Source: an uncultured Armatimonadetes bacterium
GTDB taxonomy: Bacteria > Armatimonadota > UBA5829 > DTJY01
Assembly (NCBI GenBank): GCA_963717145.1
Contig: OY970325.1
Coordinates: 5,219,248 to 5,283,247, forward strand
Length of the DNA: 64,000 nt
Reading direction: 5' to 3'
Made by a program: the position numbers and the translations under genes. Shown one piece after another: positions 1 to 64,000 of this stretch. Under the pieces are notes generated by a model that was not told where the DNA came from, did no database searches, and saw only the letters and a list, made by a program, of their open reading frames with translations. Each line of letters begins with the position of its first letter. Positions within the stretch are counted from its first letter, which is position 1.

Positions 1-268
1 GATAGTCTCGCATCCATTCGCCTACAACGTACCTTGGGCAAGCTACCTGGTTACCAACGGGAAAGAAACCAAGACATTGACGGCGGCTTCTGGTTACGGG
101 GCAGGTTGGCTGAACTCCTACGGGTACTTCTGGTGCGAGCAGGGAATCTGTGATTTCGGTTTGGAGGAGGATTGGGCGTCAGTCCAAGAGTGGTACCCGG
201 GACACGGCTACTGGGTCGAGACTTATGTTGACGGGCTGGCTCTGATCGCGCCGAGAGTCGATCCATAG
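1..268 (+). CDS. Partial CDS (3' end) of a hypothetical protein; the frame is open from the window edge to the stop at 266-268
   Basis: Continuous reading frame from position 2 to the TAG. No recognisable domain. Confidence 0.3.
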   Translation, partial: IVSHPFAYNVPWASYLVTNGKETKTLTAASGYGAGWLNSYGYFWCEQGICDFGLEEDWASVQEWYPGHGYWVETYVDGLALIAPRVDP

Positions 269-528
269 GCCTGGACCAGGAGTGGATGGGCTAGACCGAA
301 TGCGGGCAGAGGCACAGCGGAGTTGCCTCTGCCCTTTGTTATGTGCTGGGAGTCAGCGTTACATTGGAGTTCAGACCTCCTGCCTGTCGGGACGCCGCCC
401 GTCGCCTTGCGAGAAGCCCGATAGCGAATGGGGGTATGCCGGGGGATGATTGCACGGCGGGCGTGTCGAATCTATCCGTGCGATGCGCTCTGCCACTGAC
501 ACAGCCGCCGAGGGGGACGCGAGGAGAG

Positions 529-2499
529 ATGGGGGGAGGAGAGACGCCGGGAGGATGCCACGGTCTGTCGCTCAGGGGCGTGATCGTCGGGCTCGTCATG
601 GTGGTCGTGATATGCCTGCTGGTCTCCTACGCCGAACTGGTCACCGCCGTCATCCTCGTCGGCTCGCAGCAGATGCCGCCCGCGGTCGTCGCCGTGTTCA
701 TGGTGATCGTGCTGATGAACGCGGGATTGAGCCGCCTGAAGAGGAGCCTCGGTCTCAGTCCCGCCGACCTCGTGACGGTCTACTGCATGATGCTGATCGC
801 CGCCATGATCTCCGCCAGGGGGATCGTCGAGAAGCTGCTGACGATGCTGGTGACCGCCAACTACTTCGCCGACCCGACGAACCGCTGGCAGGAGCTGTTC
901 TTCCCGCACATCAAGAAGTGGCTGGTCGCGTTCGATCCCGCCGGCGATCCGAAGCAGTTCGTGGCCACGCGCTTCTTCGAGGGACTCAGGGCGGGGGAGC
1001 ATATCCCATGGGGCTTGTGGATCGTCCCGCTCGCGGCGTGGGGAGCGCTCTGCCTGATGGTGCTCTTCGCATTCCTCTGTCTCGCCTCGATCCTCAGGCG
1101 GCAGTGGGTCGATAACGAGAAGCTCCCGTTCCCGCTCGTCCAGCCGTCGCTCGAACTGATCCGCGACTCGGTCACCGGCGGCTCGGTTCTGCGCAACAAG
1201 CCGCTCTGGATCGGGTTCAGCCTGCCGGTCGTGGTGTACGCGATCAACGGACTGCACAACTGGTATCCCAACCTCCCGATGATGCCGGTCGCGCAGAGCC
1301 TCGACTTCTTCACGAGCCCGCCCTGGAACGCCTGGGGTGGGGCGCGGATGTACTTCTCCTTCGCGGCGATCGGGTTCTGCTTCCTGCTGCCGATGGAGAT
1401 GCTCTTCTCGCTCTGGTTCTTCTACATGTTCTCGAAGCTGCAGGCGGTCATCGCGACGTCGTTCGGCATGGAGATGCAGGGCATGCCGATGTATCCGTGT
1501 AGCCAGATGATCGGCTATCAGACCGCGGGCGCATACATCGTGCTGGCGATCTACATGCTCTACACCGCGCGTCCGCACCTCAAGCGAGTCCTCCGCGCCG
1601 CGATGGGCAGGGAGCAGGTCGATGACTCGCGGGAACTGATGCCGTGTCGGACGGCGGTCTGGGGGCTCGCGCTCTCCTTCGTGCTGATCGTGGCGTGGTG
1701 CTGTCTCGCGGGGATGTCGCTCTGGGTCGCGGTCGGGCTGATGGGCATCTTCATCTTCGTGGTGGCGCTCGTGATGACCCGAGCCACCGCCGAGGCGGGC
1801 CTATTCATGACGGAGGTGTCGTGGCGGCCGATCGACCTCTATCGGATGTTCGCGCCGGTCAGCGCGCTCGGTCCGGCGAACATCACGATGCTCACGTTCA
1901 TGGACGCGGGCTTCATGCGCGATCAGCGGGGACTCGTGCTGACCGGGATCATGGACGCGCTCAAGATGACGGACAGCGCGAAGATCCGCAGCCGATCGTT
2001 CCTTCCCGGCCTGATCGCGGCGATCGTTCTGGCGCTCCTGGTGGCGGGCGCGGCACACGTCTGGCTGCCATACAAGTTCGCGGGGCTGACGATGTACTGG
2101 TATCCGTATCGCGGGAACAACCTGTGGGCGATGTGGGACTACCAGGGGCACATCACCGGGATGACGCGCGATCTGGGACGGCAGGCGTCGGCGTTCTTCG
2201 GGGTCGGGGTGGTGGTCACGATCCTGCTCTCGTACATGCGGGCGGCGTTCTACTGGTGGCCGCTTCATCCACTCGGGTACGCGCTCTGCGGCTCGTGGAG
2301 CATGGTCGTCCTGTGGTTCTCATGCGCGTTCGTATGGATCGTGAAGGGCTTCCTGTTGCGCTACGGGGGGATGCGCATGTATATTAGGGCGAGGCCGGTG
2401 TTCATCGGGATGATGCTCGGGGAGTTCTTCATGGCGGCGCTCTGGACGCTCATCAGCGCGACGACCGGCGCGCCCGTCCCGGAGTTCCCCTGGCCGTAA
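529..2499 (+). CDS. Large polytopic membrane protein, paralog 1 of a three-member family in this window
   Basis: ORF 343-2499 has many hydrophobic helices. Shared motifs with the ORFs at 25793 and 50822 include ILRRQWVDNEKLPFP, WFFY, FHPLGYAL and LRYGG. Start is uncertain (Met at 436 or 529). Confidence 0.6.
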   Translation: MGGGETPGGCHGLSLRGVIVGLVMVVVICLLVSYAELVTAVILVGSQQMPPAVVAVFMVIVLMNAGLSRLKRSLGLSPADLVTVYCMMLIAAMISARGIVEKLLTMLVTANYFADPTNRWQELFFPHIKKWLVAFDPAGDPKQFVATRFFEGLRAGEHIPWGLWIVPLAAWGALCLMVLFAFLCLASILRRQWVDNEKLPFPLVQPSLELIRDSVTGGSVLRNKPLWIGFSLPVVVYAINGLHNWYPNLPMMPVAQSLDFFTSPPWNAWGGARMYFSFAAIGFCFLLPMEMLFSLWFFYMFSKLQAVIATSFGMEMQGMPMYPCSQMIGYQTAGAYIVLAIYMLYTARPHLKRVLRAAMGREQVDDSRELMPCRTAVWGLALSFVLIVAWCCLAGMSLWVAVGLMGIFIFVVALVMTRATAEAGLFMTEVSWRPIDLYRMFAPVSALGPANITMLTFMDAGFMRDQRGLVLTGIMDALKMTDSAKIRSRSFLPGLIAAIVLALLVAGAAHVWLPYKFAGLTMYWYPYRGNNLWAMWDYQGHITGMTRDLGRQASAFFGVGVVVTILLSYMRAAFYWWPLHPLGYALCGSWSMVVLWFSCAFVWIVKGFLLRYGGMRMYIRARPVFIGMMLGEFFMAALWTLISATTGAPVPEFPWP

Positions 2500-2530
2500 A
2501 AAGTAGGGAACGTGCCGCCGTGCCGTTCCG

Positions 2531-2810
2531 CAGCCAAGATGTCCCCCTTACGAAGGGGGACCGGCCTCTGGGCCGAGGGGGTTTCCGCGTGTGGGTGCGC
2601 ATACAAACCTCCCCCGGCCTGCTGGCCGGCCCCTCCTTCGTAAGGAGGGGCGCAGACGGCTTCCGGGCCGAGGGGGTTGCCGCGCGCGGGTCCACGAAAC
2701 GGAACCGCCAAGACGCCAAGGACGCCAAGCGAACCTCCCCCGGCCTGCTGGCCGGCCCCTCCTTCGTAAGGAGGGGCGCAGACGGCCTGCTGGCCGAGGA
2801 GGTTTCAACA
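2531..2810. repeat. Cluster of three REP-like hairpin elements (family A: GGCCGGCCCCTCCTTCGTAAGGAGGGGC plus GAAACCTCCCCCGGCCTGCTGGCC)
   Basis: Near-identical copies at 2609-2680 and 2734-2810, plus a variant at 2531-2592. The same element occurs in inverted orientation at 7258-7309 and 7715-7770. Confidence 0.8.
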
Positions 2811-4960
2811 TGCGACAGATCGACTACAAGACATATCTCGACAAAGTGTACGGATGCTGGATCGGCAAGTGCGTCGCCGGCACGATCGGCGCTCCCTATG
2901 AAGGCGCGAAGGAGCTGTTCGACTTCGAGTACGACCCGAAGCTGATCGAGAAGATGCTCCCGAACGACGACCTCGACCTCCAGGTGCTCTGGCTGTCCGT
3001 CTTGGAAGAGAAAGGGATCGCCTTCACCTCCGACGACCTCGCCGATGCGTTCCTCAACAGGTGCAAGTACGCGCCCGGGGAGTACGCCTTCTTCAAGAAG
3101 AACTATGCCAGAGGCATCCATCCGCCGCTGAGTGGCGCGTACAACAACCGCTACTACATCGAGGGAATGGGCTGCCCGATCCGCTCCGAGGTATGGGCCT
3201 GCATCGCTCCCGGCAACCCGCAACTCGCCGCCGAACTCGCGGCGAAGGACGGGGTGCTCGATCACGCGGGGAACTCGGTCTACGCCGAGCAGTTCCTCGC
3301 CGCACTCGAGGCCGCCGCGTTCTTCGAGAGCGACATCGGGAAGCTCGTCGAGATCGGACTCAGTGTGATCCCCGAGGACTCGAAGATCGCCGGCCTGATC
3401 CGCGACGTCCGCGACTGGTGCCAGCTTGTGGGAGACGACTCGGGAGCGACTGTAGGGGCGTGCCTTGTGCCGCCTGTGACCGTCGACCAGGCGGCACAAG
3501 GCACGCCCCTACAGTCGCCTGTGACCGTCGACCAGGCGGCACAAGGCACGCCCCTACAGTCGCCTGCCGTAAGTGAGGACACCGGCGCTCCGGACTGGCG
3601 GTATGTCCGAAGCCAAATCCTGCGGAAGTACGGCCATCCGGACTGCACGAACATGTACCAGAACATGGGGATCACGCTCCTGGCGCTCTTCCTGGGAAGG
3701 GACTTCCTCGACACGACCATGATGGCGCTCAACTGCGGGTTCGACACCGACTGCACCTGCGCGACCGCCGGCTCGGTGCTCGGCATCATCCAGGGCGCGG
3801 AGTACCTGAGCACGACGCACGAGTTCCCCGAGCAGCGCTTCAAGCTCGGAGTCGATGCGCCTCGCCGATCCGACCGCGTCCTCGATCTGGCCGAGGATAC
3901 GTGCCTGATGGGCCTCCATTTCGCCGAGTACTTGAACAGGGATGTGGCGATCATTGACGCGCCGAAGCCGCCTCAAATCGAGCGGCCGGAGTACGAAACG
4001 GTCAAGGTCTCGATCGATTACCAGGGAGTCCCGGCGATGGGCATCGGTGAGACGCGAAAGATCAAGATTCTGTTTGACAACGAGCGCGTCAGCCCAGTCG
4101 GGATAGCGGTCTCCCTGACCGTCCCTGATGGCTGGGACGTATCCCCGACCTCCGCCGATCTGCTTCTCGATCCCGGCGTCAACTCCTGGGAGATCGAGGT
4201 GACCGTTCCGGCGGATATTCCGGTGCTGGATGAGCGGAACATGTTCGAGTTGGGATTCGATTCTTCCGCCGAGAGACCGGAAACCCCTCCCCAGCCCTCC
4301 CCGCAACGGAGAGGGAATCGCACTCTCTGCCCCCTCTCCGTTGCGGGGAGGGCTGGGGAGGGGTTTCCGGCTCGCTACCCATTCGGCATCGTCGGGGCGT
4401 CGGTGTGGGAAGTCTTCGGTCCATTCTGGCAGAACATCGGGCTCATCTCAGAGGGTACCAAGGACGAGATGGCGGATGTCGGCCGGATATACCACCTCAA
4501 CACGCGCGTCGATCCCGACCGGGAGTACATGACGCTCGACGAGATTCTCGGGCCGAAGATCACCGGCGACGCGGCGAAGGAAGGGCAGGTCGTCTGCTTC
4601 GGCGAGGACCTGATGTCGATGTCGGACGCGGTCGGATTCCAGGGGCCGTGCGCGGTGTATATGGTGCGGCGGATGATCTCGCCGGAGGACCGAACGCTCG
4701 GGGTGCTCGTCGGCCATACGGACGCGTACAAGCTGTGGATCAATGGGGAACTGATCAGCCGGCGGGACGACGTCGATTGGTGGACCGCCGAGAACGCGCA
4801 CATCCACGGGGTGAAGATCAACAAGGGCGAGAACATGATCGTCCTGCAGATGATCCGGCGCAGTTCCGAGGCGAAACTGAGCATCCTCTTCGTGAAGCGC
4901 GGCTCATGCTCCGAGCACTACTACGACTTCGCGTCGGTGAACCCGCGGCTCAGGGAGTAA
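2810..4960 (+). CDS. ADP-ribosylglycohydrolase family protein with a C-terminal beta-rich extension. Carries in-frame palindromic insertions.
   Basis: N-terminal GCWIGKCVAGTIGAPYEG and later GFDTDCTCATAGSVLG match the two conserved ADP-ribosylglycohydrolase metal-binding motifs. The caller ORF began at 2591 inside REP repeats. RBS-spaced ATG at 2810 (MRQIDYK). Confidence 0.6.
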   Translation: MRQIDYKTYLDKVYGCWIGKCVAGTIGAPYEGAKELFDFEYDPKLIEKMLPNDDLDLQVLWLSVLEEKGIAFTSDDLADAFLNRCKYAPGEYAFFKKNYARGIHPPLSGAYNNRYYIEGMGCPIRSEVWACIAPGNPQLAAELAAKDGVLDHAGNSVYAEQFLAALEAAAFFESDIGKLVEIGLSVIPEDSKIAGLIRDVRDWCQLVGDDSGATVGACLVPPVTVDQAAQGTPLQSPVTVDQAAQGTPLQSPAVSEDTGAPDWRYVRSQILRKYGHPDCTNMYQNMGITLLALFLGRDFLDTTMMALNCGFDTDCTCATAGSVLGIIQGAEYLSTTHEFPEQRFKLGVDAPRRSDRVLDLAEDTCLMGLHFAEYLNRDVAIIDAPKPPQIERPEYETVKVSIDYQGVPAMGIGETRKIKILFDNERVSPVGIAVSLTVPDGWDVSPTSADLLLDPGVNSWEIEVTVPADIPVLDERNMFELGFDSSAERPETPPQPSPQRRGNRTLCPLSVAGRAGEGFPARYPFGIVGASVWEVFGPFWQNIGLISEGTKDEMADVGRIYHLNTRVDPDREYMTLDEILGPKITGDAAKEGQVVCFGEDLMSMSDAVGFQGPCAVYMVRRMISPEDRTLGVLVGHTDAYKLWINGELISRRDDVDWWTAENAHIHGVKINKGENMIVLQMIRRSSEAKLSILFVKRGSCSEHYYDFASVNPRLRE
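3452..3557. repeat. Two tandem copies of the family B palindromic element (GTAGGGGCGTGCCTTGTGCCGCC ... GGCGGCACAAGGCACGCCCCTAC) inserted in frame in the CDS
   Basis: A 51-bp unit is duplicated in tandem. The frame is preserved and it translates to the repeated peptide PVTVDQAAQGTPLQS. Confidence 0.85.
4277..4370. repeat. About 94-bp perfect-arm palindrome (CCGGAAACCCCTCCCCAGCCCTCCCCGCAACGGAGAGGG ... CCCTCTCCGTTGCGGGGAGGGCTGGGGAGGGGTTTCCGG) inside the same CDS, in frame
   Basis: Inverted repeat read directly from the sequence. ORF 2591-4960 stays open across it. Confidence 0.8.
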
Positions 4961-5054
4961 GGGAGTGTGGGAGTATGGGAGTGTGGGGTATGGGAGTGTG
5001 GGAGTGTGGGAGTCCGGATCGCCCATACTCCCACACTCCCATACTCCCATACTC
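4961..5054. repeat. Hairpin built from GGGAGT/GGGAGTATG hexamer repeats, immediately after the stop codon at 4958-4960
   Basis: GGGAGTGTGGGAGTATGGGAGTGTGGG ... CCCATACTCCCACACTCCCATACTCCCATACTC. Related copy at 6184-6268. Confidence 0.8.
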
Positions 5055-5059
5055 TGCTA

Positions 5060-5959
5060 CTACTCCTCGTCGCCTCTGCCAAAGATGCGGGTCAGGAGGC
5101 CTGGCTTCCGGGGACTCTCGACCTCCGCCGGCTCATCGTCCGGCCAGTGGAGATCGTTCGCGGCTGCATTCAGTCGGCGGAAGAGATCGTCCGCGGATTC
5201 ATCCTGCTCGGTCTTATCCATGGAGTCGGCCTCAGATTGCGGCTTCACAATTGTTACCTGGGCGATCTCGGGTTCAGCCTCAGAGGCGGAGCGCGTCTCT
5301 TCGACCACCTCGGCCTCAACAGCGACCACCTCCTCACCTCGGGCTGACCGGGTCTCCGTGGGTCGAACGTCCCCCAGTGACTCCATGACAGGGGCGGGAG
5401 CGTCCACCGTCTGGGCGGAAGTGGTCTGTGCACTCGGCATCTCGACCGGCTCGGCTTCGACGTGCATCTCGGGCTTCGGCGACTCGACCTGCGGCGGAGA
5501 GGTCACGGGCGTCGTGACCGCGGAGACCTCTTTGGTCGGATCAGCCATTACCGGCCCGCTCGTCGTCCGGAAAATCTCGTCCTGCATCTCGCCGGCAAGC
5601 TCGTGTGTCCGGTGAAAGAGGTCGTTCACCCTGGACATGGTCTCTTCCCACTCGGGAGTGCCGCCGTCTTCGTTCTCCTTGGGGGCAGGCAGCTCCTTCA
5701 CCAGATGCGTGAACTCGGCGGAGAGCGCCAGGTTTGTGTCCTGCATCTGGTGGAGCACCGAACTGGCGCGATGGAGCATATAGTTCAACTCGCGCTGGCG
5801 TTGAAGTAGTTCGGAGGCGATGTGGTTCATCGAGGTCTCGCGAGTGCGGAAGTCCTCGACCTGCTGCTGGAGAAGCTTGCTCCGTTCGGCCAGAACAGCC
5901 TTGTGCTTGAGCGCTCTGAGCAGCTTGTCCTTCATGTTCTCGCTGAAATCTGGTGACAC
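5060..5959 (-). CDS. Hypothetical protein with a coiled-coil N-terminal half and an acidic, low-complexity C-terminal half
   Basis: 299-aa ORF with a coiled-coil-like N-terminus and no obvious stops in the surrounding GC-rich frame. No recognisable catalytic motif. Confidence 0.4.
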   Translation of the reverse strand: MSPDFSENMKDKLLRALKHKAVLAERSKLLQQQVEDFRTRETSMNHIASELLQRQRELNYMLHRASSVLHQMQDTNLALSAEFTHLVKELPAPKENEDGGTPEWEETMSRVNDLFHRTHELAGEMQDEIFRTTSGPVMADPTKEVSAVTTPVTSPPQVESPKPEMHVEAEPVEMPSAQTTSAQTVDAPAPVMESLGDVRPTETRSARGEEVVAVEAEVVEETRSASEAEPEIAQVTIVKPQSEADSMDKTEQDESADDLFRRLNAAANDLHWPDDEPAEVESPRKPGLLTRIFGRGDEE

Positions 5960-6183
5960 GAATCATCCCTCGCTTGGTTCCCTGACGACTCCCGTCGTCG
6001 GGGATACTGGTACTTATACCAGGATTATCGGCGGTTTCGACGGCTTTTCTGAGGCGGCACTGCCAGTTCAAGTTTATCACCATTCTCGGAGGATGTAAAC
6101 AAATGATGCCCGCCGACCCCTCATTCATCTCTACGCGTCACTCGGCCCAGGGGTTCCGGGTGAAGGAATCCGTCGTCCTGGAG

Positions 6184-6268
6184 GAGTATGGGAGTGTGGG
6201 AGAATGGGAGAATGGGAGTGTGGGAGTCCGGAACGCCCATACCCCCATTCTCCCACACCCCCATTCTC
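6184..6268. repeat. Second copy of the GGGAGT-type hexamer-repeat hairpin, just upstream of the RBS of the sugar-binding protein gene
   Basis: GGAGTATGGGAGTGTGGGAGAATGGGAGAATGGGAGTGTGGGAGTCCGGAACGCCCATACCCCCATTCTCCCACACCCCCATTCTC. Confidence 0.8.
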
Positions 6269-6285
6269 TCCCCAGGAGGCATGCC

Positions 6286-7257
6286 ATGAAGAACCTCGCC
6301 AGGTTGCTGGTGATCCTTTCGATACTGACGCTCGTCGGGTGCAGCAAGCAGCCCAAACCATCCGGTCGCATCACGATCGCCGTCATCCCCAAGGGCACGA
6401 TGCACGAGTTCTGGAAGACCGTCCATGCCGGCGCGGTCAAGGCATCGAAGGAACTCGACGTAGATATCATCTGGAAAGGCCCGATGAAGGAGGACGACAG
6501 GGACGCCCAGATTGCGGTCGTCGAGGACTTCATCAGCAAGGGTGTCTCGGGCATCGCGCTCGCCCCCCTCGACGACATGGCGCTCCGAGCACCGGTCGCC
6601 AATGCCACCAGGAGCGGCATCCCGGTCGTGATCTTCGACTCCGGCCTCCAGGGAAGCGACTTCATGAGCTTCGTCGCCACCGACAATCACAAGGGCGGAC
6701 AGATCGCGGGCGACTATATGGCCAAGCTGCTCGGCGACAAGGGCAGCGTCATGATGCTGCGGTACAACGAGGGATCGAACAGCACGATGCAGCGCGAGAA
6801 GGGCTTCCTCGATGCCATCGCCAGACATGCGGGCATCAAGGTCGTCAGTTCGAACCAGTATGGCGGAGTGACCACTGAGAGCGCGTACAAGGCGGGCGAG
6901 AACCTGCTCTCCCGCTTCAAGGACGTTGACGGCATCTTCTGCCCGAACGAGTCGACCACCTTCGGCATGCTCCGCGCGCTTCAGGATGGCGGATATGCCG
7001 GCAAGGTGAAGTTCGTCGGCTTCGACGCGTCCCAGCAGCTCATCGACGGCATGAAGAAGGGGCAGATCGACGGTCTCGTGCTCCAGGACCCGATGTTCAT
7101 GGGCTACATGGCGGTGAAAACCGTCGTCCAGAGCATCCGCGGCGCCCAGGTCGAGAATCGGATCGACACCGGCGCGAAACTCGTCACGCCTGAGAATATG
7201 GATACGCCCGAGATGAAGGCCCTCCTCCGCCCGGACCTCGACAAGTGGCTCAAGTAA
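6286..7257 (+). CDS. Sugar ABC transporter substrate-binding lipoprotein (periplasmic binding protein, ribose/galactose-binding type)
   Basis: AGGAGG RBS followed by ATG at 6286. Lipoprotein signal MKNLARLLVILSILTLVGC. Periplasmic-binding-protein type I motifs (IAVIPKG, GVSGIALAPLD, FDAS). Confidence 0.8.
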   Translation: MKNLARLLVILSILTLVGCSKQPKPSGRITIAVIPKGTMHEFWKTVHAGAVKASKELDVDIIWKGPMKEDDRDAQIAVVEDFISKGVSGIALAPLDDMALRAPVANATRSGIPVVIFDSGLQGSDFMSFVATDNHKGGQIAGDYMAKLLGDKGSVMMLRYNEGSNSTMQREKGFLDAIARHAGIKVVSSNQYGGVTTESAYKAGENLLSRFKDVDGIFCPNESTTFGMLRALQDGGYAGKVKFVGFDASQQLIDGMKKGQIDGLVLQDPMFMGYMAVKTVVQSIRGAQVENRIDTGAKLVTPENMDTPEMKALLRPDLDKWLK

Positions 7258-7309
7258 GCCCCTCCTTACGAAGGAGGGGCCGGCCAGCAGGCCGGGGGAG
7301 GTTTCCGGA
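7258..7309. repeat. Family A REP hairpin (inverted orientation) directly after the stop of the binding-protein gene
   Basis: GCCCCTCCTTACGAAGGAGGGGCCGGCCAGCAGGCCGGGGGAGGTTTCCGG. Confidence 0.8.
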
Positions 7310-7371
7310 TGGGCTGCTGGATGCGCTGCCGCTTGCAGGGGGGTGGCCGGAGGAGGTTAGAGGCTTGACCG

Positions 7372-7769
7372 AGTTGTTCAACCGGAAGACGGTGACCGCC
7401 AGACGTCGAGCACTGCGCGCTATCATGCCCGAGCCGGAAGTCGTCCTGTGGTCCAAGTTGAAGGGCAGGCAGGTGGACGGCGTCAAGTTTCGCAGGCAGT
7501 ACAGTGTCGGTCCGTACATCATCGACTTCTTCGCGCCAAAGGCCAAGCTTGCCATAGAAGTGGATGGCGACACCCATTCTGCGGAGGGGGCTGGTGAGCG
7601 TGATAGACAGAGGCAAGCTTACATTGAGGGTTTTGGCATCCGTGTGCTTCGGTTCACAAACAGGGAGGTTCTGCGCAACTTAGACGGTGTGCTGGTGACG
7701 ATACAACAAGCCATCTGCGAGGCCACGCCGGAAAACCCCCTCGGCCCAGAGGCCGGTCCCCCTTCGTAA
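7372..7769 (+). CDS. DUF559-type endonuclease-domain protein (very-short-patch-repair-like fold)
   Basis: Motifs LWSKLKGRQVDGVKFRRQ, IIDFFAPKAKLAIEVDG, H, RD and GIRVLRFTNREV are typical of DUF559. Start is uncertain (TTG 7372 or ATG 7428). The caller's Met at 7245 lies in the REP. Confidence 0.55.
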
Positions 7770-7770
7770 G
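7715..7770. repeat. Family A-variant REP hairpin overlapping the 3' end of the DUF559 gene
   Basis: CCGGAAAACCCCCTCGGCCCAGAGGCCGGTCCCCCTTCGTAAGGGGGAC. It is the reverse complement of the element at 2531-2592. Confidence 0.75.
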
Positions 7771-7803
7771 GGGGACATCTCGGTTGCGCCAGGTTGTCTT
7801 GAC

Positions 7804-8784
7804 ATGGAGATTTCGCAGTCAGAGACCAGAATGCGCGTCATGCTCACGTGGCTCAACCGGCTCGGGCCGGTGCTCGGGCTCGCGCTGGTCTACGGCCTGT
7901 TCGCGGCGCTCGCAGGTGAGAGCTTCACCGGCGTGCGGAATATGGAGACCATCGCGCGTCAGACCGCAGTCGTCGGGACCGCCGCGCTCGGGATGACGAT
8001 GGTTATCATCGCCGGAGGGATCGATCTCTCGGTCGGCTCGATCATCGCGCTCAGCACAGTCACGATCGCCTCATGCCTTGCGAAGGGCTTCAGCCCGCTC
8101 ACGGCCGCATTCGCCGGAATCATCGCAGGACTGATCTGCGGCCTCATCAACGGTTTCATCATCACCCGCTTGCGAGTCGTGCCGTTTATCGTCACGCTCG
8201 GCACGCTGCTCGCGGTTCGGGGCATCGCCAAAGGATTCGCCCACGAGCAGAAGGTGAACGCGCCGTGGACCTCGCTGAACGACCTGCTCGCCACTCTCCC
8301 TCCCGACAAGCACTGGATGATCGTCCCGCCGGGCGTATGGATCATGCTCATCATGGCGGTCGGGGTGGCGGTGATGCTACGTTACTCGCGATTCGGCAGG
8401 CACGTCTTCGCGATCGGATCGAGCGAGCAGACCTCGAGGCTCTCGGGGATCGATGTGCAGCGGATGAAGCTGATGGTCTATGCCGGGAGCGCCGCCTTCG
8501 CCGGGCTCGCTGGGTTGATGCAGTTCTCGCGCCTGACCGTCGGCGACCCGACCGCCGCGACGGGCCTCGAACTCGATATTATCGCCGCTGTCGTGATCGG
8601 CGGTGGGAGCCTTTCCGGCGGCGAGGGATCGGTGTTCGGGGCGTTGATCGGCGCGCTGATCATGACCGTCATCCGATCCGGATGCTCTCAGATAGGCCTC
8701 GAGAACTGGGTGCAGGAGATCATCACCGGCGGCATCATCGTCGTCGCGGTAGCCCTCGATCGCCTGCGCCACCGGGCGCGGTGA
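7804..8784 (+). CDS. Sugar ABC transporter permease (RbsC/XylH-like, CUT2 family)
   Basis: 326 aa with about 10 TM helices. Carries the conserved permease EAA-like loop region. Typical neighbour of the type I binding protein. Confidence 0.8.
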   Translation: MEISQSETRMRVMLTWLNRLGPVLGLALVYGLFAALAGESFTGVRNMETIARQTAVVGTAALGMTMVIIAGGIDLSVGSIIALSTVTIASCLAKGFSPLTAAFAGIIAGLICGLINGFIITRLRVVPFIVTLGTLLAVRGIAKGFAHEQKVNAPWTSLNDLLATLPPDKHWMIVPPGVWIMLIMAVGVAVMLRYSRFGRHVFAIGSSEQTSRLSGIDVQRMKLMVYAGSAAFAGLAGLMQFSRLTVGDPTAATGLELDIIAAVVIGGGSLSGGEGSVFGALIGALIMTVIRSGCSQIGLENWVQEIITGGIIVVAVALDRLRHRAR

Positions 8785-8785
8785 G

Positions 8786-9556
8786 TCAGCCCGCCCCGGA
8801 GGTCTCGATGTGTTCCTCACGCAGGCGGATGATCTCGACCTCGGGGAAGCGGTCCTTGATCCTGTGGGCGATGGCTTCCACGCCGAATAGCTCGGTGAAC
8901 GTGTGGCTGCCGATGAAGAGATCGAGGCCTGCGAACCGGGCGTATTCCAGCGTGTAGAGCATCCTCTCGCCGGTGATGTAGGCGTCGCAGCCCCTGTCGA
9001 CTGCCTCCTTCACGTGATTGGTCCACATCCCCCCACCGGTCACGATGTCGATGCGCCTGATCGGCCGGTCATGGTTACGCCAGGCGTGGATCGGCTCCTC
9101 CAGGACTCCCTCCAGACGCGACTTCAGCGCCTCGAAGGTCATCGGCTCGTCGAACTCGCAGACACGGCCGCAGTAGAAGGCTTCTTCCTCCAGGTGCGAC
9201 TTCTCCACGACGCGAGCGCCGAGTTTCTCTGCGAGCATGACACCGTTGCCGAAGTCGTCCGCGCCATCGAGCATCAAGTGGAACTGGCAGTGCGAGACGC
9301 AGTGCACCTGCATGCGTGAGAGGCAGACCTCCTTCATGCCGTAGAGGGAATCGAAAGCATCATGATGCGTGATGATGACGTTCACCCGATTCTTGATCGC
9401 CTCATCGACAACCTCCGGCGTAAGGTTGGTGCAATAGCCGATCCGTCGGACATCATCCACCCCATCGAACCGGAAGATGTGCTCGTTCTGCAGCTTCTCC
9501 AGATTCTCGACGCCGAACAGGTCGGTGATGTATTCCCGCAGTTCAGTCAGTTTCAT
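8786..9556 (-). CDS. Nif3-like dinuclear metal centre protein (YqfO/YbgI family)
   Basis: NVIITHHDAF and DAYITGE motifs. Length 256 aa. Confidence 0.8.
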   Translation of the reverse strand: MKLTELREYITDLFGVENLEKLQNEHIFRFDGVDDVRRIGYCTNLTPEVVDEAIKNRVNVIITHHDAFDSLYGMKEVCLSRMQVHCVSHCQFHLMLDGADDFGNGVMLAEKLGARVVEKSHLEEEAFYCGRVCEFDEPMTFEALKSRLEGVLEEPIHAWRNHDRPIRRIDIVTGGGMWTNHVKEAVDRGCDAYITGERMLYTLEYARFAGLDLFIGSHTFTELFGVEAIAHRIKDRFPEVEIIRLREEHIETSGAG

Positions 9557-10086
9557 GAGTTCCTCTTGGTTTGGAAGTGCTGGGCAATCAGGTCGAGGCC
9601 GGGGAAGAGCGGATCGGGCATAACCGACTCCTCGTAGTGCCCGTCGGTGTACTCGGCGATGATCCTGGTCCAGAAGGCACGGGCGGGCGCATTCTCAAGC
9701 ATCTCCCCTACCTCCCAGTTGCCTTGGAACAGGTCGAACATGCGTCGGGCGACATACTTGCCGACTCCCTTCCCGCGGAACTTGCGCAGGATGAAGAACT
9801 GGCCGATATCGTAGCTGTCTTCTCCAGTCTGACGAACCAGCGAGAACCCGGCGAGGCGTCCATCTACCCGCACCAGGAATGGGTATCCACGCCAACCCTC
9901 GGGCCAGGCGTACTCAGGGTCGCACGGCTTGCCCCAGTACTGCGGAAGCTCGTCGCATCCGCCGAAGAGGCCGCTCTCCGGGCAATCCCAGCCCATGTGC
10001 TCAGACATGTCGTAGATATAGAACCTGATCAGATTCTCGATGACCGGCATGTCCTCCTCACGGGCCTCGATGATCTCGATGTTCAT
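9553..10086 (-). CDS. GNAT family N-acetyltransferase
   Basis: Acetyl-CoA binding motif FFILRKFRGKGVGK. 177 aa. Overlaps the Nif3 gene start by 4 nt. Confidence 0.75.
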   Translation of the reverse strand: MNIEIIEAREEDMPVIENLIRFYIYDMSEHMGWDCPESGLFGGCDELPQYWGKPCDPEYAWPEGWRGYPFLVRVDGRLAGFSLVRQTGEDSYDIGQFFILRKFRGKGVGKYVARRMFDLFQGNWEVGEMLENAPARAFWTRIIAEYTDGHYEESVMPDPLFPGLDLIAQHFQTKRNS

Positions 10087-10219
10087 GCGCTATCTCCCTT
10101 CGGGACGCTTGACCGCCAGGGTCAACATCCGCTTGGAGTCGATAGTGAGTGCCGACGAGTCGAGGTCGCCCCAGACCGACTCGATGGTGAGGCCGGCCTG
10201 CCTCATCATACTCCGCATC

Positions 10220-10847
10220 TCACGGCTCGGTGTAGACGCGCAGGGACTGACAACTCTCGGTTCGGCGACCGTCCGCGTAGATTGTTCGCTCCGTGGCATT
10301 GGTACGGCCCGTCGCAGGATCGAACGATCGCTCGGACACTATGATATCGCCCCGGGAGTTCTCACGCCAGTCGCGTGGCTGGAACCGCCGCATCAGCGAC
10401 TCATAGCAGTGCGTCTCCAGGAGGAATTGCCCGCCGGGCTTGAGGGCGCGCGAGATGCCGTCGAGCACCTTCTGGTCCTCCTCGTCGGATTCCAGGTAGC
10501 CAAAGGAGGTCCACATGTTGATTGCCGCGTCGAACTCCGAGTCGAAGGCCAGGTCGCGCATATCCATCTGCACGAGATTGGGCTCGAGGCCCTCTCGTGC
10601 GGCGGTTTCCCGGCACTTGCCAAGCATGAACTCGGATAGATCGACGCCCACGACTTCCCCGACGCATGAGGTCGAGGAGGTGCCTACCCTGCCCGCAGCA
10701 GAGGTCGAGCACCCGCGCGCCGGGCCGGATCGCCATCTTCTCGATCGCGAAGTCGACCTGCGTCCGGCTCGCGTCGCTCTCGCCGTACATCTCGAACCTC
10801 AGAGGGTCTTCCTCAGCGAACAACTCTTCGTACCAGGCCATGTGCAT
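10220..10847 (-). CDS. Class I SAM-dependent methyltransferase, split by an apparent 1-nt frameshift near 10650
   Basis: Motif I VLDLCCGQG sits in frame a (10656-10847). The rest of the fold sits in frame b (10220-10651). The junction reads RRGSR then VGVDLSEFML after a single-base shift. Confidence 0.6.
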
Positions 10848-10930
10848 TCTCCTTTACCAGGCAGTCTACCTGGCGCATGGGAATCTGTCAATCTGCACGA
10901 ACTCGATGGTTTGACGATCAGATGTGAAAA

Positions 10931-12886
10931 ATGGTACGATTTGCCAGTCTTGTGGCCCGTGAGGGAAAGATATTGAAGACGACTGTTCTGCTGTCGGGCA
11001 ATGAGGCGATCGCCCGAGGCGCATATGAGGCCGGTGTTCGGGTCGCCGCGGGTTACCCCGGCACCCCGAGCACCGAGATACTTGAGAACATCACCCAGTA
11101 CGAGACGATCTACGCCGAGTGGTCGCCGAATGAGAAGGTTGCCCTCGAGGTCGCTCTCGGCGCTGCTCTCGGAGGCGCTCGGGCGCTCTGCACCATGAAG
11201 CACGTCGGCGTCAACGTCGCGTCCGACCCGCTGATGACCGCCTCGTACACCGGCATCAACCGTGGACTCGTGCTGGTGAGCGCCGACGACCCCGGCATGC
11301 ACAGCTCCCAGAACGAACAGGACAACCGTCACTACGCCCGGTTCGCCAAGATCCCGATGCTCGAACCGGCCGACAGCCAGGAGTGCAGGGACTTCACCAT
11401 CCGCGCCTTCGAGATCAGCGAAGCGTATGATACCCCGGTGCTGCTCCGAACGACCACCCGCGTGAACCACGGGAAATCGACCGTCAGCCTCTCTGAGCCG
11501 CAGGAGCCGGTCTTCGGCAGGTTTGAGTGCAACCTTCAGAAATACGTGATGATCCCCGCATACGCGATGAAGCGCCATGTGATCGTGGAGGAGCGGATGA
11601 TCCGCCTGAGGGAGTTGTCCAACGCCTCCGGTGTCGCCATTGCCCGTAGTGGCCGTGCCTCTGTGCCGGCCTCCGAGATCACTGGCCGGCACAGAGGCAC
11701 GGCCACTACGGGCAATGGCGACCTGCACCGCATCGAATGGGTCGACACGTCGATCGGCGTGATCACCTCGGGGATCGCATACCAGTACGTCAGGGAGGTG
11801 CTCCCGGAGGCGTCGGTACTGAAGCTCGGGATGACCTATCCGCTGCCCGACCGCCTGATCCGCGAGTTCGCGTCGAAGGTCGAGAAGCTGTACGTCGTCG
11901 AGGAACTCGATCCGTTCCTGGAGGATCAGATCAAGGCGCTCGGAATCGAGGTCATCGGCAAGGAGCGCTTCCCGATCATCGGCGAGCTGAACCCGAGGCT
12001 CGTCGCCGCTGGATTCGACTTGGGTAGGGGCGTGCCTTGTGCCGCCTGTGACGAGGTACCGGGCGGAGATGGACAGGCCACGGGCGGCACAAGGCACGCC
12101 CCTACAACCCAGCGGTTGGAGGGTGATATCCCCGGGCGGCCGCCGGTCCTCTGCCCGGGATGCCCTCACCGCGGGTTCTACCAGGTTCTGAAGAAGATGA
12201 AGGCCATCGTGACCGGCGACATCGGATGCTATACGCTCGGAGTGCTTCCGCCGCTCGAGGTAATGGACACCTGCATCTGCATGGGCGCATCGATCGGGAC
12301 CGCGCTCGGCATGAAGCGCGCTCAGTCGCCCGACGACAAGCGCCCGGTCGTGGCGGTGATCGGCGACTCAACTTTCGTCCACTCCGGGATCACCGGCCTG
12401 ATCGATGCCGTCTACAACGGCACGGCCGCGACGATATGCATCCTCGACAACTCCACGACCGCGATGACCGGCGGGCAGGAGCATCCGGCGTCGGGGAAGA
12501 CGCTCATGGGCAGTCCGGCGCCGAAGCTCGATCTGGCGGCCCTCGCACGTGCGATCGGTGTCGAGGACGTGCTGGTGGTCGATCCATACGATCTGGAGGC
12601 AGTCGAGAAGGCGCTCAGGTATGCGACCCGGACGGATAAGCCTTCGGTGATCATTACGAACAGGCCGTGCGTGCTGAGAGACAGGTCGGAGAAGCCGCCG
12701 AAGTCCTCCATCGCGCTGGAAATGTGTACCGGCTGCCAGGTGTGCTTCCGGATCGGATGCCCGGCGATGGAGTCGGTGGCGGTCGACGACAAGTTGCGCG
12801 CGCGGATCAACGCCAACCTGTGTCAGAGCTGTGGTGTCTGCATCCAGGTATGCCGCTTCGAGGCCATTGGGAGGCCGGAGGAATGA
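10931..12886 (+). CDS. iorA: Indolepyruvate:ferredoxin oxidoreductase alpha subunit, carrying two in-frame palindromic-element insertions
   Basis: N-terminal VLLSGNEAIARGAYEAGV and GYPGTPSTEI thiamine-pyrophosphate-enzyme motifs. C-terminal 4Fe-4S motifs CTGCQVCFRIGCP and CQSCGVCIQVC. 651 aa. Confidence 0.85.
   Translation: MVRFASLVAREGKILKTTVLLSGNEAIARGAYEAGVRVAAGYPGTPSTEILENITQYETIYAEWSPNEKVALEVALGAALGGARALCTMKHVGVNVASDPLMTASYTGINRGLVLVSADDPGMHSSQNEQDNRHYARFAKIPMLEPADSQECRDFTIRAFEISEAYDTPVLLRTTTRVNHGKSTVSLSEPQEPVFGRFECNLQKYVMIPAYAMKRHVIVEERMIRLRELSNASGVAIARSGRASVPASEITGRHRGTATTGNGDLHRIEWVDTSIGVITSGIAYQYVREVLPEASVLKLGMTYPLPDRLIREFASKVEKLYVVEELDPFLEDQIKALGIEVIGKERFPIIGELNPRLVAAGFDLGRGVPCAACDEVPGGDGQATGGTRHAPTTQRLEGDIPGRPPVLCPGCPHRGFYQVLKKMKAIVTGDIGCYTLGVLPPLEVMDTCICMGASIGTALGMKRAQSPDDKRPVVAVIGDSTFVHSGITGLIDAVYNGTAATICILDNSTTAMTGGQEHPASGKTLMGSPAPKLDLAALARAIGVEDVLVVDPYDLEAVEKALRYATRTDKPSVIITNRPCVLRDRSEKPPKSSIALEMCTGCQVCFRIGCPAMESVAVDDKLRARINANLCQSCGVCIQVCRFEAIGRPEE
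11636..11719. repeat. Family C palindromic element (GTAGTGGCCGTGCCTCTGTGCCGGCC ... GGCCGGCACAGAGGCACGGCCACTAC) inserted in frame within iorA
   Basis: Perfect inverted repeat. The frame is maintained and it translates to IARSGRASVPASEITGRHRGTATTGNG. Related copies at 24166-24230, 24326-24350 (half) and 50770-50800 (half). Confidence 0.85.
12024..12105. repeat. Family B palindromic element inserted in frame within iorA
   Basis: GTAGGGGCGTGCCTTGTGCCGCC ... GGCGGCACAAGGCACGCCCCTAC, translating to GRGVPCAACDEVPGGDGQATGGTRHAPT. Same family as 3452-3557, 25661-25721 and 54097-54155. Confidence 0.85.
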
Positions 12887-13461
12887 GCAATCGCACGACG
12901 AACATCAGACTGGCCGGTGTCGGCGGGCAAGGAATACTCGTAGCCAGTGAGGCGCTCTGCGATGCGCTGCTCGCGAGCGGCTTCGACGTGAAGAAGAGTG
13001 AGGTCCATGGGATGGCCCAGCGCGGCGGCACAGTGAACTCCGACGTGCGCTTCGGGGTCAAGGTGTGTTCCCCCATCATACCGGAGGGTGATGTGGACGT
13101 GCTGCTGGCATTCGAGCAGATGGAGGCGCTTCGGTATCTGCCGTCACTCAAGGCCGGCGGAGTCGTGATTGTGAATCGGCAGCGGATACTCCCGTCGGCG
13201 GTCGCCTCGGGGAAGCTGGAATACCCGGCCGACATCGAGAGCCGGCTCGCGGACCACGCGGGCGAGGTGATCTCGATCGATGCGCTGGACTTGGCGAAGG
13301 AAGCCGGCTCAGTCCGGAGCGTGAACGTCTGCCTGCTCGGGGCGCTGTCGCGGTTCCTCGAAGTCGAGGAATCGGTGTGGGAGAGCGTTCTCACCGAGCG
13401 GTTCAGGAACAAGGGGCTCGAGGCGAACCTGAAGGCCTTTGCGCTGGGGCGGGCCGTTTGA
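12883..13461 (+). CDS. iorB: Indolepyruvate:ferredoxin oxidoreductase beta subunit
   Basis: ATGA overlap with the iorA stop. MSNRTTNIRLAGVGGQGILVASEAL is the typical pyruvate-ferredoxin/flavodoxin oxidoreductase start. 192 aa. Confidence 0.8.
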   Translation: MSNRTTNIRLAGVGGQGILVASEALCDALLASGFDVKKSEVHGMAQRGGTVNSDVRFGVKVCSPIIPEGDVDVLLAFEQMEALRYLPSLKAGGVVIVNRQRILPSAVASGKLEYPADIESRLADHAGEVISIDALDLAKEAGSVRSVNVCLLGALSRFLEVEESVWESVLTERFRNKGLEANLKAFALGRAV

Positions 13462-13488
13462 GTATGAGTATGAGTATGAGTATGAGTA
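13459..13488. repeat. (GAGTAT)5 hexamer microsatellite directly after the iorB stop
   Basis: GAGTATGAGTATGAGTATGAGTATGAGTAGGAG. The complementary (ATACTC)n array is at 50463-50498. Confidence 0.8.
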
Positions 13489-13500
13489 GGAGCGGGAGCC

Positions 13501-14799
13501 ATGATTTGGAACAGAGAAGCTGAGTGCATGCCGGTTGAGGAGCGCCGGAAGCTCCAGGGCGAGCGACTGCGTCAGACCGTCAGGCGGTGCTACGACAACG
13601 TTCCGGTCTATCGGAAGAAGTTCGATGACGCCGGGATCAAGCCGGACGACGTTCGCTCGATCGACGACCTCAAGAGCCTGCCGTTCACCACCAGGGACGA
13701 TCTGCGCGACAACTACCCGTTCGGCATGTTCGCCGTCCCGATGGAGGATGTCGTCCGCGTCCATTCGTCTTCCGGCACGACGGGCAAGCCCAAGGTCGTC
13801 GGCTACACGCGCAACGATGTCGAGATGTGGGCCGAGCTGATGGCCCGCACGATCGGGTGCGGCGGCGCGGGGAAGCACGACATCATCCAGGTCGCCTACG
13901 GATACGGTCTCTTCACCGGTGGCCTCGGAGTCCATTACGGCGCGGAGAAGGTCGGCGCGACCGTCGTCCCGATCTCGGGCGGCAACACCAAGCGCCAGAT
14001 CATGATCATGCAGGACTTCGGCAGCACGATGCTCGCCTGCACGCCGTCCTATGCGCTATACCTCGCCGACACCGCGAAGGAGATGGACCTCGACATCCGC
14101 GATTTCCCGCTCAAGTATGGCATATTCGGCGCTGAGCCGTGGACCGTTCAGATGCGCAGAGAGATCGAGGCCAAGATGGGCGTCCGCGCGACCGACATCT
14201 ACGGCCTCAGCGAGGTCATCGGCCCCGGCGTATCGAGTGAGTGCGAGGCTCAGGACGGCCTGCACGTGTGCGACGACCACTTCGTCCCTGAGATCATCGA
14301 CCCGGTTACCGAGCAGGTCGTCCCTGCCGGAACGCCCGGTGAGCTGGTCTTTACATCGCTCACCAAGGAAGCGTTCCCGATCATCCGCTACCGGACGCGG
14401 GATCTCTCGGTGCTCAATGAGAATAAGTGCGAGTGCGGGCGGACTCACTTCCGCATGGGCAGGATCACCGGCCGGACGGACGATATGCTGATCATCCGCG
14501 GCGTGAACCTGTTCCCGAGCCAGATCGAGAGCGTGCTGCTCGAAATCGAGGGCACTGAGCCGCACTATCTCATCGTCGTGAACCGCGTTGACAGCCTCGA
14601 CTGCCTGGAAGTCTGGGTCGAGGTCAGCGAGAAGTTCTTCTCCGACGAGATCAAGGGGCTCGAAGCGCTGGAGAAGAAGATCGAGCACGAGATCCACAGC
14701 GTGGTCGGCATCAGCGCTGATGTCAAGCTGGTCGAGCCGAAGACGATCGAGCGGAGTGAGGGCAAGGCGAAGCGCGTGGTAGACAATCGGCCGAAGTAG
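13501..14799 (+). CDS. paaK: Phenylacetate-CoA ligase (PaaK family, adenylate-forming)
   Basis: [15 protein letters not shown]-loop, [25 protein letters not shown] and [13 protein letters not shown] motifs. 432 aa. Confidence 0.85.
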
Positions 14800-14831
14800 T
14801 GCAGAATCTGTAGTTCAAAGGAGAACGGTAG

Positions 14832-16439
14832 ATGAACACGGGAATACTGGTCATCGTTCTGTACGTCGTAGCCATGGTCATCCTGGGCTACTGGGCGATG
14901 AGGAAGACCCACAACGTGAGCGATTTCTTCCTCGGTGGGCGGAACATCGGACCGTGGATGTCGGCGTTTGCGTACGGCACGACGTATTTCTCAGCGGTAC
15001 TCTTCATCGGCTACGGCGGGAAGCTCGGCTGGGGATTCGGCCTCCACACGATGTGGATCGTCGCCGGAAACGTGCTCGTCGGAAGTCTGTTGGCGTGGTG
15101 GGTCTTGGGAAGACGGACTCGGGAGATGACCTCTCGGATCGACGCGATGACCATGCCCGATTTCCTTGCCAAGCGGTACAGCAGTCCGGCGCTCAAGGTG
15201 CTGGCTGCCCTGCTCATTTTCATCTTTCTGGTCCCGTACTCCGCGTCCGTATACATGGGACTCAGCTACCTGTTCCAGACGGCATTCGACATGCCCTACA
15301 CTACGGCACTGGGCATCCTGGCGGCTCTGACGGCGGTGTACCTGGTCATGGGCGGTTACTTCGCCATCACGCTCACTGACTTCCTCATGGGCCTGATAAT
15401 GCTCTCGGGAGTCGGAGTCATGCTGACCCTCCTGATCGGCAAGGCGGGCGGCATCGGTCACACTCTCCAACTTCTCACCGACTGGAAGACCTGCTCCCCT
15501 GCCCTGAACCTGCCACCGGGAGCGCCTGTCCCGCCGATCCCGAACTGGCTTACCCTGGCGTCTCTGGTCGTCCTGACGAGTCTCGGGCCGTGGGGTCTCC
15601 CGCAGATGGTACAGAAGTTCTACTCGATCAAGAGCGGCGACCAGGTGAAGCGCGCGATGATCGTAGCCACCCTGTTCGCGCTGGTCGTCACCCTCGGCGG
15701 CTACTTCACAGGCGCGATGACGCACATCAACGTGCCGAACGCCGCCCACGTCTCCGCATCGAGTGCATCCACCGGCGACTACACCTCTCCGAAGGACCTG
15801 CCGGTGAAAATGAGGGACGGCAAGCCGGTCATTCTGCCGAGCGGAAAGCCCGACGTCGACTGGGACAGATGGATTCCGACATACCTGGGGAACAAGCTGC
15901 CGGCATGGGTGATACTCGTCATCGCGCTGCTTGTGTTCTCGGCTTCCATGAGCACGCTGTCATCGCTGGTATTGGTCTCCAGTTCGGCCGTGGCGATGGA
16001 CCTCTACGGCGGGTCCATCAATCCAGGGGCTGACCGCAAGACCGTGCTTCTGCTGATGAGGATACTATGCGGCCTGTTCGTGGCAGTTTCGCTGTATGTT
16101 GCCCTCCAGCAGCCGAAGATCATAATCAATCTCATGGCGATATCCTGGGGCGTGTTGGCAGGCGCTTTCGCGGCCCCGTATTTCTATGGCCTGTTCTGGC
16201 GGAGAACGACAACTGCCGGGGCGGTTGCCGGCATGATCGTCGGAGTCGGCGCTGTGATCACGATCGTCAGGCACTACGGCGATCCGGGCATACCGCTCTC
16301 GGCGGCCGTGGCCATTCTGTTGCCCTTTGTCGTTGTGCCGGTCGTCAGCCTTCTGACGAAACCGATGGGGAGGGCACATCTCGACAAGTGTTTTGGCGAT
16401 GGGGGCGCTAAGCCGTCACCAGCTCTCAAAGGAGAATGA
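14832..16439 (+). CDS. Sodium:solute symporter family transporter
   Basis: 535 aa with 13-14 TM helices. N-terminal [13 protein letters not shown] motif is characteristic of the family. Confidence 0.8.
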
Positions 16440-16440
16440 G

Positions 16441-16870
16441 ATGAAGGTCAAACAGCTTTCCATATTCCTGGAGAACCAGTCCGGACGGCTCGCCGAGGTA
16501 ACCGAGGCGATCGGGAACGAAGGGATCAACATCCGGGCGCTCTCGCTCGCGGACACATCGGGCTTCGGAATCCTCAGGCTGATCGTGGACGACATAGACA
16601 AAGCCCGCGATATCCTCAAGGCCCGGCAGTTCACCGTTCGGGAGACCTACGTGATCGCCGTCGAGATCCCGATCGGCCGGGTGGGCTGGGAAGCGTACTC
16701 AAGATCTTCGGCGACGCGAAGATCAACATCGAGTACATGTACGCATTCGTTCAGAAGGCTTCAGAGAACGCGGTCGTCATCTTCCGCATCGACAATGTGG
16801 ACGAGGCGATCGAGAGGCTCAGGTCCAAGGGAGTGGGAATCCTCTCGGCAGAGCAGGTGTACGCGCTGTA
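16441..16870 (+). CDS. Tandem-ACT-domain regulatory protein (copy 1), with an apparent 1-nt deletion near 16685
   Basis: N-terminus [39 protein letters not shown] is paralogous to the downstream copy. After IPDRPGG the frame shifts by 1 and continues as [16 protein letters not shown]...VYAL to the stop at 16870. Confidence 0.6.
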
Positions 16871-17025
16871 GCCACTTCCTCCTAAAGACTTCTCCGGACA
16901 TCATCCGGGCGGAAGACTTTGAGCAAGAATTCACATATAACCGGCTGCGAGGGAGGAATCCGGCTCTCTAAGCGCTAATGATTGTGCAAAAGTGCACATT
17001 GTTCGCTGGAAGAGCAACTAAGCCT

Positions 17026-17457
17026 ATGAAAGTCGAACAGATATCCGTATTCCTGGAGAACAAGTCGGGGCGTCTCGGTGATGTGACCCACGCCCTCGCA
17101 CAGAGCGGAATCAATATTCGCGCCCTTTCGATCGCGGACACCGCCGATTACGGGCTCCTGCGCCTGATCGTCGATGACCCAAAGCACGCGACCGATGTGC
17201 TTACCGATCAGGGATTCACGGTCGCGGCGACCGAAGTCCTGGCGATCGAAGTGCCGGACAACCCGGGCGGCCTGGCGGGGATCATAGATATTCTGTCCTC
17301 CAAGGGCCTGAACATCGACTACATGTACGCCTTCGTCGGGACATCGGGCGAGAACGCCATTGTTGTGTTCCGGACCGAACCGGTCGATAAGGCGATAGAG
17401 GCGCTCAGGGAAGGCGGCGCCAGGATACTTACGGGAGACGAACTCCACGCGCTCTAG
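17026..17457 (+). CDS. Tandem-ACT-domain regulatory protein (copy 2)
   Basis: [39 protein letters not shown] and NIDYMYAFVG motifs. 143 aa. This is a common neighbour of PaaK in anaerobes. Confidence 0.7.
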   Translation: MKVEQISVFLENKSGRLGDVTHALAQSGINIRALSIADTADYGLLRLIVDDPKHATDVLTDQGFTVAATEVLAIEVPDNPGGLAGIIDILSSKGLNIDYMYAFVGTSGENAIVVFRTEPVDKAIEALREGGARILTGDELHAL

Positions 17458-17624
17458 AGGGAGGCGACTTCCTCTTGGCATATGCGCCATCGTCGGCGTG
17501 AAACGGGCGAAACTTCCGCGCCCGTGTATGGACATCGGTCGTATGACTGCCGGCCTAGTCGGAAGTGTCCAAGAGTGACACCGGGCCTGCGGCAGCGGCT
17601 AAATCCAGATTATGGAGGTCTGAA

Positions 17625-18779
17625 GTGACGCTAGGGAAACGAATCGCAGTAGTGACGCTCGTCTGCATGGTAGCCGCGCTCTGTGCCGTGAGCGCCCATG
17701 CAGCGGCGAAGTCGACGTACCTCGTCGGCGTGGTGCTCGACGTAACGGGCCCGGCTTCTCCTCTCGGAACCCCTGAGAAGCTGACCGTCGAGATGCTCCA
17801 GAAGGGGCTCAACGGAATGGGCGGCATCAACGGCCACCCGGTCAAGTTCATCATCTATGACAGCGCCAGCGAGGAATCGAAGGCCGTGTTGGCGGTCAAG
17901 AGGCTGATTGAGGCCGACAAGGTAAAGGCGATCATCGGCCCGAGCACCACCGGCACCACGCTCGCCATCGCCGGCATCTGCCAGAAGGCTAAGATCCCAC
18001 TGATCTCCTGCGCCGCCGGCATCAAGATCACTGAGCCGGTCCAGTCGTATGTCTTCAAGACGGCCCAGCCCGATACGCTCGCAATTGCGAAGGTAATCGA
18101 CTACCTGAAGGCCAAGAAGATCACAAAGGTCGCCTTCATCAACGATTCGAATGCCTTCGGCGCGAGCGGACTCGAGCAGATGATAAAGCAGGCGGCGACG
18201 GCGAAGATCACCATTGTGGCCAAGGAAGCCTTCGGAAGCAAAGACACGGATATGACGGTCCAGCTTACTCGGATCAAGGCGAAGAACCCGCAGGCGGTCA
18301 TCTGCTGGGGCACGAATCCCGGGCCGGCGCTCGTCGCGAAGAACATGAAACAGCTTGGCATCAAGTCGCCGCTCATCATGAGCCACGGCATTGCGAACAA
18401 GAAGTTCATCGAGCTGGCCGGAGACGCCGCCAATGGTGTCATCTTCCCCGCTGGTCACTTGATAGTGGCAAGCTCGATCCCGAACAAGGATCCGCAGAAG
18501 AAGGTCCTGCTGGGCTATGCGGCTCAGTTCAAGAACTTCGCCAAGGTGGACGCCGACACGTTCGGCGGTCATGCCTGGGATGCCGCCAAGATCGTGCTCA
18601 AGGCGATGGGTAAGGTCGGCGACAACCCCGCCAAGATCCGCGCCGCGATCGAGAACACGAAGGGCTTCATCGGCATCAGTGGGGTGTTCAACTTCACCGC
18701 CAAGGATCACAATGGCCTGACCAAGGACGCGTTCGAGATGGTGCTCATCAAGAACGGCAAGTGGACTTTGCTGAAGTAG
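17625..18779 (+). CDS. ABC transporter substrate-binding protein, branched-chain amino acid (LivJ/LivK) family
   Basis: Signal peptide VTLVCMVAALCAVSAHA, then YLVGVVLDVTGPASPLG and KAIIGPSTTG motifs typical of the Leu/Ile/Val-binding family. Start taken at GTG 17625. Caller ATG at 17565. Confidence 0.8.
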   Translation: MTLGKRIAVVTLVCMVAALCAVSAHAAAKSTYLVGVVLDVTGPASPLGTPEKLTVEMLQKGLNGMGGINGHPVKFIIYDSASEESKAVLAVKRLIEADKVKAIIGPSTTGTTLAIAGICQKAKIPLISCAAGIKITEPVQSYVFKTAQPDTLAIAKVIDYLKAKKITKVAFINDSNAFGASGLEQMIKQAATAKITIVAKEAFGSKDTDMTVQLTRIKAKNPQAVICWGTNPGPALVAKNMKQLGIKSPLIMSHGIANKKFIELAGDAANGVIFPAGHLIVASSIPNKDPQKKVLLGYAAQFKNFAKVDADTFGGHAWDAAKIVLKAMGKVGDNPAKIRAAIENTKGFIGISGVFNFTAKDHNGLTKDAFEMVLIKNGKWTLLK

Positions 18780-18804
18780 CAGATTGAAGGAATAGGGATC
18801 TAAG

Positions 18805-18912
18805 TCCCCGGAAATCTCCCGCGATGGATGCTGAATCAAGTTCAGCATGACGCGTCGCGCTACCGTCATGCTGAACTTGATTCAGCATCCATCGGGGGGA
18901 GGTTCCGGGGCG
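18805..18912. repeat. About 100-bp palindrome between the binding-protein gene and the first permease gene
   Basis: GGATGCTGAATCAAGTTCAGCATGACGCGTCGCGCTACCGTCATGCTGAACTTGATTCAGCATCC, with extending flanks CCCCGGAAATCTCCC and GGGAGGTTCCGGGG. Confidence 0.75.
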
Positions 18913-18944
18913 ATCTCCCATTCAGGATCAAGCAATTGACTAGT

Positions 18945-19811
18945 TCAGCACAGTTCCTGCAGTTCCTACTCTCAGGGGTGACAGTAGGCAGCATCTACGC
19001 GCTTACCGCAATCGGGTTCACGATCATCTATAACTGCACGCAGGTCGTCAACTTCGCGCAGGGTGAGTTCGTGATGCTCGGGGCGATGATCGCGGCGGTT
19101 CTCGTCGTGGCAGGTCACGTCTCGCTTCCCGTCGCATGTATTGCCGCGGTCGTCATAACCGGCATCGTCGGCTGGCTTATCGCATCTTCACTCCTCAGAC
19201 CGCTCAGGACCGGCTCCACGGTTACGCTCATCATCATCACCGTGGGCGCTTCGATCCTGTTTCGCGGAATCGCCATGCTGTTCTGGGGCAAGGATGCAAT
19301 GCCGCTGCCGGCGTTCTCCGGTGAGAACACGCTGCATTTCGGCGGCGCCTCGATGCAGCCCCAGAGCCTGTGGGTGCTGGCTGTCACGGCTGTGCTCGTG
19401 ATCCTCCTGAGGCTCTTCTATCAGTACACTCTGCTCGGTCGCGCGATGAGGGCCTGCGCATCCTGCAAGCCGGGCGCGAAGCTCGTCGGCATCAACACCA
19501 ACCGAATGACGATCCTGTCGTTCGTTCTTGGCGGGGCAGTCGGCGCGGTGGCCGGAGTCGTGATCGCTCCGATGACCATGGCCCAGTACGACATGGGCAC
19601 GATGCTCGGGCTGAAGGGGTTCTGTGCCGCAATCCTCGGCGGGCTGGGCAACTTCACGGGCGGCATCGTGGCCGGACTCGCACTCGGCATTCTGGAGGCG
19701 ATGGGCGCCGGTTTCATATCGAGTGGCTACAAGGATGCCATAGCCTTTGTGATCCTTCTCATCATCCTCTTTGCCCGCCCGCAAGGGGTCTTCGGCGGGA
19801 AGAAGGGATAG
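18945..19811 (+). CDS. Branched-chain amino acid ABC transporter permease (LivH-like)
   Basis: LQFLLSGVTVGSIYALTAIGFTIIYNCTQVVNFAQGEFVMLGAM is the canonical LivH N-terminus. TTG start at 18945 is likely. The caller Met at 18828 lies in the palindrome. Confidence 0.8.
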   Translation, partial: SAQFLQFLLSGVTVGSIYALTAIGFTIIYNCTQVVNFAQGEFVMLGAMIAAVLVVAGHVSLPVACIAAVVITGIVGWLIASSLLRPLRTGSTVTLIIITVGASILFRGIAMLFWGKDAMPLPAFSGENTLHFGGASMQPQSLWVLAVTAVLVILLRLFYQYTLLGRAMRACASCKPGAKLVGINTNRMTILSFVLGGAVGAVAGVVIAPMTMAQYDMGTMLGLKGFCAAILGGLGNFTGGIVAGLALGILEAMGAGFISSGYKDAIAFVILLIILFARPQGVFGGKKG

Positions 19812-19840
19812 ATAGCATCTGTTGGGTCTCTGTTGGGTCG

Positions 19841-19927
19841 GGAGTTGTACTCCCGAACCGGAGACTGGTTTGGCGGAGTTCAACTCCGCGTCGGTTCGGC
19901 GGGATGGAGTGCAACTCCATCCCGAAC
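19841..19927. repeat. Family D REP-like element (GGAGTTGTACTCC / GGAGTTCAACTCCG hairpins) in the livH-livM intercistronic region
   Basis: GGGAGTTGTACTCCCGAACCGGAGACTGGTTTGGCGGAGTTCAACTCCGCGTCGGTTCGGCGGGATGGAGTGCAACTCCATCCCG. Related copy at 36121-36228. Confidence 0.75.
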
Positions 19928-21334
19928 GGGGACGGTAGGCTTTCGACTTTGGACTTTCGACTTTCGACTAGACCTGCGATCCTGCGCCTGTTGCCGTTCA
20001 TCGCGCTCGTCGCAGCCATACTGGCGATACCGAACCTGGTATTCAAGCCGTCCGAAACGGGCGGCAACTACTACCTCACGGTTCTGATCTACGTCGGGAT
20101 CAACACGATCCTGGCGGTCGGACTGAACCTGCTCATGGGGTATGCGGGCCAGGTGTCGCTCGGTCACGCCGCCTTCTACGGTCTTGGCGCGTATGCGTCC
20201 GCCGTTCTGACGACCCGTGGCGTCCCTGCCGGTATCGTGGCCCCCGCAGCCGCCGTGATCGCCGTAATGGCGTCCGCCGCAGCGATCATCTCCATGCTTC
20301 GAGCCGAGTCCGGCAGGTTCTTGCTCTCGGTGGGCGGCTTCCTCCTTGCAGCAGTCTCCGCCGTCCACTTCGGACTCGCACACCCGGTGCCCTACATTCT
20401 GCTGGTCGCGGGCTGGATGGTTTCGTATGTTGCATACAGGATGTCGCCGATCAAACTGGCAGTCCCCTACGCCATCGGAGCGGTGGTCGGGCTCGTCACC
20501 TATTGGCTACTCGGACACGCCACGGGCGGCATGTCGCCCTGGTACGCGATGGCCGCCGGACTGGTCTTCACCTGCCTGATCGCGTATCTTATCGGCTCTC
20601 AGGCACTGAAGCTCCATGGACACTACCTGGCGATGGCGACTCTCGGCTTCGGCGTGATCATCGCCATCATCCTCGTGCAGTGGGAGCCGATGACGGGCGG
20701 CACATCGGGGATCTATGGCATTCCCAGCCTGCAACTCGGCAAGCTGGCCCTCGACAACGATATCTCCGTCTATTACCTGGTATGGGCGCTGGTTGCGGTA
20801 GTGATCGCGTTATCCGCCAACATCGTCAACTCGCGGATCGGGCGCGCGTTCCGAGCCGTGCACGGAAGCGAGGTTGCGGCGGCTTCTCTCGGGGTCGACG
20901 CGACTCGGTACAAGGTGCAGGTCTTCGTGCTGAGCGCCGCCCTGGCTTCGATCGCCGGCAGCATCTACGCTCATTACGTCACTTTCATCAGCCCCGAGCC
21001 GTTCGGGTTCAAGTTCTCGATCGAACTGGTGGTCATGGTGGTCATCGGGGGCTTGGCGAGCATCTGGGGCGCGGTGTTTGGGGCAGCGACGATAACAATC
21101 CTCGGCGAACTGCTGCGCGGGCTGGGAACGACCCAGACATTGGGCGCGGAGAAGGGCGTCTTTGCCCTGATCCGAGATAGACTCGGTGCTTCCCCCTCAG
21201 ATTTTGACGTGATCATTTTCGGCCTGATCCTGATGCTCATCATGATATACATGCCCAACGGCCTGCTCCGGACGATCGTCGACAGCGCGAAGTCTGCCAT
21301 CCGCCTGGCGCGGAGAAAGAAGGCGGTGGAGTGA
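19908..21334 (+). CDS. Branched-chain amino acid ABC transporter permease (LivM-like) with extra TM segments
   Basis: LLMGYAGQVSLGHAAFYGLGAYASAVL core motif. Start is uncertain because the first in-frame ATG lies inside the REP. Confidence 0.7.
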
Positions 21335-22128
21335 TGGAGACCTCAGCCGCTTTGGTCCAGGTGCGGAAGGCACGCAAGGTTTTCGGCGGACTCACAGCCG
21401 TCGATGATGTTACGTTCGACGTGGCGCTTGGGCAGTTGTTTGCGGTCATCGGGCCAAACGGAGCAGGGAAGAGCACCATGCTGAACCTGCTATCCGGCGT
21501 CCTCAAGCCGACGGACGGCGAGATCTTCTTCCGGCAGACCGCCACTTCGGGCCTCCCGCCATACGAGATCGCCGGCCTGGGGATCGCCAGGACGTTCCAG
21601 AATGTACAGCTCTTCCCGAACATGACCGTCCTCGAAAACGTCATGGTGGGACGGCATCTGCGCTCCAGTCAGGGACTCCTGGCGGCCGCGCTCCGTTTCC
21701 CCGGGCAGATCAGGGAAGAGCGGCGGATCCTCGAATCAGCGCTCGAGCGGCTGGACTCGGTCGGGCTCGCGGACAAGCGCGAGGACTCCGCCTCGAGCTT
21801 GTCGTTCGGACAGCAGCGGCTCCTCGAGATCGCCCGCGCGCTCGCGCCTGAGCCGAAGATGCTTCTGCTGGACGAGCCGGCATCCGGTCTCAGTTCCCAT
21901 GAGACCGAGACGCTCGCGGATTACCTCCTGCGAATCGTCGCCGAGGGGATCACAGTCATCCTCGTGGACCACGACATGCAGTTCGTGATGGACATATCCG
22001 ACCACGTTGTAGTGCTCGACCACGGGCAGAAGATCGCCGAGGGAACGCCGACGGAGGTGCAGGCCGATCGGAAGGTCATCGCCGCATACCTGGGAGAGGA
22101 GGTCCACGGTCATGCTAAGACTGACTAG
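21331..22128 (+). CDS. ABC transporter ATP-binding protein (LivG-like)
   Basis: Walker A GPNGAGKST, signature LSFGQQRLLEIARAL, Walker B LLLDEPASG. ATGA overlap with livM. Confidence 0.85.
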   Translation: MMETSAALVQVRKARKVFGGLTAVDDVTFDVALGQLFAVIGPNGAGKSTMLNLLSGVLKPTDGEIFFRQTATSGLPPYEIAGLGIARTFQNVQLFPNMTVLENVMVGRHLRSSQGLLAAALRFPGQIREERRILESALERLDSVGLADKREDSASSLSFGQQRLLEIARALAPEPKMLLLDEPASGLSSHETETLADYLLRIVAEGITVILVDHDMQFVMDISDHVVVLDHGQKIAEGTPTEVQADRKVIAAYLGEEVHGHAKTD

Positions 22129-22849
22129 CCTCGTCTCGGGGTATGGCAGGATCACGGTCCTCCGCCGCATATCGATGCACGTGGGGGCCGGCGAGATCGT
22201 CGCGGTTATCGGTGCGAACGGAGCGGGCAAGACCACGCTCCTCGATACGGTATGTGGAGTGCTCCCGGCGCAGTCGGGGTCGATCAAGCTGGACGGGAAG
22301 GAAGTCGCCGGGGCCGCCCCGGAGCGCCTGGTGAGGATGGGCATGTCGCACGCGCCTCAGGGACGCCAGCTTTTCCCCGACATGACGGTCTACGAGAACC
22401 TGGTTCTCGGCGCGTACAGAAGGAGCCGCTCCGAGAAGCGAACTCAGATGCGCGGCGACCTGGAGAACGTCTACTCTATCTTCCCGACGCTGGAGGAGCG
22501 ACACGGTCAGCTCGCCGGGACGCTTTCCGGCGGTGAACAGCAGATGCTCGCGATCGGACGAGCGCTGATGTCGAAGCCGAGGCTCCTGCTGCTCGATGAG
22601 CCATCGATGGGCCTCGCGCCGCTCGTCATCAAGGACATTTTCAAAGTCATCAGCGCACTGCACAAGCAGGGTACGACTGTGTTGGTTGTCGAACAGAACG
22701 CCAAGGCAGCGCTCTCTATCGCCCAGCGAGGCTACGTCATAGAGACGGGGCGCGTCATCCTCGAGGGGACGGCTCACGAGCTGGAGCGCAATCCCGAGGT
22801 CCAGAGAGCCTATCTGGGCAAGGGTTACAAGCACATGATAGAAAGCTGA
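22112..22849 (+). CDS. ABC transporter ATP-binding protein (LivF-like)
   Basis: Walker A GANGAGKTT, signature LSGGEQQMLAIGRAL, Walker B LLLDEPSMG. Confidence 0.85.
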   Translation: MLRLTSLVSGYGRITVLRRISMHVGAGEIVAVIGANGAGKTTLLDTVCGVLPAQSGSIKLDGKEVAGAAPERLVRMGMSHAPQGRQLFPDMTVYENLVLGAYRRSRSEKRTQMRGDLENVYSIFPTLEERHGQLAGTLSGGEQQMLAIGRALMSKPRLLLLDEPSMGLAPLVIKDIFKVISALHKQGTTVLVVEQNAKAALSIAQRGYVIETGRVILEGTAHELERNPEVQRAYLGKGYKHMIES

Positions 22850-22857
22850 GGAAGCCT

Positions 22858-24153
22858 ATGCCTATCTGGAACAGAAGATGCGAAACGATGTCGCGTGAAG
22901 AGATGGGGCAGTTGCAGCTCGAACGGCTCCAGTCGACCGTCAACCGCGCGTACCGGAACGTCCGCTTCTACCACAGAAGGTTCGAGAGGCTCGGGATCGA
23001 GCCGGAGGACGTTGGCTCGCTCGACGATCTCAAGCGTCTGCCGTTTACGACGAAGGAGGACCTCTGCGACGCCTATCCCTACGAGATGTTCAGCGTCCCT
23101 CTGAGGGAGATCGTGCGCATCCACGCCTCGTCCGGGTCCTCAGGGCAGGGAGCGGTCATCGGCTATACGCGCAATGACCTGCGCACGTGGAGCGACCTCG
23201 TCGCGCGCGTCGTCAGTGCGGCCGGAGTCACGAAGCATGATGTGCTTCAGGTGACGTTCGACTACGGGCTGTTCACGGGCGGCTTCGGGATCCATTACGG
23301 AGCCGAGCGAGTCGGCGCGTCGGTCATCCCGGCGTCGGGAGGGAATACCGAGCGCCAGATCCGCATCATGAAGGACTTCAAAACAACGGTGCTCGTCGGC
23401 ACTCCGAGCTATGCCCTCCATATCGCCGAAGTGATGGACCAGATGGATGTGGATCGGAGCGCGTTCTCTCTGCGGCTCGGGCTCTTCGGGGGCGAACCGT
23501 TCCCCGAGCATCTCAGGAGCGAGATCGAGGAGCGCCTCGGAATAAGCGCGACCGACAACTATGGGATCAGCGATGTCATGGGCCCCGGGATCGCGGGCGA
23601 GTGCGAGTGCAAGTGCGGCCTCCACGTGAATGAGGACCACTTCCTAGCCGAACTGGTGGATCCCCAGACGCTCGAATCGGTTCCATATGGCGCGGAGGGC
23701 GAATTGGTTCTCACAACGATCACGAAGCAAGGCATGCCGCTGCTCCGATACCGAACCAGAGACCTGACGACGCTGAATCCCGAGAAATGCGTCTGCGGGC
23801 GCACCAACGTCCGCATGAGCAAGATCGCCGGCCGCACCGACGACATGCTGATCATCCGCGGCGTGAACGTCTATCCCTCGCAGATCGAGTCGATCCTGCT
23901 CGAGATCGAGGGCGTCGAGCCGCATTACCGCATCGTCATCGACCGCGTGGCGGCGATGGACGAGATGACCATTCAGGTGGAGGTATCGAAGGAGATCCTC
24001 ACCGACCAGATGCGCAGGCTCGCGGAGCTTGAGGAGAAGATCAAGTCCCGGATGCATGCCGTCATCGGCCTGACACCCAAGCTGAAGTTGGTCGAGCCCA
24101 GGACACTCCAGGATATGGGTGGACAGAAGGTAGTCGATAACCGCAATCTTTAG
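22858..24153 (+). CDS. Second PaaK-family phenylacetate-CoA ligase paralog with a divergent P-loop
   Basis: Full-length similarity to the gene at 13501, but the P-loop reads SSGSSGQGAVIGYT instead of [14 protein letters not shown]. Other core motifs are kept (YGLFTGGFGIHYGAERVGASVIP, IIRGVNVYPSQIE). Confidence 0.8.
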   Translation: MPIWNRRCETMSREEMGQLQLERLQSTVNRAYRNVRFYHRRFERLGIEPEDVGSLDDLKRLPFTTKEDLCDAYPYEMFSVPLREIVRIHASSGSSGQGAVIGYTRNDLRTWSDLVARVVSAAGVTKHDVLQVTFDYGLFTGGFGIHYGAERVGASVIPASGGNTERQIRIMKDFKTTVLVGTPSYALHIAEVMDQMDVDRSAFSLRLGLFGGEPFPEHLRSEIEERLGISATDNYGISDVMGPGIAGECECKCGLHVNEDHFLAELVDPQTLESVPYGAEGELVLTTITKQGMPLLRYRTRDLTTLNPEKCVCGRTNVRMSKIAGRTDDMLIIRGVNVYPSQIESILLEIEGVEPHYRIVIDRVAAMDEMTIQVEVSKEILTDQMRRLAELEEKIKSRMHAVIGLTPKLKLVEPRTLQDMGGQKVVDNRNL

Positions 24154-24165
24154 CAGATGGCTCAT

Positions 24166-24230
24166 GTAGTGGCCGCGCCTCCGTGCCGGCCACTGAGGTG
24201 GTAAGGCCGGCACAGAGGCACGGCCACTAC
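24166..24230. repeat. Family C REP hairpin downstream of paaK2
   Basis: GTAGTGGCCGCGCCTCCGTGCCGGCCACTGAGGTGGTAAGGCCGGCACAGAGGCACGGCCACTAC. Confidence 0.8.
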
Positions 24231-24401
24231 ATGCTATTTCACATCCATTTTGCTCGAGGAGGTGATCTTACTGCACCTGAGCTTGGTTTCTATCTGATAA
24301 GGCGAAACAAGGACAGCCTTATCAGGTAGTGGCCGGTGAATGCCGGCATAGTACGAGCGGATTTCGGTCCGCGATTCGAAAATACAGAGGAGGTAAGGAA
24401 A

Positions 24402-25556
24402 TTGTTACACAGCAAGAAGCGCATCCTGCTCGCAACGATTGCCGTGCTGATGATGGTCTCAGCAGGCATGTTGTTTGCGCAGGGCGGAGGCGCGGCCCCC
24501 GCAGCGGCCGCCCCTGGACCGCCTACCATCAGCGTGCATGGCTACATGCAGAACAGGTTCTACTTCGGTGAAGGCGCGAATCCCGAGTTCCGGTCGGAGA
24601 GGATATCGATCTCAACGCTCGCGACCTTCGCGGACGCCAGCACCGCGTTCGTAGAGCTGTACTATCATCCATGGGCTCCGGCAGCCGGGCTCTACCTCGA
24701 GAGCGCCTATTACGACAAGGTCCTGGCTGACAGTCACCTCAGGGTGGGCAAGGGCAGAAGGCAGACCTTCGGTATCACACCCGCCTATCCGAACCGGAAG
24801 ACCTCCAACTACGGGATCGTCTCAGAGGCGTTCACGCAGGACCGCATCCAGGGTCTTCAGTACTTTGGCACGAAGAACAATCTGGATATCGGCCTGTCGC
24901 TGCACACCGCATATCGTCTCGGCACTCGGAACATCGGAGAAATCCCGGGAGATAGCCTGCGCAACGCAACCCATCAGGTGCCTCACCTGGCCCTCAGAGA
25001 AGCAAACGGCGATCTCAGCCAGAAGCTCCAGGTCTCAGGACGAGTCGGTATGAACACGGACGGATGGAAGGCCGGTGTCTCGCTCTCGTTTGCCGGTCTC
25101 GACCGGCGCGATGTGACCAACCTCACGACGTCCGGCGCGACCAATCCGCTGACTCCCGGCGCAACACCTGCTCTGCTTCCGGTTGGATCAGACAACAATA
25201 TGAGCCAGTGGGGTCTGGACTTCATGAAGAAGTGGTCATCCGGATTCATGGCTCAGGGCGAGTTCTACGGGGCCAGCGTCAGTGAGCTGGACTACAACGC
25301 GTGGAACGTACTCGCCGGCCAGGAGTTCACCAGCGGGTGGAAGGTCATCCTGCGGTATGCTCAGCAGAACATGGATACACCGCTTACGAGCAACCCACTC
25401 TCATGGGACGTTCAGCAGACCAGCATATCGGTGGTCCAGCCGATCGCCAAGTCGGTCTGGATCCAGTACGAGTACGAGATCAACACCGAGCGCACGAACA
25501 CCGGCGGGGACGTCGGGAACGATGTGTTCTTCATTGAGCTGTTCAGCGGGTTCTAG
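24402..25556 (+). CDS. Putative outer-membrane beta-barrel (porin-like) protein
   Basis: Signal peptide LLATIAVLMMVSAGMLFAQ. Alternating-hydrophobic strands. C-terminal ELFSGF ends in an aromatic residue, typical of outer-membrane proteins. Start is uncertain. Confidence 0.5.
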   Translation: MLHSKKRILLATIAVLMMVSAGMLFAQGGGAAPAAAAPGPPTISVHGYMQNRFYFGEGANPEFRSERISISTLATFADASTAFVELYYHPWAPAAGLYLESAYYDKVLADSHLRVGKGRRQTFGITPAYPNRKTSNYGIVSEAFTQDRIQGLQYFGTKNNLDIGLSLHTAYRLGTRNIGEIPGDSLRNATHQVPHLALREANGDLSQKLQVSGRVGMNTDGWKAGVSLSFAGLDRRDVTNLTTSGATNPLTPGATPALLPVGSDNNMSQWGLDFMKKWSSGFMAQGEFYGASVSELDYNAWNVLAGQEFTSGWKVILRYAQQNMDTPLTSNPLSWDVQQTSISVVQPIAKSVWIQYEYEINTERTNTGGDVGNDVFFIELFSGF

Positions 25557-25660
25557 GAATCCGAGGGAATGGAGTGGTGGAGTGTCGGGATAACGGGCAC
25601 CTCACCACACGATAGGCGCGAGGGCCGGGGGCATCTGCTCCCGGCCCTTATGCTGACAAT

Positions 25661-25721
25661 GTAGGGGCGTGCCTTGTGCCGCCCGTTGCCGCGTGTCGGG
25701 CGGCACAAGGCACGCCCCTAC
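25661..25721. repeat. Family B REP hairpin in the intergenic region
   Basis: GTAGGGGCGTGCCTTGTGCCGCCCGTTGCCGCGTGTCGGGCGGCACAAGGCACGCCCCTAC. Confidence 0.8.
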
Positions 25722-25792
25722 ATCGTGATTGGCGGTAGGACTTCCGACGCCCGAGGGCGAAGAATACCCCAGAGGCATCCGCGAAGATCACC

Positions 25793-27783
25793 ATGGCAGT
25801 CGAACCCTACGATCCGCGACTCTTATCCGCAGCAGACACCGCGACCGAGCACGAATCCGCCCAGGCCGATCCTTCGACAGGCTCAGGAGGCATCACCTGG
25901 CGCGCGCTCCTGATCGGGTTCATCGCCATCATCCCCGGCGTCTTCTGGGGCGTCTACGGCGATGTCGTCTCCCAGACCGACCTGACCTCGACCTCGCTGA
26001 TGATGCCGCCGGTCCTCATCCTGATGGCGCTCCTCGTCCTCAACGGCATCGTCAGGCGCATCAGGCCGATATGGGTGCTCGGCCGCACGGAGTTGATCAC
26101 CATCTACGCGATGCTTACCGTCTCCGTGATCCTCTCCGGCATGGGGATGCTCCAGTTCCTGATGACATCCCTCGGCGCGGTCCCGCACTTTGCCACCCCC
26201 GAGAACGGATGGGGCGCTTACCTCAACATGGTCCCGCACTGGATCATGCCGAAGCTCTCCGCCATCGACGGCTTCTACGTCGGCAACAAGCCGATCCCCT
26301 GGTCTGCGTGGACGAACCCGATCCTCCTGTGGAGCGGATTCCTCTTCGCGATGCTCTTCTGCATGATGTGCATCAACACGATCCTCCGCAAGCAGTGGAT
26401 CGAGCGGGAACGGCTCACATATCCCATAGTCCAACTTCCGCTGGAGATGACCGACCCGAAGAGCCGGTTCTTCTCGAACAGGCTGATGTGGGCAGGGTTC
26501 TTCACCGCCGCCGCACTCGAGACGCTGAACAGCCTCGCGTTCCTCTATCCGAATGTTCCCCAGGTGCAGTTGCGGGCGTTCGACCTTCAGCCGTTCTTCA
26601 GCACCGCGCCGTGGAATGGGGTGGGGTACTTCCCGACGACCTTCTACCCGCTCGCCATCGGACTCGGGTTCGTGCTCGCGACCGACGTGAGCTTCTCGTG
26701 CTGGTTCTTCTACCTCGTGACCAAGGTGGAGGGAGTCCTCACCTCAGCGCTCGGCTGGACGGGTGGGGCGGGCGCGATGAGCGCTCCGCCGTATCTCGCC
26801 CAGCAGAGCGTCGGCGGGTTTATCGGCATCGGCGTCGTGGTGATCTACCTCGCGAGGAATCACCTCAGGGACGTCTTCGCGAAGGTCTTCACCCGCGACT
26901 CCGGCGTTGACGATTCCGAAGAGCCGATGAGCTATCGGATGGCGGTCTTCGGGCTGGGGCTCGGATTCCTCATCATGGTGATATTCTGCGTGGCGGTCGG
27001 CGTCTCTCCGGCTGTGGGGATCGCGTATCTCGGCCTCTACATGCTCTTCGCCACGACGATCAGCCGACTCCGCGCCGAAGCCGGGCCTGCATGGGTGATG
27101 GGCCCGGGTGGGACGCGCTCGACAGCCTCACCCGCCCGATCGGGACCGGGGCATTCAGCGGGGGAAACCTCGTCGCGCTCGCCTACTTCCACTGGTTCAG
27201 CATCGAGATGAGGTGCTGTCCGATGGGCGTGCAGGCCGAGGGGATGAAGATGGCGCAGGCGACCCGAACGAAGCAGCGGGTGATGACGATCGTTCTCCTC
27301 GCGGCGATGGTCATCGGGATCGCGGTCGGATTCTGGGCGTGCCTCGCGGTATGGTACAAGTTCGGCGCGGGGACGGCGAAGGTCGAGCCGTGGCGCACCG
27401 GTATGGGCGCGGCGCCATTCGACCGGGTCACGGACTACATGCAGAACCCGCAGAGGGCCGATGTCGCGGGCATCCTGGCGATCGTCTTCGGCACGGGGTT
27501 CACGTTCCTGCTCAGTCTGATGCGGAGCCGGTTCGTATGGTTTCCGCTCCATCCGGCGGGATACGTGCTCGCGAACACCGGCACGATGTACTGGCTCTGG
27601 TGTCCGTTCCTGCTGGCGTGGATCATCAAGGTCCTGATCATCCGCTACGGCGGGATCAAGGGCTACCGGACCGCGCTCCCATTCTTCCTCGGCCTCGTCC
27701 TCGGCGACTACATAGCCTCGAGCCTCTGGGCCCTCGCGGGCTCCGTTCTCGGCATCACCATGTACCGCTGCTTCCCCTGCTGA
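25793..27783 (+). CDS. Large polytopic membrane protein, paralog 2 (reading frame shifts around 27090-27210)
   Basis: ORF 25793-27211 continues in ORF 27091-27783. Together they align end to end with paralogs 1 and 3 (ILRKQWIERERLTYP, WFFY, FPLHPAGYVL, IRYGG). Confidence 0.55.
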
Positions 27784-27845
27784 TTTCATACTAGTACTCG
27801 TGCTCGTAATCGTACTCGTAATCGCGGTCTTGGGGTTGTCGCGCG

Positions 27846-28298
27846 CTAAGCAGTAGTGGCGACGATCTCCGACGGGGTGATCGCGGTGATCTCGGGGTAT
27901 CGAGCGAAGTCGGAGGGATTCAGGGTCACCAGATGAGTGATGCCGTGCGCCATCATGAAGGCGACTATCCGTGCATCGTGGGCCTTCTTGCCGAGGACGG
28001 AGTATGACTGGACTACCGTCCGCCAACGAGCCGCCATGTCTTCAGGCTCAGGCAGACAAGGAAAGAGTATCTCGATCTCGTCCATGTGGCCGTCGGCCTT
28101 CTCGAGGTCGAACCCCAGTCCATTCACATCCAGCGGCCTGGTAGCCACAACCCAGGATTCTATCAGCACCTGAGCACACACATGGCAAGGCACACCCGAC
28201 TTGCGAAGGGAATCCAGCGCCGCTACGATCTCAGGGTTGCTCGGATCGCTCAGTTCGAAGAACCTGAGGAGCACGTTGGTGTCGATCAGGAAGGTCAC
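27846..28298 (-). CDS. vapC: Type II toxin, PIN-domain ribonuclease (VapC-like)
   Basis: MTFLIDTNVLL start with the conserved acidic residues of the PIN fold. 150 aa. 4-nt overlap with the upstream antitoxin gene. Confidence 0.8.
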   Translation of the reverse strand: MTFLIDTNVLLRFFELSDPSNPEIVAALDSLRKSGVPCHVCAQVLIESWVVATRPLDVNGLGFDLEKADGHMDEIEILFPCLPEPEDMAARWRTVVQSYSVLGKKAHDARIVAFMMAHGITHLVTLNPSDFARYPEITAITPSEIVATTA

Positions 28299-28528
28299 AG
28301 CCGGTCCTCATACATATTCTCACGCCTGAGGGCCTCATCGGGGATGCGGACGCCGGATACCCGCCCGGCAAGGAGTCTCCGCCAGGCTGCATCTTTTGAC
28401 GAAGTGCGCCGACGCTGAGGCTTCTCAACCGCGAGTTGGATTACCAGCGACTGGTTGATCGGCAGGTCCACCGGATCGTCGGGAACGATGGTCTTGCCAT
28501 CATAATGCGCGCGGATTCTCATTGCCAT
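28295..28528 (-). CDS. vapB: Type II antitoxin (VapB-like, DUF104-like small beta protein)
   Basis: MAMRIRAHYDGKTIVPDDPVDLPINQSLVIQLA resembles the DUF104 antitoxin pattern. Translationally coupled to vapC. Confidence 0.55.
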   Translation of the reverse strand: MAMRIRAHYDGKTIVPDDPVDLPINQSLVIQLAVEKPQRRRTSSKDAAWRRLLAGRVSGVRIPDEALRRENMYEDRL

Positions 28529-28560
28529 GGGATTCACCTCGCAAGCATTATACCACATCG

Positions 28561-28800
28561 GCTCTGCATCGGTCGGGATACGTGTTGGTGAACACCGGCA
28601 CGATGTACTGGCTCTGGTGTCCGTTCATGGTGGCATGGTTCGTCAAGGTCCTGATCATCCGCTACGGCGGGATCAAGGGCTACCGGACCGCGCTCCCGTT
28701 CTTCCTCGGGCTCGTCCTCGGCGACTACATCGCCTCATCCCTCTGGGCCCTCGCGGGCTCCGTCCTCGGCATCACGATGTACCGCTGCTTCCCGTGCTGA
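28561..28800 (+). pseudogene. Duplicated 3' fragment (last 80 codons) of the paralog 2 membrane-protein gene. It forms a direct repeat with 27541-27783.
   Basis: About 230 bp nearly identical to 27545-27783. Both encode YVLxNTGTMYWLWCPF...IRYGGIKGYRTALPFFLGLVLGDYIASSLWALAGSVLGITMYRCFPC and stop. Confidence 0.7.
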
Positions 28801-29034
28801 TGGTCGATGGTTGATGGTTGATGGGGAAACGTCAGCCCTGAGTGTGCTGGTGAATGACGTCGTGTATAGAAGGGCGGGCCACCGAAGGGAGGACATTCCG
28901 ACGACCGCTGACGGGCAGTTCCCGCTAGTTGTGCCTGCCCCCCGTTTCTTGTCCCTCATTTCTGTCCGGTGAAGGAACTCCTCGGCATAAAGATGAATGC
29001 TCTAATCACTAGCTAACCCGCAGAGGTAGGGCGC

Positions 29035-32000
29035 ATGGGCGACAAGCCAAAGAAGGTTCGGACACCGATACCGGCGGAGATCGAGCGGCAAGTAAAAGTC
29101 GAGGCAGGCTTTCGCTGCAGCATACCAAGATGTGGAAGCACGTCAGTCTTGGAGATCCACCATATCGATGAAGACGCGAGCAATCATGATTCCACGAATC
29201 TGCTTGTTCTCTGTTCAATCTGTCACGCGCGTATAACCAGAGGGGAGATCGACCAGAAAGCTTGCCGGATGATCAAGCAGGCCATGCTCTCACACGGCGC
29301 GTCACAAGATGAGTTGCTCGCTATCAAGGACACCATCTTCTCAGAGATGCGCAGGCTGGTTGGTCAGCAGGATGTGTCCAGACCTCTTGACGAAGCCGAG
29401 AAGGGGAATATCGGAGTCCCTCTTGGCGTCTTGGACTCGAGTGGAAGACCGGAGAATGGCTTGGTTCCCGTGCGCCCGCCGTTCGCAGATGATCTGAGGA
29501 TCGACGAGAAAGCGGCTATCATGGACGCTCGGGCGCTCACCGAAGTCGACTACATATTCTTTCGGCGTTACTCGGATGGTCGCTCCTCTGTTATCTCTGC
29601 GTACGTTGTCGATAACACCGACGATAGGCTTACTCACGATGGGCTTGCCCAACTGCATCGAAAAGTCTGGCTGCGTGGCACAGTCCCCCTGCTCTACGTC
29701 TTCCAGCATACTCACATAGACCTGCTCGCCTGTGCAAGAGGAGCGGACTTCTGGAGAGATGACGAGGACAGATGCCACTACAACCCTGTGAAATGTATAC
29801 AGATTGCCGGTGACATAACTAATGAACTGAAACGCCTAGCCGAAGGGACGTTTTGGGAAGACCCGGCCAACAGGGAACTTGCCGATTATACAAAAGCTTC
29901 ACACCAGTGTTTGATACAGGCCGTTGTCGAGGCGGATCGCGACCTAAGAGGTAAGGAGAACCCGACACTCCGTCATCTCCTCCTACTGATGGTGCTGATC
30001 AAGTACCTGGAGGATCGCCGTGTTTTTCCGGAGGGTCGGCTATCGCAATTCAGGCCGAGTGCGGAGACCTTCTTCGACATACTCCGAGGTGGCGATCCAT
30101 CCCAAGTCTACGAATGCCTGGATGCCCTGGAATCCAGGTTTGATGGCGATATATTCGCGTTACCCCGCGTCGATATTACCTCTGAGAGACTACACAGCTT
30201 CGCTCGTCTTGTTGAAGCGAGAACGATAGGGCACCAGAGATATCTCTGGACCAGTTTTCATTCGAATACCTGCCGGTGGAGATCATAAGTCATCTGTATC
30301 AACGCTTCGTTGAAGGTGGTCATGGGGCAGTCTACACCCCACCGTTCCTCGCTGCGCTTCTACTAGATCATGCGATGCCCTACGAAGGGCTACGGGGTGA
30401 CGAACGAGTGCTCGACCCGGCGTGCGGCTCCGGCGTATTCCTAGTCGCTGCTTTTCGTAGACTCGTCAATCACTGGCGAAGCAAACACGGGTGGAAGCCG
30501 CCCGATGTAGAGGTGCTCAAATCCATCGCAAAGCATAGCATATTTGGCGTTGAGCTTGATGAGTTCGCGGTCAGTCTCACGGCTTTCAGTTTGTCATTGG
30601 CCATCTGTGACTCATTACATCCCAACGTTATCTGGGACAGGCTGAAGTTTGATCCCTTGTGTCATTCGAATGTGCTACAATCCGACTTCTTTGAGGTACT
30701 GCTTGCCTCTAGGTTAGGCAAGCGTACGATTCTGAATGATGAGTTCGATGTAGTGCTTGGCAATCCTCCCTTCGTGAGCATTCTGTCTGAGGCAGCCAGT
30801 GAAGTGAACCGCGTTTCTAGACGAGATACTTCCCGTGTACCAGTCTCCGACAAGCAGTTAGCTTATCTGTTTCTAGAGCAATCCTTTAGCATTCTTCGCC
30901 CTGGGGGTCGAGTCTGCCTTATTCAGCCTGCGGGATTGCTTCACAACAGGATGGCCAAGGCGTTCCAGCAGGGCTTGTTTCGGAAGCAGACGATCCATGC
31001 GATTCTGGATTTGGCTTCCATACGTAATCTTTACGACGGGGCCGATCCCAGGACCATCGCAGTCTCGGCCACACACAGCCCGCCAAGAAGCGATCATTGG
31101 ATCGAGCATCTGGTGTTTCGTCGTACAGTTAGCGTCAGAGAACGGATATGTTTCGAGCTAGATCACTATGATCGTTTCACGGTGTCCCAGCATGACGCGC
31201 AGACCGACCCCTATGTATGGAGGGTGAATCTATTCGGTGGAGGTCGTCTTCTCGATCTTTCCAGAAGACTAAGAGAGATGCCGACACTGCGGCAGCATCT
31301 CGACCATATGACTGAACGCAGGGGATGGGAGTATGGGGAAGGGTATATCGCAGGAAAGAAGGGCAAGAGATCGAGAGCCCTGTTCCTAACTGGCAAACCG
31401 CTCCTGCCAGCAGTGGCCTTCACAGATGAAGGGATAGATCACACCCAGCTGTCTACCGTGAAGGAGACCACCTTTGCTTCTCCCCGCAGAGAAGCATTCT
31501 ACACGCCGCCACTTATCTTAATTAAGGAAACAGCCTCTCTTCCCATAGTCCTATGGGATGAGGGGCCGATCGCATACGGACATAGGATTGTGGGCATACA
31601 CGCGCCATCGGCGCAATCAGCCGTCTTGCAGTCTATGTATCAGATGCTCAGAGAGCGGCATGCTACATATCGGTTCTGTACCGCTCTACATAGTACGGAA
31701 GCGGGGATAGACAGAGCTACCTCCATCCGAAAGCAGGATCTGGATGCCCTTCCATATCCCGAAAACGCGGAAGAGCTAGCCTTCTGTGATTGGGAGCAGT
31801 CACTCTGTGATGACGTCACTGGCCTGATGTTTGACTACTTACTGAAGGGAGAGGAGTCAATCCTTCTCAGGACAGCGGCAAGCAATGGAGAACTTGATCA
31901 GTACTCAGGCACGTTTGTCCAGATGCTAGGAAGCATCTACCCGAACCTCAAGGCATCCTTTCCACGGTTCACGAACGGCCTCATCTGCCAACCTTTCTAC

Positions 32001-32228
32001 TTCGACGAACTGCCAGATTTGTCATGGCTAGATGAGCCGATGTCGGGCAAGCTGGACGCGCTTATCTATGACCAGCGGCAGCATCTGCGAACGGTCCGTG
32101 TATTGCGTCTATACCTGGATAATGTGCTGCTGCTGATCAAGCCTGACAGGTTGCGGTATTGGATCAGATCTACGGCCATTCGTGATGCAGATGAAACATT
32201 GCTTCACCTACAGGAGTGGGGTTACTAG
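29035..32228 (+). CDS. HNH nuclease fused to a PglX/MmeI-like gamma-class N6-adenine DNA methyltransferase with a C-terminal specificity region. Two caller ORFs are joined across an apparent 1-nt frameshift at about 30200-30240.
   Basis: HNH at residues 25-70: CSIPRCGSTSVLEIHHIDEDASNHDSTNLLVLCSICH. The helical linker (LLLMVLIKYLEDRRVFPEG, FDGDIFAL) and ISLDQFSFEYLPVEIISHLYQRFV continue in frame 0 upstream of the caller GTG start at 30276. Methyltransferase motif I is VLDPACGSGVFLV and motif IV is VVLGNPPFV. Local GC is clearly below the flanking sequence. Confidence 0.65.
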
Positions 32229-32230
32229 TC

Positions 32231-32971
32231 ATGAACAGCGGTTATCCCTACTCAGCGCCAATCGGGAGGATCACAGCGGGTATTGAGCTGGGCACACTCG
32301 CTAACAAGATTATCGATTTCGTTCGCCAGCAGCTGCCAGCATGGAGGGACCACCCCGACCGTGATGATGTCCAGTCGGAGTTCCGCCTAACCTCCCAACT
32401 CTGTGTATTCCTCAATGCCAGGGCGCGCCAGGCTCGCTTCTCTATGATCCAGTTCCATCACGAGCTACCGCAGCCCCGGAGTCGAAGCGTCGATCTATCA
32501 GTACATCCGTTGGATCCCCTGCAGATCGATGCCCGACTCTTCTCAGTATTTCACCCAGTTCTGGTGTTAGAGTGCAAGCGACTTCCCCCTCCAGATCCAA
32601 AACGCGAGAGGGAGTATGTGACAGGCGATGCGAACAAGCGGAGCGGCGGCATACAACGTTTCAAATTGGGTTTGCATGGTTCTGACACCGATGTCGCGGG
32701 TATGATTGGATTTCTCCAGGAGGCCACCGCTCCACATTGGCATAGCACAATCAACGGATGGATTCTTGAGCTATGCAACGGCACTCCGGCCGATGGATGT
32801 ACTTGGAGCAGTGACGAGGTTCTATCGGAGATCGATTGCAGTGTTTCCGGTGGCGTTACCAGCTACTGCTCAGTTCACTCGAGGACTTCCTCAAGATCAG
32901 GCCAGCCTATCACCATCCATCATGTGTGGGTTGCGATGAACCAGCTACAGGGTGCTTGTAGAACGAGTTGA
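32231..32971 (+). CDS. PD-(D/E)xK-like nuclease-fold protein, translationally coupled to the methyltransferase gene
   Basis: Stop TAG at 32226-32228 and ATG at 32231. Possible nuclease motif SVDLSVHP ... PVLVLECKRL (D ... E-x-K). Confidence 0.45.
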   Translation: MNSGYPYSAPIGRITAGIELGTLANKIIDFVRQQLPAWRDHPDRDDVQSEFRLTSQLCVFLNARARQARFSMIQFHHELPQPRSRSVDLSVHPLDPLQIDARLFSVFHPVLVLECKRLPPPDPKREREYVTGDANKRSGGIQRFKLGLHGSDTDVAGMIGFLQEATAPHWHSTINGWILELCNGTPADGCTWSSDEVLSEIDCSVSGGVTSYCSVHSRTSSRSGQPITIHHVWVAMNQLQGACRTS

Positions 32972-33130
32972 TGCCGGTAAGTGGGGTGGTTGGTGGGGCT
33001 ATCTCAGGGAAAGATGTGACCAAATCGTTCTACAGGGGTTCTGTAGAACGATTTGACGCCGGTAAGTGGGGTATTTGGTGGAGGTAACTCACGGAAAGAC
33101 GCCGCCAACGCGGTCTACAGACAGTCTGTA
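32955..33130. repeat. Boundary repeat block at the right end of the low-GC island: direct repeats of TGTAGAACGAnTTGAnGCCGGTAAGTGGGGT plus two hairpins
   Basis: Copies begin at about 32958 and 33041. Hairpins CAAATCGTTCTACAG/CTGTAGAACGATTTG and CGCCGCCAACgcgGTCTACAG/CTGTAGACggaGTTGGCGGCG. Confidence 0.7.
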
Positions 33131-33342
33131 GACGGAGTTGGCGGCGTTTTCATGCCGATTGGGAATCACTGCTGGGGAGTTTGCGCCGTCCGGTAGCCGA
33201 GGGAACCCTGCTGAGAGCCGAGTGGCAGGCCATAATATCTAATAGGTAACGAGTAATGAGTAAGCAGGAGGAACGCGCGCTCATCTTTCGCCGGTCATTA
33301 CTTGTTACCCATTACCCATTGCGCCTTACCGGGAGGATACCC

Positions 33343-34002
33343 ATGGCTGGAGATTATGTTCCACATTCGGAGTTGAAGCTGATCAGTTGGGCGGAGAAGT
33401 TCGTGGGCTTCCTGGAGGATCATGCCGCCGAGACCGGCCTGCCTCCCGAGGAACTGGCGGCGGTCCGGTCGGAGTTCGATGAGTTCGCAAGCGCCTTTGC
33501 CGCGCACGACGCCGCTCGGGTTCACGCAAAGGCAATGTGCAGCGTGAAGGATGATGCCCGGCGGCCACTGGTGAACAGACTTCGCTCGATCGCCACGCGC
33601 GTGAAGGTCAATATGACCATCGATGCCGAGGTCAAGAACGGGGCACGGGCAGTCATCGGCAAGTCGCCTCGACACCCGCGGATGGGAGTATCCGACGACC
33701 GCCCGCACGCGATCATAGATACCGGGCAGCGGCTGAGGCACATCTTCCGCATCATGAACGAGAATACACAGGGCATACACAAGGCTCGGCCGTCGGATGT
33801 CGTCGCCTGCGAGCTTTGGAGGCGGAACGGCGATGGGACCGGCGACTGGAAATACGTTGGCGGCAAGTCGGGCAAGCCGTTTGCTATCCTGTATCGCGAG
33901 GAGGACTCCGGCAAGCAGGTGCAGTACCGGCTGCGCTGGGTCGGCCGCCAGGGTGTTAAGGGCGGCTGGAGCGGAATCAAGATCGCGACGATCGCGGCGT
34001 AA
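33343..34002 (+). CDS. Hypothetical protein, paralog of the gene at 62769-63443
   Basis: Shared N-terminus (MAGDYVPHSELKLISWAEKF versus MGGYLPGSDLELQVWMNKF) and C-terminus (RWVGRQGVKGGWSGIKIATIAA versus RWVYTNGVKGAWSDLESATIAA). Confidence 0.5.
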   Translation: MAGDYVPHSELKLISWAEKFVGFLEDHAAETGLPPEELAAVRSEFDEFASAFAAHDAARVHAKAMCSVKDDARRPLVNRLRSIATRVKVNMTIDAEVKNGARAVIGKSPRHPRMGVSDDRPHAIIDTGQRLRHIFRIMNENTQGIHKARPSDVVACELWRRNGDGTGDWKYVGGKSGKPFAILYREEDSGKQVQYRLRWVGRQGVKGGWSGIKIATIAA

Positions 34003-34250
34003 TGCGGAATGCGGATTGCGGAATGGGGCGGGGACGATGGGGTCCCCGCCCATCCTGCATTCTTGTCTGAGCCGGACGAAAGACACCGGCATACTCAGGG
34101 CTGACGGGGTGGGGGAGCGAACACCTGTGCCCAACATGCTCCTTCGAAAGAAACTCCCTACTGGGTGGGCGGGCGGGTACAAACTCCGGGAACGGCGACC
34201 GCATCCGGAGTTTGTACCCGCCCGCCCACCCAGTAGGGAGTTTCTTTTAC
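34003..34250. repeat. Post-stop hairpin built from CGGAAT-type repeats (34003-34062), followed by a long palindrome with about 45-bp arms (34147-34250)
   Basis: TAATGCGGAATGCGGATTGCGGAATGGGGCGGGGACGATGGGGTCCCCGCCCATCC. Then GAAAGAAACTCCCTACTGGGTGGGCGGGCGGGTACAAACTCCGG ... CCGGAGTTTGTACCCGCCCGCCCACCCAGTAGGGAGTTTCTTT. Confidence 0.8.
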
Positions 34251-34262
34251 TCCCATACTCCC

Positions 34263-36083
34263 TCACTCCTTGCCTCTGACCATCCAGGCCGTGCTGTGCG
34301 GGGGGATAGCGAGCCTCTGGGATGAAAGCCCGGTCGCGGGGAATGCCCTGCCGGGCGACTCGACGCTGACGGCGGTGGGCGAGTCCCAGTGATTGACCGC
34401 GACATCCACCTCGTAGCCATCCCCGACGAGGAGGGCGGTCTCGACGCCCGGGGTCGCGGGCAGACGGGATGCGCGGAGGGCGTCCGACATCTCTCTGAGA
34501 GTCGATTTCAGCGGACCGAGGCCGGAGTCCTCGCCGCCGTCGAGGGAGAGCGTGATGATCGTCGCCCCGCGCTTCTCGGCATCGGCAAGCGCGTCCCGGA
34601 ACGCGTCGGAGTAGGGCGCATCGGGGACGACGAGCAGCTTGTACGGGTCGATCTTGTCGGTGCTGGAGAATGCCCAGTCCACGGGGACATCCGCGTCGTG
34701 GAAAGTCTGCCAGATTCGTACCAGGCGGCGGTCGAGCGGGATCTCATCGGCATTGCGCATCACATACGCCTCGTAGGGCATCACGATGGCGGCTCGTGAG
34801 GGTGCAGGCTTCGCGGCGTAGAGGTAGGGCGCGACCTCCAGGAACGTCTTGTTCGCGTCGGCGGCTTCCTCGGACGCCTTCTTCTGCCAGAGGGGAGCGT
34901 CCGCCTCCCGCCGGCCCGTGGCGATGACGCCCGCGCGGTCGTCACGTTCGTTGTAGCCGTAGTGGAGGGGGAGCAAGCCGCGCGCGGACATACTGCCGAG
35001 CATCTCCGACTGACCCCACGGGCGGTGGAACTCGACCGGGCGGGCGGTCCACGCCTTGTAGCCCGAGTCGAGGTAGTAGATCAGCGCGCCGATCCGCCCC
35101 ACGGAGGCCGACTTCATCAGATCGGCGTCGGCGAGGACGAACTCGAGGCCGTCGTCGCCGTCCGGTTCGTCGCCGATCACGTCGAAATCCTTCCAAAGCT
35201 CGGGCCGGATCGCCCTTCGACCGATGCCGCCCTGGTTGACTCCGCTCTTGCTGCCTTCGAGGAGTCCGTGCTGGCGGAACGCGACCATCGTGTAGAGGCC
35301 GGGGAACTTCGCCTTGAGCCCGCGAGCGACCTGGCCCCAGCCGTCCGCAATGTACTGAGCGCGGAACTCGCCCCAGAGGAGGAGGGCGTCCTGCCTGTCG
35401 GTGTCGGTCGACTTCGGCGGCGTATCGGCGATCACCTTGCCGACGTGCTGCTTCTGGTACTCGATCCATGCGGCATTCGTGTCGGCGGAGTACTCCAGCC
35501 AGTCGCCGTTGTAGTCGGCCATGCCTGTCTCATAGATCACGAGCATGAGCGGATGATGCTTGCCGTCTGGCCCGAGGATTCGGGGCCACGCGGGATGGTC
35601 GATGTAGCGGGCGATCATCTGCGCCTCGTAATCGACCATGGCGGACACCCACTCGGGATCGCCCCACCGGGCGACGCATCCCGGGCAGAAGTTGGTCGGC
35701 GGCGCGCCCATCTCGGTGATCGGCGGCTCATGGCGCTGGGCGAACGGACCGCCCGCGTGGTAGTTCGCGTTCCACTGATCGGGCATCACCATCAGGCCGA
35801 GGCGCTCTGCGGTGGCGTAGTAGTGGTCCCAGACCTCGCCGAGCGAGAGATGCGTGTAGTCGGTATAGGCGACGGTCCATCCCCGGGCGACGACATCCTC
35901 GAGGTCGCGGTCCATGAGCGCGTACTCGGAGGGGAAGTCGTAGTACCGCTCGTAGTACATCGTGGAGACGAACGGCTTCCCGTTCTGGAGCATGCCGGTG
36001 AACGCCTTCGGCGGCTCGGGGATGTCGGCGGCCATCGCGCCGGATATGGTGGATATTGCGATCATCAGAATCACCGCTTTCAT
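34263..36083 (-). CDS. Secreted glycoside-hydrolase-like protein (TIM-barrel type with a C-terminal trimerisation-like domain)
   Basis: Signal peptide MKAVILMIAISTISGAMA. Tyr/Trp-rich barrel region. C-terminal KLLVVPDAPYSDAFRDALADAEKRGATIITL. Family assignment is tentative. Confidence 0.5.
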   Translation of the reverse strand: MKAVILMIAISTISGAMAADIPEPPKAFTGMLQNGKPFVSTMYYERYYDFPSEYALMDRDLEDVVARGWTVAYTDYTHLSLGEVWDHYYATAERLGLMVMPDQWNANYHAGGPFAQRHEPPITEMGAPPTNFCPGCVARWGDPEWVSAMVDYEAQMIARYIDHPAWPRILGPDGKHHPLMLVIYETGMADYNGDWLEYSADTNAAWIEYQKQHVGKVIADTPPKSTDTDRQDALLLWGEFRAQYIADGWGQVARGLKAKFPGLYTMVAFRQHGLLEGSKSGVNQGGIGRRAIRPELWKDFDVIGDEPDGDDGLEFVLADADLMKSASVGRIGALIYYLDSGYKAWTARPVEFHRPWGQSEMLGSMSARGLLPLHYGYNERDDRAGVIATGRREADAPLWQKKASEEAADANKTFLEVAPYLYAAKPAPSRAAIVMPYEAYVMRNADEIPLDRRLVRIWQTFHDADVPVDWAFSSTDKIDPYKLLVVPDAPYSDAFRDALADAEKRGATIITLSLDGGEDSGLGPLKSTLREMSDALRASRLPATPGVETALLVGDGYEVDVAVNHWDSPTAVSVESPGRAFPATGLSSQRLAIPPHSTAWMVRGKE

Positions 36084-36120
36084 AGTTCGATCTCCTTCGG
36101 GAGCGCCGATCACGTTCGGG

Positions 36121-36228
36121 CTGGAGTTGTACTCCAGCCCGCATAACTGACCGCGGAGTTGGACTCCGCTCGGACGGGGAGTACAACTCCCCTGGTTAGT
36201 GTCGCGTGCCGGAGTACAACTCCGGCAC
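36121..36228. repeat. Family D REP-like element (three GGAGTTGTACTCC-type hairpins) between convergent or divergent genes
   Basis: CTGGAGTTGTACTCCAG, GCGGAGTTGGACTCCGC, GGGGAGTACAACTCCCC, CCGGAGTACAACTCCGG. Confidence 0.8.
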
Positions 36229-36239
36229 GAACAGGGTGG

Positions 36240-38305
36240 TTATGTCTTGGTCTCCAATTTGGCCGGGCTTTCGCCGGACCGAATACGGGCGTACTCGATC
36301 AACCCGGCGAAGGGGTTCGCGTCCTTGTAGCCCCCGACGAGCGAGCCGTGGTCCACTCCGACCTGCAGACCCTCGACCGGCTTCACCGGGAGCCGGCCGA
36401 TGTCGTTCGAGGCGACGAGCTTCCTGTCCACCCACAACTGCGCGCCCTTCGACGTGAGATTGGCGTTGATGCGGGACCATCCCTCGCCGATCGGATACTT
36501 CGCCGCGACCTCGGTCAGCGCCCCGTCGATGCGGATCGCGAGCGTGGGGATTCTATCCCTAAGGTAGAGCGCGTACCCGTGGCTCTCTCCTCCCTGGGCG
36601 AGGATGACGCCATCCGACTCGGGCTTCACCATTGCCTCCACGTTCCAGTCGATCGCGCCGGGATCGAGGCTCTTGGAGGGTGGGACATCGACGAAATCGC
36701 CTTTCGCGAGCTTCAAGACCTTCTTGCCGCCGTCTTCCACGAACGTCCCGCCGTGGAGCGTGCCATGGTTCCCCTGGCCGGAGAGATCATCAGCGTTCCC
36801 CTTGCTGAAGTCGAAACTCAGCACCGGGCCGATCACCCGCTCGACCTTCTCACCGACGACCGGCGGCGCTCCGAGTTGGACTCCCTCGGGGTAGCCGGTC
36901 GCCTTTTTGAGCCGTGCAAGTTCCTTCCGCATCTCCTTGAGCCTGACCGCATGAGCCGGATCCTGCGCGAGGTTGTGCATCTCGATGGGATCGGCCTTCA
37001 GGTCGTACAGCTCGTCGATGTCGTTCATGTCCGGATAGGTGCAGTACTTCCATCGATCCGTGCGGACGCCGAGCATGAGGGGAAGGCCCGCCGCCCAAGA
37101 CTCGCGGAAGTATTCGTACAGGAACGACTCGTGGCCCGGCTTGCCCTTCAGGACGGGGACCATCGAGCGCCCCTGCATGCCCTCGGGGATCTTCACGCCC
37201 GCGAGTTCGAGCACGGTCGGCGCAAGGTCGATGTTCAACACAGTGCCGTCCACCTTGCTGCCTGCCTTGACGAGCTTCGGGTAGCGCACGAGCATCGGGA
37301 TGCGGATCGATTCCTCATACATCAGCCGCTTGTCGCCGAGTCCGTGCTCGCCGACGAAGTATCCGTTGTCGCCCGCGAAGACGATGATCGTGTTGTCGAG
37401 CTTCCCGGCCTTCTCCAGCGTATCGAGCACGCGCCCGATGCTCTCGTCGATCCCGAGGATCGTGCGGTAGTAGTCCATCATACCCTTGCCGTTCCAGTCA
37501 CCGCGCTTTATCTCGTCGGGGATCGGCTGGCCCTCGCTCGCGGCCCACTGGTTGCGCTGCATACCATGGGTGAACGCGCGTCTCATCCACTTCGGCTTGT
37601 CGGCGAACGTGTCCTTGAAGCTCGCGGGCTCGGGGATGGAGTCGTCGGCGAATGCATCCCTGTGCCGGGGCGCGGGGTGAAGGGCCCGTGCACCGCCTTG
37701 TGGGAGAGCACCATGCAGAACGGCTGGGTCCGATCCTTCCTCAGCCACCTGAGGGCGTAGTCGGTCAGGATGTCGCTCATGTACCCCTTGGCCCTGAACT
37801 CGCGACCGTTCTCGTTCAGCTTCGGGTCCTCATAGACTCCCTGCCCGAGGAAGCTGAGCCAGTAGTCGAATCCCGGGCGAGGATTCGACGTCGGGGCCTG
37901 ATGCCACTTCCCCACGAACGCGGTATCGTAGCCAGCATCCTGGAGAAGCTTGGGGAACGTGGGACATGAGGGATCGGGATCGAAGCCCTCGTTGGTGACG
38001 ACGCCGTGCTTGTGGGCATAGGTCCCGGTCAGGAAGCACGCTCGGCTCGGGGAGCAGAGCGCGATCGTGACGAACGCATTCCGGACGTGCGCTCCCTCGC
38101 GGGCGATGCGGTCGAGGTTCGGCGTCTTGAACCACGACGGGTGACCCATGAACCCCATTGCGTCATGGCGCTGGTCGTCGGTCAGGATGAAGAGGATGTT
38201 CGGCCGCTCGCCTGCATCGGCCTCATCCATGGAGAGCCCGGCGGCGAGTACCCCGGCTGTTGCCATCCCCCGACTCAGGAATTCACGTCGTGTGATTGTG
38301 GTCAT
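36240..38305 (-). CDS. Arylsulfatase (formylglycine-dependent sulfatase) with a TAT signal, split by a frameshift in a C-run near 37690
   Basis: TRREFLSRGMATAGVLAAG twin-arginine signal. CSPSRACFLTG sulfatase signature. The junction ...HKAVHGPFTP / (A)PRHRDAFADDSIPEP is restored by adding one C. Paralog of the gene at 38318. Confidence 0.7.
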
Positions 38306-38317
38306 TGTGTTCTCCTG

Positions 38318-39814
38318 CTAATCCTTGCGTTCGCCGCCGGTTACCGGCTCGGTCTTGGCGGCGGTCACCGGAGGCCGGCCAACTTGAACGCCCTCGGGGT
38401 ATCCGTTCGCCTTCTTGAGTCGGGCAAGCTCGTCCCGCATCTCCTTGAGCTTCTCCGCATGAGCCGGATCCTGGGAGAGGTTCGTCAACTCGTTTGGATC
38501 GCTCTTCACGTCGTACAGCTCCTCGATGTCATTCATGTCGGGATACGAGCAGTACTTCCATCGACCGCTTACAACTCCGAGCATGAGCGGCATGCCCGGC
38601 AGGCTCTCCTCGCGGAAATACTCGTAGAGGAACGACTTACGCCCCGCTTTCCCTTGCAGGACGGGGAGCATCGAACTGCCCTGCACGCTCTCGGGCGACT
38701 TCACGCCGGCGAGTTCCAGGAATGTGGCAGCGAGGTCTATATTCAGGACGGTCCCATCGACCTTGCTCCCCGCTTTCACGAGTTTTGGATAGCGCACGAG
38801 CATCGGGATGCGGATCGACGACTCATAGATCAGCCGCTTGGTGTTCAATCCGTGCTCGCCGAGGAAGTACCCATTGTCGCCCGCGAAGACGATGAACGTG
38901 TTGTCGAGGCGGCCGGACGCCTCAAGTTCACTCAGCACTCGCCCGACGCTGTCGTCGATCGCAAGTAGGGTCCGATAGTAGTCCAGCCCGTTCTTGCCGT
39001 CCCAGGGCTTCCTCTCGACCTTTTCGGGGATCGGCTTGCCCTCGCTTTCGGGCCACGTGCCGGGACCTGCCCCAGAGGTGAAGGCACGCCTCATCCACTT
39101 GGGCTTGCCGGCGAACGTATCCCTGTAGTTCGCGGGCTCTGGGAGGGATTCGTTCGCGAATGCATCCTTGTGCCTGGGAGCAGGGGTGAACGGCGCGTGG
39201 ATCGCCTTGTGGGCGAGCACCATGCAGAACGGCTGGGTACGGTCCCTTTTCAGCCACTTGATGGCATAGTCGGTCAGGATGTCCGTCATATAACCGGCGG
39301 CCTTGAACTCACGACCGTTCTCATTCAGGTCCGGGTCCTCGTACACTCCCTGGCCGAGAAAGCTCAGCCAGTAGTCGAAGCCCGGCCTGGGATCCGACTT
39401 CGGTGCCTGGTGCCATTTGCCGATGTAGGCAGTCTTGTACCCGGCTTTCTGGAGAAGTTGGGCGAAGTTGGGGCATGAGGGATCGGGGTCATAGCCCTCA
39501 TTGTTGACCACCCCGTGCTTGTGGGGGTAGGCCCCTGTGAGGAACGTGGCGCGACTGGGGGCACAGAGCGCCAGTACCACATAGGCGTTCCGGACGTGCG
39601 CCCCCTCTCGAGCGATGCGGTCGAGGTTCGGCGTCTTGAGGAACGGCGTCTTTCCCATGAACCCCAGGGCGTCGAAGCGTTGGTCGTCGGTCAGGATGAA
39701 CAGGATGTTCGGCCGCTCGTCTGCACTGGCCTCACTCATGGAGAGCACGGCGGCGAGTACCCCGGCCGCGGCAATTCCTCCAGTCATGAAGTCACGTCGT
39801 GTAATCGTGGTCAT
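38318..39814 (-). CDS. Arylsulfatase (formylglycine-dependent), TAT-exported
   Basis: TRRDFMTGGIAAAGVLAAV twin-arginine signal. CAPSRATFLTG. 498 aa, intact. Confidence 0.85.
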   Translation of the reverse strand: MTTITRRDFMTGGIAAAGVLAAVLSMSEASADERPNILFILTDDQRFDALGFMGKTPFLKTPNLDRIAREGAHVRNAYVVLALCAPSRATFLTGAYPHKHGVVNNEGYDPDPSCPNFAQLLQKAGYKTAYIGKWHQAPKSDPRPGFDYWLSFLGQGVYEDPDLNENGREFKAAGYMTDILTDYAIKWLKRDRTQPFCMVLAHKAIHAPFTPAPRHKDAFANESLPEPANYRDTFAGKPKWMRRAFTSGAGPGTWPESEGKPIPEKVERKPWDGKNGLDYYRTLLAIDDSVGRVLSELEASGRLDNTFIVFAGDNGYFLGEHGLNTKRLIYESSIRIPMLVRYPKLVKAGSKVDGTVLNIDLAATFLELAGVKSPESVQGSSMLPVLQGKAGRKSFLYEYFREESLPGMPLMLGVVSGRWKYCSYPDMNDIEELYDVKSDPNELTNLSQDPAHAEKLKEMRDELARLKKANGYPEGVQVGRPPVTAAKTEPVTGGERKD

Positions 39815-39830
39815 CTTTGTGCTCCTTAAG

Positions 39831-42827
39831 TTATCGCTGAACCTCCGCGAGGACCGGGGTCATCGGGAGGAGGGTGCGGACCTCCGACTTACCGCCGAGG
39901 CTGAGCAGATCGACGGCCTTGAGGACGGGATCGTCCGGGCTGGTCCGCTCATAGATCACATACCTGCGGGAGATGATCTTCACATTCACCGGCTTGCTGA
40001 GCAGGTCGACGATGTTGATCACCGTGCGGCCATCGATCTCCCCCGCGAGCCACTCGACGCCCCACACGGGCTCGCCGGTATCGGCATCGACCACGCGGAC
40101 TTCGGGCAATGCATGGGCGTCGTCCAGGCGGTTCATGAACGTCGGCCACATATCCTTCTCGGAATCCGCATCATACGGGATGGAGAAGCTCTTCAGCAGG
40201 GTGACTTCCGGCTCGCCGAAGGGACGGCCGTACTGGTCCTTCTGCGGCGCTTGTCCGATCACGATCAGACGGGTCGTCGGGGCGATGCTGATCAGGGCGT
40301 CGAACGCGGCCCTCGGAAGGTGAGTCACCTCCGGGAGGACGATCAGGCTGTAGTCCTTACCCTTGCCCGCCGCGAGCTGCCTCTCCGAGATGAAGTCGAC
40401 GTTCACGCCGCAGAAGTTGAGCGCGGTGTATGCCCTCCCGACCGCATCGGCGTATCCCTGGCTGTGGATCAGCGATGCCATCGAGTAGACGATCGCGACC
40501 GGAGAGTCCGCGTTCTGCAGGGCCGTCACCTCATCCGCGAACCGGTTGAGGTCGAGGCACGTCCGACCGACGGCCTCCGCGCATCCCGGGCGGTCCATGA
40601 CGTTGCCGTAGAACGGTGCCGTCCAGGCGTAGGAGGGATCGTCCCGGTCGGAGGCGCGATCCCAGACCCAGATCGTCGTCGCGCCCTGGCCGTGGATCGC
40701 TCCCTGCCAGAGGGCGGTGCGGAAGTGCTCCGGCGGGACGTAGTTCGTCGAGCCGTCGAGCGTGATATGGTTCTCGGAGTTGAAGATCGGCTTCCGGCCG
40801 ACCGAGCGCTGGAGGTCATAGGCGAGGTTCTGCCCATGCCAACCGAGCGCCCATCCGCCGCCCTCGCGTCCCCAGATGATGCAGTCGTTGCCGTTGATCT
40901 GCGAGAAATCGGCGAACCGCTCGGCATCGATCCCCCAGGCGACATGCGGGCGCTGGAGGAGAGTCCATGCCATGACCTTCGTGTGGATCGGGATGTTCGG
41001 CGCCATCTCGTGGATGATGTCGGCCATCCACTGATGCCAGCCTGCGAAGCGCTCCTGGTTGAAGATGCAGTAGTCATAGAACTGGGGCGCGCCGAAGTCA
41101 CCGTTGCCGGGGAGCGGGACGGACGCGAAGTCGGCGTAGGTCGTTCCGTAGAGCTTGTTCATCGTCGCCACGTCGCGGTGGACGCGCGCGAGGTACTTCG
41201 GCCACATCGCCCTCGTGATCTCGCATCCCTGGCCCCGGTCGAACATCGACTCGTTCGAGAGGCAGAAGCTGTTGAGCGCCGGCTTGTTCCCGATGATCGG
41301 GATGACGGTCCGCATGAACCGCTCCATCACCTGCTTGGCCTCGGGCTCATCGACGCAGAACCCGAGGAATCCGCCGCCGCCCTGACCGAGCTTCGGCCAC
41401 TTGGCCATCGCCCACGCGGGGAAGTAGTGCGGTGAGAGCAGGACGTTCACCATGACGTTGTTCTTCGCGGCGTTGTCGAGCACTTTGGCGACATCCCGCG
41501 CGGCCTTGAGGGAGATCTCGTCCTCGGTCGGGAAGGTGATCGCCGGCCCGACCTCGATCTGAATGATATTCACCCCGTAGCCTGGGAAGCGCGGGATGTC
41601 CTTGCGCACCTGGGAGAAGTGCCCGTAGCCGCAGAAGAAGACCGGCCCGCGGTCCGAGTTCCCCTTCGCATCCTTCCTGTCGCCGATGAAGCTGATGCCC
41701 TCGATCTCGAGCTTGCCTGTCTTGTATCGTCGAGCGGTCGGGACCGTCTTCGGATCGGCGAGGTAGGCCCTCATCTCAGCCATCGCGTTGTCGAGCGAGG
41801 CACTCAGGTCCTTGACGGCGAAACCGGCGCGCCGCTCCTCGCCCTTCACGAGGTCCGTGCGGGTGAGCGGGATGAACTGCTCCAGGAGGGTCTTCGTCGC
41901 CGTGGGATAGTCGAGCGGGATCTTCTTCGCGGCGCACTTGGCATAGAGTGACTTGAAGAGGCCGAACTTCCTCTCGACGGCATCGAGGTCCGCGCTGATC
42001 ACCTTGGGGCTGAGCTTCTCGATCGTGCGGGAGGCGGTGGCGATGATCTTGCTGTCTGCGCCCGATACCGTAACCTCGCACTGGAGATTCCTCACCGCAT
42101 CCTTGCCGGTATTCCATTGCCATTCGATCGAGTTCTGCCCCGGTTTGAGCTTCTCTATTCCCTGGAAGAGCGTCGTCTTTCCGGCAACGACGGACGCCTC
42201 GATTATACAGCCCTCCGGCGCGGAGTCGATTGCGACCGCGAGGAGCGCCGGCTTGTCGTCGCCCTGGACTTGCCCGGGGATGATCACCGATCCCTCGAAG
42301 CCGCCGCCCCTGAGAGGCATTCCGACGGGCCGGAGAGAGATGTCATCGATGGCGAGTTCCTTGCACACATTGACGATGTTGATCCCGATGTTGACGCCGG
42401 TCTGCCCGTCGCCGGCCTTGAAGCGGACCGAGACGCGCCGCCAGTCGTAGGTGCCCGCCGGGAGGTCCAGCGTGTACGTGCTCCAGTCGGTGAAGTGGAT
42501 GCCGGTGGCGACTCCCTCGCCGCGGACCCAGACGCTCAGCTCGTACTCGATCCCCGGTAGAACCCCGACTCCCTGATAGAGGCGGGCGTAGACCTCGGGC
42601 GCGAGACTGCTCCTGTTCACGAAGACGAGGCATCGCTCGCCGGAGTGCGGGTTGGTGGTGCTGGAATGGTAGCTCGCATCGGCGCGGGTGTACCATCCCC
42701 AGCCGGGCGAGTCGTTGCCGGGAGCGACTTCCTCGAAGCCGGGGTTGTTGATCGTCGGAACGAGCGCCGATCCGGTGCAGGGAGAGATCAGGGCGATGCA
42801 GAGCAGGATGACGGCGAGACAGCGCAT
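39831..42827 (-). CDS. Large secreted carbohydrate-active protein (N-terminal CBM-like beta-sandwich domains plus a TIM-barrel glycoside-hydrolase-like core)
   Basis: Signal peptide MRCLAVILLCIALISPCTG. NPGFEE...W...Y motif resembles a carbohydrate-binding-module fold. About 1000 aa. Family is uncertain. Confidence 0.5.
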   Translation of the reverse strand: MRCLAVILLCIALISPCTGSALVPTINNPGFEEVAPGNDSPGWGWYTRADASYHSSTTNPHSGERCLVFVNRSSLAPEVYARLYQGVGVLPGIEYELSVWVRGEGVATGIHFTDWSTYTLDLPAGTYDWRRVSVRFKAGDGQTGVNIGINIVNVCKELAIDDISLRPVGMPLRGGGFEGSVIIPGQVQGDDKPALLAVAIDSAPEGCIIEASVVAGKTTLFQGIEKLKPGQNSIEWQWNTGKDAVRNLQCEVTVSGADSKIIATASRTIEKLSPKVISADLDAVERKFGLFKSLYAKCAAKKIPLDYPTATKTLLEQFIPLTRTDLVKGEERRAGFAVKDLSASLDNAMAEMRAYLADPKTVPTARRYKTGKLEIEGISFIGDRKDAKGNSDRGPVFFCGYGHFSQVRKDIPRFPGYGVNIIQIEVGPAITFPTEDEISLKAARDVAKVLDNAAKNNVMVNVLLSPHYFPAWAMAKWPKLGQGGGGFLGFCVDEPEAKQVMERFMRTVIPIIGNKPALNSFCLSNESMFDRGQGCEITRAMWPKYLARVHRDVATMNKLYGTTYADFASVPLPGNGDFGAPQFYDYCIFNQERFAGWHQWMADIIHEMAPNIPIHTKVMAWTLLQRPHVAWGIDAERFADFSQINGNDCIIWGREGGGWALGWHGQNLAYDLQRSVGRKPIFNSENHITLDGSTNYVPPEHFRTALWQGAIHGQGATTIWVWDRASDRDDPSYAWTAPFYGNVMDRPGCAEAVGRTCLDLNRFADEVTALQNADSPVAIVYSMASLIHSQGYADAVGRAYTALNFCGVNVDFISERQLAAGKGKDYSLIVLPEVTHLPRAAFDALISIAPTTRLIVIGQAPQKDQYGRPFGEPEVTLLKSFSIPYDADSEKDMWPTFMNRLDDAHALPEVRVVDADTGEPVWGVEWLAGEIDGRTVINIVDLLSKPVNVKIISRRYVIYERTSPDDPVLKAVDLLSLGGKSEVRTLLPMTPVLAEVQR

Positions 42828-43285
42828 TACGGGCCTCCGCAAGGTGGAAAGGTATGCCCTAAGATACCCGTGCTGAGGCGCACTTGTCAAATATTATTGG
42901 GCAGCGACATGAGTCGATGGAAGATCCAGAACATGCATTCCGCCCAGCCGGTCCGCATATCTGTAACCTAGAGCAGGCCCTGCCAGTCCCGCTTACGCCA
43001 TCGTGCCGCTGCCCAAACTTAGTGTGCCGGTCCATCAGTCGAACAGACATACTGACGCACCGACAGTCTGACATACTGAAATACTGTGAATCTCTGCGGG
43101 TGGTGGATAGCCACCGTCTTCGGCGCAACCGCTGTCCGGAACGGTCTGGTGCTACCCAATCAAGGGGTAATGATTCTCGTATCGCAGCCATGGCGATACC
43201 AAGCACTAAGAGTATACCCTAAACCTACTAACTTGTCAACAATGCATCAACGCTGACGGCAAGTTTTTTCGCCGATCGGCATACT

Positions 43286-43924
43286 CTATTCCGAAGCGTC
43301 GGCGTCCTTTCGGCGAGACGGATCTTTGCCCACTGTCGACATGAATGCCTTGTCTGCTGCGATGATCTCCTCAGCCACCTGTCGCATCGTCTTGTTCTGA
43401 TTCCTGCACTTGAGCGTCAAATGCGAGTGTGCGGCGGCTTCGCTGAGTGAGACTCGCTCCATGAGTATCGACTTCGCGCGCTCGGTGAGCTTTCGGACCT
43501 GAAGCGCCGTTTTCGTATCGGCTGCTTCCTTCCGCAGTTCGGCGAACTCGATCGCTCGCTTGGCGGCGATCGCGATATTAGCCGCCAGAGCCTCTTTGGT
43601 GACCGGCTTGAGCAGATAGGTGAAAGCGCCGGCCGCGATCGATCCTTCCACGAATTCCGGATCGCTGTACGCGGTCAGTATCACCACCCCGACATCGGCT
43701 CGCCGCACAATGTCGCGCGTGGTCTCGATGCCGTCCATGCCGGGCAGCTTGACGTCGATGACGGCGACGTCCGGCCGAGCTTCTTCAAGCAGTGACAGTG
43801 CTTCTTCCCCGCCCCGCGCCATCGCCACTACCTCGTGGCCCGAGTCTTCGATCATCGAGCGGATCCCTACTGCGACCACCGGCTCGTCCTCAATAACCAT
43901 TACGCGTAACCTCATTGTCTGCAC
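43286..43924 (-). CDS. Response regulator with receiver and ANTAR RNA-binding antiterminator domains
   Basis: Receiver: VMVIEDEP, VAVIDVKLPGMDG, LTAY. ANTAR: KAALQVRKLTERAKSILMERVSLSEAAAHSHLTLKCRNQNKTMRQVAEEII. Confidence 0.8.
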   Translation of the reverse strand: MQTMRLRVMVIEDEPVVAVGIRSMIEDSGHEVVAMARGGEEALSLLEEARPDVAVIDVKLPGMDGIETTRDIVRRADVGVVILTAYSDPEFVEGSIAAGAFTYLLKPVTKEALAANIAIAAKRAIEFAELRKEAADTKTALQVRKLTERAKSILMERVSLSEAAAHSHLTLKCRNQNKTMRQVAEEIIAADKAFMSTVGKDPSRRKDADASE

Positions 43925-43937
43925 TCCTTTCGCAGTG

Positions 43938-46406
43938 TCAGAACTCTATGCGAGCGAGCGTGCCCGGCTCGGATCTCGAGATGCTGAACTTGCCGTGCAG
44001 CCCGTGCTCCACGAGAGACGAGACCAGCCCGAGCCCCGACTTCGCCTTGCGAGGCGTGTTGAAGGTCTTGGGCAGGCCGACTCCATCGTCTGATACTTCC
44101 ACCACAGTCATTGTGGGGCTGACTGAGACTCTGATCGCGATCTCTCCGGAGTTCCTGCCCGCCAGTCCGTGTTCGACGGCATTACTCACCAGTTCGTTTG
44201 CTATCACCCCGATAGCGACTGCCGTATCAGGAGAGAGAGCCCGGTCACGACCTTCCACGGTGACGCGGACATCTTCGCTCCGACCGGCAGCAGCCACTGC
44301 CGTCTGCGCGACTTCGGTCAGCAGCTTCTTTAGCCGCACTCCGGATGCCAAGTGCTTTGGTGTCAGCAGCGAATGGACCGTAGATATGGCGCCGATCTGG
44401 CCCATGCACCTCTCGAGCGCCCTCGTGCTCTGCTCTCCCTCTTGAGAGGAGATGCTCAGCAAGCCTGCGATAGTCTGGAGGTTGTTCTTGATGCGGTGCT
44501 GCATCTCCCTGCCGAGGACCTCGAGTTCGAGCGTTCTGGCATGCTCGGCGCCATACAGCCTTGCGTTGGCGACGGCGATCGCCAGATGCTCGGCGACCGC
44601 CTGCAGTATCGAGCCCTCCCTTCGTCCGAAGACGTCTTCCTTCTGAGACCAGATCTTGAGCAGGCCGGTCACCGTGCCCTTATATATCAGCGGGGAAACG
44701 GCGACCATTCCCGAGGTGATCTCGCGCTCCTTGTGCTCTATTCGGTAGCTCTGCATCTCACTTGATTTGGCCCAGGAGTGCATCTCATACGTGGCCTTGA
44801 AGGTGCGAAAGTGCTGCTGGGTGAGCTTCTTGCGAGTGTGGACGAGTTCGCTCCCGCCCTCGAAGGAGTATACGTCCGCAATCTGATTCCCGCCGAATAC
44901 GACGAGACAGACATCGTCGCAGTCGATAAGCTCTCGCAGTCCCGCCTGGCAGGCGGTGAATATGCTGGGCACATCGAGGCCGGAGTTGATGGAGAGCGCC
45001 ATGCGTTCGAGCATCGCCAATCGGTTTGCCCTGTCCGCCACTTCACCCTGGAGTATTGCATTCTCGATCGCTGCGCCGAGTATGCGCGAAGCCAGGTCGA
45101 GAAACTCGATCTGCTCCACCGATAGCTCGCCGGAAGGCGGGCCCGCGAGGCCGATGCATGCGTGCTGGCCCAGCATCGATCGGAGGCGCACCAGTGCGAA
45201 GGACTTGACGCCTATCTCCAGCACGCTTGCCCGCACGACCTCATCCAGCCGCTGATCGGTTGCTACATCATCGATGATCTTCACGGATTCCGCCTCGGGA
45301 CAGACAGCATCCAGACTTGCCAGGATGTGCTCGGGGGCGATCATGATCCCCCCACCGCCTATAAGCGCAGATGCCATGTACTCGGTCCCGTCCGCGCTCA
45401 CCGCGATGATGCCTCCACTGGAAAGGCCGAGGAACGCGAGGATCTGCTCCATTGCTGCTCTCAGCGCATCGTTGATGCTCTCGGCCCTGGACAGGGTCAG
45501 CACTATGCTGCTCAGCACTGCAAGCGCCTCCTGTCGGGCCTGGAGTTTCTCGCGCAGTTGCATGGTCTCGGTAACATCCTTGGCGATGCCCATATAGCGC
45601 ACTCCACCGCCGACATTCAGCCTTTCTCCCCTAACCGCGATGTGACGCTGGCTGCCATCCGGGAGTATCAGGCGATACTGAATGTCCGTCATGGGCACGC
45701 CCTGCTTGGAAAGATCACTCAGGATCGACTGGCACCGCTCGATGTCCTCGGGATGGACGATCTCGGACATGTGCATTCCATAGACGTTGTCCGGCTCCGC
45801 TCCCATCGTCGCTCGGATGGACGGGCTCACATACGTGTGGAATCCAAGCTGGTCTATGGCGAACATGAACTCCATGGAGTTCTCGACCATGGCCTGGTAG
45901 TCTTCGGGTGTGAGAGCGTCGGCCTGGGGATACTGCAGGAAGGTACTCGCTATCCTGCAGGTGATGCCGGAGACTCCGGCGTCATTGAGATTGGGACTGA
46001 GAAGTATGACCCGACGCTCGGGCTCGGGGTGGAAGAGCATGACTGCGTTGCGATAGACGGAGAACCCGCTCGGAAACCGGCCGCCCGACAGGATGGTTTC
46101 GCACGCCTGGAGAGCCTCGGACGGATCGAGGCCGGCTATGGACTCGGGGAGCGACTTGCCGATGAGGTCGCCGAGACTCGTGGTTTGGACGGCGCGTGCC
46201 GGCCCGACGCAGGCGGATTCCCGCGCGTCTGTAATCTTGAGGTTCTTGTCTGCAATCAGGAGTACCTGTGCGGAGAGAACCTTCTCCATGGAAGCGTCTC
46301 CAATATCTCCAGTGCAGGGCAGGTCTGCATGCTCATTATACCGCATCTTTCGAATTCCGGCTAGACAAAAGCAAATGTGCCGGCCCGTCATGAGACAGGC
46401 CGGCAC
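43938..46406 (-). CDS. Multi-sensor (PAS/GAF) histidine kinase of the HisKA_2/HWE type
   Basis: H-box EMQHRIKNNLQTIAGLLSIS. ATP-binding region NELVSNAVEHG. Cotranscribed with the ANTAR regulator. Confidence 0.75.
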   Translation of the reverse strand: MPACLMTGRHICFCLAGIRKMRYNEHADLPCTGDIGDASMEKVLSAQVLLIADKNLKITDARESACVGPARAVQTTSLGDLIGKSLPESIAGLDPSEALQACETILSGGRFPSGFSVYRNAVMLFHPEPERRVILLSPNLNDAGVSGITCRIASTFLQYPQADALTPEDYQAMVENSMEFMFAIDQLGFHTYVSPSIRATMGAEPDNVYGMHMSEIVHPEDIERCQSILSDLSKQGVPMTDIQYRLILPDGSQRHIAVRGERLNVGGGVRYMGIAKDVTETMQLREKLQARQEALAVLSSIVLTLSRAESINDALRAAMEQILAFLGLSSGGIIAVSADGTEYMASALIGGGGIMIAPEHILASLDAVCPEAESVKIIDDVATDQRLDEVVRASVLEIGVKSFALVRLRSMLGQHACIGLAGPPSGELSVEQIEFLDLASRILGAAIENAILQGEVADRANRLAMLERMALSINSGLDVPSIFTACQAGLRELIDCDDVCLVVFGGNQIADVYSFEGGSELVHTRKKLTQQHFRTFKATYEMHSWAKSSEMQSYRIEHKEREITSGMVAVSPLIYKGTVTGLLKIWSQKEDVFGRREGSILQAVAEHLAIAVANARLYGAEHARTLELEVLGREMQHRIKNNLQTIAGLLSISSQEGEQSTRALERCMGQIGAISTVHSLLTPKHLASGVRLKKLLTEVAQTAVAAAGRSEDVRVTVEGRDRALSPDTAVAIGVIANELVSNAVEHGLAGRNSGEIAIRVSVSPTMTVVEVSDDGVGLPKTFNTPRKAKSGLGLVSSLVEHGLHGKFSISRSEPGTLARIEF

Positions 46407-46436
46407 AGAAGATCTCTCAGGACCATCCGGTCCGCG

Positions 46437-47444
46437 CTATTCCTCTTCGATCATCTGGTCGTAGAAGCCCACATAGTCGTGCGGGTTGTCGCCGGATCTC
46501 ATCTTGATCGCCGTGCGGGGATGCATGTTCATCTGCCCGGTTATCATGTACGGGATCTTGTAGCCCCACTCCATGTCGCCCGCTTGCTCGAGCGGAAGGA
46601 AGACGTCCTGGATGCACTTCAACACCGGCCGAAGCTGGAACTTGGGATTCTTCAAGAATCCGAGCAGCAGTTCGAGCGGGCAGTTCCCCGCGCCTCGGCC
46701 CATCCCGTTGATCGTCGCATCGAGCCGGTTCGCGCCGACGATCAGCGACTCGAGCGTGTTGGCATAGGCGAGCATCTGATTGTTGTGCGCGTGGATGCCG
46801 ATCTCGATATCCTTGCCCTCGACCGCCGCCAGGAATTGCAGAGTGAGGTCCCTGATCTGCTCCGAATAGTAGGATCCGAAGCTGTCGACGATATAGATCG
46901 CGCACAATGGCTGGTTCGACAGGATTTCGAGCGCCTCGCCGAGTTCACGCTCCTGCACCGTGGATATCGCCATCAGATTGACCGTCACGCGGTAGCCTTT
47001 GTCGTGCGCGTCTTTGATCATGTCGAGGGCCGTTGGAAGCTGGTGGATGTAGGTCGCGACCCGGACGATGTCGATCACGCTCTCGGACTTCGGGAGGATG
47101 TCATTGTGGTAGTCGGTCCGCTCGGCGTCGGCCATGACCGCGAGCTTCAGGTCGGTCGGATTGTCGTCCACGATGCGCCGCATGCAATCCTCGTCGCAGA
47201 ACTTCCATTTGCCGTGCTCCGAGGGCGCAAAGATCTTCTTGTCGGCTTTGTAGCCGAGTTCCATCGCGTCGATTCCGGCGGCAACGCAGGTATCGTACAC
47301 TGCCTTGACGAATCCATCCTCGAAGCCGTGATCGTTGATGAGGCCGCCGTCTCGAACGGTGCAGTCCAGAATCTTGATTTCGGGTCTGTATGTCAACCAG
47401 GTGCCCTTTGCCAACTGGTCTTTGACATGCTCCATTTTTGCCAT
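46437..47444 (-). CDS. HMGL-like aldolase / pyruvate carboxyltransferase-domain protein (4-hydroxy-2-oxovalerate-aldolase-like)
   Basis: ILDCTVRDGG, IVDSFGS, IHAHNNQMLAYANTL and GMGRGAGNCPLE motifs. Confidence 0.7.
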   Translation of the reverse strand: MAKMEHVKDQLAKGTWLTYRPEIKILDCTVRDGGLINDHGFEDGFVKAVYDTCVAAGIDAMELGYKADKKIFAPSEHGKWKFCDEDCMRRIVDDNPTDLKLAVMADAERTDYHNDILPKSESVIDIVRVATYIHQLPTALDMIKDAHDKGYRVTVNLMAISTVQERELGEALEILSNQPLCAIYIVDSFGSYYSEQIRDLTLQFLAAVEGKDIEIGIHAHNNQMLAYANTLESLIVGANRLDATINGMGRGAGNCPLELLLGFLKNPKFQLRPVLKCIQDVFLPLEQAGDMEWGYKIPYMITGQMNMHPRTAIKMRSGDNPHDYVGFYDQMIEEE

Positions 47445-47620
47445 AGTGCTCTCCTGCCAATCGAATGTTAAGAATACGTCATATATTCGCACAAAACGCC
47501 GGTTCTGTCAATACCGAGAAACGGGAGACCTTAGACTTTGGACCTTGGACCGGCCACCCGGATCGTGGGAACTAGAGTCCAACGTCTAGGGTCTAGGATC
47601 TACCGCCACGGAGGAATCGC

Positions 47621-49105
47621 ATGAATGTCGATGACAACCTGAAGCTCTTCTACGAGAAGCTGAAGGAGATGTACAATCTGCAGTGCATCGAGGCGCTGCT
47701 CGGATGGGACCACCAGGTCTACATGCCGCCGCAGAGCGCCCAGGCCCGGGCCGACCAGCAGGAGTATATCTCGTGCCTCGCCCACCAGCGGGCGACCGAC
47801 CCTGAGTTCTGTCGGGTGGTGGATGAACTCGCCGAGGCGCGTGAGAGCCTCTCGGAAATCGATCAGGTGAACGTTCGTGAGATCAAGAGAGGACTCGACA
47901 TCGAGCGGAAGCTCCCCGAGGATTTCGTGGCGGAATTCGCGCAGGCCTCCTCGACCGGTTACAGCATTTGGGCAGAGGCGCGCCCGAAGAACGATTGGTA
48001 TGCCGTCGAGCCGGTCCTGGAGAGGATCTTCCAGTTATCGAAGCGCAGGGCGGATCTCGTCGGCTACGAGGAGCATCCCTACGACGCGCTACTCGACATC
48101 TTCGAGCCCGGCATGAGGCTCTCACAGGTCAAGCCGCTCCTCCTTGATCTGGCCGACCAACTCAAGCAGATGATCCCACCGATCGCCGAGAGATTCAGCG
48201 GCGAGGGAAAGCTCAAGGGCCACTTCGATAAGGACTGCCAACACCGGTTTGTATCCAAGGTCGCGAGCGATCTCGGCTTCGACTTCCAACAGGGACGGCT
48301 CGATACGACCGCGCATCCCTTCATGACGTCCATCGGCCCGCATGACTTCCGGATCACGACTCGCTACAACGAGGGCAACTTGCTCGCCGGGCTGTACGGA
48401 ACTATGCACGAAACCGGCCACGCCCTCTACGAGATGGGCCTCCCGAAGGAGCGCGCCGGCACTCCGAGGGGTGAATCGGTGTCCCTCGGGATCCACGAGT
48501 CGCAATCGCGGTTCTGGGAGAACCTAGTCGGCCGGTCCCGCGAGTTCTGTGGGCACCTGATCGGAGTAATGAGGGAGTTCTTCCCGGAGCAGACCGGTGC
48601 ATTGACCTGCGACGACCTGTGGAAGCGCGTGAACCAGGTCGAGCCGAGCCTCATCCGCGTCGAAGCGGACGAGGTCACGTACAACCAGCACATCGTGATC
48701 CGCATGCTCCTGGAGGAGCGCCTTATCACCGGCGACCTGAGCGTATCCGATCTCCCCGGCGCGTGGGATGACCTCTACGAGGAGTACCTGGGCGTCCGAT
48801 CGCCCGACGCGAAGGACGGCGTGATGCAGGACATGCACTGGTACACCGGCGGGGTCGGCTACTTCCCGACGTATTCGCTCGGGAACCTCTACGGCGCTAT
48901 GATGATGCAGACGGCCCGTGAGGCGCTCCCGGATATGCCGCGTCAGATCGAGCGCGGGGAGTTCGCACCACTACTCGCCTGGCTGAGGACGAACGTCCAC
49001 CAATACGGCATGACGTTTCGCGCCGCCGACCTGATTCGCCATATCACCGGGCACGACCTCAGCGATCAGCCGTTTGTCGAGTATCTGAGAGCCAAGTTCA
49101 TGTAG
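47621..49105 (+). CDS. M32 family carboxypeptidase (carboxypeptidase Taq-like)
   Basis: HETGHALYEMG zinc-binding HExxH in M32-typical context. 494 aa. Confidence 0.8.
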   Translation: MNVDDNLKLFYEKLKEMYNLQCIEALLGWDHQVYMPPQSAQARADQQEYISCLAHQRATDPEFCRVVDELAEARESLSEIDQVNVREIKRGLDIERKLPEDFVAEFAQASSTGYSIWAEARPKNDWYAVEPVLERIFQLSKRRADLVGYEEHPYDALLDIFEPGMRLSQVKPLLLDLADQLKQMIPPIAERFSGEGKLKGHFDKDCQHRFVSKVASDLGFDFQQGRLDTTAHPFMTSIGPHDFRITTRYNEGNLLAGLYGTMHETGHALYEMGLPKERAGTPRGESVSLGIHESQSRFWENLVGRSREFCGHLIGVMREFFPEQTGALTCDDLWKRVNQVEPSLIRVEADEVTYNQHIVIRMLLEERLITGDLSVSDLPGAWDDLYEEYLGVRSPDAKDGVMQDMHWYTGGVGYFPTYSLGNLYGAMMMQTAREALPDMPRQIERGEFAPLLAWLRTNVHQYGMTFRAADLIRHITGHDLSDQPFVEYLRAKFM

Positions 49106-49138
49106 TGTCCGACCGGTCCGACATCCAAGGAGGTACCA

Positions 49139-49903
49139 ATGAGCCCATTTGTTGCAGGCCGCGAGTTCCTCAAGGCCCACGTGTGGAAGGAGTTCAGCGA
49201 CCAGAAGCTTGTCACCGGCCAGAGTATGGGAGCGCCCAGACCTGATCCCGAGAAGCCGTTCCCGAGCGACGCCCGGCTGATCGACCTCGTCGATCCCGCC
49301 GACTTCACGGTTGGCGACGTCCCGATCAAGGACGTCATCCGCCGCAGACGAAGCCGGCGGAAGTTCACAGACGAGGCGCTGTCACTCGAAGAGTTGTCGT
49401 ACCTGCTCTGGGCGACCCAGGGCGTTACGAAGGCCGCGAACCTCCGAGACGGTGTCCTCACGTACCGGACGGTCCCGGCGGGAGGCGCGCTTCAGCCGTT
49501 CGAGACCTACCTGGCCGTCAACCGGGTCACCGGCGTCGAAGCGGGCCTGTACCGATACCTCCCGATGGAGCACAAGCTGCTCTTCATGCGCTCGGATCCC
49601 GATCTCATGGAGAAGGCTGCCCTCGGGTGCGCCGGTCAGGACTTCGTGGCGACGAGCGCGGTCGTCTTCATCTGGACGTGTCTCCCGTACCGCAAGGAAT
49701 GGCGGTATTCGGTCGCCGCGCACAAGATCATCGCCCAGGACTCCGGCCATCTCTGCCAGAACCTCTATCTCGCTGCCGAGTCGGTCGGCGGCGGGACGTG
49801 TGCGATCGGGGCATACTTCCAGGAGGAGATGGACACCCTTCTGAGCGTCGACGGCGAGGACGAGTTCACCATCTACGTCGCCCCGGTGGGGAAGGTCGGG
49901 TAG
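49139..49903 (+). CDS. SagB/ThcOx-type nitroreductase-fold dehydrogenase domain protein
   Basis: RRSRRKF, LSYLLWATQG and GHLCQNLYLAAESVGGGTCAIGAYF motifs. Confidence 0.7.
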   Translation: MSPFVAGREFLKAHVWKEFSDQKLVTGQSMGAPRPDPEKPFPSDARLIDLVDPADFTVGDVPIKDVIRRRRSRRKFTDEALSLEELSYLLWATQGVTKAANLRDGVLTYRTVPAGGALQPFETYLAVNRVTGVEAGLYRYLPMEHKLLFMRSDPDLMEKAALGCAGQDFVATSAVVFIWTCLPYRKEWRYSVAAHKIIAQDSGHLCQNLYLAAESVGGGTCAIGAYFQEEMDTLLSVDGEDEFTIYVAPVGKVG

Positions 49904-49976
49904 TGAGCAGTAAATGGTGAACGGTGAGCAGTGAGTTCCGAGACCGTTCACCGTTTACTGCTTACCGTTCACCGGC
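49904..49976. repeat. 72-bp palindrome between two convergent genes (bidirectional-terminator-like)
   Basis: TGAGCAGTAAATGGTGAACGGTGAGCAGTGAGTTCCGAGACCGTTCACCGTTTACTGCTTACCGTTCACCGG. Confidence 0.75.
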
Positions 49977-49977
49977 C

Positions 49978-50439
49978 CTACTCCGCCCAGTGGAAGCACG
50001 AATCCCCGAGCAGCGTCTGGATGTAGTTGATCTGGCCGTCGTGATAGGTCATGTGGCTGATCGGCAGGAGGATCGCCTCTCCGATCCGGAACTTCGCGCC
50101 CCAGGGCATCGTGACCTCCCTGTCCAGGTCGGCCTCGCTCAGCGAGTCGAGTACCAGGCAAGCCTTCTCGGCGCTCTCGATGACCAGCTTCCCGAGCGCT
50201 TCCAGGGTCGTCGCCTGATCCACTCGCTTGTTGAACTCCTCATCGGGCGCCGCACATGCGATGGCGACTCCGAGCATGACATTGCTCCGCGCGATCTCGG
50301 CGAGGATATCCTTGGCGGTTTTCGCACATCCCGCCGGGCAGAAGCAGAACTTATCCTCGGGTATGTACTTCGCGTCCTTCACGATAAGTTCGGCCTGGCG
50401 CATCGTCCCGCCCTTAGCCATCTCGATGATCGAAGCCAT
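49978..50439 (-). CDS. DinB/YfiT-like metal-dependent four-helix-bundle protein
   Basis: Conserved His positions (HMTYHDGQINYI) and length 153 aa. Family assignment is moderate. Confidence 0.55.
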   Translation of the reverse strand: MASIIEMAKGGTMRQAELIVKDAKYIPEDKFCFCPAGCAKTAKDILAEIARSNVMLGVAIACAAPDEEFNKRVDQATTLEALGKLVIESAEKACLVLDSLSEADLDREVTMPWGAKFRIGEAILLPISHMTYHDGQINYIQTLLGDSCFHWAE

Positions 50440-50462
50440 TCTCTCTACCTCCTTCAGAAATC

Positions 50463-50638
50463 CTACTCATACTCATACTCATACTCATACTCATACTCAA
50501 TCCGGGGCGAAGCATTGGCGATTCTGTCCCGAAGTCGGCGCAGTCCGAAGGGCCAATGCTTCGCCCCTACATCCTGGGCGGAGAACTGGCGATTCTGTCC
50601 CGAAGTCGGTACAGTCCGATTGGCCGATGTTTCGCCCC
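50463..50638. repeat. (ATACTC)6 microsatellite followed by two tandem copies of an about 65-bp palindrome
   Basis: CCGGGGCGAAGCATTGGCGATTCTGTCCCGAAGTCGGCGCAGTCCGAAGGGCCAATGCTTCGCCCCTAC, then a variant copy. Confidence 0.8.
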
Positions 50639-50890
50639 TACACCCGGAGATGTCTGGTCTAGCGCAGCTTTCTTCTGCGGCAACTACGGTATATATACCG
50701 TGCTGTACTTGCCGCATAGTGCGGTAAGTCGCGCACTCCCCCAGGACGTGCCGTTGCCGCCGTCCCGCCGGATGGCCGGCACGGAGGCACGGCCACTACG
50801 GTTTTCGTCGCACCGGCCTGCTTGTCCTGCGAGGCAGGGAAACGGATGGTTTACAATCCCGGGCGCTTTCCACTATCATTGTCCCACGCA

Positions 50891-52870
50891 ATGAACACCC
50901 CGACAGCACCCGGAACCGATACGGCAACACGATACGACCGCGTCACACCGCGCGCGGTGATCCTGTCGCTCATCCTTGCGGTCATCAACGACTACTGGCT
51001 TGTCCAGATCGAGGTCGTGCGCTACTCCTTCGCCACCTATGCCGCGCCGTTCTACAACTGCATCTTCACCCTCCTGGTCGTCACGGCGGCGAGCTTCCTT
51101 GTCAAGCGGCGATTCCCGCGGCTCGCGCTCAGCCGGGTCGAGCTGATAACCGTCTACGTCATGCTCTCGATCACCAGCGCCGTCTGCTCCCACAACATGA
51201 TGGAGGTGCTCGTCTCGCTGATGGGCTACGCGTTCTTCTTCCAGACGCCGGAGAACGGGTGGGGCAAGCTCTTCATCGACAAGATTCCGAAGTGGCTGAC
51301 TGTAAGTGACCCGGAGAGCCTGAAGCACTTCTATTACGGGCACTCCACGCTCTACGATCCGGTCAACTACACTCCGTGGATCGTGCCGGTGCTCTCGTGG
51401 TCGGCGTTCTCGGCAGTCCTGCTCTTCACCATGCTGTGCATCAACAGCATCCTCCGCAAGCAGTGGGTCGAGGCCGAGCGGCTGACCTTCCCGTGTATCA
51501 TGCTCCCCCTCGAGATGACCGAAGAATCCGGCTCGCTCTTCCGAAACCGCTACATGTGGATGGGGTTCGCCATCGCCGGTTTCCTCACGTTTCTGGCCGG
51601 CCTCAACTATCTCTATCCATCGATCCCCTGCGTTCGGATCGTGCGCCAGAACTTCGGGCAGTACATCGTGAACCCACCGTGGAATGCGATCGGCGCGATC
51701 ATCGTCGGCTTCTACTTCTGGGCGATCGGGATCGCGTTCCTGATGCCGCTCGAGCTTTCGTTCTCATGCTGGTTCTTCTACTGGGTCGTCAAGATGGAGA
51801 TAGTCGGCACGCGGATCCTGGGCCTTAACGAGCTGAATGTCGTCGGCGGGAGCTTCGACCGGACCTATCCGTTCCTGATCTCGCAGTCCTACGGCGGGTA
51901 CCTCGGCTTCTTCGCGATGAGCATGTGGTCGAGCCGCCGCTACCTCAGGCGCGTCTTCCGGACCGCCTTCCTCGGCACGAAGGAGGAGGACGAGTCCCGG
52001 GAGGCCCTGAGTTACCGATCGGCGATCCTCGGCCTGATCGGAGGACTGCTGTTCCTGGGCACATTCGCCTACCGAATGGGCATGTCGATCCCGATCATCA
52101 TCGCATTCTTCGTGCTCTATCTGACATTCGCGATCATCATCAGCCGCATCCGGGCCGAACTCGGCTTCCCGACTCACGATATGCACCAGATGAACCCACC
52201 GTACCCCATCACGACGGCTTTGGGCACGGAGAACATCGACGCGCAGAACCTGGTCGGCTTCTCGCTGTTCTACTGGTTCAACCGCACCTACGCGAGCCAT
52301 CCGTCACCGCACCAGTTGGAGGCGTTCAAGCTGTCGGAGCGAGTCGGCAATCCCGCGAGGCAGATGTTCTTCGCCGTCATGATCGCCGGCATCTTCGCGC
52401 TCCCGATCGGATTCTGGAAGCTCCTGCACACGTACTACCACAACGGCGGCGCGACGGCCAACATGGAGATGTGGGCGCTCACGTTCGGAAGCGAGGCTTG
52501 GAACAGGCTCGGCACGTGGATCAAGCAGCCGACCCAGCCGAGCGTGCTCTCGCTCGGGTTCGTTGGCGTCGGGTTCGCGATTTCGACGATCCTCGCGTGG
52601 CTGAGAATGCGGTTCTTCTGGTTCCCATTCCATCCGCTCGCGTATGCCCTCGGCCCGAGTTGGGGGATCGCGCAACTCTGGATGCCGATCTTCATCGGGA
52701 GCACCGCCAAATTCCTCGTGCTGCGGTTCGGGGGACTCAAGCAGTACCGGAAGGCGATCCCTTTCTTCTTCGGGCTGATCCTCGGCGAGATCACGGTCGG
52801 AAGCCTCTGGACGATCATCGGGATCGTGCTCGGCATCCCGACCTACGACTTCTGGCCGGGGAAGATGTAG
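50891..52870 (+). CDS. Large polytopic membrane protein, paralog 3
   Basis: ILRKQWVEAERLTFP, WFFYWVV, FPFHPLAYAL and LRFGG motifs shared with paralogs 1 and 2. 660 aa. Confidence 0.6.
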   Translation: MNTPTAPGTDTATRYDRVTPRAVILSLILAVINDYWLVQIEVVRYSFATYAAPFYNCIFTLLVVTAASFLVKRRFPRLALSRVELITVYVMLSITSAVCSHNMMEVLVSLMGYAFFFQTPENGWGKLFIDKIPKWLTVSDPESLKHFYYGHSTLYDPVNYTPWIVPVLSWSAFSAVLLFTMLCINSILRKQWVEAERLTFPCIMLPLEMTEESGSLFRNRYMWMGFAIAGFLTFLAGLNYLYPSIPCVRIVRQNFGQYIVNPPWNAIGAIIVGFYFWAIGIAFLMPLELSFSCWFFYWVVKMEIVGTRILGLNELNVVGGSFDRTYPFLISQSYGGYLGFFAMSMWSSRRYLRRVFRTAFLGTKEEDESREALSYRSAILGLIGGLLFLGTFAYRMGMSIPIIIAFFVLYLTFAIIISRIRAELGFPTHDMHQMNPPYPITTALGTENIDAQNLVGFSLFYWFNRTYASHPSPHQLEAFKLSERVGNPARQMFFAVMIAGIFALPIGFWKLLHTYYHNGGATANMEMWALTFGSEAWNRLGTWIKQPTQPSVLSLGFVGVGFAISTILAWLRMRFFWFPFHPLAYALGPSWGIAQLWMPIFIGSTAKFLVLRFGGLKQYRKAIPFFFGLILGEITVGSLWTIIGIVLGIPTYDFWPGKM

Positions 52871-52971
52871 GCCGGAGTTCCGTCATGCACCGCTTGACGC
52901 TGTCCCCGAAATACCGGATAATCACTTATGGAAACCAACTCCGTGTTGGAACACGTCATGGAGGATATCCG

Positions 52972-54087
52972 ATGCGTATAACTCTCGTAATACTGGCTCT
53001 GCTCAGCATAGTCACAGCGGCCTGCGCGGCCGATGGTCAAGCATTCCTCGGCATGTTTGCCGAGACGAGCATCATGCAGATCGCGGGCATGCCCGAGATG
53101 CCGCCCATTCCGCCCGGCATCGAGATGCCGAACATCCCCGGCATGGAGGGGATGATGAGCATGGGCAAACCCGTCCGATCGTTCACCGTGAGACTCTGGT
53201 CGCCTGGGATCGCTCCGGAGGGCGCAACGGCAGGCATCGTTCCGCCCGAGGGCCTGAAACAGGGGAACAGACTCGACCTCGAACTCTATCGACCCAAGGC
53301 CGAGAAGTCCGAAACCGGCGGTGAGACCGGTCCGGGCCAGGATGGGGGCAAGATTCCCGACTTCACGATCAAGTACTACTGGGGATCGTCCGCCACAGTC
53401 AGGCCCGGCCAGCCGAAGATCATCAGCTCGAAGTCGATGACCGCTGAAGCGAAACAGCTTATGGAGAAGGAGCGACCGGCGGCCAGGGGAGGCTCATCCT
53501 ACTTCTACAAGCCCGACTGGACCACCGCATACTGGCCGACCAAGAAGCAGCCCGGCAAGATCGCCAAGGATGCGGCGCTGCCCGGGAAGTACGCCCTGAC
53601 GACCAGCTACACCGGCAATGTCGAACTCGATTGCCCGCCGAACGTCGACTTCCTCGCGCCGATCAAGCTCGTCAGCCCGAGCCTGGCGGATCCGGTGGAT
53701 CTCTCCGGCGTCTTGACGCTCAAATGGAAGCCGATCCCGAACCTGCTCGGCTCTCATGCCGTCATCATGGGCATGGAGGGCAAGGACACGCTCATCATGT
53801 GGAGTTCCGCCGAAATCTGGCGCGACGATATCATGTCGGTCGACTGGGGCTACCTCCAGATGGCGGAAGTCCAGCAGTATGTCAAGGACCAGATCATGAT
53901 GCCCGGCGCGCAGACGCAGTTTGTCGTCCCCGCGGGCATCTTCAAGGAGAGCGATATGGCCTCGCTAACGATGACCGGTTATGGCCCGGGCGCGGCTCGA
54001 ATGGACACTCAGCCGCTGCCCCGCATCCAGACCAAGACGAAGCTCACAGTCCAGCTCGGCGGCAAAGCCGTCGGGGAGATGAAGTGA
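52972..54087 (+). CDS. Secreted hypothetical protein with a Met/Pro/Gly-rich N-terminal region
   Basis: RBS-spaced ATG at 52972. Signal peptide MRITLVILALLSIVTAACA. The caller ORF 51925-54087 is a spurious upstream extension that overlaps the membrane-protein gene. Confidence 0.5.
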   Translation: MRITLVILALLSIVTAACAADGQAFLGMFAETSIMQIAGMPEMPPIPPGIEMPNIPGMEGMMSMGKPVRSFTVRLWSPGIAPEGATAGIVPPEGLKQGNRLDLELYRPKAEKSETGGETGPGQDGGKIPDFTIKYYWGSSATVRPGQPKIISSKSMTAEAKQLMEKERPAARGGSSYFYKPDWTTAYWPTKKQPGKIAKDAALPGKYALTTSYTGNVELDCPPNVDFLAPIKLVSPSLADPVDLSGVLTLKWKPIPNLLGSHAVIMGMEGKDTLIMWSSAEIWRDDIMSVDWGYLQMAEVQQYVKDQIMMPGAQTQFVVPAGIFKESDMASLTMTGYGPGAARMDTQPLPRIQTKTKLTVQLGGKAVGEMK

Positions 54088-54096
54088 CCATGGGCT

Positions 54097-54155
54097 GTAG
54101 GGGCGCGCCTTGTGCCGCCCGAGATAGGGCTGCGGGCGGCACAAGGCGCGCCCCT
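54097..54155. repeat. Family B REP hairpin (GCGC variant)
   Basis: GTAGGGGCGCGCCTTGTGCCGCCCGAGATAGGGCTGCGGGCGGCACAAGGCGCGCCCCTAC. Confidence 0.8.
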
Positions 54156-54184
54156 ACAGCCTAAGTGTCTAAGAGGAACTCATC

Positions 54185-55694
54185 ATGGCGGATGAAACCA
54201 GATTGACGAGACTCGAGCCCGGCATGCCGATACTCATCGGCGGCGACCGGGTCGTGCACGTCTCGCAGGAATTGGCGGACAGGTTCCGGCCCGGTGACAA
54301 GCTGATCGTCGTGCGCAAGACCGGCGAGATACTGCACATACCCGCGGCCGTCGACCAACTGGCGACCGAGGCCGTCAGCCGCGCCCTTCAGGCATTCCGT
54401 GACCAGCAGAGCGCATCGGACGAGCAGTTCACGCTGTTCTACAATTCGTTCGCAGGCCGCCTCGCCGACGACGCGGTATGGAACGAGATCGCCAGGATCA
54501 ACGTGCAGGATGTCGATCGCGCGAAGTCCAAGGGGCGCTCGACCACGCGCCTCGTCGCCGGCGACAAGATGCGTCGGGACATGATCGCCGGACTTGCACA
54601 GTGGGCGGAACTGGAATCGCGACGTGACAAGGTGACCGGCCGGGTCGAGCACGAGGGCTGGGTCGTCGAGGAGGTCGTCAGCCCGTGCGGGGTCGTCGCG
54701 TTCGTGTTCGAGGGGCGGCCGAACGTCCTGGCCGACGCGACCGGCGTGCTCCGGAGCGGCAACACCGCCGTCTTCCGCATCGGAAGCGACGCCCTGAACA
54801 CGGCACAAGCGATCATGGAACTCGCGCTCCGGCCCGCGTTGATCGACGCCGGACTGCCCGAGTATTCCGTCACGCTTCTGGAGAGCGCCGAGCATTCCGC
54901 CGGATGGGCGCTCTTCGCCGATCCCAGGCTCGCGCTGGCGGTCGCTCGCGGAACGGGCCGAACGGTCGATACACCTGGGCGCCATCGCCCGGGAGGCCGG
55001 GAACGACGTGAGCCTCCATGGAACCGGCGGCGGGTGGATCATCGCCGATACCCACGCCGACCCCGACAAGTTCGAACTCGCGGTCTACAATTCCCTCGAC
55101 CGCAAGGTCTGCAACACGGTCACTGTGATCTGCATCCCCCACTCGCGGGCGGGCGATCTCGTCCCGAAGCTCTTGAGCGCCCTTCAGAAACGCGGCGAGA
55201 AGCTCGGACACGGCTACCGGCTGCACGTCGCTCACGGGAGTGAGGACATAATCCCCAAGGAGCTGTTCACCACCGAGACCGAGGTCCTCCGGGCAACCGG
55301 CGCGGTGCACGAGTTGACCGCGACCGTCTGGCCCGCCGATCAGCTCGGCCACGAGTGGGAGTGGGAGCAGACGCCCGAGGTCACGGTGGTCGCGATCCAC
55401 GATCTCGATGAGGGTATCCGGCTCTTCAACGAGCAGTCGCCGCTGATGGTGGCGTCGCTGATCAGCGAGGATGAGGCCGCGCACGAGAAGCTCCTACGGG
55501 AACTGAACGCGCCATTCATCGGGAACGGCTTCACTCGCTGGGTCGACGGCCAGTACGCGCTCTGTCGCCCGGAACTCGGGCTCTCGAACTGGCAGAACGG
55601 CCGGCTCCTCGCCCGCGCCGCGGTCCTCACCGGCGACGGTGTCTTTACCGTGAAGTTGAGGGTCAAGCAGTCCGATCCGGACGTGCATCGGTAG
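54185..55694 (+). CDS. Gamma-glutamyl-phosphate-reductase-like (ProA-like) aldehyde dehydrogenase with an N-terminal extra domain, split by a frameshift near 54975
   Basis: CGVVAFVFEGRPNVLADATGVLRSGNTAVFRIGS matches the ProA core. The frame switches from ...ALAVARG to IHLGAIAREAGNDVSLHGTGGGWIIAD after a 1-nt shift. Confidence 0.6.
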
Positions 55695-55756
55695 TCCGTA
55701 GGGGAGGCCTTCGACGGCCTCCCGCCCGCCTGTGGACCGATTGGAGGGTTGACGAC

Positions 55757-55984
55757 ATGGCTTCTTCGCCCAGTATGCCGGCAAAGCGAATTCCGTGGAA
55801 GATCGCTCTACGGGTCTTGTTCTTTGTCGGTGCTTCCTACCTGGCCTTCAGAAGATGGACACAGTGGCAGAACGGCGATTCGACTGCCGTCCTGTTCGCC
55901 ATTGTCTGGGTGCTTGTAGCCCTGAGTCAGTTGCTCCAGATAGTGTACCCAAACCTGCTATCGAAGCCTGATAGGCCCGAGTGA
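55757..55984 (+). CDS. Small two-TM hypothetical membrane protein
   Basis: 75-aa ORF with two hydrophobic helices. Weak support. Confidence 0.3.
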   Translation: MASSPSMPAKRIPWKIALRVLFFVGASYLAFRRWTQWQNGDSTAVLFAIVWVLVALSQLLQIVYPNLLSKPDRPE

Positions 55985-56127
55985 CTGCTTCCTCACCACC
56001 GAATGGCGAGGCTATCGATGTCCAAACAAGCTGAAGCAAGCTAGTTTGAGTCCGAGCTTGCCTCAGCTTGCTTCTCGTACCACTGGCCTGGGGATTTGAT
56101 GCCCAGGCAGTCGAGGACCATATGCAT

Positions 56128-58269
56128 TTCGCTCTCATAGTCGCCCTGCTCGCAATATCAGCCGCACACGGAGGGACCATGGACACCCTGAGGACCGAGT
56201 TCGCCAATCCGGGGAACGACTACCGCGCGATTCCGATGGAGTTCGACTATGCCAAGCCAACCGAGTTCGCCGACAAGCTCGTCGATGGCAAGTGGGGTGG
56301 GGCGCACTTCAACTACCCCCACGGCGGTCCGGGATACCTCCGCGACGAGGCGGGATGGGACCAGTACAAGGCGGCGGTGGCGGCGTGCCGGGAGCGCGGG
56401 CTGAACGTCTGGATCTACGACGAAATGGGCTACCCGAGCGGCCGCGCGGGCGGCCACGTCCTGGAGGGCCATCCCGAGTACGAATCCCAGGGCCTCTTCT
56501 ATGACTCCAGAGACATCGCGGTCGGCAAGGATGGGCAGACGATCGAGTGGCGCGTCCCCGAGGGCGCGCCGTTCTACGTGGCGGTCGCGCAGGTCGATTG
56601 GGGCGGCGGTCTCTACGACATTACCGAGGTCACGGACAAGGTGACGGACGGCGTCCTGAAGATGGAGTTGAAGCCCGGCAGTTGGCGGCTGATGGCGTTC
56701 GTCCAGAACCGCCTGCGGGAAGGCACGCACGCCTCGATCGCATTCGGGCCATACATCAACATCATGGATCCCGATGCAGTAAGAAGCTTCATCGAGATCA
56801 CCCACGACGCCTTCTATGCCCACTGCGGCCCGGATTTCGGCACTACGATCAAGGCCGTCTTCAACGACGAGGTCTCGCTGATGAGCGGCTTCCTCACCGA
56901 TGACGCGCAGCCCCATCCCGCGGTCGCCTGGTATCACGGCCTGCCGGAGATCTTCCGGAAGCGGACCGGCTACGACATCCGCGAGTGCCTGCCCGCTCTC
57001 TTCAACAACGTCGGGCCGGATACCGCCCGGAAGCGATGTGATTACTATTCAGTGATCGCCCAGCAGGTCGCGGAGTCGTTCTTCAAGCAGGTCCGCGAAT
57101 GGTGCGAGGCGCACAAGGTCGCGTCCACCGGCCATCTGCTGTGGGAGGAGTCGCTGATCTTCCATGCCAACTTCTACGGCAGCGTCTTCCCCTCGCTGAA
57201 GGAACTCGACTGGCCGGGGATCGACGTGCTCGGCGCGGGATATGGGAACACATCCGGCTCGCACGTCGAGGGCGGGCCGGTCACCCCGAAGCTGATCGGC
57301 TCGGCGGCGCACATCTATGACAAGAAGCGCACGATGTCCGAGTCGTTCTGCTTCGTCACCGGCAAGACGCCGATCGAGGAACTCCTCGCGCACATCGCCT
57401 GGCAGCAGGTGCTCGGCATCAACAGCTTCACGACGCTGAGCATCAACGACCAGTACCCGGCGGAGTCGTTCCGCCTGCTGAACGACTACACCGGCCGCCT
57501 GAGCTACATGCTCACACAGGGACGCTTCACGGCGGATGTGGCGATTCTCTACCCGATCGCCTCCGTGTGGGCCGACTTCAAGCCGACGAACCGCCATGTC
57601 CACCACCTCGACGACAACCCGAAGGCTAAGGATGTCGATGACGCCTGGCGCGCGATCTCCCAGGAGGTGCTCGCCTGCCAGCGCGATTTCGACTACCTCG
57701 ATGAGGATGCGGTCCGGCGCGCGAAGATATCCTCAGGCAAGCTGATGATCGGGAAGAACGCCTACTCGGTCCTCATCCTCCCGCACGTCACGACGCTCGA
57801 CTACTCGACCCTCAAGCGGATCAAGCAGTTCGTCGATGCCGGCGGGACGGTGATCTCCTACGAGACGCTCCCCTACACCCGCGCCGATGCAGGCCCGGCG
57901 GATGAGCATCGCGCCCTCGTCGACGACCTCTGGGATGGCAAGGGCGTCATCCATACCGAGACCATGCCCTCATTCCGCGAGGCTCTGAGGTCGAGCGGCA
58001 CCCCCGACCTCGTCATCACTCCATCGACTCCCCATATCTACTACCAGCACCGCATCCTCCCCGCAGGCGACATCTTCTTCCTCGTCAACAACTCGACCGA
58101 CCCCGTCACCGGCGACTTCGCCTTCCGCGCATCCGGCAAGCCTGAGGTCTGGAATCCCCAAACCGCCGAGACCTCCCCCGCCGACGCCTCGAAGAAGAAC
58201 GGCATGACCACCCTCCACCTCACCCTCCCGCCGAGAAGCGGGAGGTTCGCGGCATTCCGGGGCCAATGA
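56128..58269 (+). CDS. Putative glycoside-hydrolase-like protein (family unassigned)
   Basis: Signal-like N-terminus MHFALIVALLAISAAHG. WIYDEMGYPSG and STGHLLWEESLIFH motifs. About 713 aa. Confidence 0.45.
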   Translation, partial: FALIVALLAISAAHGGTMDTLRTEFANPGNDYRAIPMEFDYAKPTEFADKLVDGKWGGAHFNYPHGGPGYLRDEAGWDQYKAAVAACRERGLNVWIYDEMGYPSGRAGGHVLEGHPEYESQGLFYDSRDIAVGKDGQTIEWRVPEGAPFYVAVAQVDWGGGLYDITEVTDKVTDGVLKMELKPGSWRLMAFVQNRLREGTHASIAFGPYINIMDPDAVRSFIEITHDAFYAHCGPDFGTTIKAVFNDEVSLMSGFLTDDAQPHPAVAWYHGLPEIFRKRTGYDIRECLPALFNNVGPDTARKRCDYYSVIAQQVAESFFKQVREWCEAHKVASTGHLLWEESLIFHANFYGSVFPSLKELDWPGIDVLGAGYGNTSGSHVEGGPVTPKLIGSAAHIYDKKRTMSESFCFVTGKTPIEELLAHIAWQQVLGINSFTTLSINDQYPAESFRLLNDYTGRLSYMLTQGRFTADVAILYPIASVWADFKPTNRHVHHLDDNPKAKDVDDAWRAISQEVLACQRDFDYLDEDAVRRAKISSGKLMIGKNAYSVLILPHVTTLDYSTLKRIKQFVDAGGTVISYETLPYTRADAGPADEHRALVDDLWDGKGVIHTETMPSFREALRSSGTPDLVITPSTPHIYYQHRILPAGDIFFLVNNSTDPVTGDFAFRASGKPEVWNPQTAETSPADASKKNGMTTLHLTLPPRSGRFAAFRGQ

Positions 58270-58284
58270 GGCAGAGCTGGCGCA

Positions 58285-59484
58285 CTACAGACCCTTGCAC
58301 GCTTCTTTGGTCACGTCCAGTCCCGCGAACGGTTTCACCTGTCGAATGTCCGGGATGCGTACCCCTTCCCAGATGTAGGTCGGGCTGCCATCGTAGACCA
58401 GGTATAGCTCGGCCACATAGTCATACTCGCGCTTGAGGAGGGCCTCCCGGTTTGCCTTGATCTCGGTCTCAATGGCGTTGACCGCTGCGGCGTCCATTCC
58501 GGCATCGCTTGCGATCTGTTTCCACGGCGCATCACCGGCGGCGCGCTGACCCAGGTATTCAGGGAACGACTTCGGGAACCTGTCTCGGATGACGATCTGC
58601 ACCAGGTCCTCGTTGAGCTCATCCTCGCCGTGCATCGATGTGAACTTGTCCTTACCGTCGACCTGACGCTTGTAGAGGATGTAATGAACGTCGAGTTGGG
58701 GAGTCTGACCGTCCGGTGTGGCCGTTCGCAGGAACGATATGATGGCCGATTCCGCGCGCTTGGCGAACGGGCACTGGCTCATGACCAGTAGGTCGAGAGT
58801 GTTCGTCCTCCGCTCCGCGAACCGTGTCACCTCTATCTCATCGCCGGCCTTGAGGTAGCCGGTCACGACTGTCGGTTTGCCGATTCGCGATCGCAGGTTG
58901 TCGAGCAGAGAGCCCGTGACCTTGTAGGAGTAGGAAGCGTTCCGGATGTATACGTTGCCATCAGCGGCGGATAGAGTTCCCGCGAACGTCACCGTATCCC
59001 AGACCGGGTGGGCCTTCGCCTCATCCAGCTTCGTCATGAGCGACTTGAGAGCTGCGAACTCCTTCTTCGCCGTATCGCTCAGCTTGCCGAAGTCCGCCGC
59101 GCTCACCATATCGGCTGCCTTCGATGCCAGGGAGACTCGCCAGGAATCGATCAGCGCAGAGTCTTTGACGGTAATGGTCCACTCCACATCGGTCGCGATT
59201 CGCTCGAGTTTGGCGGTGAATTCGGTCCTACCTCCTTGTGCGCTCAGACTCCGCTGAGCGGCGTCCACCAACAGCGAGAACTCCAACGGTGCAAGGCTCA
59301 GTTCATAGCGGAGCCCGCTGCTCGCTAATCCCGGATCCGACGCGGCCCGTACGCAGACAGCGGTAGCGAGAGCGAAGGATCCCAGGACCGTCACAACGAC
59401 AATCCACCTGGACCATAATCTCCGCCGACCGAGGAGCATATTGCGGGCCATTTCGCCCAGTGAGTTGCTATGGTGAACAGACAC
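58285..59484 (-). CDS. Membrane-anchored protein with a DsbA-like thioredoxin-fold domain (degenerate CxxC, reads CPFA)
   Basis: N-terminal TM helix. [18 protein letters not shown] in DsbA-like context. Low-moderate confidence. Confidence 0.45.
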
Positions 59485-60475
59485 AGCAAGTTCCAGTGGG
59501 GCCGCTGCGGTTACAAGTACCCGTGTCGGAGGTTACGCCGCAGGAACCGTGTGATTCGGCGATGACCCGGCCAACACATATGTTGCTGCATGGCGTTTCG
59601 GCTGACTGGCACACCGCACTTGTGTGCACCGCAGGACCTGCTGGACCCTCAGTTCCCTGTGGTCCGGTGGGTCCGGTAGCACCAGTGGCCCCGGTAGGTC
59701 CTTGCGGGCCCTGAGGTCCTTGCGGACCTTGCGTCCCTTCTGCACCTGTGTCGCCCTTAGCCCCCGCAAGCCCTTGAAGTCCCTGTGCTCCGGCATCACC
59801 CTTGGGTCCTTGCAGGCCTTGCGGTCCCTGCGGACCGGGTTCACCCTGAGGGCCCTGCAACCCCTGCGTCGCCGCGGTCACCTGCAATGACCCATCCGCG
59901 AATTGGACACCGCCGGTCGATCTGATCACACCGATCACGTCCAGTGCTGTCAGGGGACTCCCGGTTCCGATCCCCAACGACCCGGTGACGTACACGTTGC
60001 CGATAAACCGGCCCGCCGGTCCTGCGCCAAGGTTAGTGACCTGGAACGCCGGCAGGTCGCTCGACGCACTCCCTGCGAACGGCAGTGAGAGGTCTGCCGC
60101 ACGTATTGCATACGGCGCGGTCGTCAGCCGTGTGCGAGGGCAGAGCTCCGCCGAACTGAGAGGCTGCATGCCGAGCCAGTATTGCCTGTCGAACGGCAGA
60201 GCGATCGGTGTCACCGCGCCGAGGTTGACGTTGAATACACCGCCGCTGGTCTGAACGCTCTGAACCTCCTGCCAGAGCGCCGTGCCCTGTCCGCAGGTTC
60301 CCACATCATACAGGCGGAATGTCACGCTCTGCACGCCGTCACTCACCGGCTGGCCGAGCGAGTTGGTCAGCTTGCCCTGTAACGTGAGTATCCTCGGCAC
60401 GTCACCGAGAACTCCAGCGGCCAACAGATGCGACAAAGTTAGCAGCATCACGAATGGAACCAAGTGTGTCTTCAT
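59468..60475 (-). CDS. Secreted protein with collagen-like Gly-X-Y repeats and a Cys-rich C-terminus
   Basis: Signal peptide [22 protein letters not shown]-terminal domain shared with the next gene. About 30 G-X-Y triplets ([22 protein letters not shown]...). C-terminus CVCSP. Confidence 0.65.
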
Positions 60476-60529
60476 ATTCCGTTTCTCCCTACTCGAACCC
60501 TTGATCGGACATAGTTGCCGAGCCGGATG

Positions 60530-61354
60530 CTACAGCTTCATGATGAACGCCAGGGCATAGAACGGCGGGCAGTTCTCATGAGGCTGGTTGCCGCCCGTTG
60601 CGCCCGTCTGTACACTCTCGGGACGCTGCACGCCATCCTGGCCGCCATTACACCCGGCCCAAGCATGGCCGCTCTCAGTATGCGTATGCGACGGCATCTC
60701 GGCCACGGTCAGGGTATGTTGATGCTCTCCGCCGGTGAGCATCGGACTCCCCTTCACGGTGGTATAGGCTACTCCTCCGACATCCTGGCTTGCCCCGACA
60801 AGGAACCTGTCCCTCAGATTGGGCGTCCCGTTCGTCCCGTCGCAGATCACCCAGCCCTGAGGGATCGTGGCAATCGAGCCCGACCACATCAGGATTACAC
60901 CGGACGGTACTACTCCGACTCCTGCCGCAAGCTTTTCAGGCGTGATCGCGCCGTCCTTTACCGTATCCGCTATCTCCGCCCTCACTGCATACGGCGCGGT
61001 CGTCAGTCGCGTGCGAGGGCACAGCTCCGAACCCGTTGCCGGCTGCATCCCGAGCCAATACTGCTTGTCGAACGGCAGACCAATCGCCGTTACTGCACCG
61101 AGGTTCACGTTGAACACTCCGCCGTTGGTCTGAACGTTCTGGACCTCCTGCCACAGAGCTGTGCCTTGCCCGCACGTTTCCACGTCGTAGAGCCGGAATG
61201 TCACACTCTGCACCCCGTCACTCACCGGCTGGCCGAGCGAATCGGTCAGCTTGCCCTGAAGTGTCAATACTCTCGGCACCTCGCCGAATGCACCGGCGGC
61301 CAGTGCACATAACATCATTGTTACTACGGCATATCGCAACACAAGCGTCCTCAT
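60530..61354 (-). CDS. Secreted protein with a phage tail-collar (MdpB-like) C-terminal domain. Shares its N-terminal domain with the collagen-like protein.
   Basis: AAGGAGG RBS before the ATG. Signal peptide MRTLVLRYAVVTMMLCALAAGAFG. C-terminal LMWSGSIATIPQGWVICDGTNGTPNLRDRFLVGA ... NCPPFYALAFIMKL is the tail-collar signature. Confidence 0.65.
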   Translation of the reverse strand: MRTLVLRYAVVTMMLCALAAGAFGEVPRVLTLQGKLTDSLGQPVSDGVQSVTFRLYDVETCGQGTALWQEVQNVQTNGGVFNVNLGAVTAIGLPFDKQYWLGMQPATGSELCPRTRLTTAPYAVRAEIADTVKDGAITPEKLAAGVGVVPSGVILMWSGSIATIPQGWVICDGTNGTPNLRDRFLVGASQDVGGVAYTTVKGSPMLTGGEHQHTLTVAEMPSHTHTESGHAWAGCNGGQDGVQRPESVQTGATGGNQPHENCPPFYALAFIMKL

Positions 61355-61400
61355 CCCTCTTTCCTCCTTTGTGATATCTCCATCAGTACACCAGCGATAG

Positions 61401-62266
61401 CTACTCCACAACCTCCAGATCATCGGCCTTGCGAGGCTGGACAACCGCGTCGAGCACGCTCCCCCGCACGCGCACACCTGATATTCCGCTCACCAACACG
61501 TACCCCCCGACCTCCGGTACCGTGGTGAGATTCGCCTTGGCCACTCTGAGACCCGTCTCCCAAAACGGTGACTTCGATCCGTCGTTGATCACGATGTAGT
61601 CGGCGTAGCTGTTGTCGATAACTACCCCGCTGGTACGAATAAAGAGGCCCACATTGTTCACCCCGATTGCGCCGAGTACCCCCCGCTGGCCCAGCGGCGG
61701 AACACCCAGATTGGCCCCCCGACCTGGCGATTGATCATGAAGATCCCTGCGAGTGGATCTCCCTGGCCCACTACCGCGAGCATGGGGTTCAGAATGATCC
61801 GCTCTCCGTTCAAAGTAGATACACTGCCAACCACATTGATCAGGCATCCCTCGAGCAGCGAGGCGGTCTCTCCTCCGATTCCGACCAGTGCAATGCCGCT
61901 CGACCTGTCCGATGCTTCGGCGTAAATGCGGTCGGCAAAGCAGCCCGGCTCGGCGGTCACCACCAGAGACGCGAGTGCCAGGCGCATCCCGTCTCCCTGG
62001 AGCTTCGCCAATCCGGGTGACGATACGAGCAATGGCGGCGACTCCTCGGCAGACCACACGCCGAGTTGGGCCATTCGCTGCCCCGCCACGGCTGCCCCGA
62101 TGGTGAGCTGGCCAATGCTTACAGTGGCGACGCTGTTCCCGCCGACCATTCGCTCGCCGCCGCACGTGTTGGCAGACCAGCTAATCGCATAGTCGTCCGC
62201 CGCCACTTGCCCGGCGCACACCGCCATCAAGAGGATCACCGGCACAACAATGTACAGCTTGCTCAT
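61401..62266 (-). CDS. Secreted hypothetical protein, split by a frameshift in a G6 homopolymer near 61727-61732
   Basis: Signal peptide MSKLYIVVPVILLMAVCAGQVAA. ORF 61658-62266 continues in ORF 61401-62165 after a 1-nt shift at GGGGGG. Confidence 0.45.
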
Positions 62267-62647
62267 CTTTCCCTCCTTTCATTCATAGCCCATAAAACAG
62301 AACACCCGCGTGCACTACATCGAGCAACCCACGGAAAGCTCGGAGTGTACAGCGGGTATAGTTATCTTCTACTCTCATCTGATGGAAAAGTCAATAGATG
62401 TAAGAGGGATTGCCGAAAAACCGGTATTATTACCAGTTGGTTGTCATGCGTGCGTTCCGTCGCAGGCATCGCGGGGAGGTTCGGAACAGACACAAAAAAA
62501 GTGGCCCGGTCCGCCGAAGCAGACCGAGCCGAGTCAGAAAGGAGTGATTATGTACCGATTACTTCCCGAACAACGATCAATACTTATTATCGGCCAACCC
62601 GCGCGAATCTTCAGGTCTTTTTGCCAGGTAATGGTTTGTGGTCTATG

Positions 62648-62768
62648 GCTGATGGTTAATGGGGAACGGGGGATGGGCAATGGTCCGGCCATGAACCATC
62701 AACCATCCCCCATGAGCCATTCCGGTCTCCGGCATCAACCATTGACCATCAGCCATCAACCATTCCCC
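62648..62768. repeat. Long hairpin built from GGTTGATGG-type repeats, immediately 3' of the minus-strand gene 62769-63443
   Basis: GCTGATGGTTAATGGGGAACGGGGGATGGGCAATGGTCCGGCCATGAACCATCAACCATCCCCCATGAGCCATTCC ... Short relative at 28803-28830. Confidence 0.8.
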
Positions 62769-63443
62769 CTACGCCGCGATCGTCGCGCTCTCGAGATCGG
62801 ACCACGCGCCCTTCACGCCGTTCGTATAGACCCAGCGCATCTTGTAGTGCGCCTGCTTGTTTCCATCCTCGGGCGCGAACGGCACGACCACGGTGTTTCG
62901 GCTCGACATGTTGACGTAACGCATGTCGGTCGGCGGGCTCGCCGGCACTTCGCCGATCTTCACCCAGACCTCGACCGCCTTCACACCCTGCGGCTTCCCC
63001 GGTGAGACTGTGCCCTCGTTGTCATTCTGGATGCGGAGCGTATGCCTCAGGGGCGCACCGATGTTGATACCCGCTGTCGGCCTGTCGAGCGATGTCTCGA
63101 TCTCGGTCGGGACGGACGGTGCATTGCCGCGCGTCGGGATGCCAAGCTCTTCCCTGTCCTGGTTCGTAGTTTCGGGATAGGCCTGGATTCGAGCGACCAT
63201 CGGTCTGATCAGGCTCTCCATGGTCTCCCGCTTGGTGTTCTTGTCCTGAACCTGGCCTCGATACGTAGTCCAGGTGCCCTCAGCCGTGACTCTCGCCAGG
63301 CTGAACTCCGGCTCAGAGTCCGCCAGGTCGACGACATCCGCCGGCAGCAGCCCGAAGTGAGCGAGATTCGCGCCCAGGTATGCCATGAACTTGTTCATCC
63401 ATACCTGGAGTTCCAAGTCAGATCCGGGGAGATAACCTCCCAT
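62769..63443 (-). CDS. Hypothetical protein, paralog of the gene at 33343-34002
   Basis: Conserved N- and C-termini (see 33343-34002). Confidence 0.5.
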   Translation of the reverse strand: MGGYLPGSDLELQVWMNKFMAYLGANLAHFGLLPADVVDLADSEPEFSLARVTAEGTWTTYRGQVQDKNTKRETMESLIRPMVARIQAYPETTNQDREELGIPTRGNAPSVPTEIETSLDRPTAGINIGAPLRHTLRIQNDNEGTVSPGKPQGVKAVEVWVKIGEVPASPPTDMRYVNMSSRNTVVVPFAPEDGNKQAHYKMRWVYTNGVKGAWSDLESATIAA

Positions 63444-63651
63444 AGTAATACTCTCCTATGTTCCGATCCGTCGTTCCCGACAATGATCGGTCAGGTACTG
63501 CAACGGCTTGCGTTCAGATTAGCCGTCCATTTCCATTGTCGGAGGGCCGGGCCGGCAAAGTTACCTATACTGTAGTCTTTTTTCGCGATTTCTTGTCCCA
63601 CGTCTCTGGGAAGATGACCTTCCGTCTATGGAAAGCAGGCCATTAACCTGC

Positions 63652-63773
63652 AGTAAACAGGCCTCCCAACCATGGTAAACAGGCCTCCCAACCATGGTAA
63701 ACAGGCCTCCCAACCGTGGTAAACAGGCCTCCCAACCGTGGTAAACAGGCTTTCCGACCATGGTGAACAGAGG
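63652..63773. repeat. Tandem array of about 5.5 copies of a 22-bp unit (GGTAAACAGGCCTCCCAACCAT)
   Basis: Direct tandem repeats with no unique spacers. Confidence 0.85.
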
Positions 63774-64000
63774 TTCCGTCGATGGAAGTGACGCCTCCGA
63801 CCGGCTCCCGGAAGCCTTCCGGGGATCCCCCCAAGGCCTGACGCAGAGCCCGAGACGCACTTGATGCCGGCGCAGGGGGCACAAACCACGCGCCTCCACC
63901 CTCCGCCGAATCGTGCTGGCAAAGAGCGGGTTGCTCGTCCATTCCATGCTCATTGCGGAGGTGGATACCCAGAAGAGGATATAGAGCCTTCGTCGCCGAA

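Follow-up and report, generated by a model that had tools for sequence, protein, structure and literature searches.

Two short fibre genes of a probable mosaic adhesive trimer type, with two candidate accessory genes, in an uncultured Armatimonadetes bacterium

Gene content of the locus

We characterized a cassette of four genes in a window of 64 kb, by which we mean the whole stretch of DNA that was analysed. The genes lie on the minus strand in the order X-B-A-Z and are separated by gaps of 46, 54 and 16 nt. A and B encode fibre-like proteins that share a base domain (N-domain) and differ in their C-terminal tips; X and Z flank this pair. The features are as follows.

62503..62530, minus strand: terminator-like hairpin and T-run (12 pairs, 9 of them G-C, then TTTTTTT)
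61401..62266, minus strand: gene X, first gene of the cassette, a secreted protein of ~290-305 aa
60530..61354, minus strand: gene B, short fibre of 274 aa (ORF; ATG at 61354, stop at 60530)
61283-61354, minus strand: signal peptide of B (by eye)
60977-61282, minus strand: base domain of B (BLASTP against A)
60917-60976, minus strand: linker of B, 20 aa, low-confidence, containing DGAITPEKLA (AF2)
60533-60916, minus strand: tail-collar-type tip of B (PHROG 5795/1800; PDB 9qgo, 6ov6, 9nxk)
59468..60475, minus strand: gene A, collagen-like fibre of 335 aa (ORF)
60404-60475, minus strand: signal peptide of A (by eye)
60098-60403, minus strand: base domain of A (BLASTP against B)
59864-60097, minus strand: stalk-repeat region of A (match to the Bd2133 repeat)
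59630-59863, minus strand: 26 Gly-X-Y triplets of A (Pfam Collagen)
59471-59629, minus strand: Cys-rich tail of A, 53 aa with 8 Cys (sequence)
58285..59451, minus strand: gene Z, 388 aa counted from MARNML (ORF; sequence identical to P0121)
58366-58830, minus strand: C-terminal GILT/DsbA-like thioredoxin fold of Z, aa 208-362 (hhalign, Foldseek)

The hairpin is placed 3' of a preceding 224-aa ORF and 5' of X and, judged by its sequence, is likely to form the upstream boundary of an X-B-A-Z transcription unit. No terminator-like sites were found from X through Z. The four genes probably form an operon.

The original prediction had described tandem secreted paralogs with a common N-terminal domain and no phage structural genes nearby. 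Both parts were borne out: the two ORFs were found at the predicted positions, and the absence of phage genes held across the window (~45 ORFs, Pfam or PHROGs), where neither structural nor replication genes of a phage were detected. The prediction had recognised neither the fibre family nor the place of the pair in a cassette with X and Z. The 224-aa neighbour had no match in PHROGs, the GC content of the locus was typical for the window and an Rfam search over the window found nothing. No convincing inverted repeats were found flanking the tips, and an inversion switch for the tips was rejected on this ground. Two other candidates were also set aside. DUF6785 was considered as a component of the system, but there are three copies in 64 kb and its nearness is probably incidental; for a ProA-like enzyme encoded by the ORFs at 54185-55694, Pfam gave no support.

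A common base domain in A and B

A and B align by BLASTP over aa 1-126 with 75% identity (E 7e-68), and there is no match beyond aa 126. A conserved domain of about 120 aa had been proposed; the sharing stands, as aa 1-126, while we give the size of the domain as ~100 aa after the signal peptide, starting at residue 25 in both proteins. Over the mature N-domain (101 aa), A and B have 86% protein identity and 81% DNA identity, and at the DNA level the base domain forms a direct repeat (60097-60423 and 60976-61302) with a spacing of 879 nt. The predicted signal peptides are present in both proteins as judged by eye: the n-region is basic, a hydrophobic core follows, and the cleavage site, with small residues, immediately precedes a conserved [DE]VPR.

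Structure prediction, which had been suggested as a check, gave an AF2 model of the base domain as a beta sandwich with a pLDDT of ~90 or more. A search of this model against the PDB yielded no specific structural relative, and the domain has no Pfam model and zero family matches in PHROGs. A scan of viral contigs for the N-domain profile found nothing, though this is a weak negative as a single peptide pattern was used. Searching for homologues with the N-terminal 180 aa of A returned 6 proteins, from candidates limited by the word index. The base domain was detected in 77,564 cluster representatives, usually as residues 25-125 directly behind the leader, and is the defining feature of a bacterial family of very large size. 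It is joined there to collar tips, collagen, beta-helix, Peptidase_S74, BclA_C, Lcl_C, H_lectin, PKD and other domains. Pfam and NCBIfam searches of A and B found no LPXTG, lipobox, beta-barrel or sorting domain.

One characterized group carrying this type of domain comprises the mosaic adhesive trimer (MAT) fibres of Bdellovibrio bacteriovorus, such as Bd2133, Bd1334 and Bd2439 (Caulton et al. 2024, PMC10769870). These were studied experimentally and localised on the cell surface; their N-domain is likewise without a specific PDB relative, and Table S3 of the same study lists MAT members in the PVC-group, Omnitrophica and Saprospiraceae, the last with a collagen-like tip (PMC10769870). As yardsticks of the MAT superfamily we took a beta-rich N-domain of ~130 aa directly behind the signal peptide, a trimeric stalk of intertwined repeats, exchangeable tips on a constant base, and a surface location with binding to foreign epitopes. 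The NCBIfam model NF053851, Bdello_MAT_N, matched aa 15-89 of B (E 1.5e-7, 31.3 bits) and of A (E 1.2e-5, 25.1 bits), covering only the first half of the profile, whose curated cut-off of 60 bits defines the Bdellovibrio subfamily. It matched 51 of 52 homologues (best E 4.3e-12), again below the cut-off. Because the scores fall under 60 bits, A and B are, by profile comparison, relatives of the Bdellovibrio MAT subfamily and not its members.

Tips of A and B

Behind the base domain and stalk-repeat region, A contains 26 uninterrupted Gly-X-Y triplets (aa 205-282), a count that replaces the earlier estimate of about 30. A search for the Collagen domain was positive (PF01391, 52.2 bits, cut-off 27.2), and the Cys-rich tail that had been noted was confirmed as 8 Cys in the 53 aa after the collagen region. 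Orthologues of A at loci L024, L026, L028 and L033 have the same tail, VHTSA.C...C.VTSDTG.C...CCVC. Upstream of the triplets, aa 164-203 match one stalk repeat of Bdellovibrio Bd2133 (PDB 8ond_A, E 1.7e-6). The NCBIfam adhesin models Lcl (63 bits, cut-off 500), SclB (55, cut-off 325) and SclA (46, cut-off 400) matched A within the collagen region only; neither BclA_C nor Lcl_C was found in A with Pfam, and BclA in the PDB gave only a weak match.

For B, the predicted tail-collar domain is well founded despite marginal Pfam matches to Collar (PF07484, 18 bits, cut-off 24, 22 profile positions only) and Gp10_C (PF21939, 20.9 bits, cut-off 27). Residues 126-274 matched PHROG 5795 (E 2.4e-27), PHROG 1800 (E 7e-24) and the tail fibre of PDB 9qgo (E 3.7e-11), and the tip also matched collar and 'microcystin-dependent' proteins in BFVD (E 5e-7). 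We conclude from these alignments that aa 126-274 of B are homologous to phage tail-collar fibre tips. Two histidines of the PSHTH motif, H223 and H225, are nearly invariant among 52 homologues, and each of the PDB entries 9qgo, 6ov6 and 9nxk contains three chains of identical sequence. The same collar tip type is found elsewhere joined to type IV pilin N-termini. The stalk of A comprises one Bd2133-type repeat and the collagen region, and that of B only the 20-aa low-confidence linker.

Comparison of close relatives showed at least five tip types on one base. Identity of the base domain was 78-91% across six genes, whatever the tip type. Remnants were found at two loci: L031 carries what is left of a collar tip behind a different tip, and L029 has an N-domain remnant behind a collar gene. 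Recent gene conversion between A and B was considered and rejected, as their base domains are no closer to each other than those of different genomes. The cassette in relatives adjoins genes for NrdR, DUF6785, DnaX and YbaB.

Genes X and Z

X is split by a frameshift in this genome, with aa 1-184 encoded at 61715-62266 and the C-terminal 104 aa at 61401-61718 in another frame. The cause is the loss of 1 nt in a poly-G run at ~61715-61720, where the window has G6 and locus L026 has GGCGGGG. A 202-aa ORF matches aa 1-184 of X from L024, L026 and L031 with 59-65% identity, and the remainder of X has 81% identity in the other frame. No match to X was found in Pfam (E up to 10), PHROGs or the PDB. 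An AxA|D cleavage site is present in every copy of X; a lipoprotein assignment was rejected, given this site and the absence of the leader Cys in L033. X stands immediately upstream of an N-domain fibre gene at 10 of 10 loci, and in L024, L026 and L029 the stop of X and the start of the fibre gene overlap by 4 nt. The X-bearing loci are all close relatives (X identity at least 60%), so the adjacency may reflect shared ancestry instead of function. More distant N-domain loci (Terriglobia, L028) had no X nearby.

Z begins with a hydrophobic segment, followed by an alpha/beta domain, then an OB-like barrel and, at the C-terminal end, a thioredoxin fold; the pLDDT of its AF2 model is 81. We found 12 Z homologues. 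Pfam thioredoxin and DSBA models gave no match even at E up to 10, and no PHROG family matched. The fold was identified by hhalign against the GILT/DSBA protein P0132 (probability 98.6%, E 7.5e-16) and by Foldseek, which returned mouse GILT (6nwx, E 8.5e-5) and Staphylococcus aureus DsbA (3bck, TM 0.69, rmsd 3.2 over 164 aligned columns). At its active site Z has the motif CPFA, with only one Cys (C227). Both C227-P228 and S356-P357 are invariant (11 sequences for Cys/Pro), and a second Cys at the fourth position of the motif was found in none of the 11 Z sequences (Ala in 9, Gly in 2). As it has no second active-site Cys, Z is not a classical DsbA-type oxidase. A lipoprotein assignment was rejected here also: the context of the Cys is unlike a lipobox, and this Cys is absent from distant homologues.

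Z is found behind collagen/Cys-tail fibres only, at 5 of 5 such loci. The pairing with collagen is kept in L028, where the identity of Z is 41%; for the Z homologue in L027, a fibre gene does not adjoin.

Discussion

We consider it fairly probable (roughly 0.65) that A and B belong, as short members, to the MAT chimeric-fibre superfamily and are accompanied by candidate accessory genes. The description of these proteins as secreted, fibre- or adhesin-like and not part of a prophage fits their signal peptides, their chromosomal context, the gene order in relatives and the non-phage neighbours. Domestication of a phage fibre, as had been suggested, applies only to the tip of B and perhaps to the collagen of A and does not extend to the base domain, which matches no PHROG.

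We infer a location at the cell surface and a role in adhesion. A and B would be exported by Sec and would assemble as trimers, since collagen helices are obligate trimers and the entries for related tips contain three chains. The base domain may dock both fibres on the same envelope element, giving one anchor for alternative binding tips. The tip of B probably binds a surface glycan, by analogy with phage fibre tips, and tips may be swapped as cassettes, by recombination where the base domain ends. X, which always precedes a base-domain gene, is a candidate anchor, chaperone or co-subunit for this domain. Z, which occurs only behind Cys-tailed collagen fibres, may act in the periplasm on the A-type Cys-rich cap, as a thiol-disulfide catalyst or a chaperone; the cap itself would lock the collagen trimer. 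An extension of these ideas, which we regard as speculative and rather improbable, is a self-contained display system in which X is the dock for the N-domain, Z is a tip-specific folding catalyst and the poly-G run of X acts as a phase switch for both fibres. If this were true, X, read here as coupled in translation to the base-domain gene at each locus irrespective of the tip, would be the docking partner of the MAT N-domain, a question left by the Bdellovibrio work, and Z a bacterial counterpart to the disulfide-dependent registration of animal collagens.

Other explanations of the fibre pair were weighed against a MAT assignment. Many tail-fibre families in PHROGs, and phage fibre tips of solved structure, are matched by the tip of B and the collagen of A, and the sequence available beyond X amounts to only 2.6 kb. 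A and B could on this view be tail-fibre remnants of a prophage or tailocin, the rest of which has decayed or lies just outside the window. This is very improbable and largely refuted; relatives also speak against an intact prophage beyond the window on the 3' side, the refuting case that had been named. Virion fibres normally have no signal peptides, but both proteins open with one; no PHROG was matched by the N-domain, by X or Z, or by the 224-aa neighbour; the 59 kb to one side of the locus hold chromosomal genes only, and GC content at the locus does not depart from that of the window; relatives carry the cassette among the NrdR, DUF6785, DnaX and YbaB genes; and the base domain recurs across the 77,564 clusters, usually directly after a leader.

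The two remaining alternatives concern the fate of the secreted proteins. It is unlikely, although less so than the other alternatives, that A and B are released as soluble lectin-like or bacteriocin-like proteins whose N-domain serves export or targeting and not anchoring. The lack of any recognisable anchor (LPXTG, lipobox, beta-barrel or sorting domain) and the small size of both proteins (274 and 335 aa) are consistent with release, and even in Bdellovibrio the N-domain is without a known binding partner (PMC10769870). Against release, the Bdellovibrio MATs are surface-localised (PMC10769870), searches of the cassette with Pfam, NCBIfam and PHROGs found no toxin or immunity domains, and the attachment of collar tips to type IV pilin N-termini places this tip on a display scaffold. 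We find it slightly less likely again that the pair forms a structural coat, either a sheath or a 'hairy nap' like that of BclA, providing hydration, protection or spacing, with tips that serve stability. The layout of A, with attachment domain, collagen stalk and C-terminal cap, is that of BclA-type proteins, BclA_C and Lcl_C are among the partners of the same N-domain, and the weak PDB match to BclA points the same way. Fast tip replacement in close relatives is, however, typical of specificity determinants and not of a uniform coat, the tip of B comes from a receptor-binding family and the NCBIfam adhesin models were matched through the collagen repeats alone.

A relationship to MAT fibres has wider consequences. 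In 2024 MAT proteins were presented as a toolkit with which a predator recognises its prey; the present locus, together with the database counts, points to a wider distribution. The base domain, which in many phyla carries lectins, beta-helices, collagen stalks or phage receptor-binding tips, may be among the commonest unannotated secreted-protein modules in bacteria. The cassette offers two leads that the large Bdellovibrio proteins lacked, namely a small candidate partner constantly linked to the base domain (X) and a tip-specific candidate partner of thioredoxin fold for a Cys-locked collagen fibre (Z), and the shortness of A and B is convenient for structural study of how the base domain attaches.

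Comparison with known systems

The tip of B resembles phage collar tips and 'microcystin-dependent protein' over aa 126-274; the likeness takes in the ...PPFYALAFIMKL C-terminus as well as the histidines of the PSHTH motif, which are conserved. Unlike phage collar fibres, B is a non-phage protein: in place of the virion-attachment domain it has a base domain of bacterial type, preceded by a signal peptide. A phage-type tip on a bacterial scaffold, and its diversification, are also seen in PilV and other type IV pilin-tail collar fusions (PMC9881135). The scaffold of the PilV fusions is a pilin and variation arises by programmed inversion (PMC9881135), whereas here the MAT base domain serves as scaffold and gene duplication and cassette replacement appear to underlie the variation. 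A is organized like BclA of Bacillus, Scl1/Scl2 of Streptococcus and Lcl of Legionella, in which an attachment domain is followed by a Gly-X-Y stalk and then by a terminal globular or trimerising module. It differs from these proteins in having no LPXTG, BclA_C or Lcl_C, in its short cap (53 aa, 8 Cys) and in an attachment that would be made via the MAT N-domain.

Z shares with GILT and DsbA a thioredoxin fold with a helical insertion, in which helix 1 starts with the active-site Cys-Pro and the cis-Pro loop is conserved, and, as predicted from sequence, extracytoplasmic targeting. It departs from them in having CPFA in place of CXXC, in its two additional domains at the N-terminal side, of which one is OB-like, and in forming a tiny family (12 proteins) tied to one type of fibre gene.

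The closest likeness of the fibres is with the Bdellovibrio MATs. In both, a signal peptide is followed at once by a homologous beta-rich base domain (E 1e-5 to 1e-7), there is a stalk repeat of the form GxxGIGTxxPxxxLxV (here in A), and paralogues differ in swappable C-terminal tips that include phage-related folds. The Bdellovibrio proteins are of ~1000 aa, whereas A and B, at 274-335 aa, are three to four times shorter; A carries a collagen region, which would form a triple helix, and a Cys-rich cap; B has a tail-collar tip with the stalk almost absent, and neither type is among the solved Bdellovibrio tips. The Bdellovibrio genes are 21 and scattered, in contrast to the two tandem genes found here in a cassette with X and Z, and nothing marks the present host as a predator. 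The kind of fibre is already known, and A and B are an interesting example of it and not a new kind.

Tandem fibre genes with a common base and different tips

The window encodes two fibre proteins, A (collagen-like) and B (with a phage tail-collar-type tip), which share an N-terminal base domain and carry distal modules homologous to collagen and to a phage receptor-binding tip, respectively. The genes are flanked by X, encoding a secreted protein, and Z, encoding a thioredoxin-fold protein:

61401-62266, minus strand: gene X, with a frameshift site at 61715-61720 where one base is lost in a poly-G run
60530-61354, minus strand: gene B, 274 aa
59468-60475, minus strand: gene A, 335 aa
58285-59451, downstream of A: gene Z, 388 aa, identical to protein P0121

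A and B lie head to tail, each behind a purine-rich ribosome-binding site. BLASTP of A against B found 75% identity at aa 1-126 (E 7e-68) and no similarity beyond aa 126; the mature base domains (101 aa, [DE]VPR to TTAPYA.R) have 86% protein and 81% DNA identity. The DNA direct repeat (60097-60423 and 60976-61302) runs from within the last part of the signal-peptide coding sequence to an abrupt end after PYA[IV]RA. ORF positions, BLASTP and the DNA repeat bear out the original prediction of two ORFs with a common N-terminal domain. In A, a region of ~78 aa lies between the base and an uninterrupted collagen region (aa 205-282; Pfam Collagen 52 bits, cut-off 27), followed by a 53-aa tail with eight Cys; the predicted Gly-X-Y repeats and Cys-rich tail are thus present, but the triplets number 26 rather than about 30. 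In B, a 20-aa linker leads to a C-terminal domain of ~128 aa ending in PPFYALAFIMKL.

Both base domains contain the Cys pair of their clade (aa 61 and 112; ETCGQG, ELCPRT), which may form a clade-specific disulfide; L035, the locus of a relative, and most of the distant homologues lack the pair and have a loop shorter by 2 aa.

The base domain and its relation to MAT fibres

No Pfam family matched the base-domain region of A, B or 137 further family members. The NCBIfam model NF053851 (Bdello_MAT_N, 'mosaic adhesive trimer family chimeric fiber protein') aligned to aa 15-89 of both B (E 1.5e-7, 31 bits) and A (E 1.2e-5, 25 bits), in each case under its curated cut-off of 60 bits. These matches are no fluke, since all but one of 52 homologues also hit this model, with E values down to 4.3e-12. 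In addition, aa 164-203 of A align to a stalk repeat of Bd2133, a mosaic adhesive trimer (MAT) fibre of Bdellovibrio, in PDB 8ond (E 1.7e-6), an alignment that provides a second, independent link. The structure prediction proposed for the common domain yielded a confident beta sandwich in the AF2 model of B (aa 26-117, pLDDT ~90 or more), with a disordered linker and a tip of medium confidence. Foldseek of the base-domain model against the PDB returned only generic Ig-like folds, none at E <=1e-3, in agreement with the paper defining the MAT family, in which the MAT N-domain has no structural homologue in the PDB (PMC10769870).

A base-domain profile matched 77,564 of 1.84 billion cluster representatives (clusters at 50% identity) at E <=1e-3 and 42,680 at E <=1e-10, yet in A, B and the 137 further members no Pfam family matched it, which makes this domain a large annotation gap. 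It usually occupies residues 25-125 and at times occurs in 2-4 tandem copies per protein. Among the best matches its partners included Gly_rich_2, Collar, Peptidase_S74, MopE-type repeats, PKD, Kelch, Laminin_G_3, H_lectin, BclA_C and Lcl_C. Most matches to B combine base and collar tip, and some pair the base with collagen or unrelated C-termini. In Terriglobia the base is N-terminal in proteins of ~710-890 aa, whose C-terminal part, read by eye, appears to be a beta-helix; one such gene adjoins ORFs that, also by eye, are glycosyltransferase-like and sugar-nucleotide-enzyme-like.

The tip of B

There is little doubt that the tip of B is a homologue of phage tail-collar fibre tips, because more specific libraries match it despite sub-threshold scores for Pfam Collar and Gp10_C. 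The matches include PHROG (phage protein family) 5795, a tail protein (E 2.4e-27), PHROG 1800, a tail collar fiber protein (E 7e-24, aligned to the profile end), the PDB tail fibres 9qgo (E 3.7e-11), 6ov6 and 9nxk, each entry holding three same-sequence chains, and, by Foldseek, collar and 'microcystin-dependent' proteins of BFVD (E 5e-7). The tail-collar assignment of the original prediction is therefore supported by PHROG, PDB and BFVD, but not by Pfam Collar at its threshold. Both histidines of a PSHTH motif are kept in at least 90% of sequences among 52 homologues; tips of this type in T4 gp12 and gp37 use HxH motifs to coordinate metal ions at the three-fold axis.

Matches to B also place the collar tip behind type IV pilin N-termini, so the tip is displayed on at least two bacterial scaffolds; a PilV-collar fusion is on record (PMC9881135). 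In the pilin fusions P0037, P0040, P0042, P0063, P0065, P0068 and P0120 (pilin part PF07963), which are 270 aa long, the tips are 57-68% identical to that of B.

A cassette of four genes

Loci of close relatives from metagenomes (L024-L026, L029-L036) show that the A-B pair is part of a larger unit. In all 10 loci found, X (290-308 aa) is the gene immediately upstream of a base-domain fibre gene, with a 4-nt overlap of stop and start codons in several of them. Because the X-bearing loci are all closely related, this linkage could be inherited rather than selected. X has no relative in Pfam, PHROG or the PDB. It is probably not a lipoprotein, as all copies have an AxA|D signal-peptidase site and one lacks the leader Cys.

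The X of the window is split: aa 1-184 fall within ORF 61658-62266 and the remaining 104 aa (81% identity) continue in another frame down to 61401. At the break the window has G6 and L026 has GGCGGGG, a difference that may reflect a homopolymer assembly error, real inactivation or a phase-variable tract. Elsewhere in the window, ORFs 54185-55243 and 55008-55694 (plus strand) overlap in different frames, neither with a Pfam match, and may be a second frameshifted gene; if so, assembly errors would be favoured as the cause of the break in X.

Z was found downstream of every complete collagen/Cys-tail fibre gene (the window, L024/L025, L026, L033 and L028) and behind no collar-type or other fibre among the loci found. 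Although the Z of L028 is only 41% identical, the fibre next to it, 597 aa long, keeps the tail pattern VHTSA.C...C.VTSDTG.C...CCVC; a distant Z in L027 lacks a neighbouring fibre gene. The search for Z homologues yielded only 12. The C-terminal half of Z has a thioredoxin fold: it aligns with a GILT/DSBA protein (hhalign, probability 98.6%, E 7.5e-16), and the AF2 model (pLDDT 81) matches mouse GILT (E 8.5e-5) and S. aureus DsbA (TM 0.69) in Foldseek. By the same search the middle barrel of Z resembles OB folds, among them CcmE and PriB. At the active-site position the sequence is C-P-F-A; this Cys and Pro are invariant in 11 aligned sequences, as is the cis-Pro loop (S356-P357), and a second active-site Cys is absent. 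A Cys within the last seven residues is also kept in 10/11. Given the CPFA site, Z cannot be a classical two-Cys oxidase; it may act by a mixed-disulfide or isomerase mechanism or have a non-redox role.

Intergenic gaps are short (X-B 46 nt, B-A 54 nt, A-Z 16 nt), no terminator-like sites occur between the cassette genes, and a strong hairpin plus T-run closely precedes X. Compared with L024 and L026, the window has B as an insertion between X and A. The C-termini carried by relatives, on bases 78-91% identical, are of the collagen/Cys-tail type, the collar type and at least three further types. Base similarity is independent of tip type, the B base being nearest that of the L024 collagen fibre (91%). 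Comparison across genomes gave no sign of recent A-B gene conversion, as the A and B bases are no more alike than those of different genomes. In L031 (3847-4035) a fibre with another tip is followed by the out-of-frame last residues of a collar tip (...GQPHENRPPFYALCFIMK), in L029 (2061-2186) a collar fibre gene precedes a 39-aa remnant of a second base domain, and in L036 (2034-2153) a second fibre gene begins directly after the first.

Genomic context

The context of A and B is chromosomal and non-phage. As originally predicted, no other phage structural genes are nearby, and no phage structural, replication or integration genes occur among ~45 ORFs scanned for phage and other domains across the 64-kb window. 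These ORFs encode ABC transporters, sulfatases, glycoside hydrolases, a two-component system, CoA ligases, three DUF6785 proteins, a PIN protein and a low-GC restriction-modification island. GC around A and B does not stand out from that of the window. No PHROG family matched the base domain, X, Z or a 224-aa upstream neighbour, and nothing was found for the base-domain profile in viral contigs, scanned with one pattern only. Other features of the window were as follows:

343-2499, 25793-27211 and 50822-52870: DUF6785 paralogues, two of three with DUF6784
~29000-33000: low-GC island (GC 0.53 against ~0.62; GC3 ~0.58)
62684-62766: 43-nt repeat unit, 1.9 copies, inverted repeats nearby
63653-63770: 22-nt tandem repeat, 5.4 copies, 93% matches, no gene assigned

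The middle DUF6785 copy ends at profile position 409 of 498. Members of this family also flank the cassette in L024 and L026, which its multi-copy nature probably explains. With genes for an HNH-like protein and an Eco57I/MmeI-type N6 methylase, the island looks like a horizontally acquired restriction-modification element. The 43-nt repeat lies around the 3' end of the 224-aa ORF (stop codon 62769), which is upstream of X; neither repeat matched Rfam. An ARAGORN 'tRNA-Ala(cgc)' (54463-54562, minus strand, 100 nt) looks like a false positive, given its length and its position within an ORF.

Proposed working and comparison with MAT fibres

Base-domain homology places A and B, at the level of sequence, in the MAT superfamily, and they would most likely work like MAT fibres. 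We propose that X, B, A and Z are co-transcribed and that A and B would be exported via Sec and trimerise, the common base docking both to one envelope element while the tips bind external ligands. X may be a partner of the base domain, and Z a thiol-disulfide isomerase-like helper or chaperone for the Cys-rich cap, which would fix the register of the collagen helix.

The original observation is sound, and the fibre class itself is already published: MAT-type proteins beyond Bdellovibrio were known from the PVC-group, Omnitrophica, Saprospiraceae (with a collagen-like tip) and other bacteria (PMC10769870, Table S3). We found no description of X, Z or the X-B-A-Z cassette, which, with incomplete literature coverage, amounts to no more than absence of evidence; testable leads can be drawn from the cassette. 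Compared with the MAT fibres of Bdellovibrio, A and B fall outside the curated subfamily and are short, A having a collagen stalk and Cys cap and B a tail-collar tip, and their genes stand in tandem with two linked accessory genes, X and Z.
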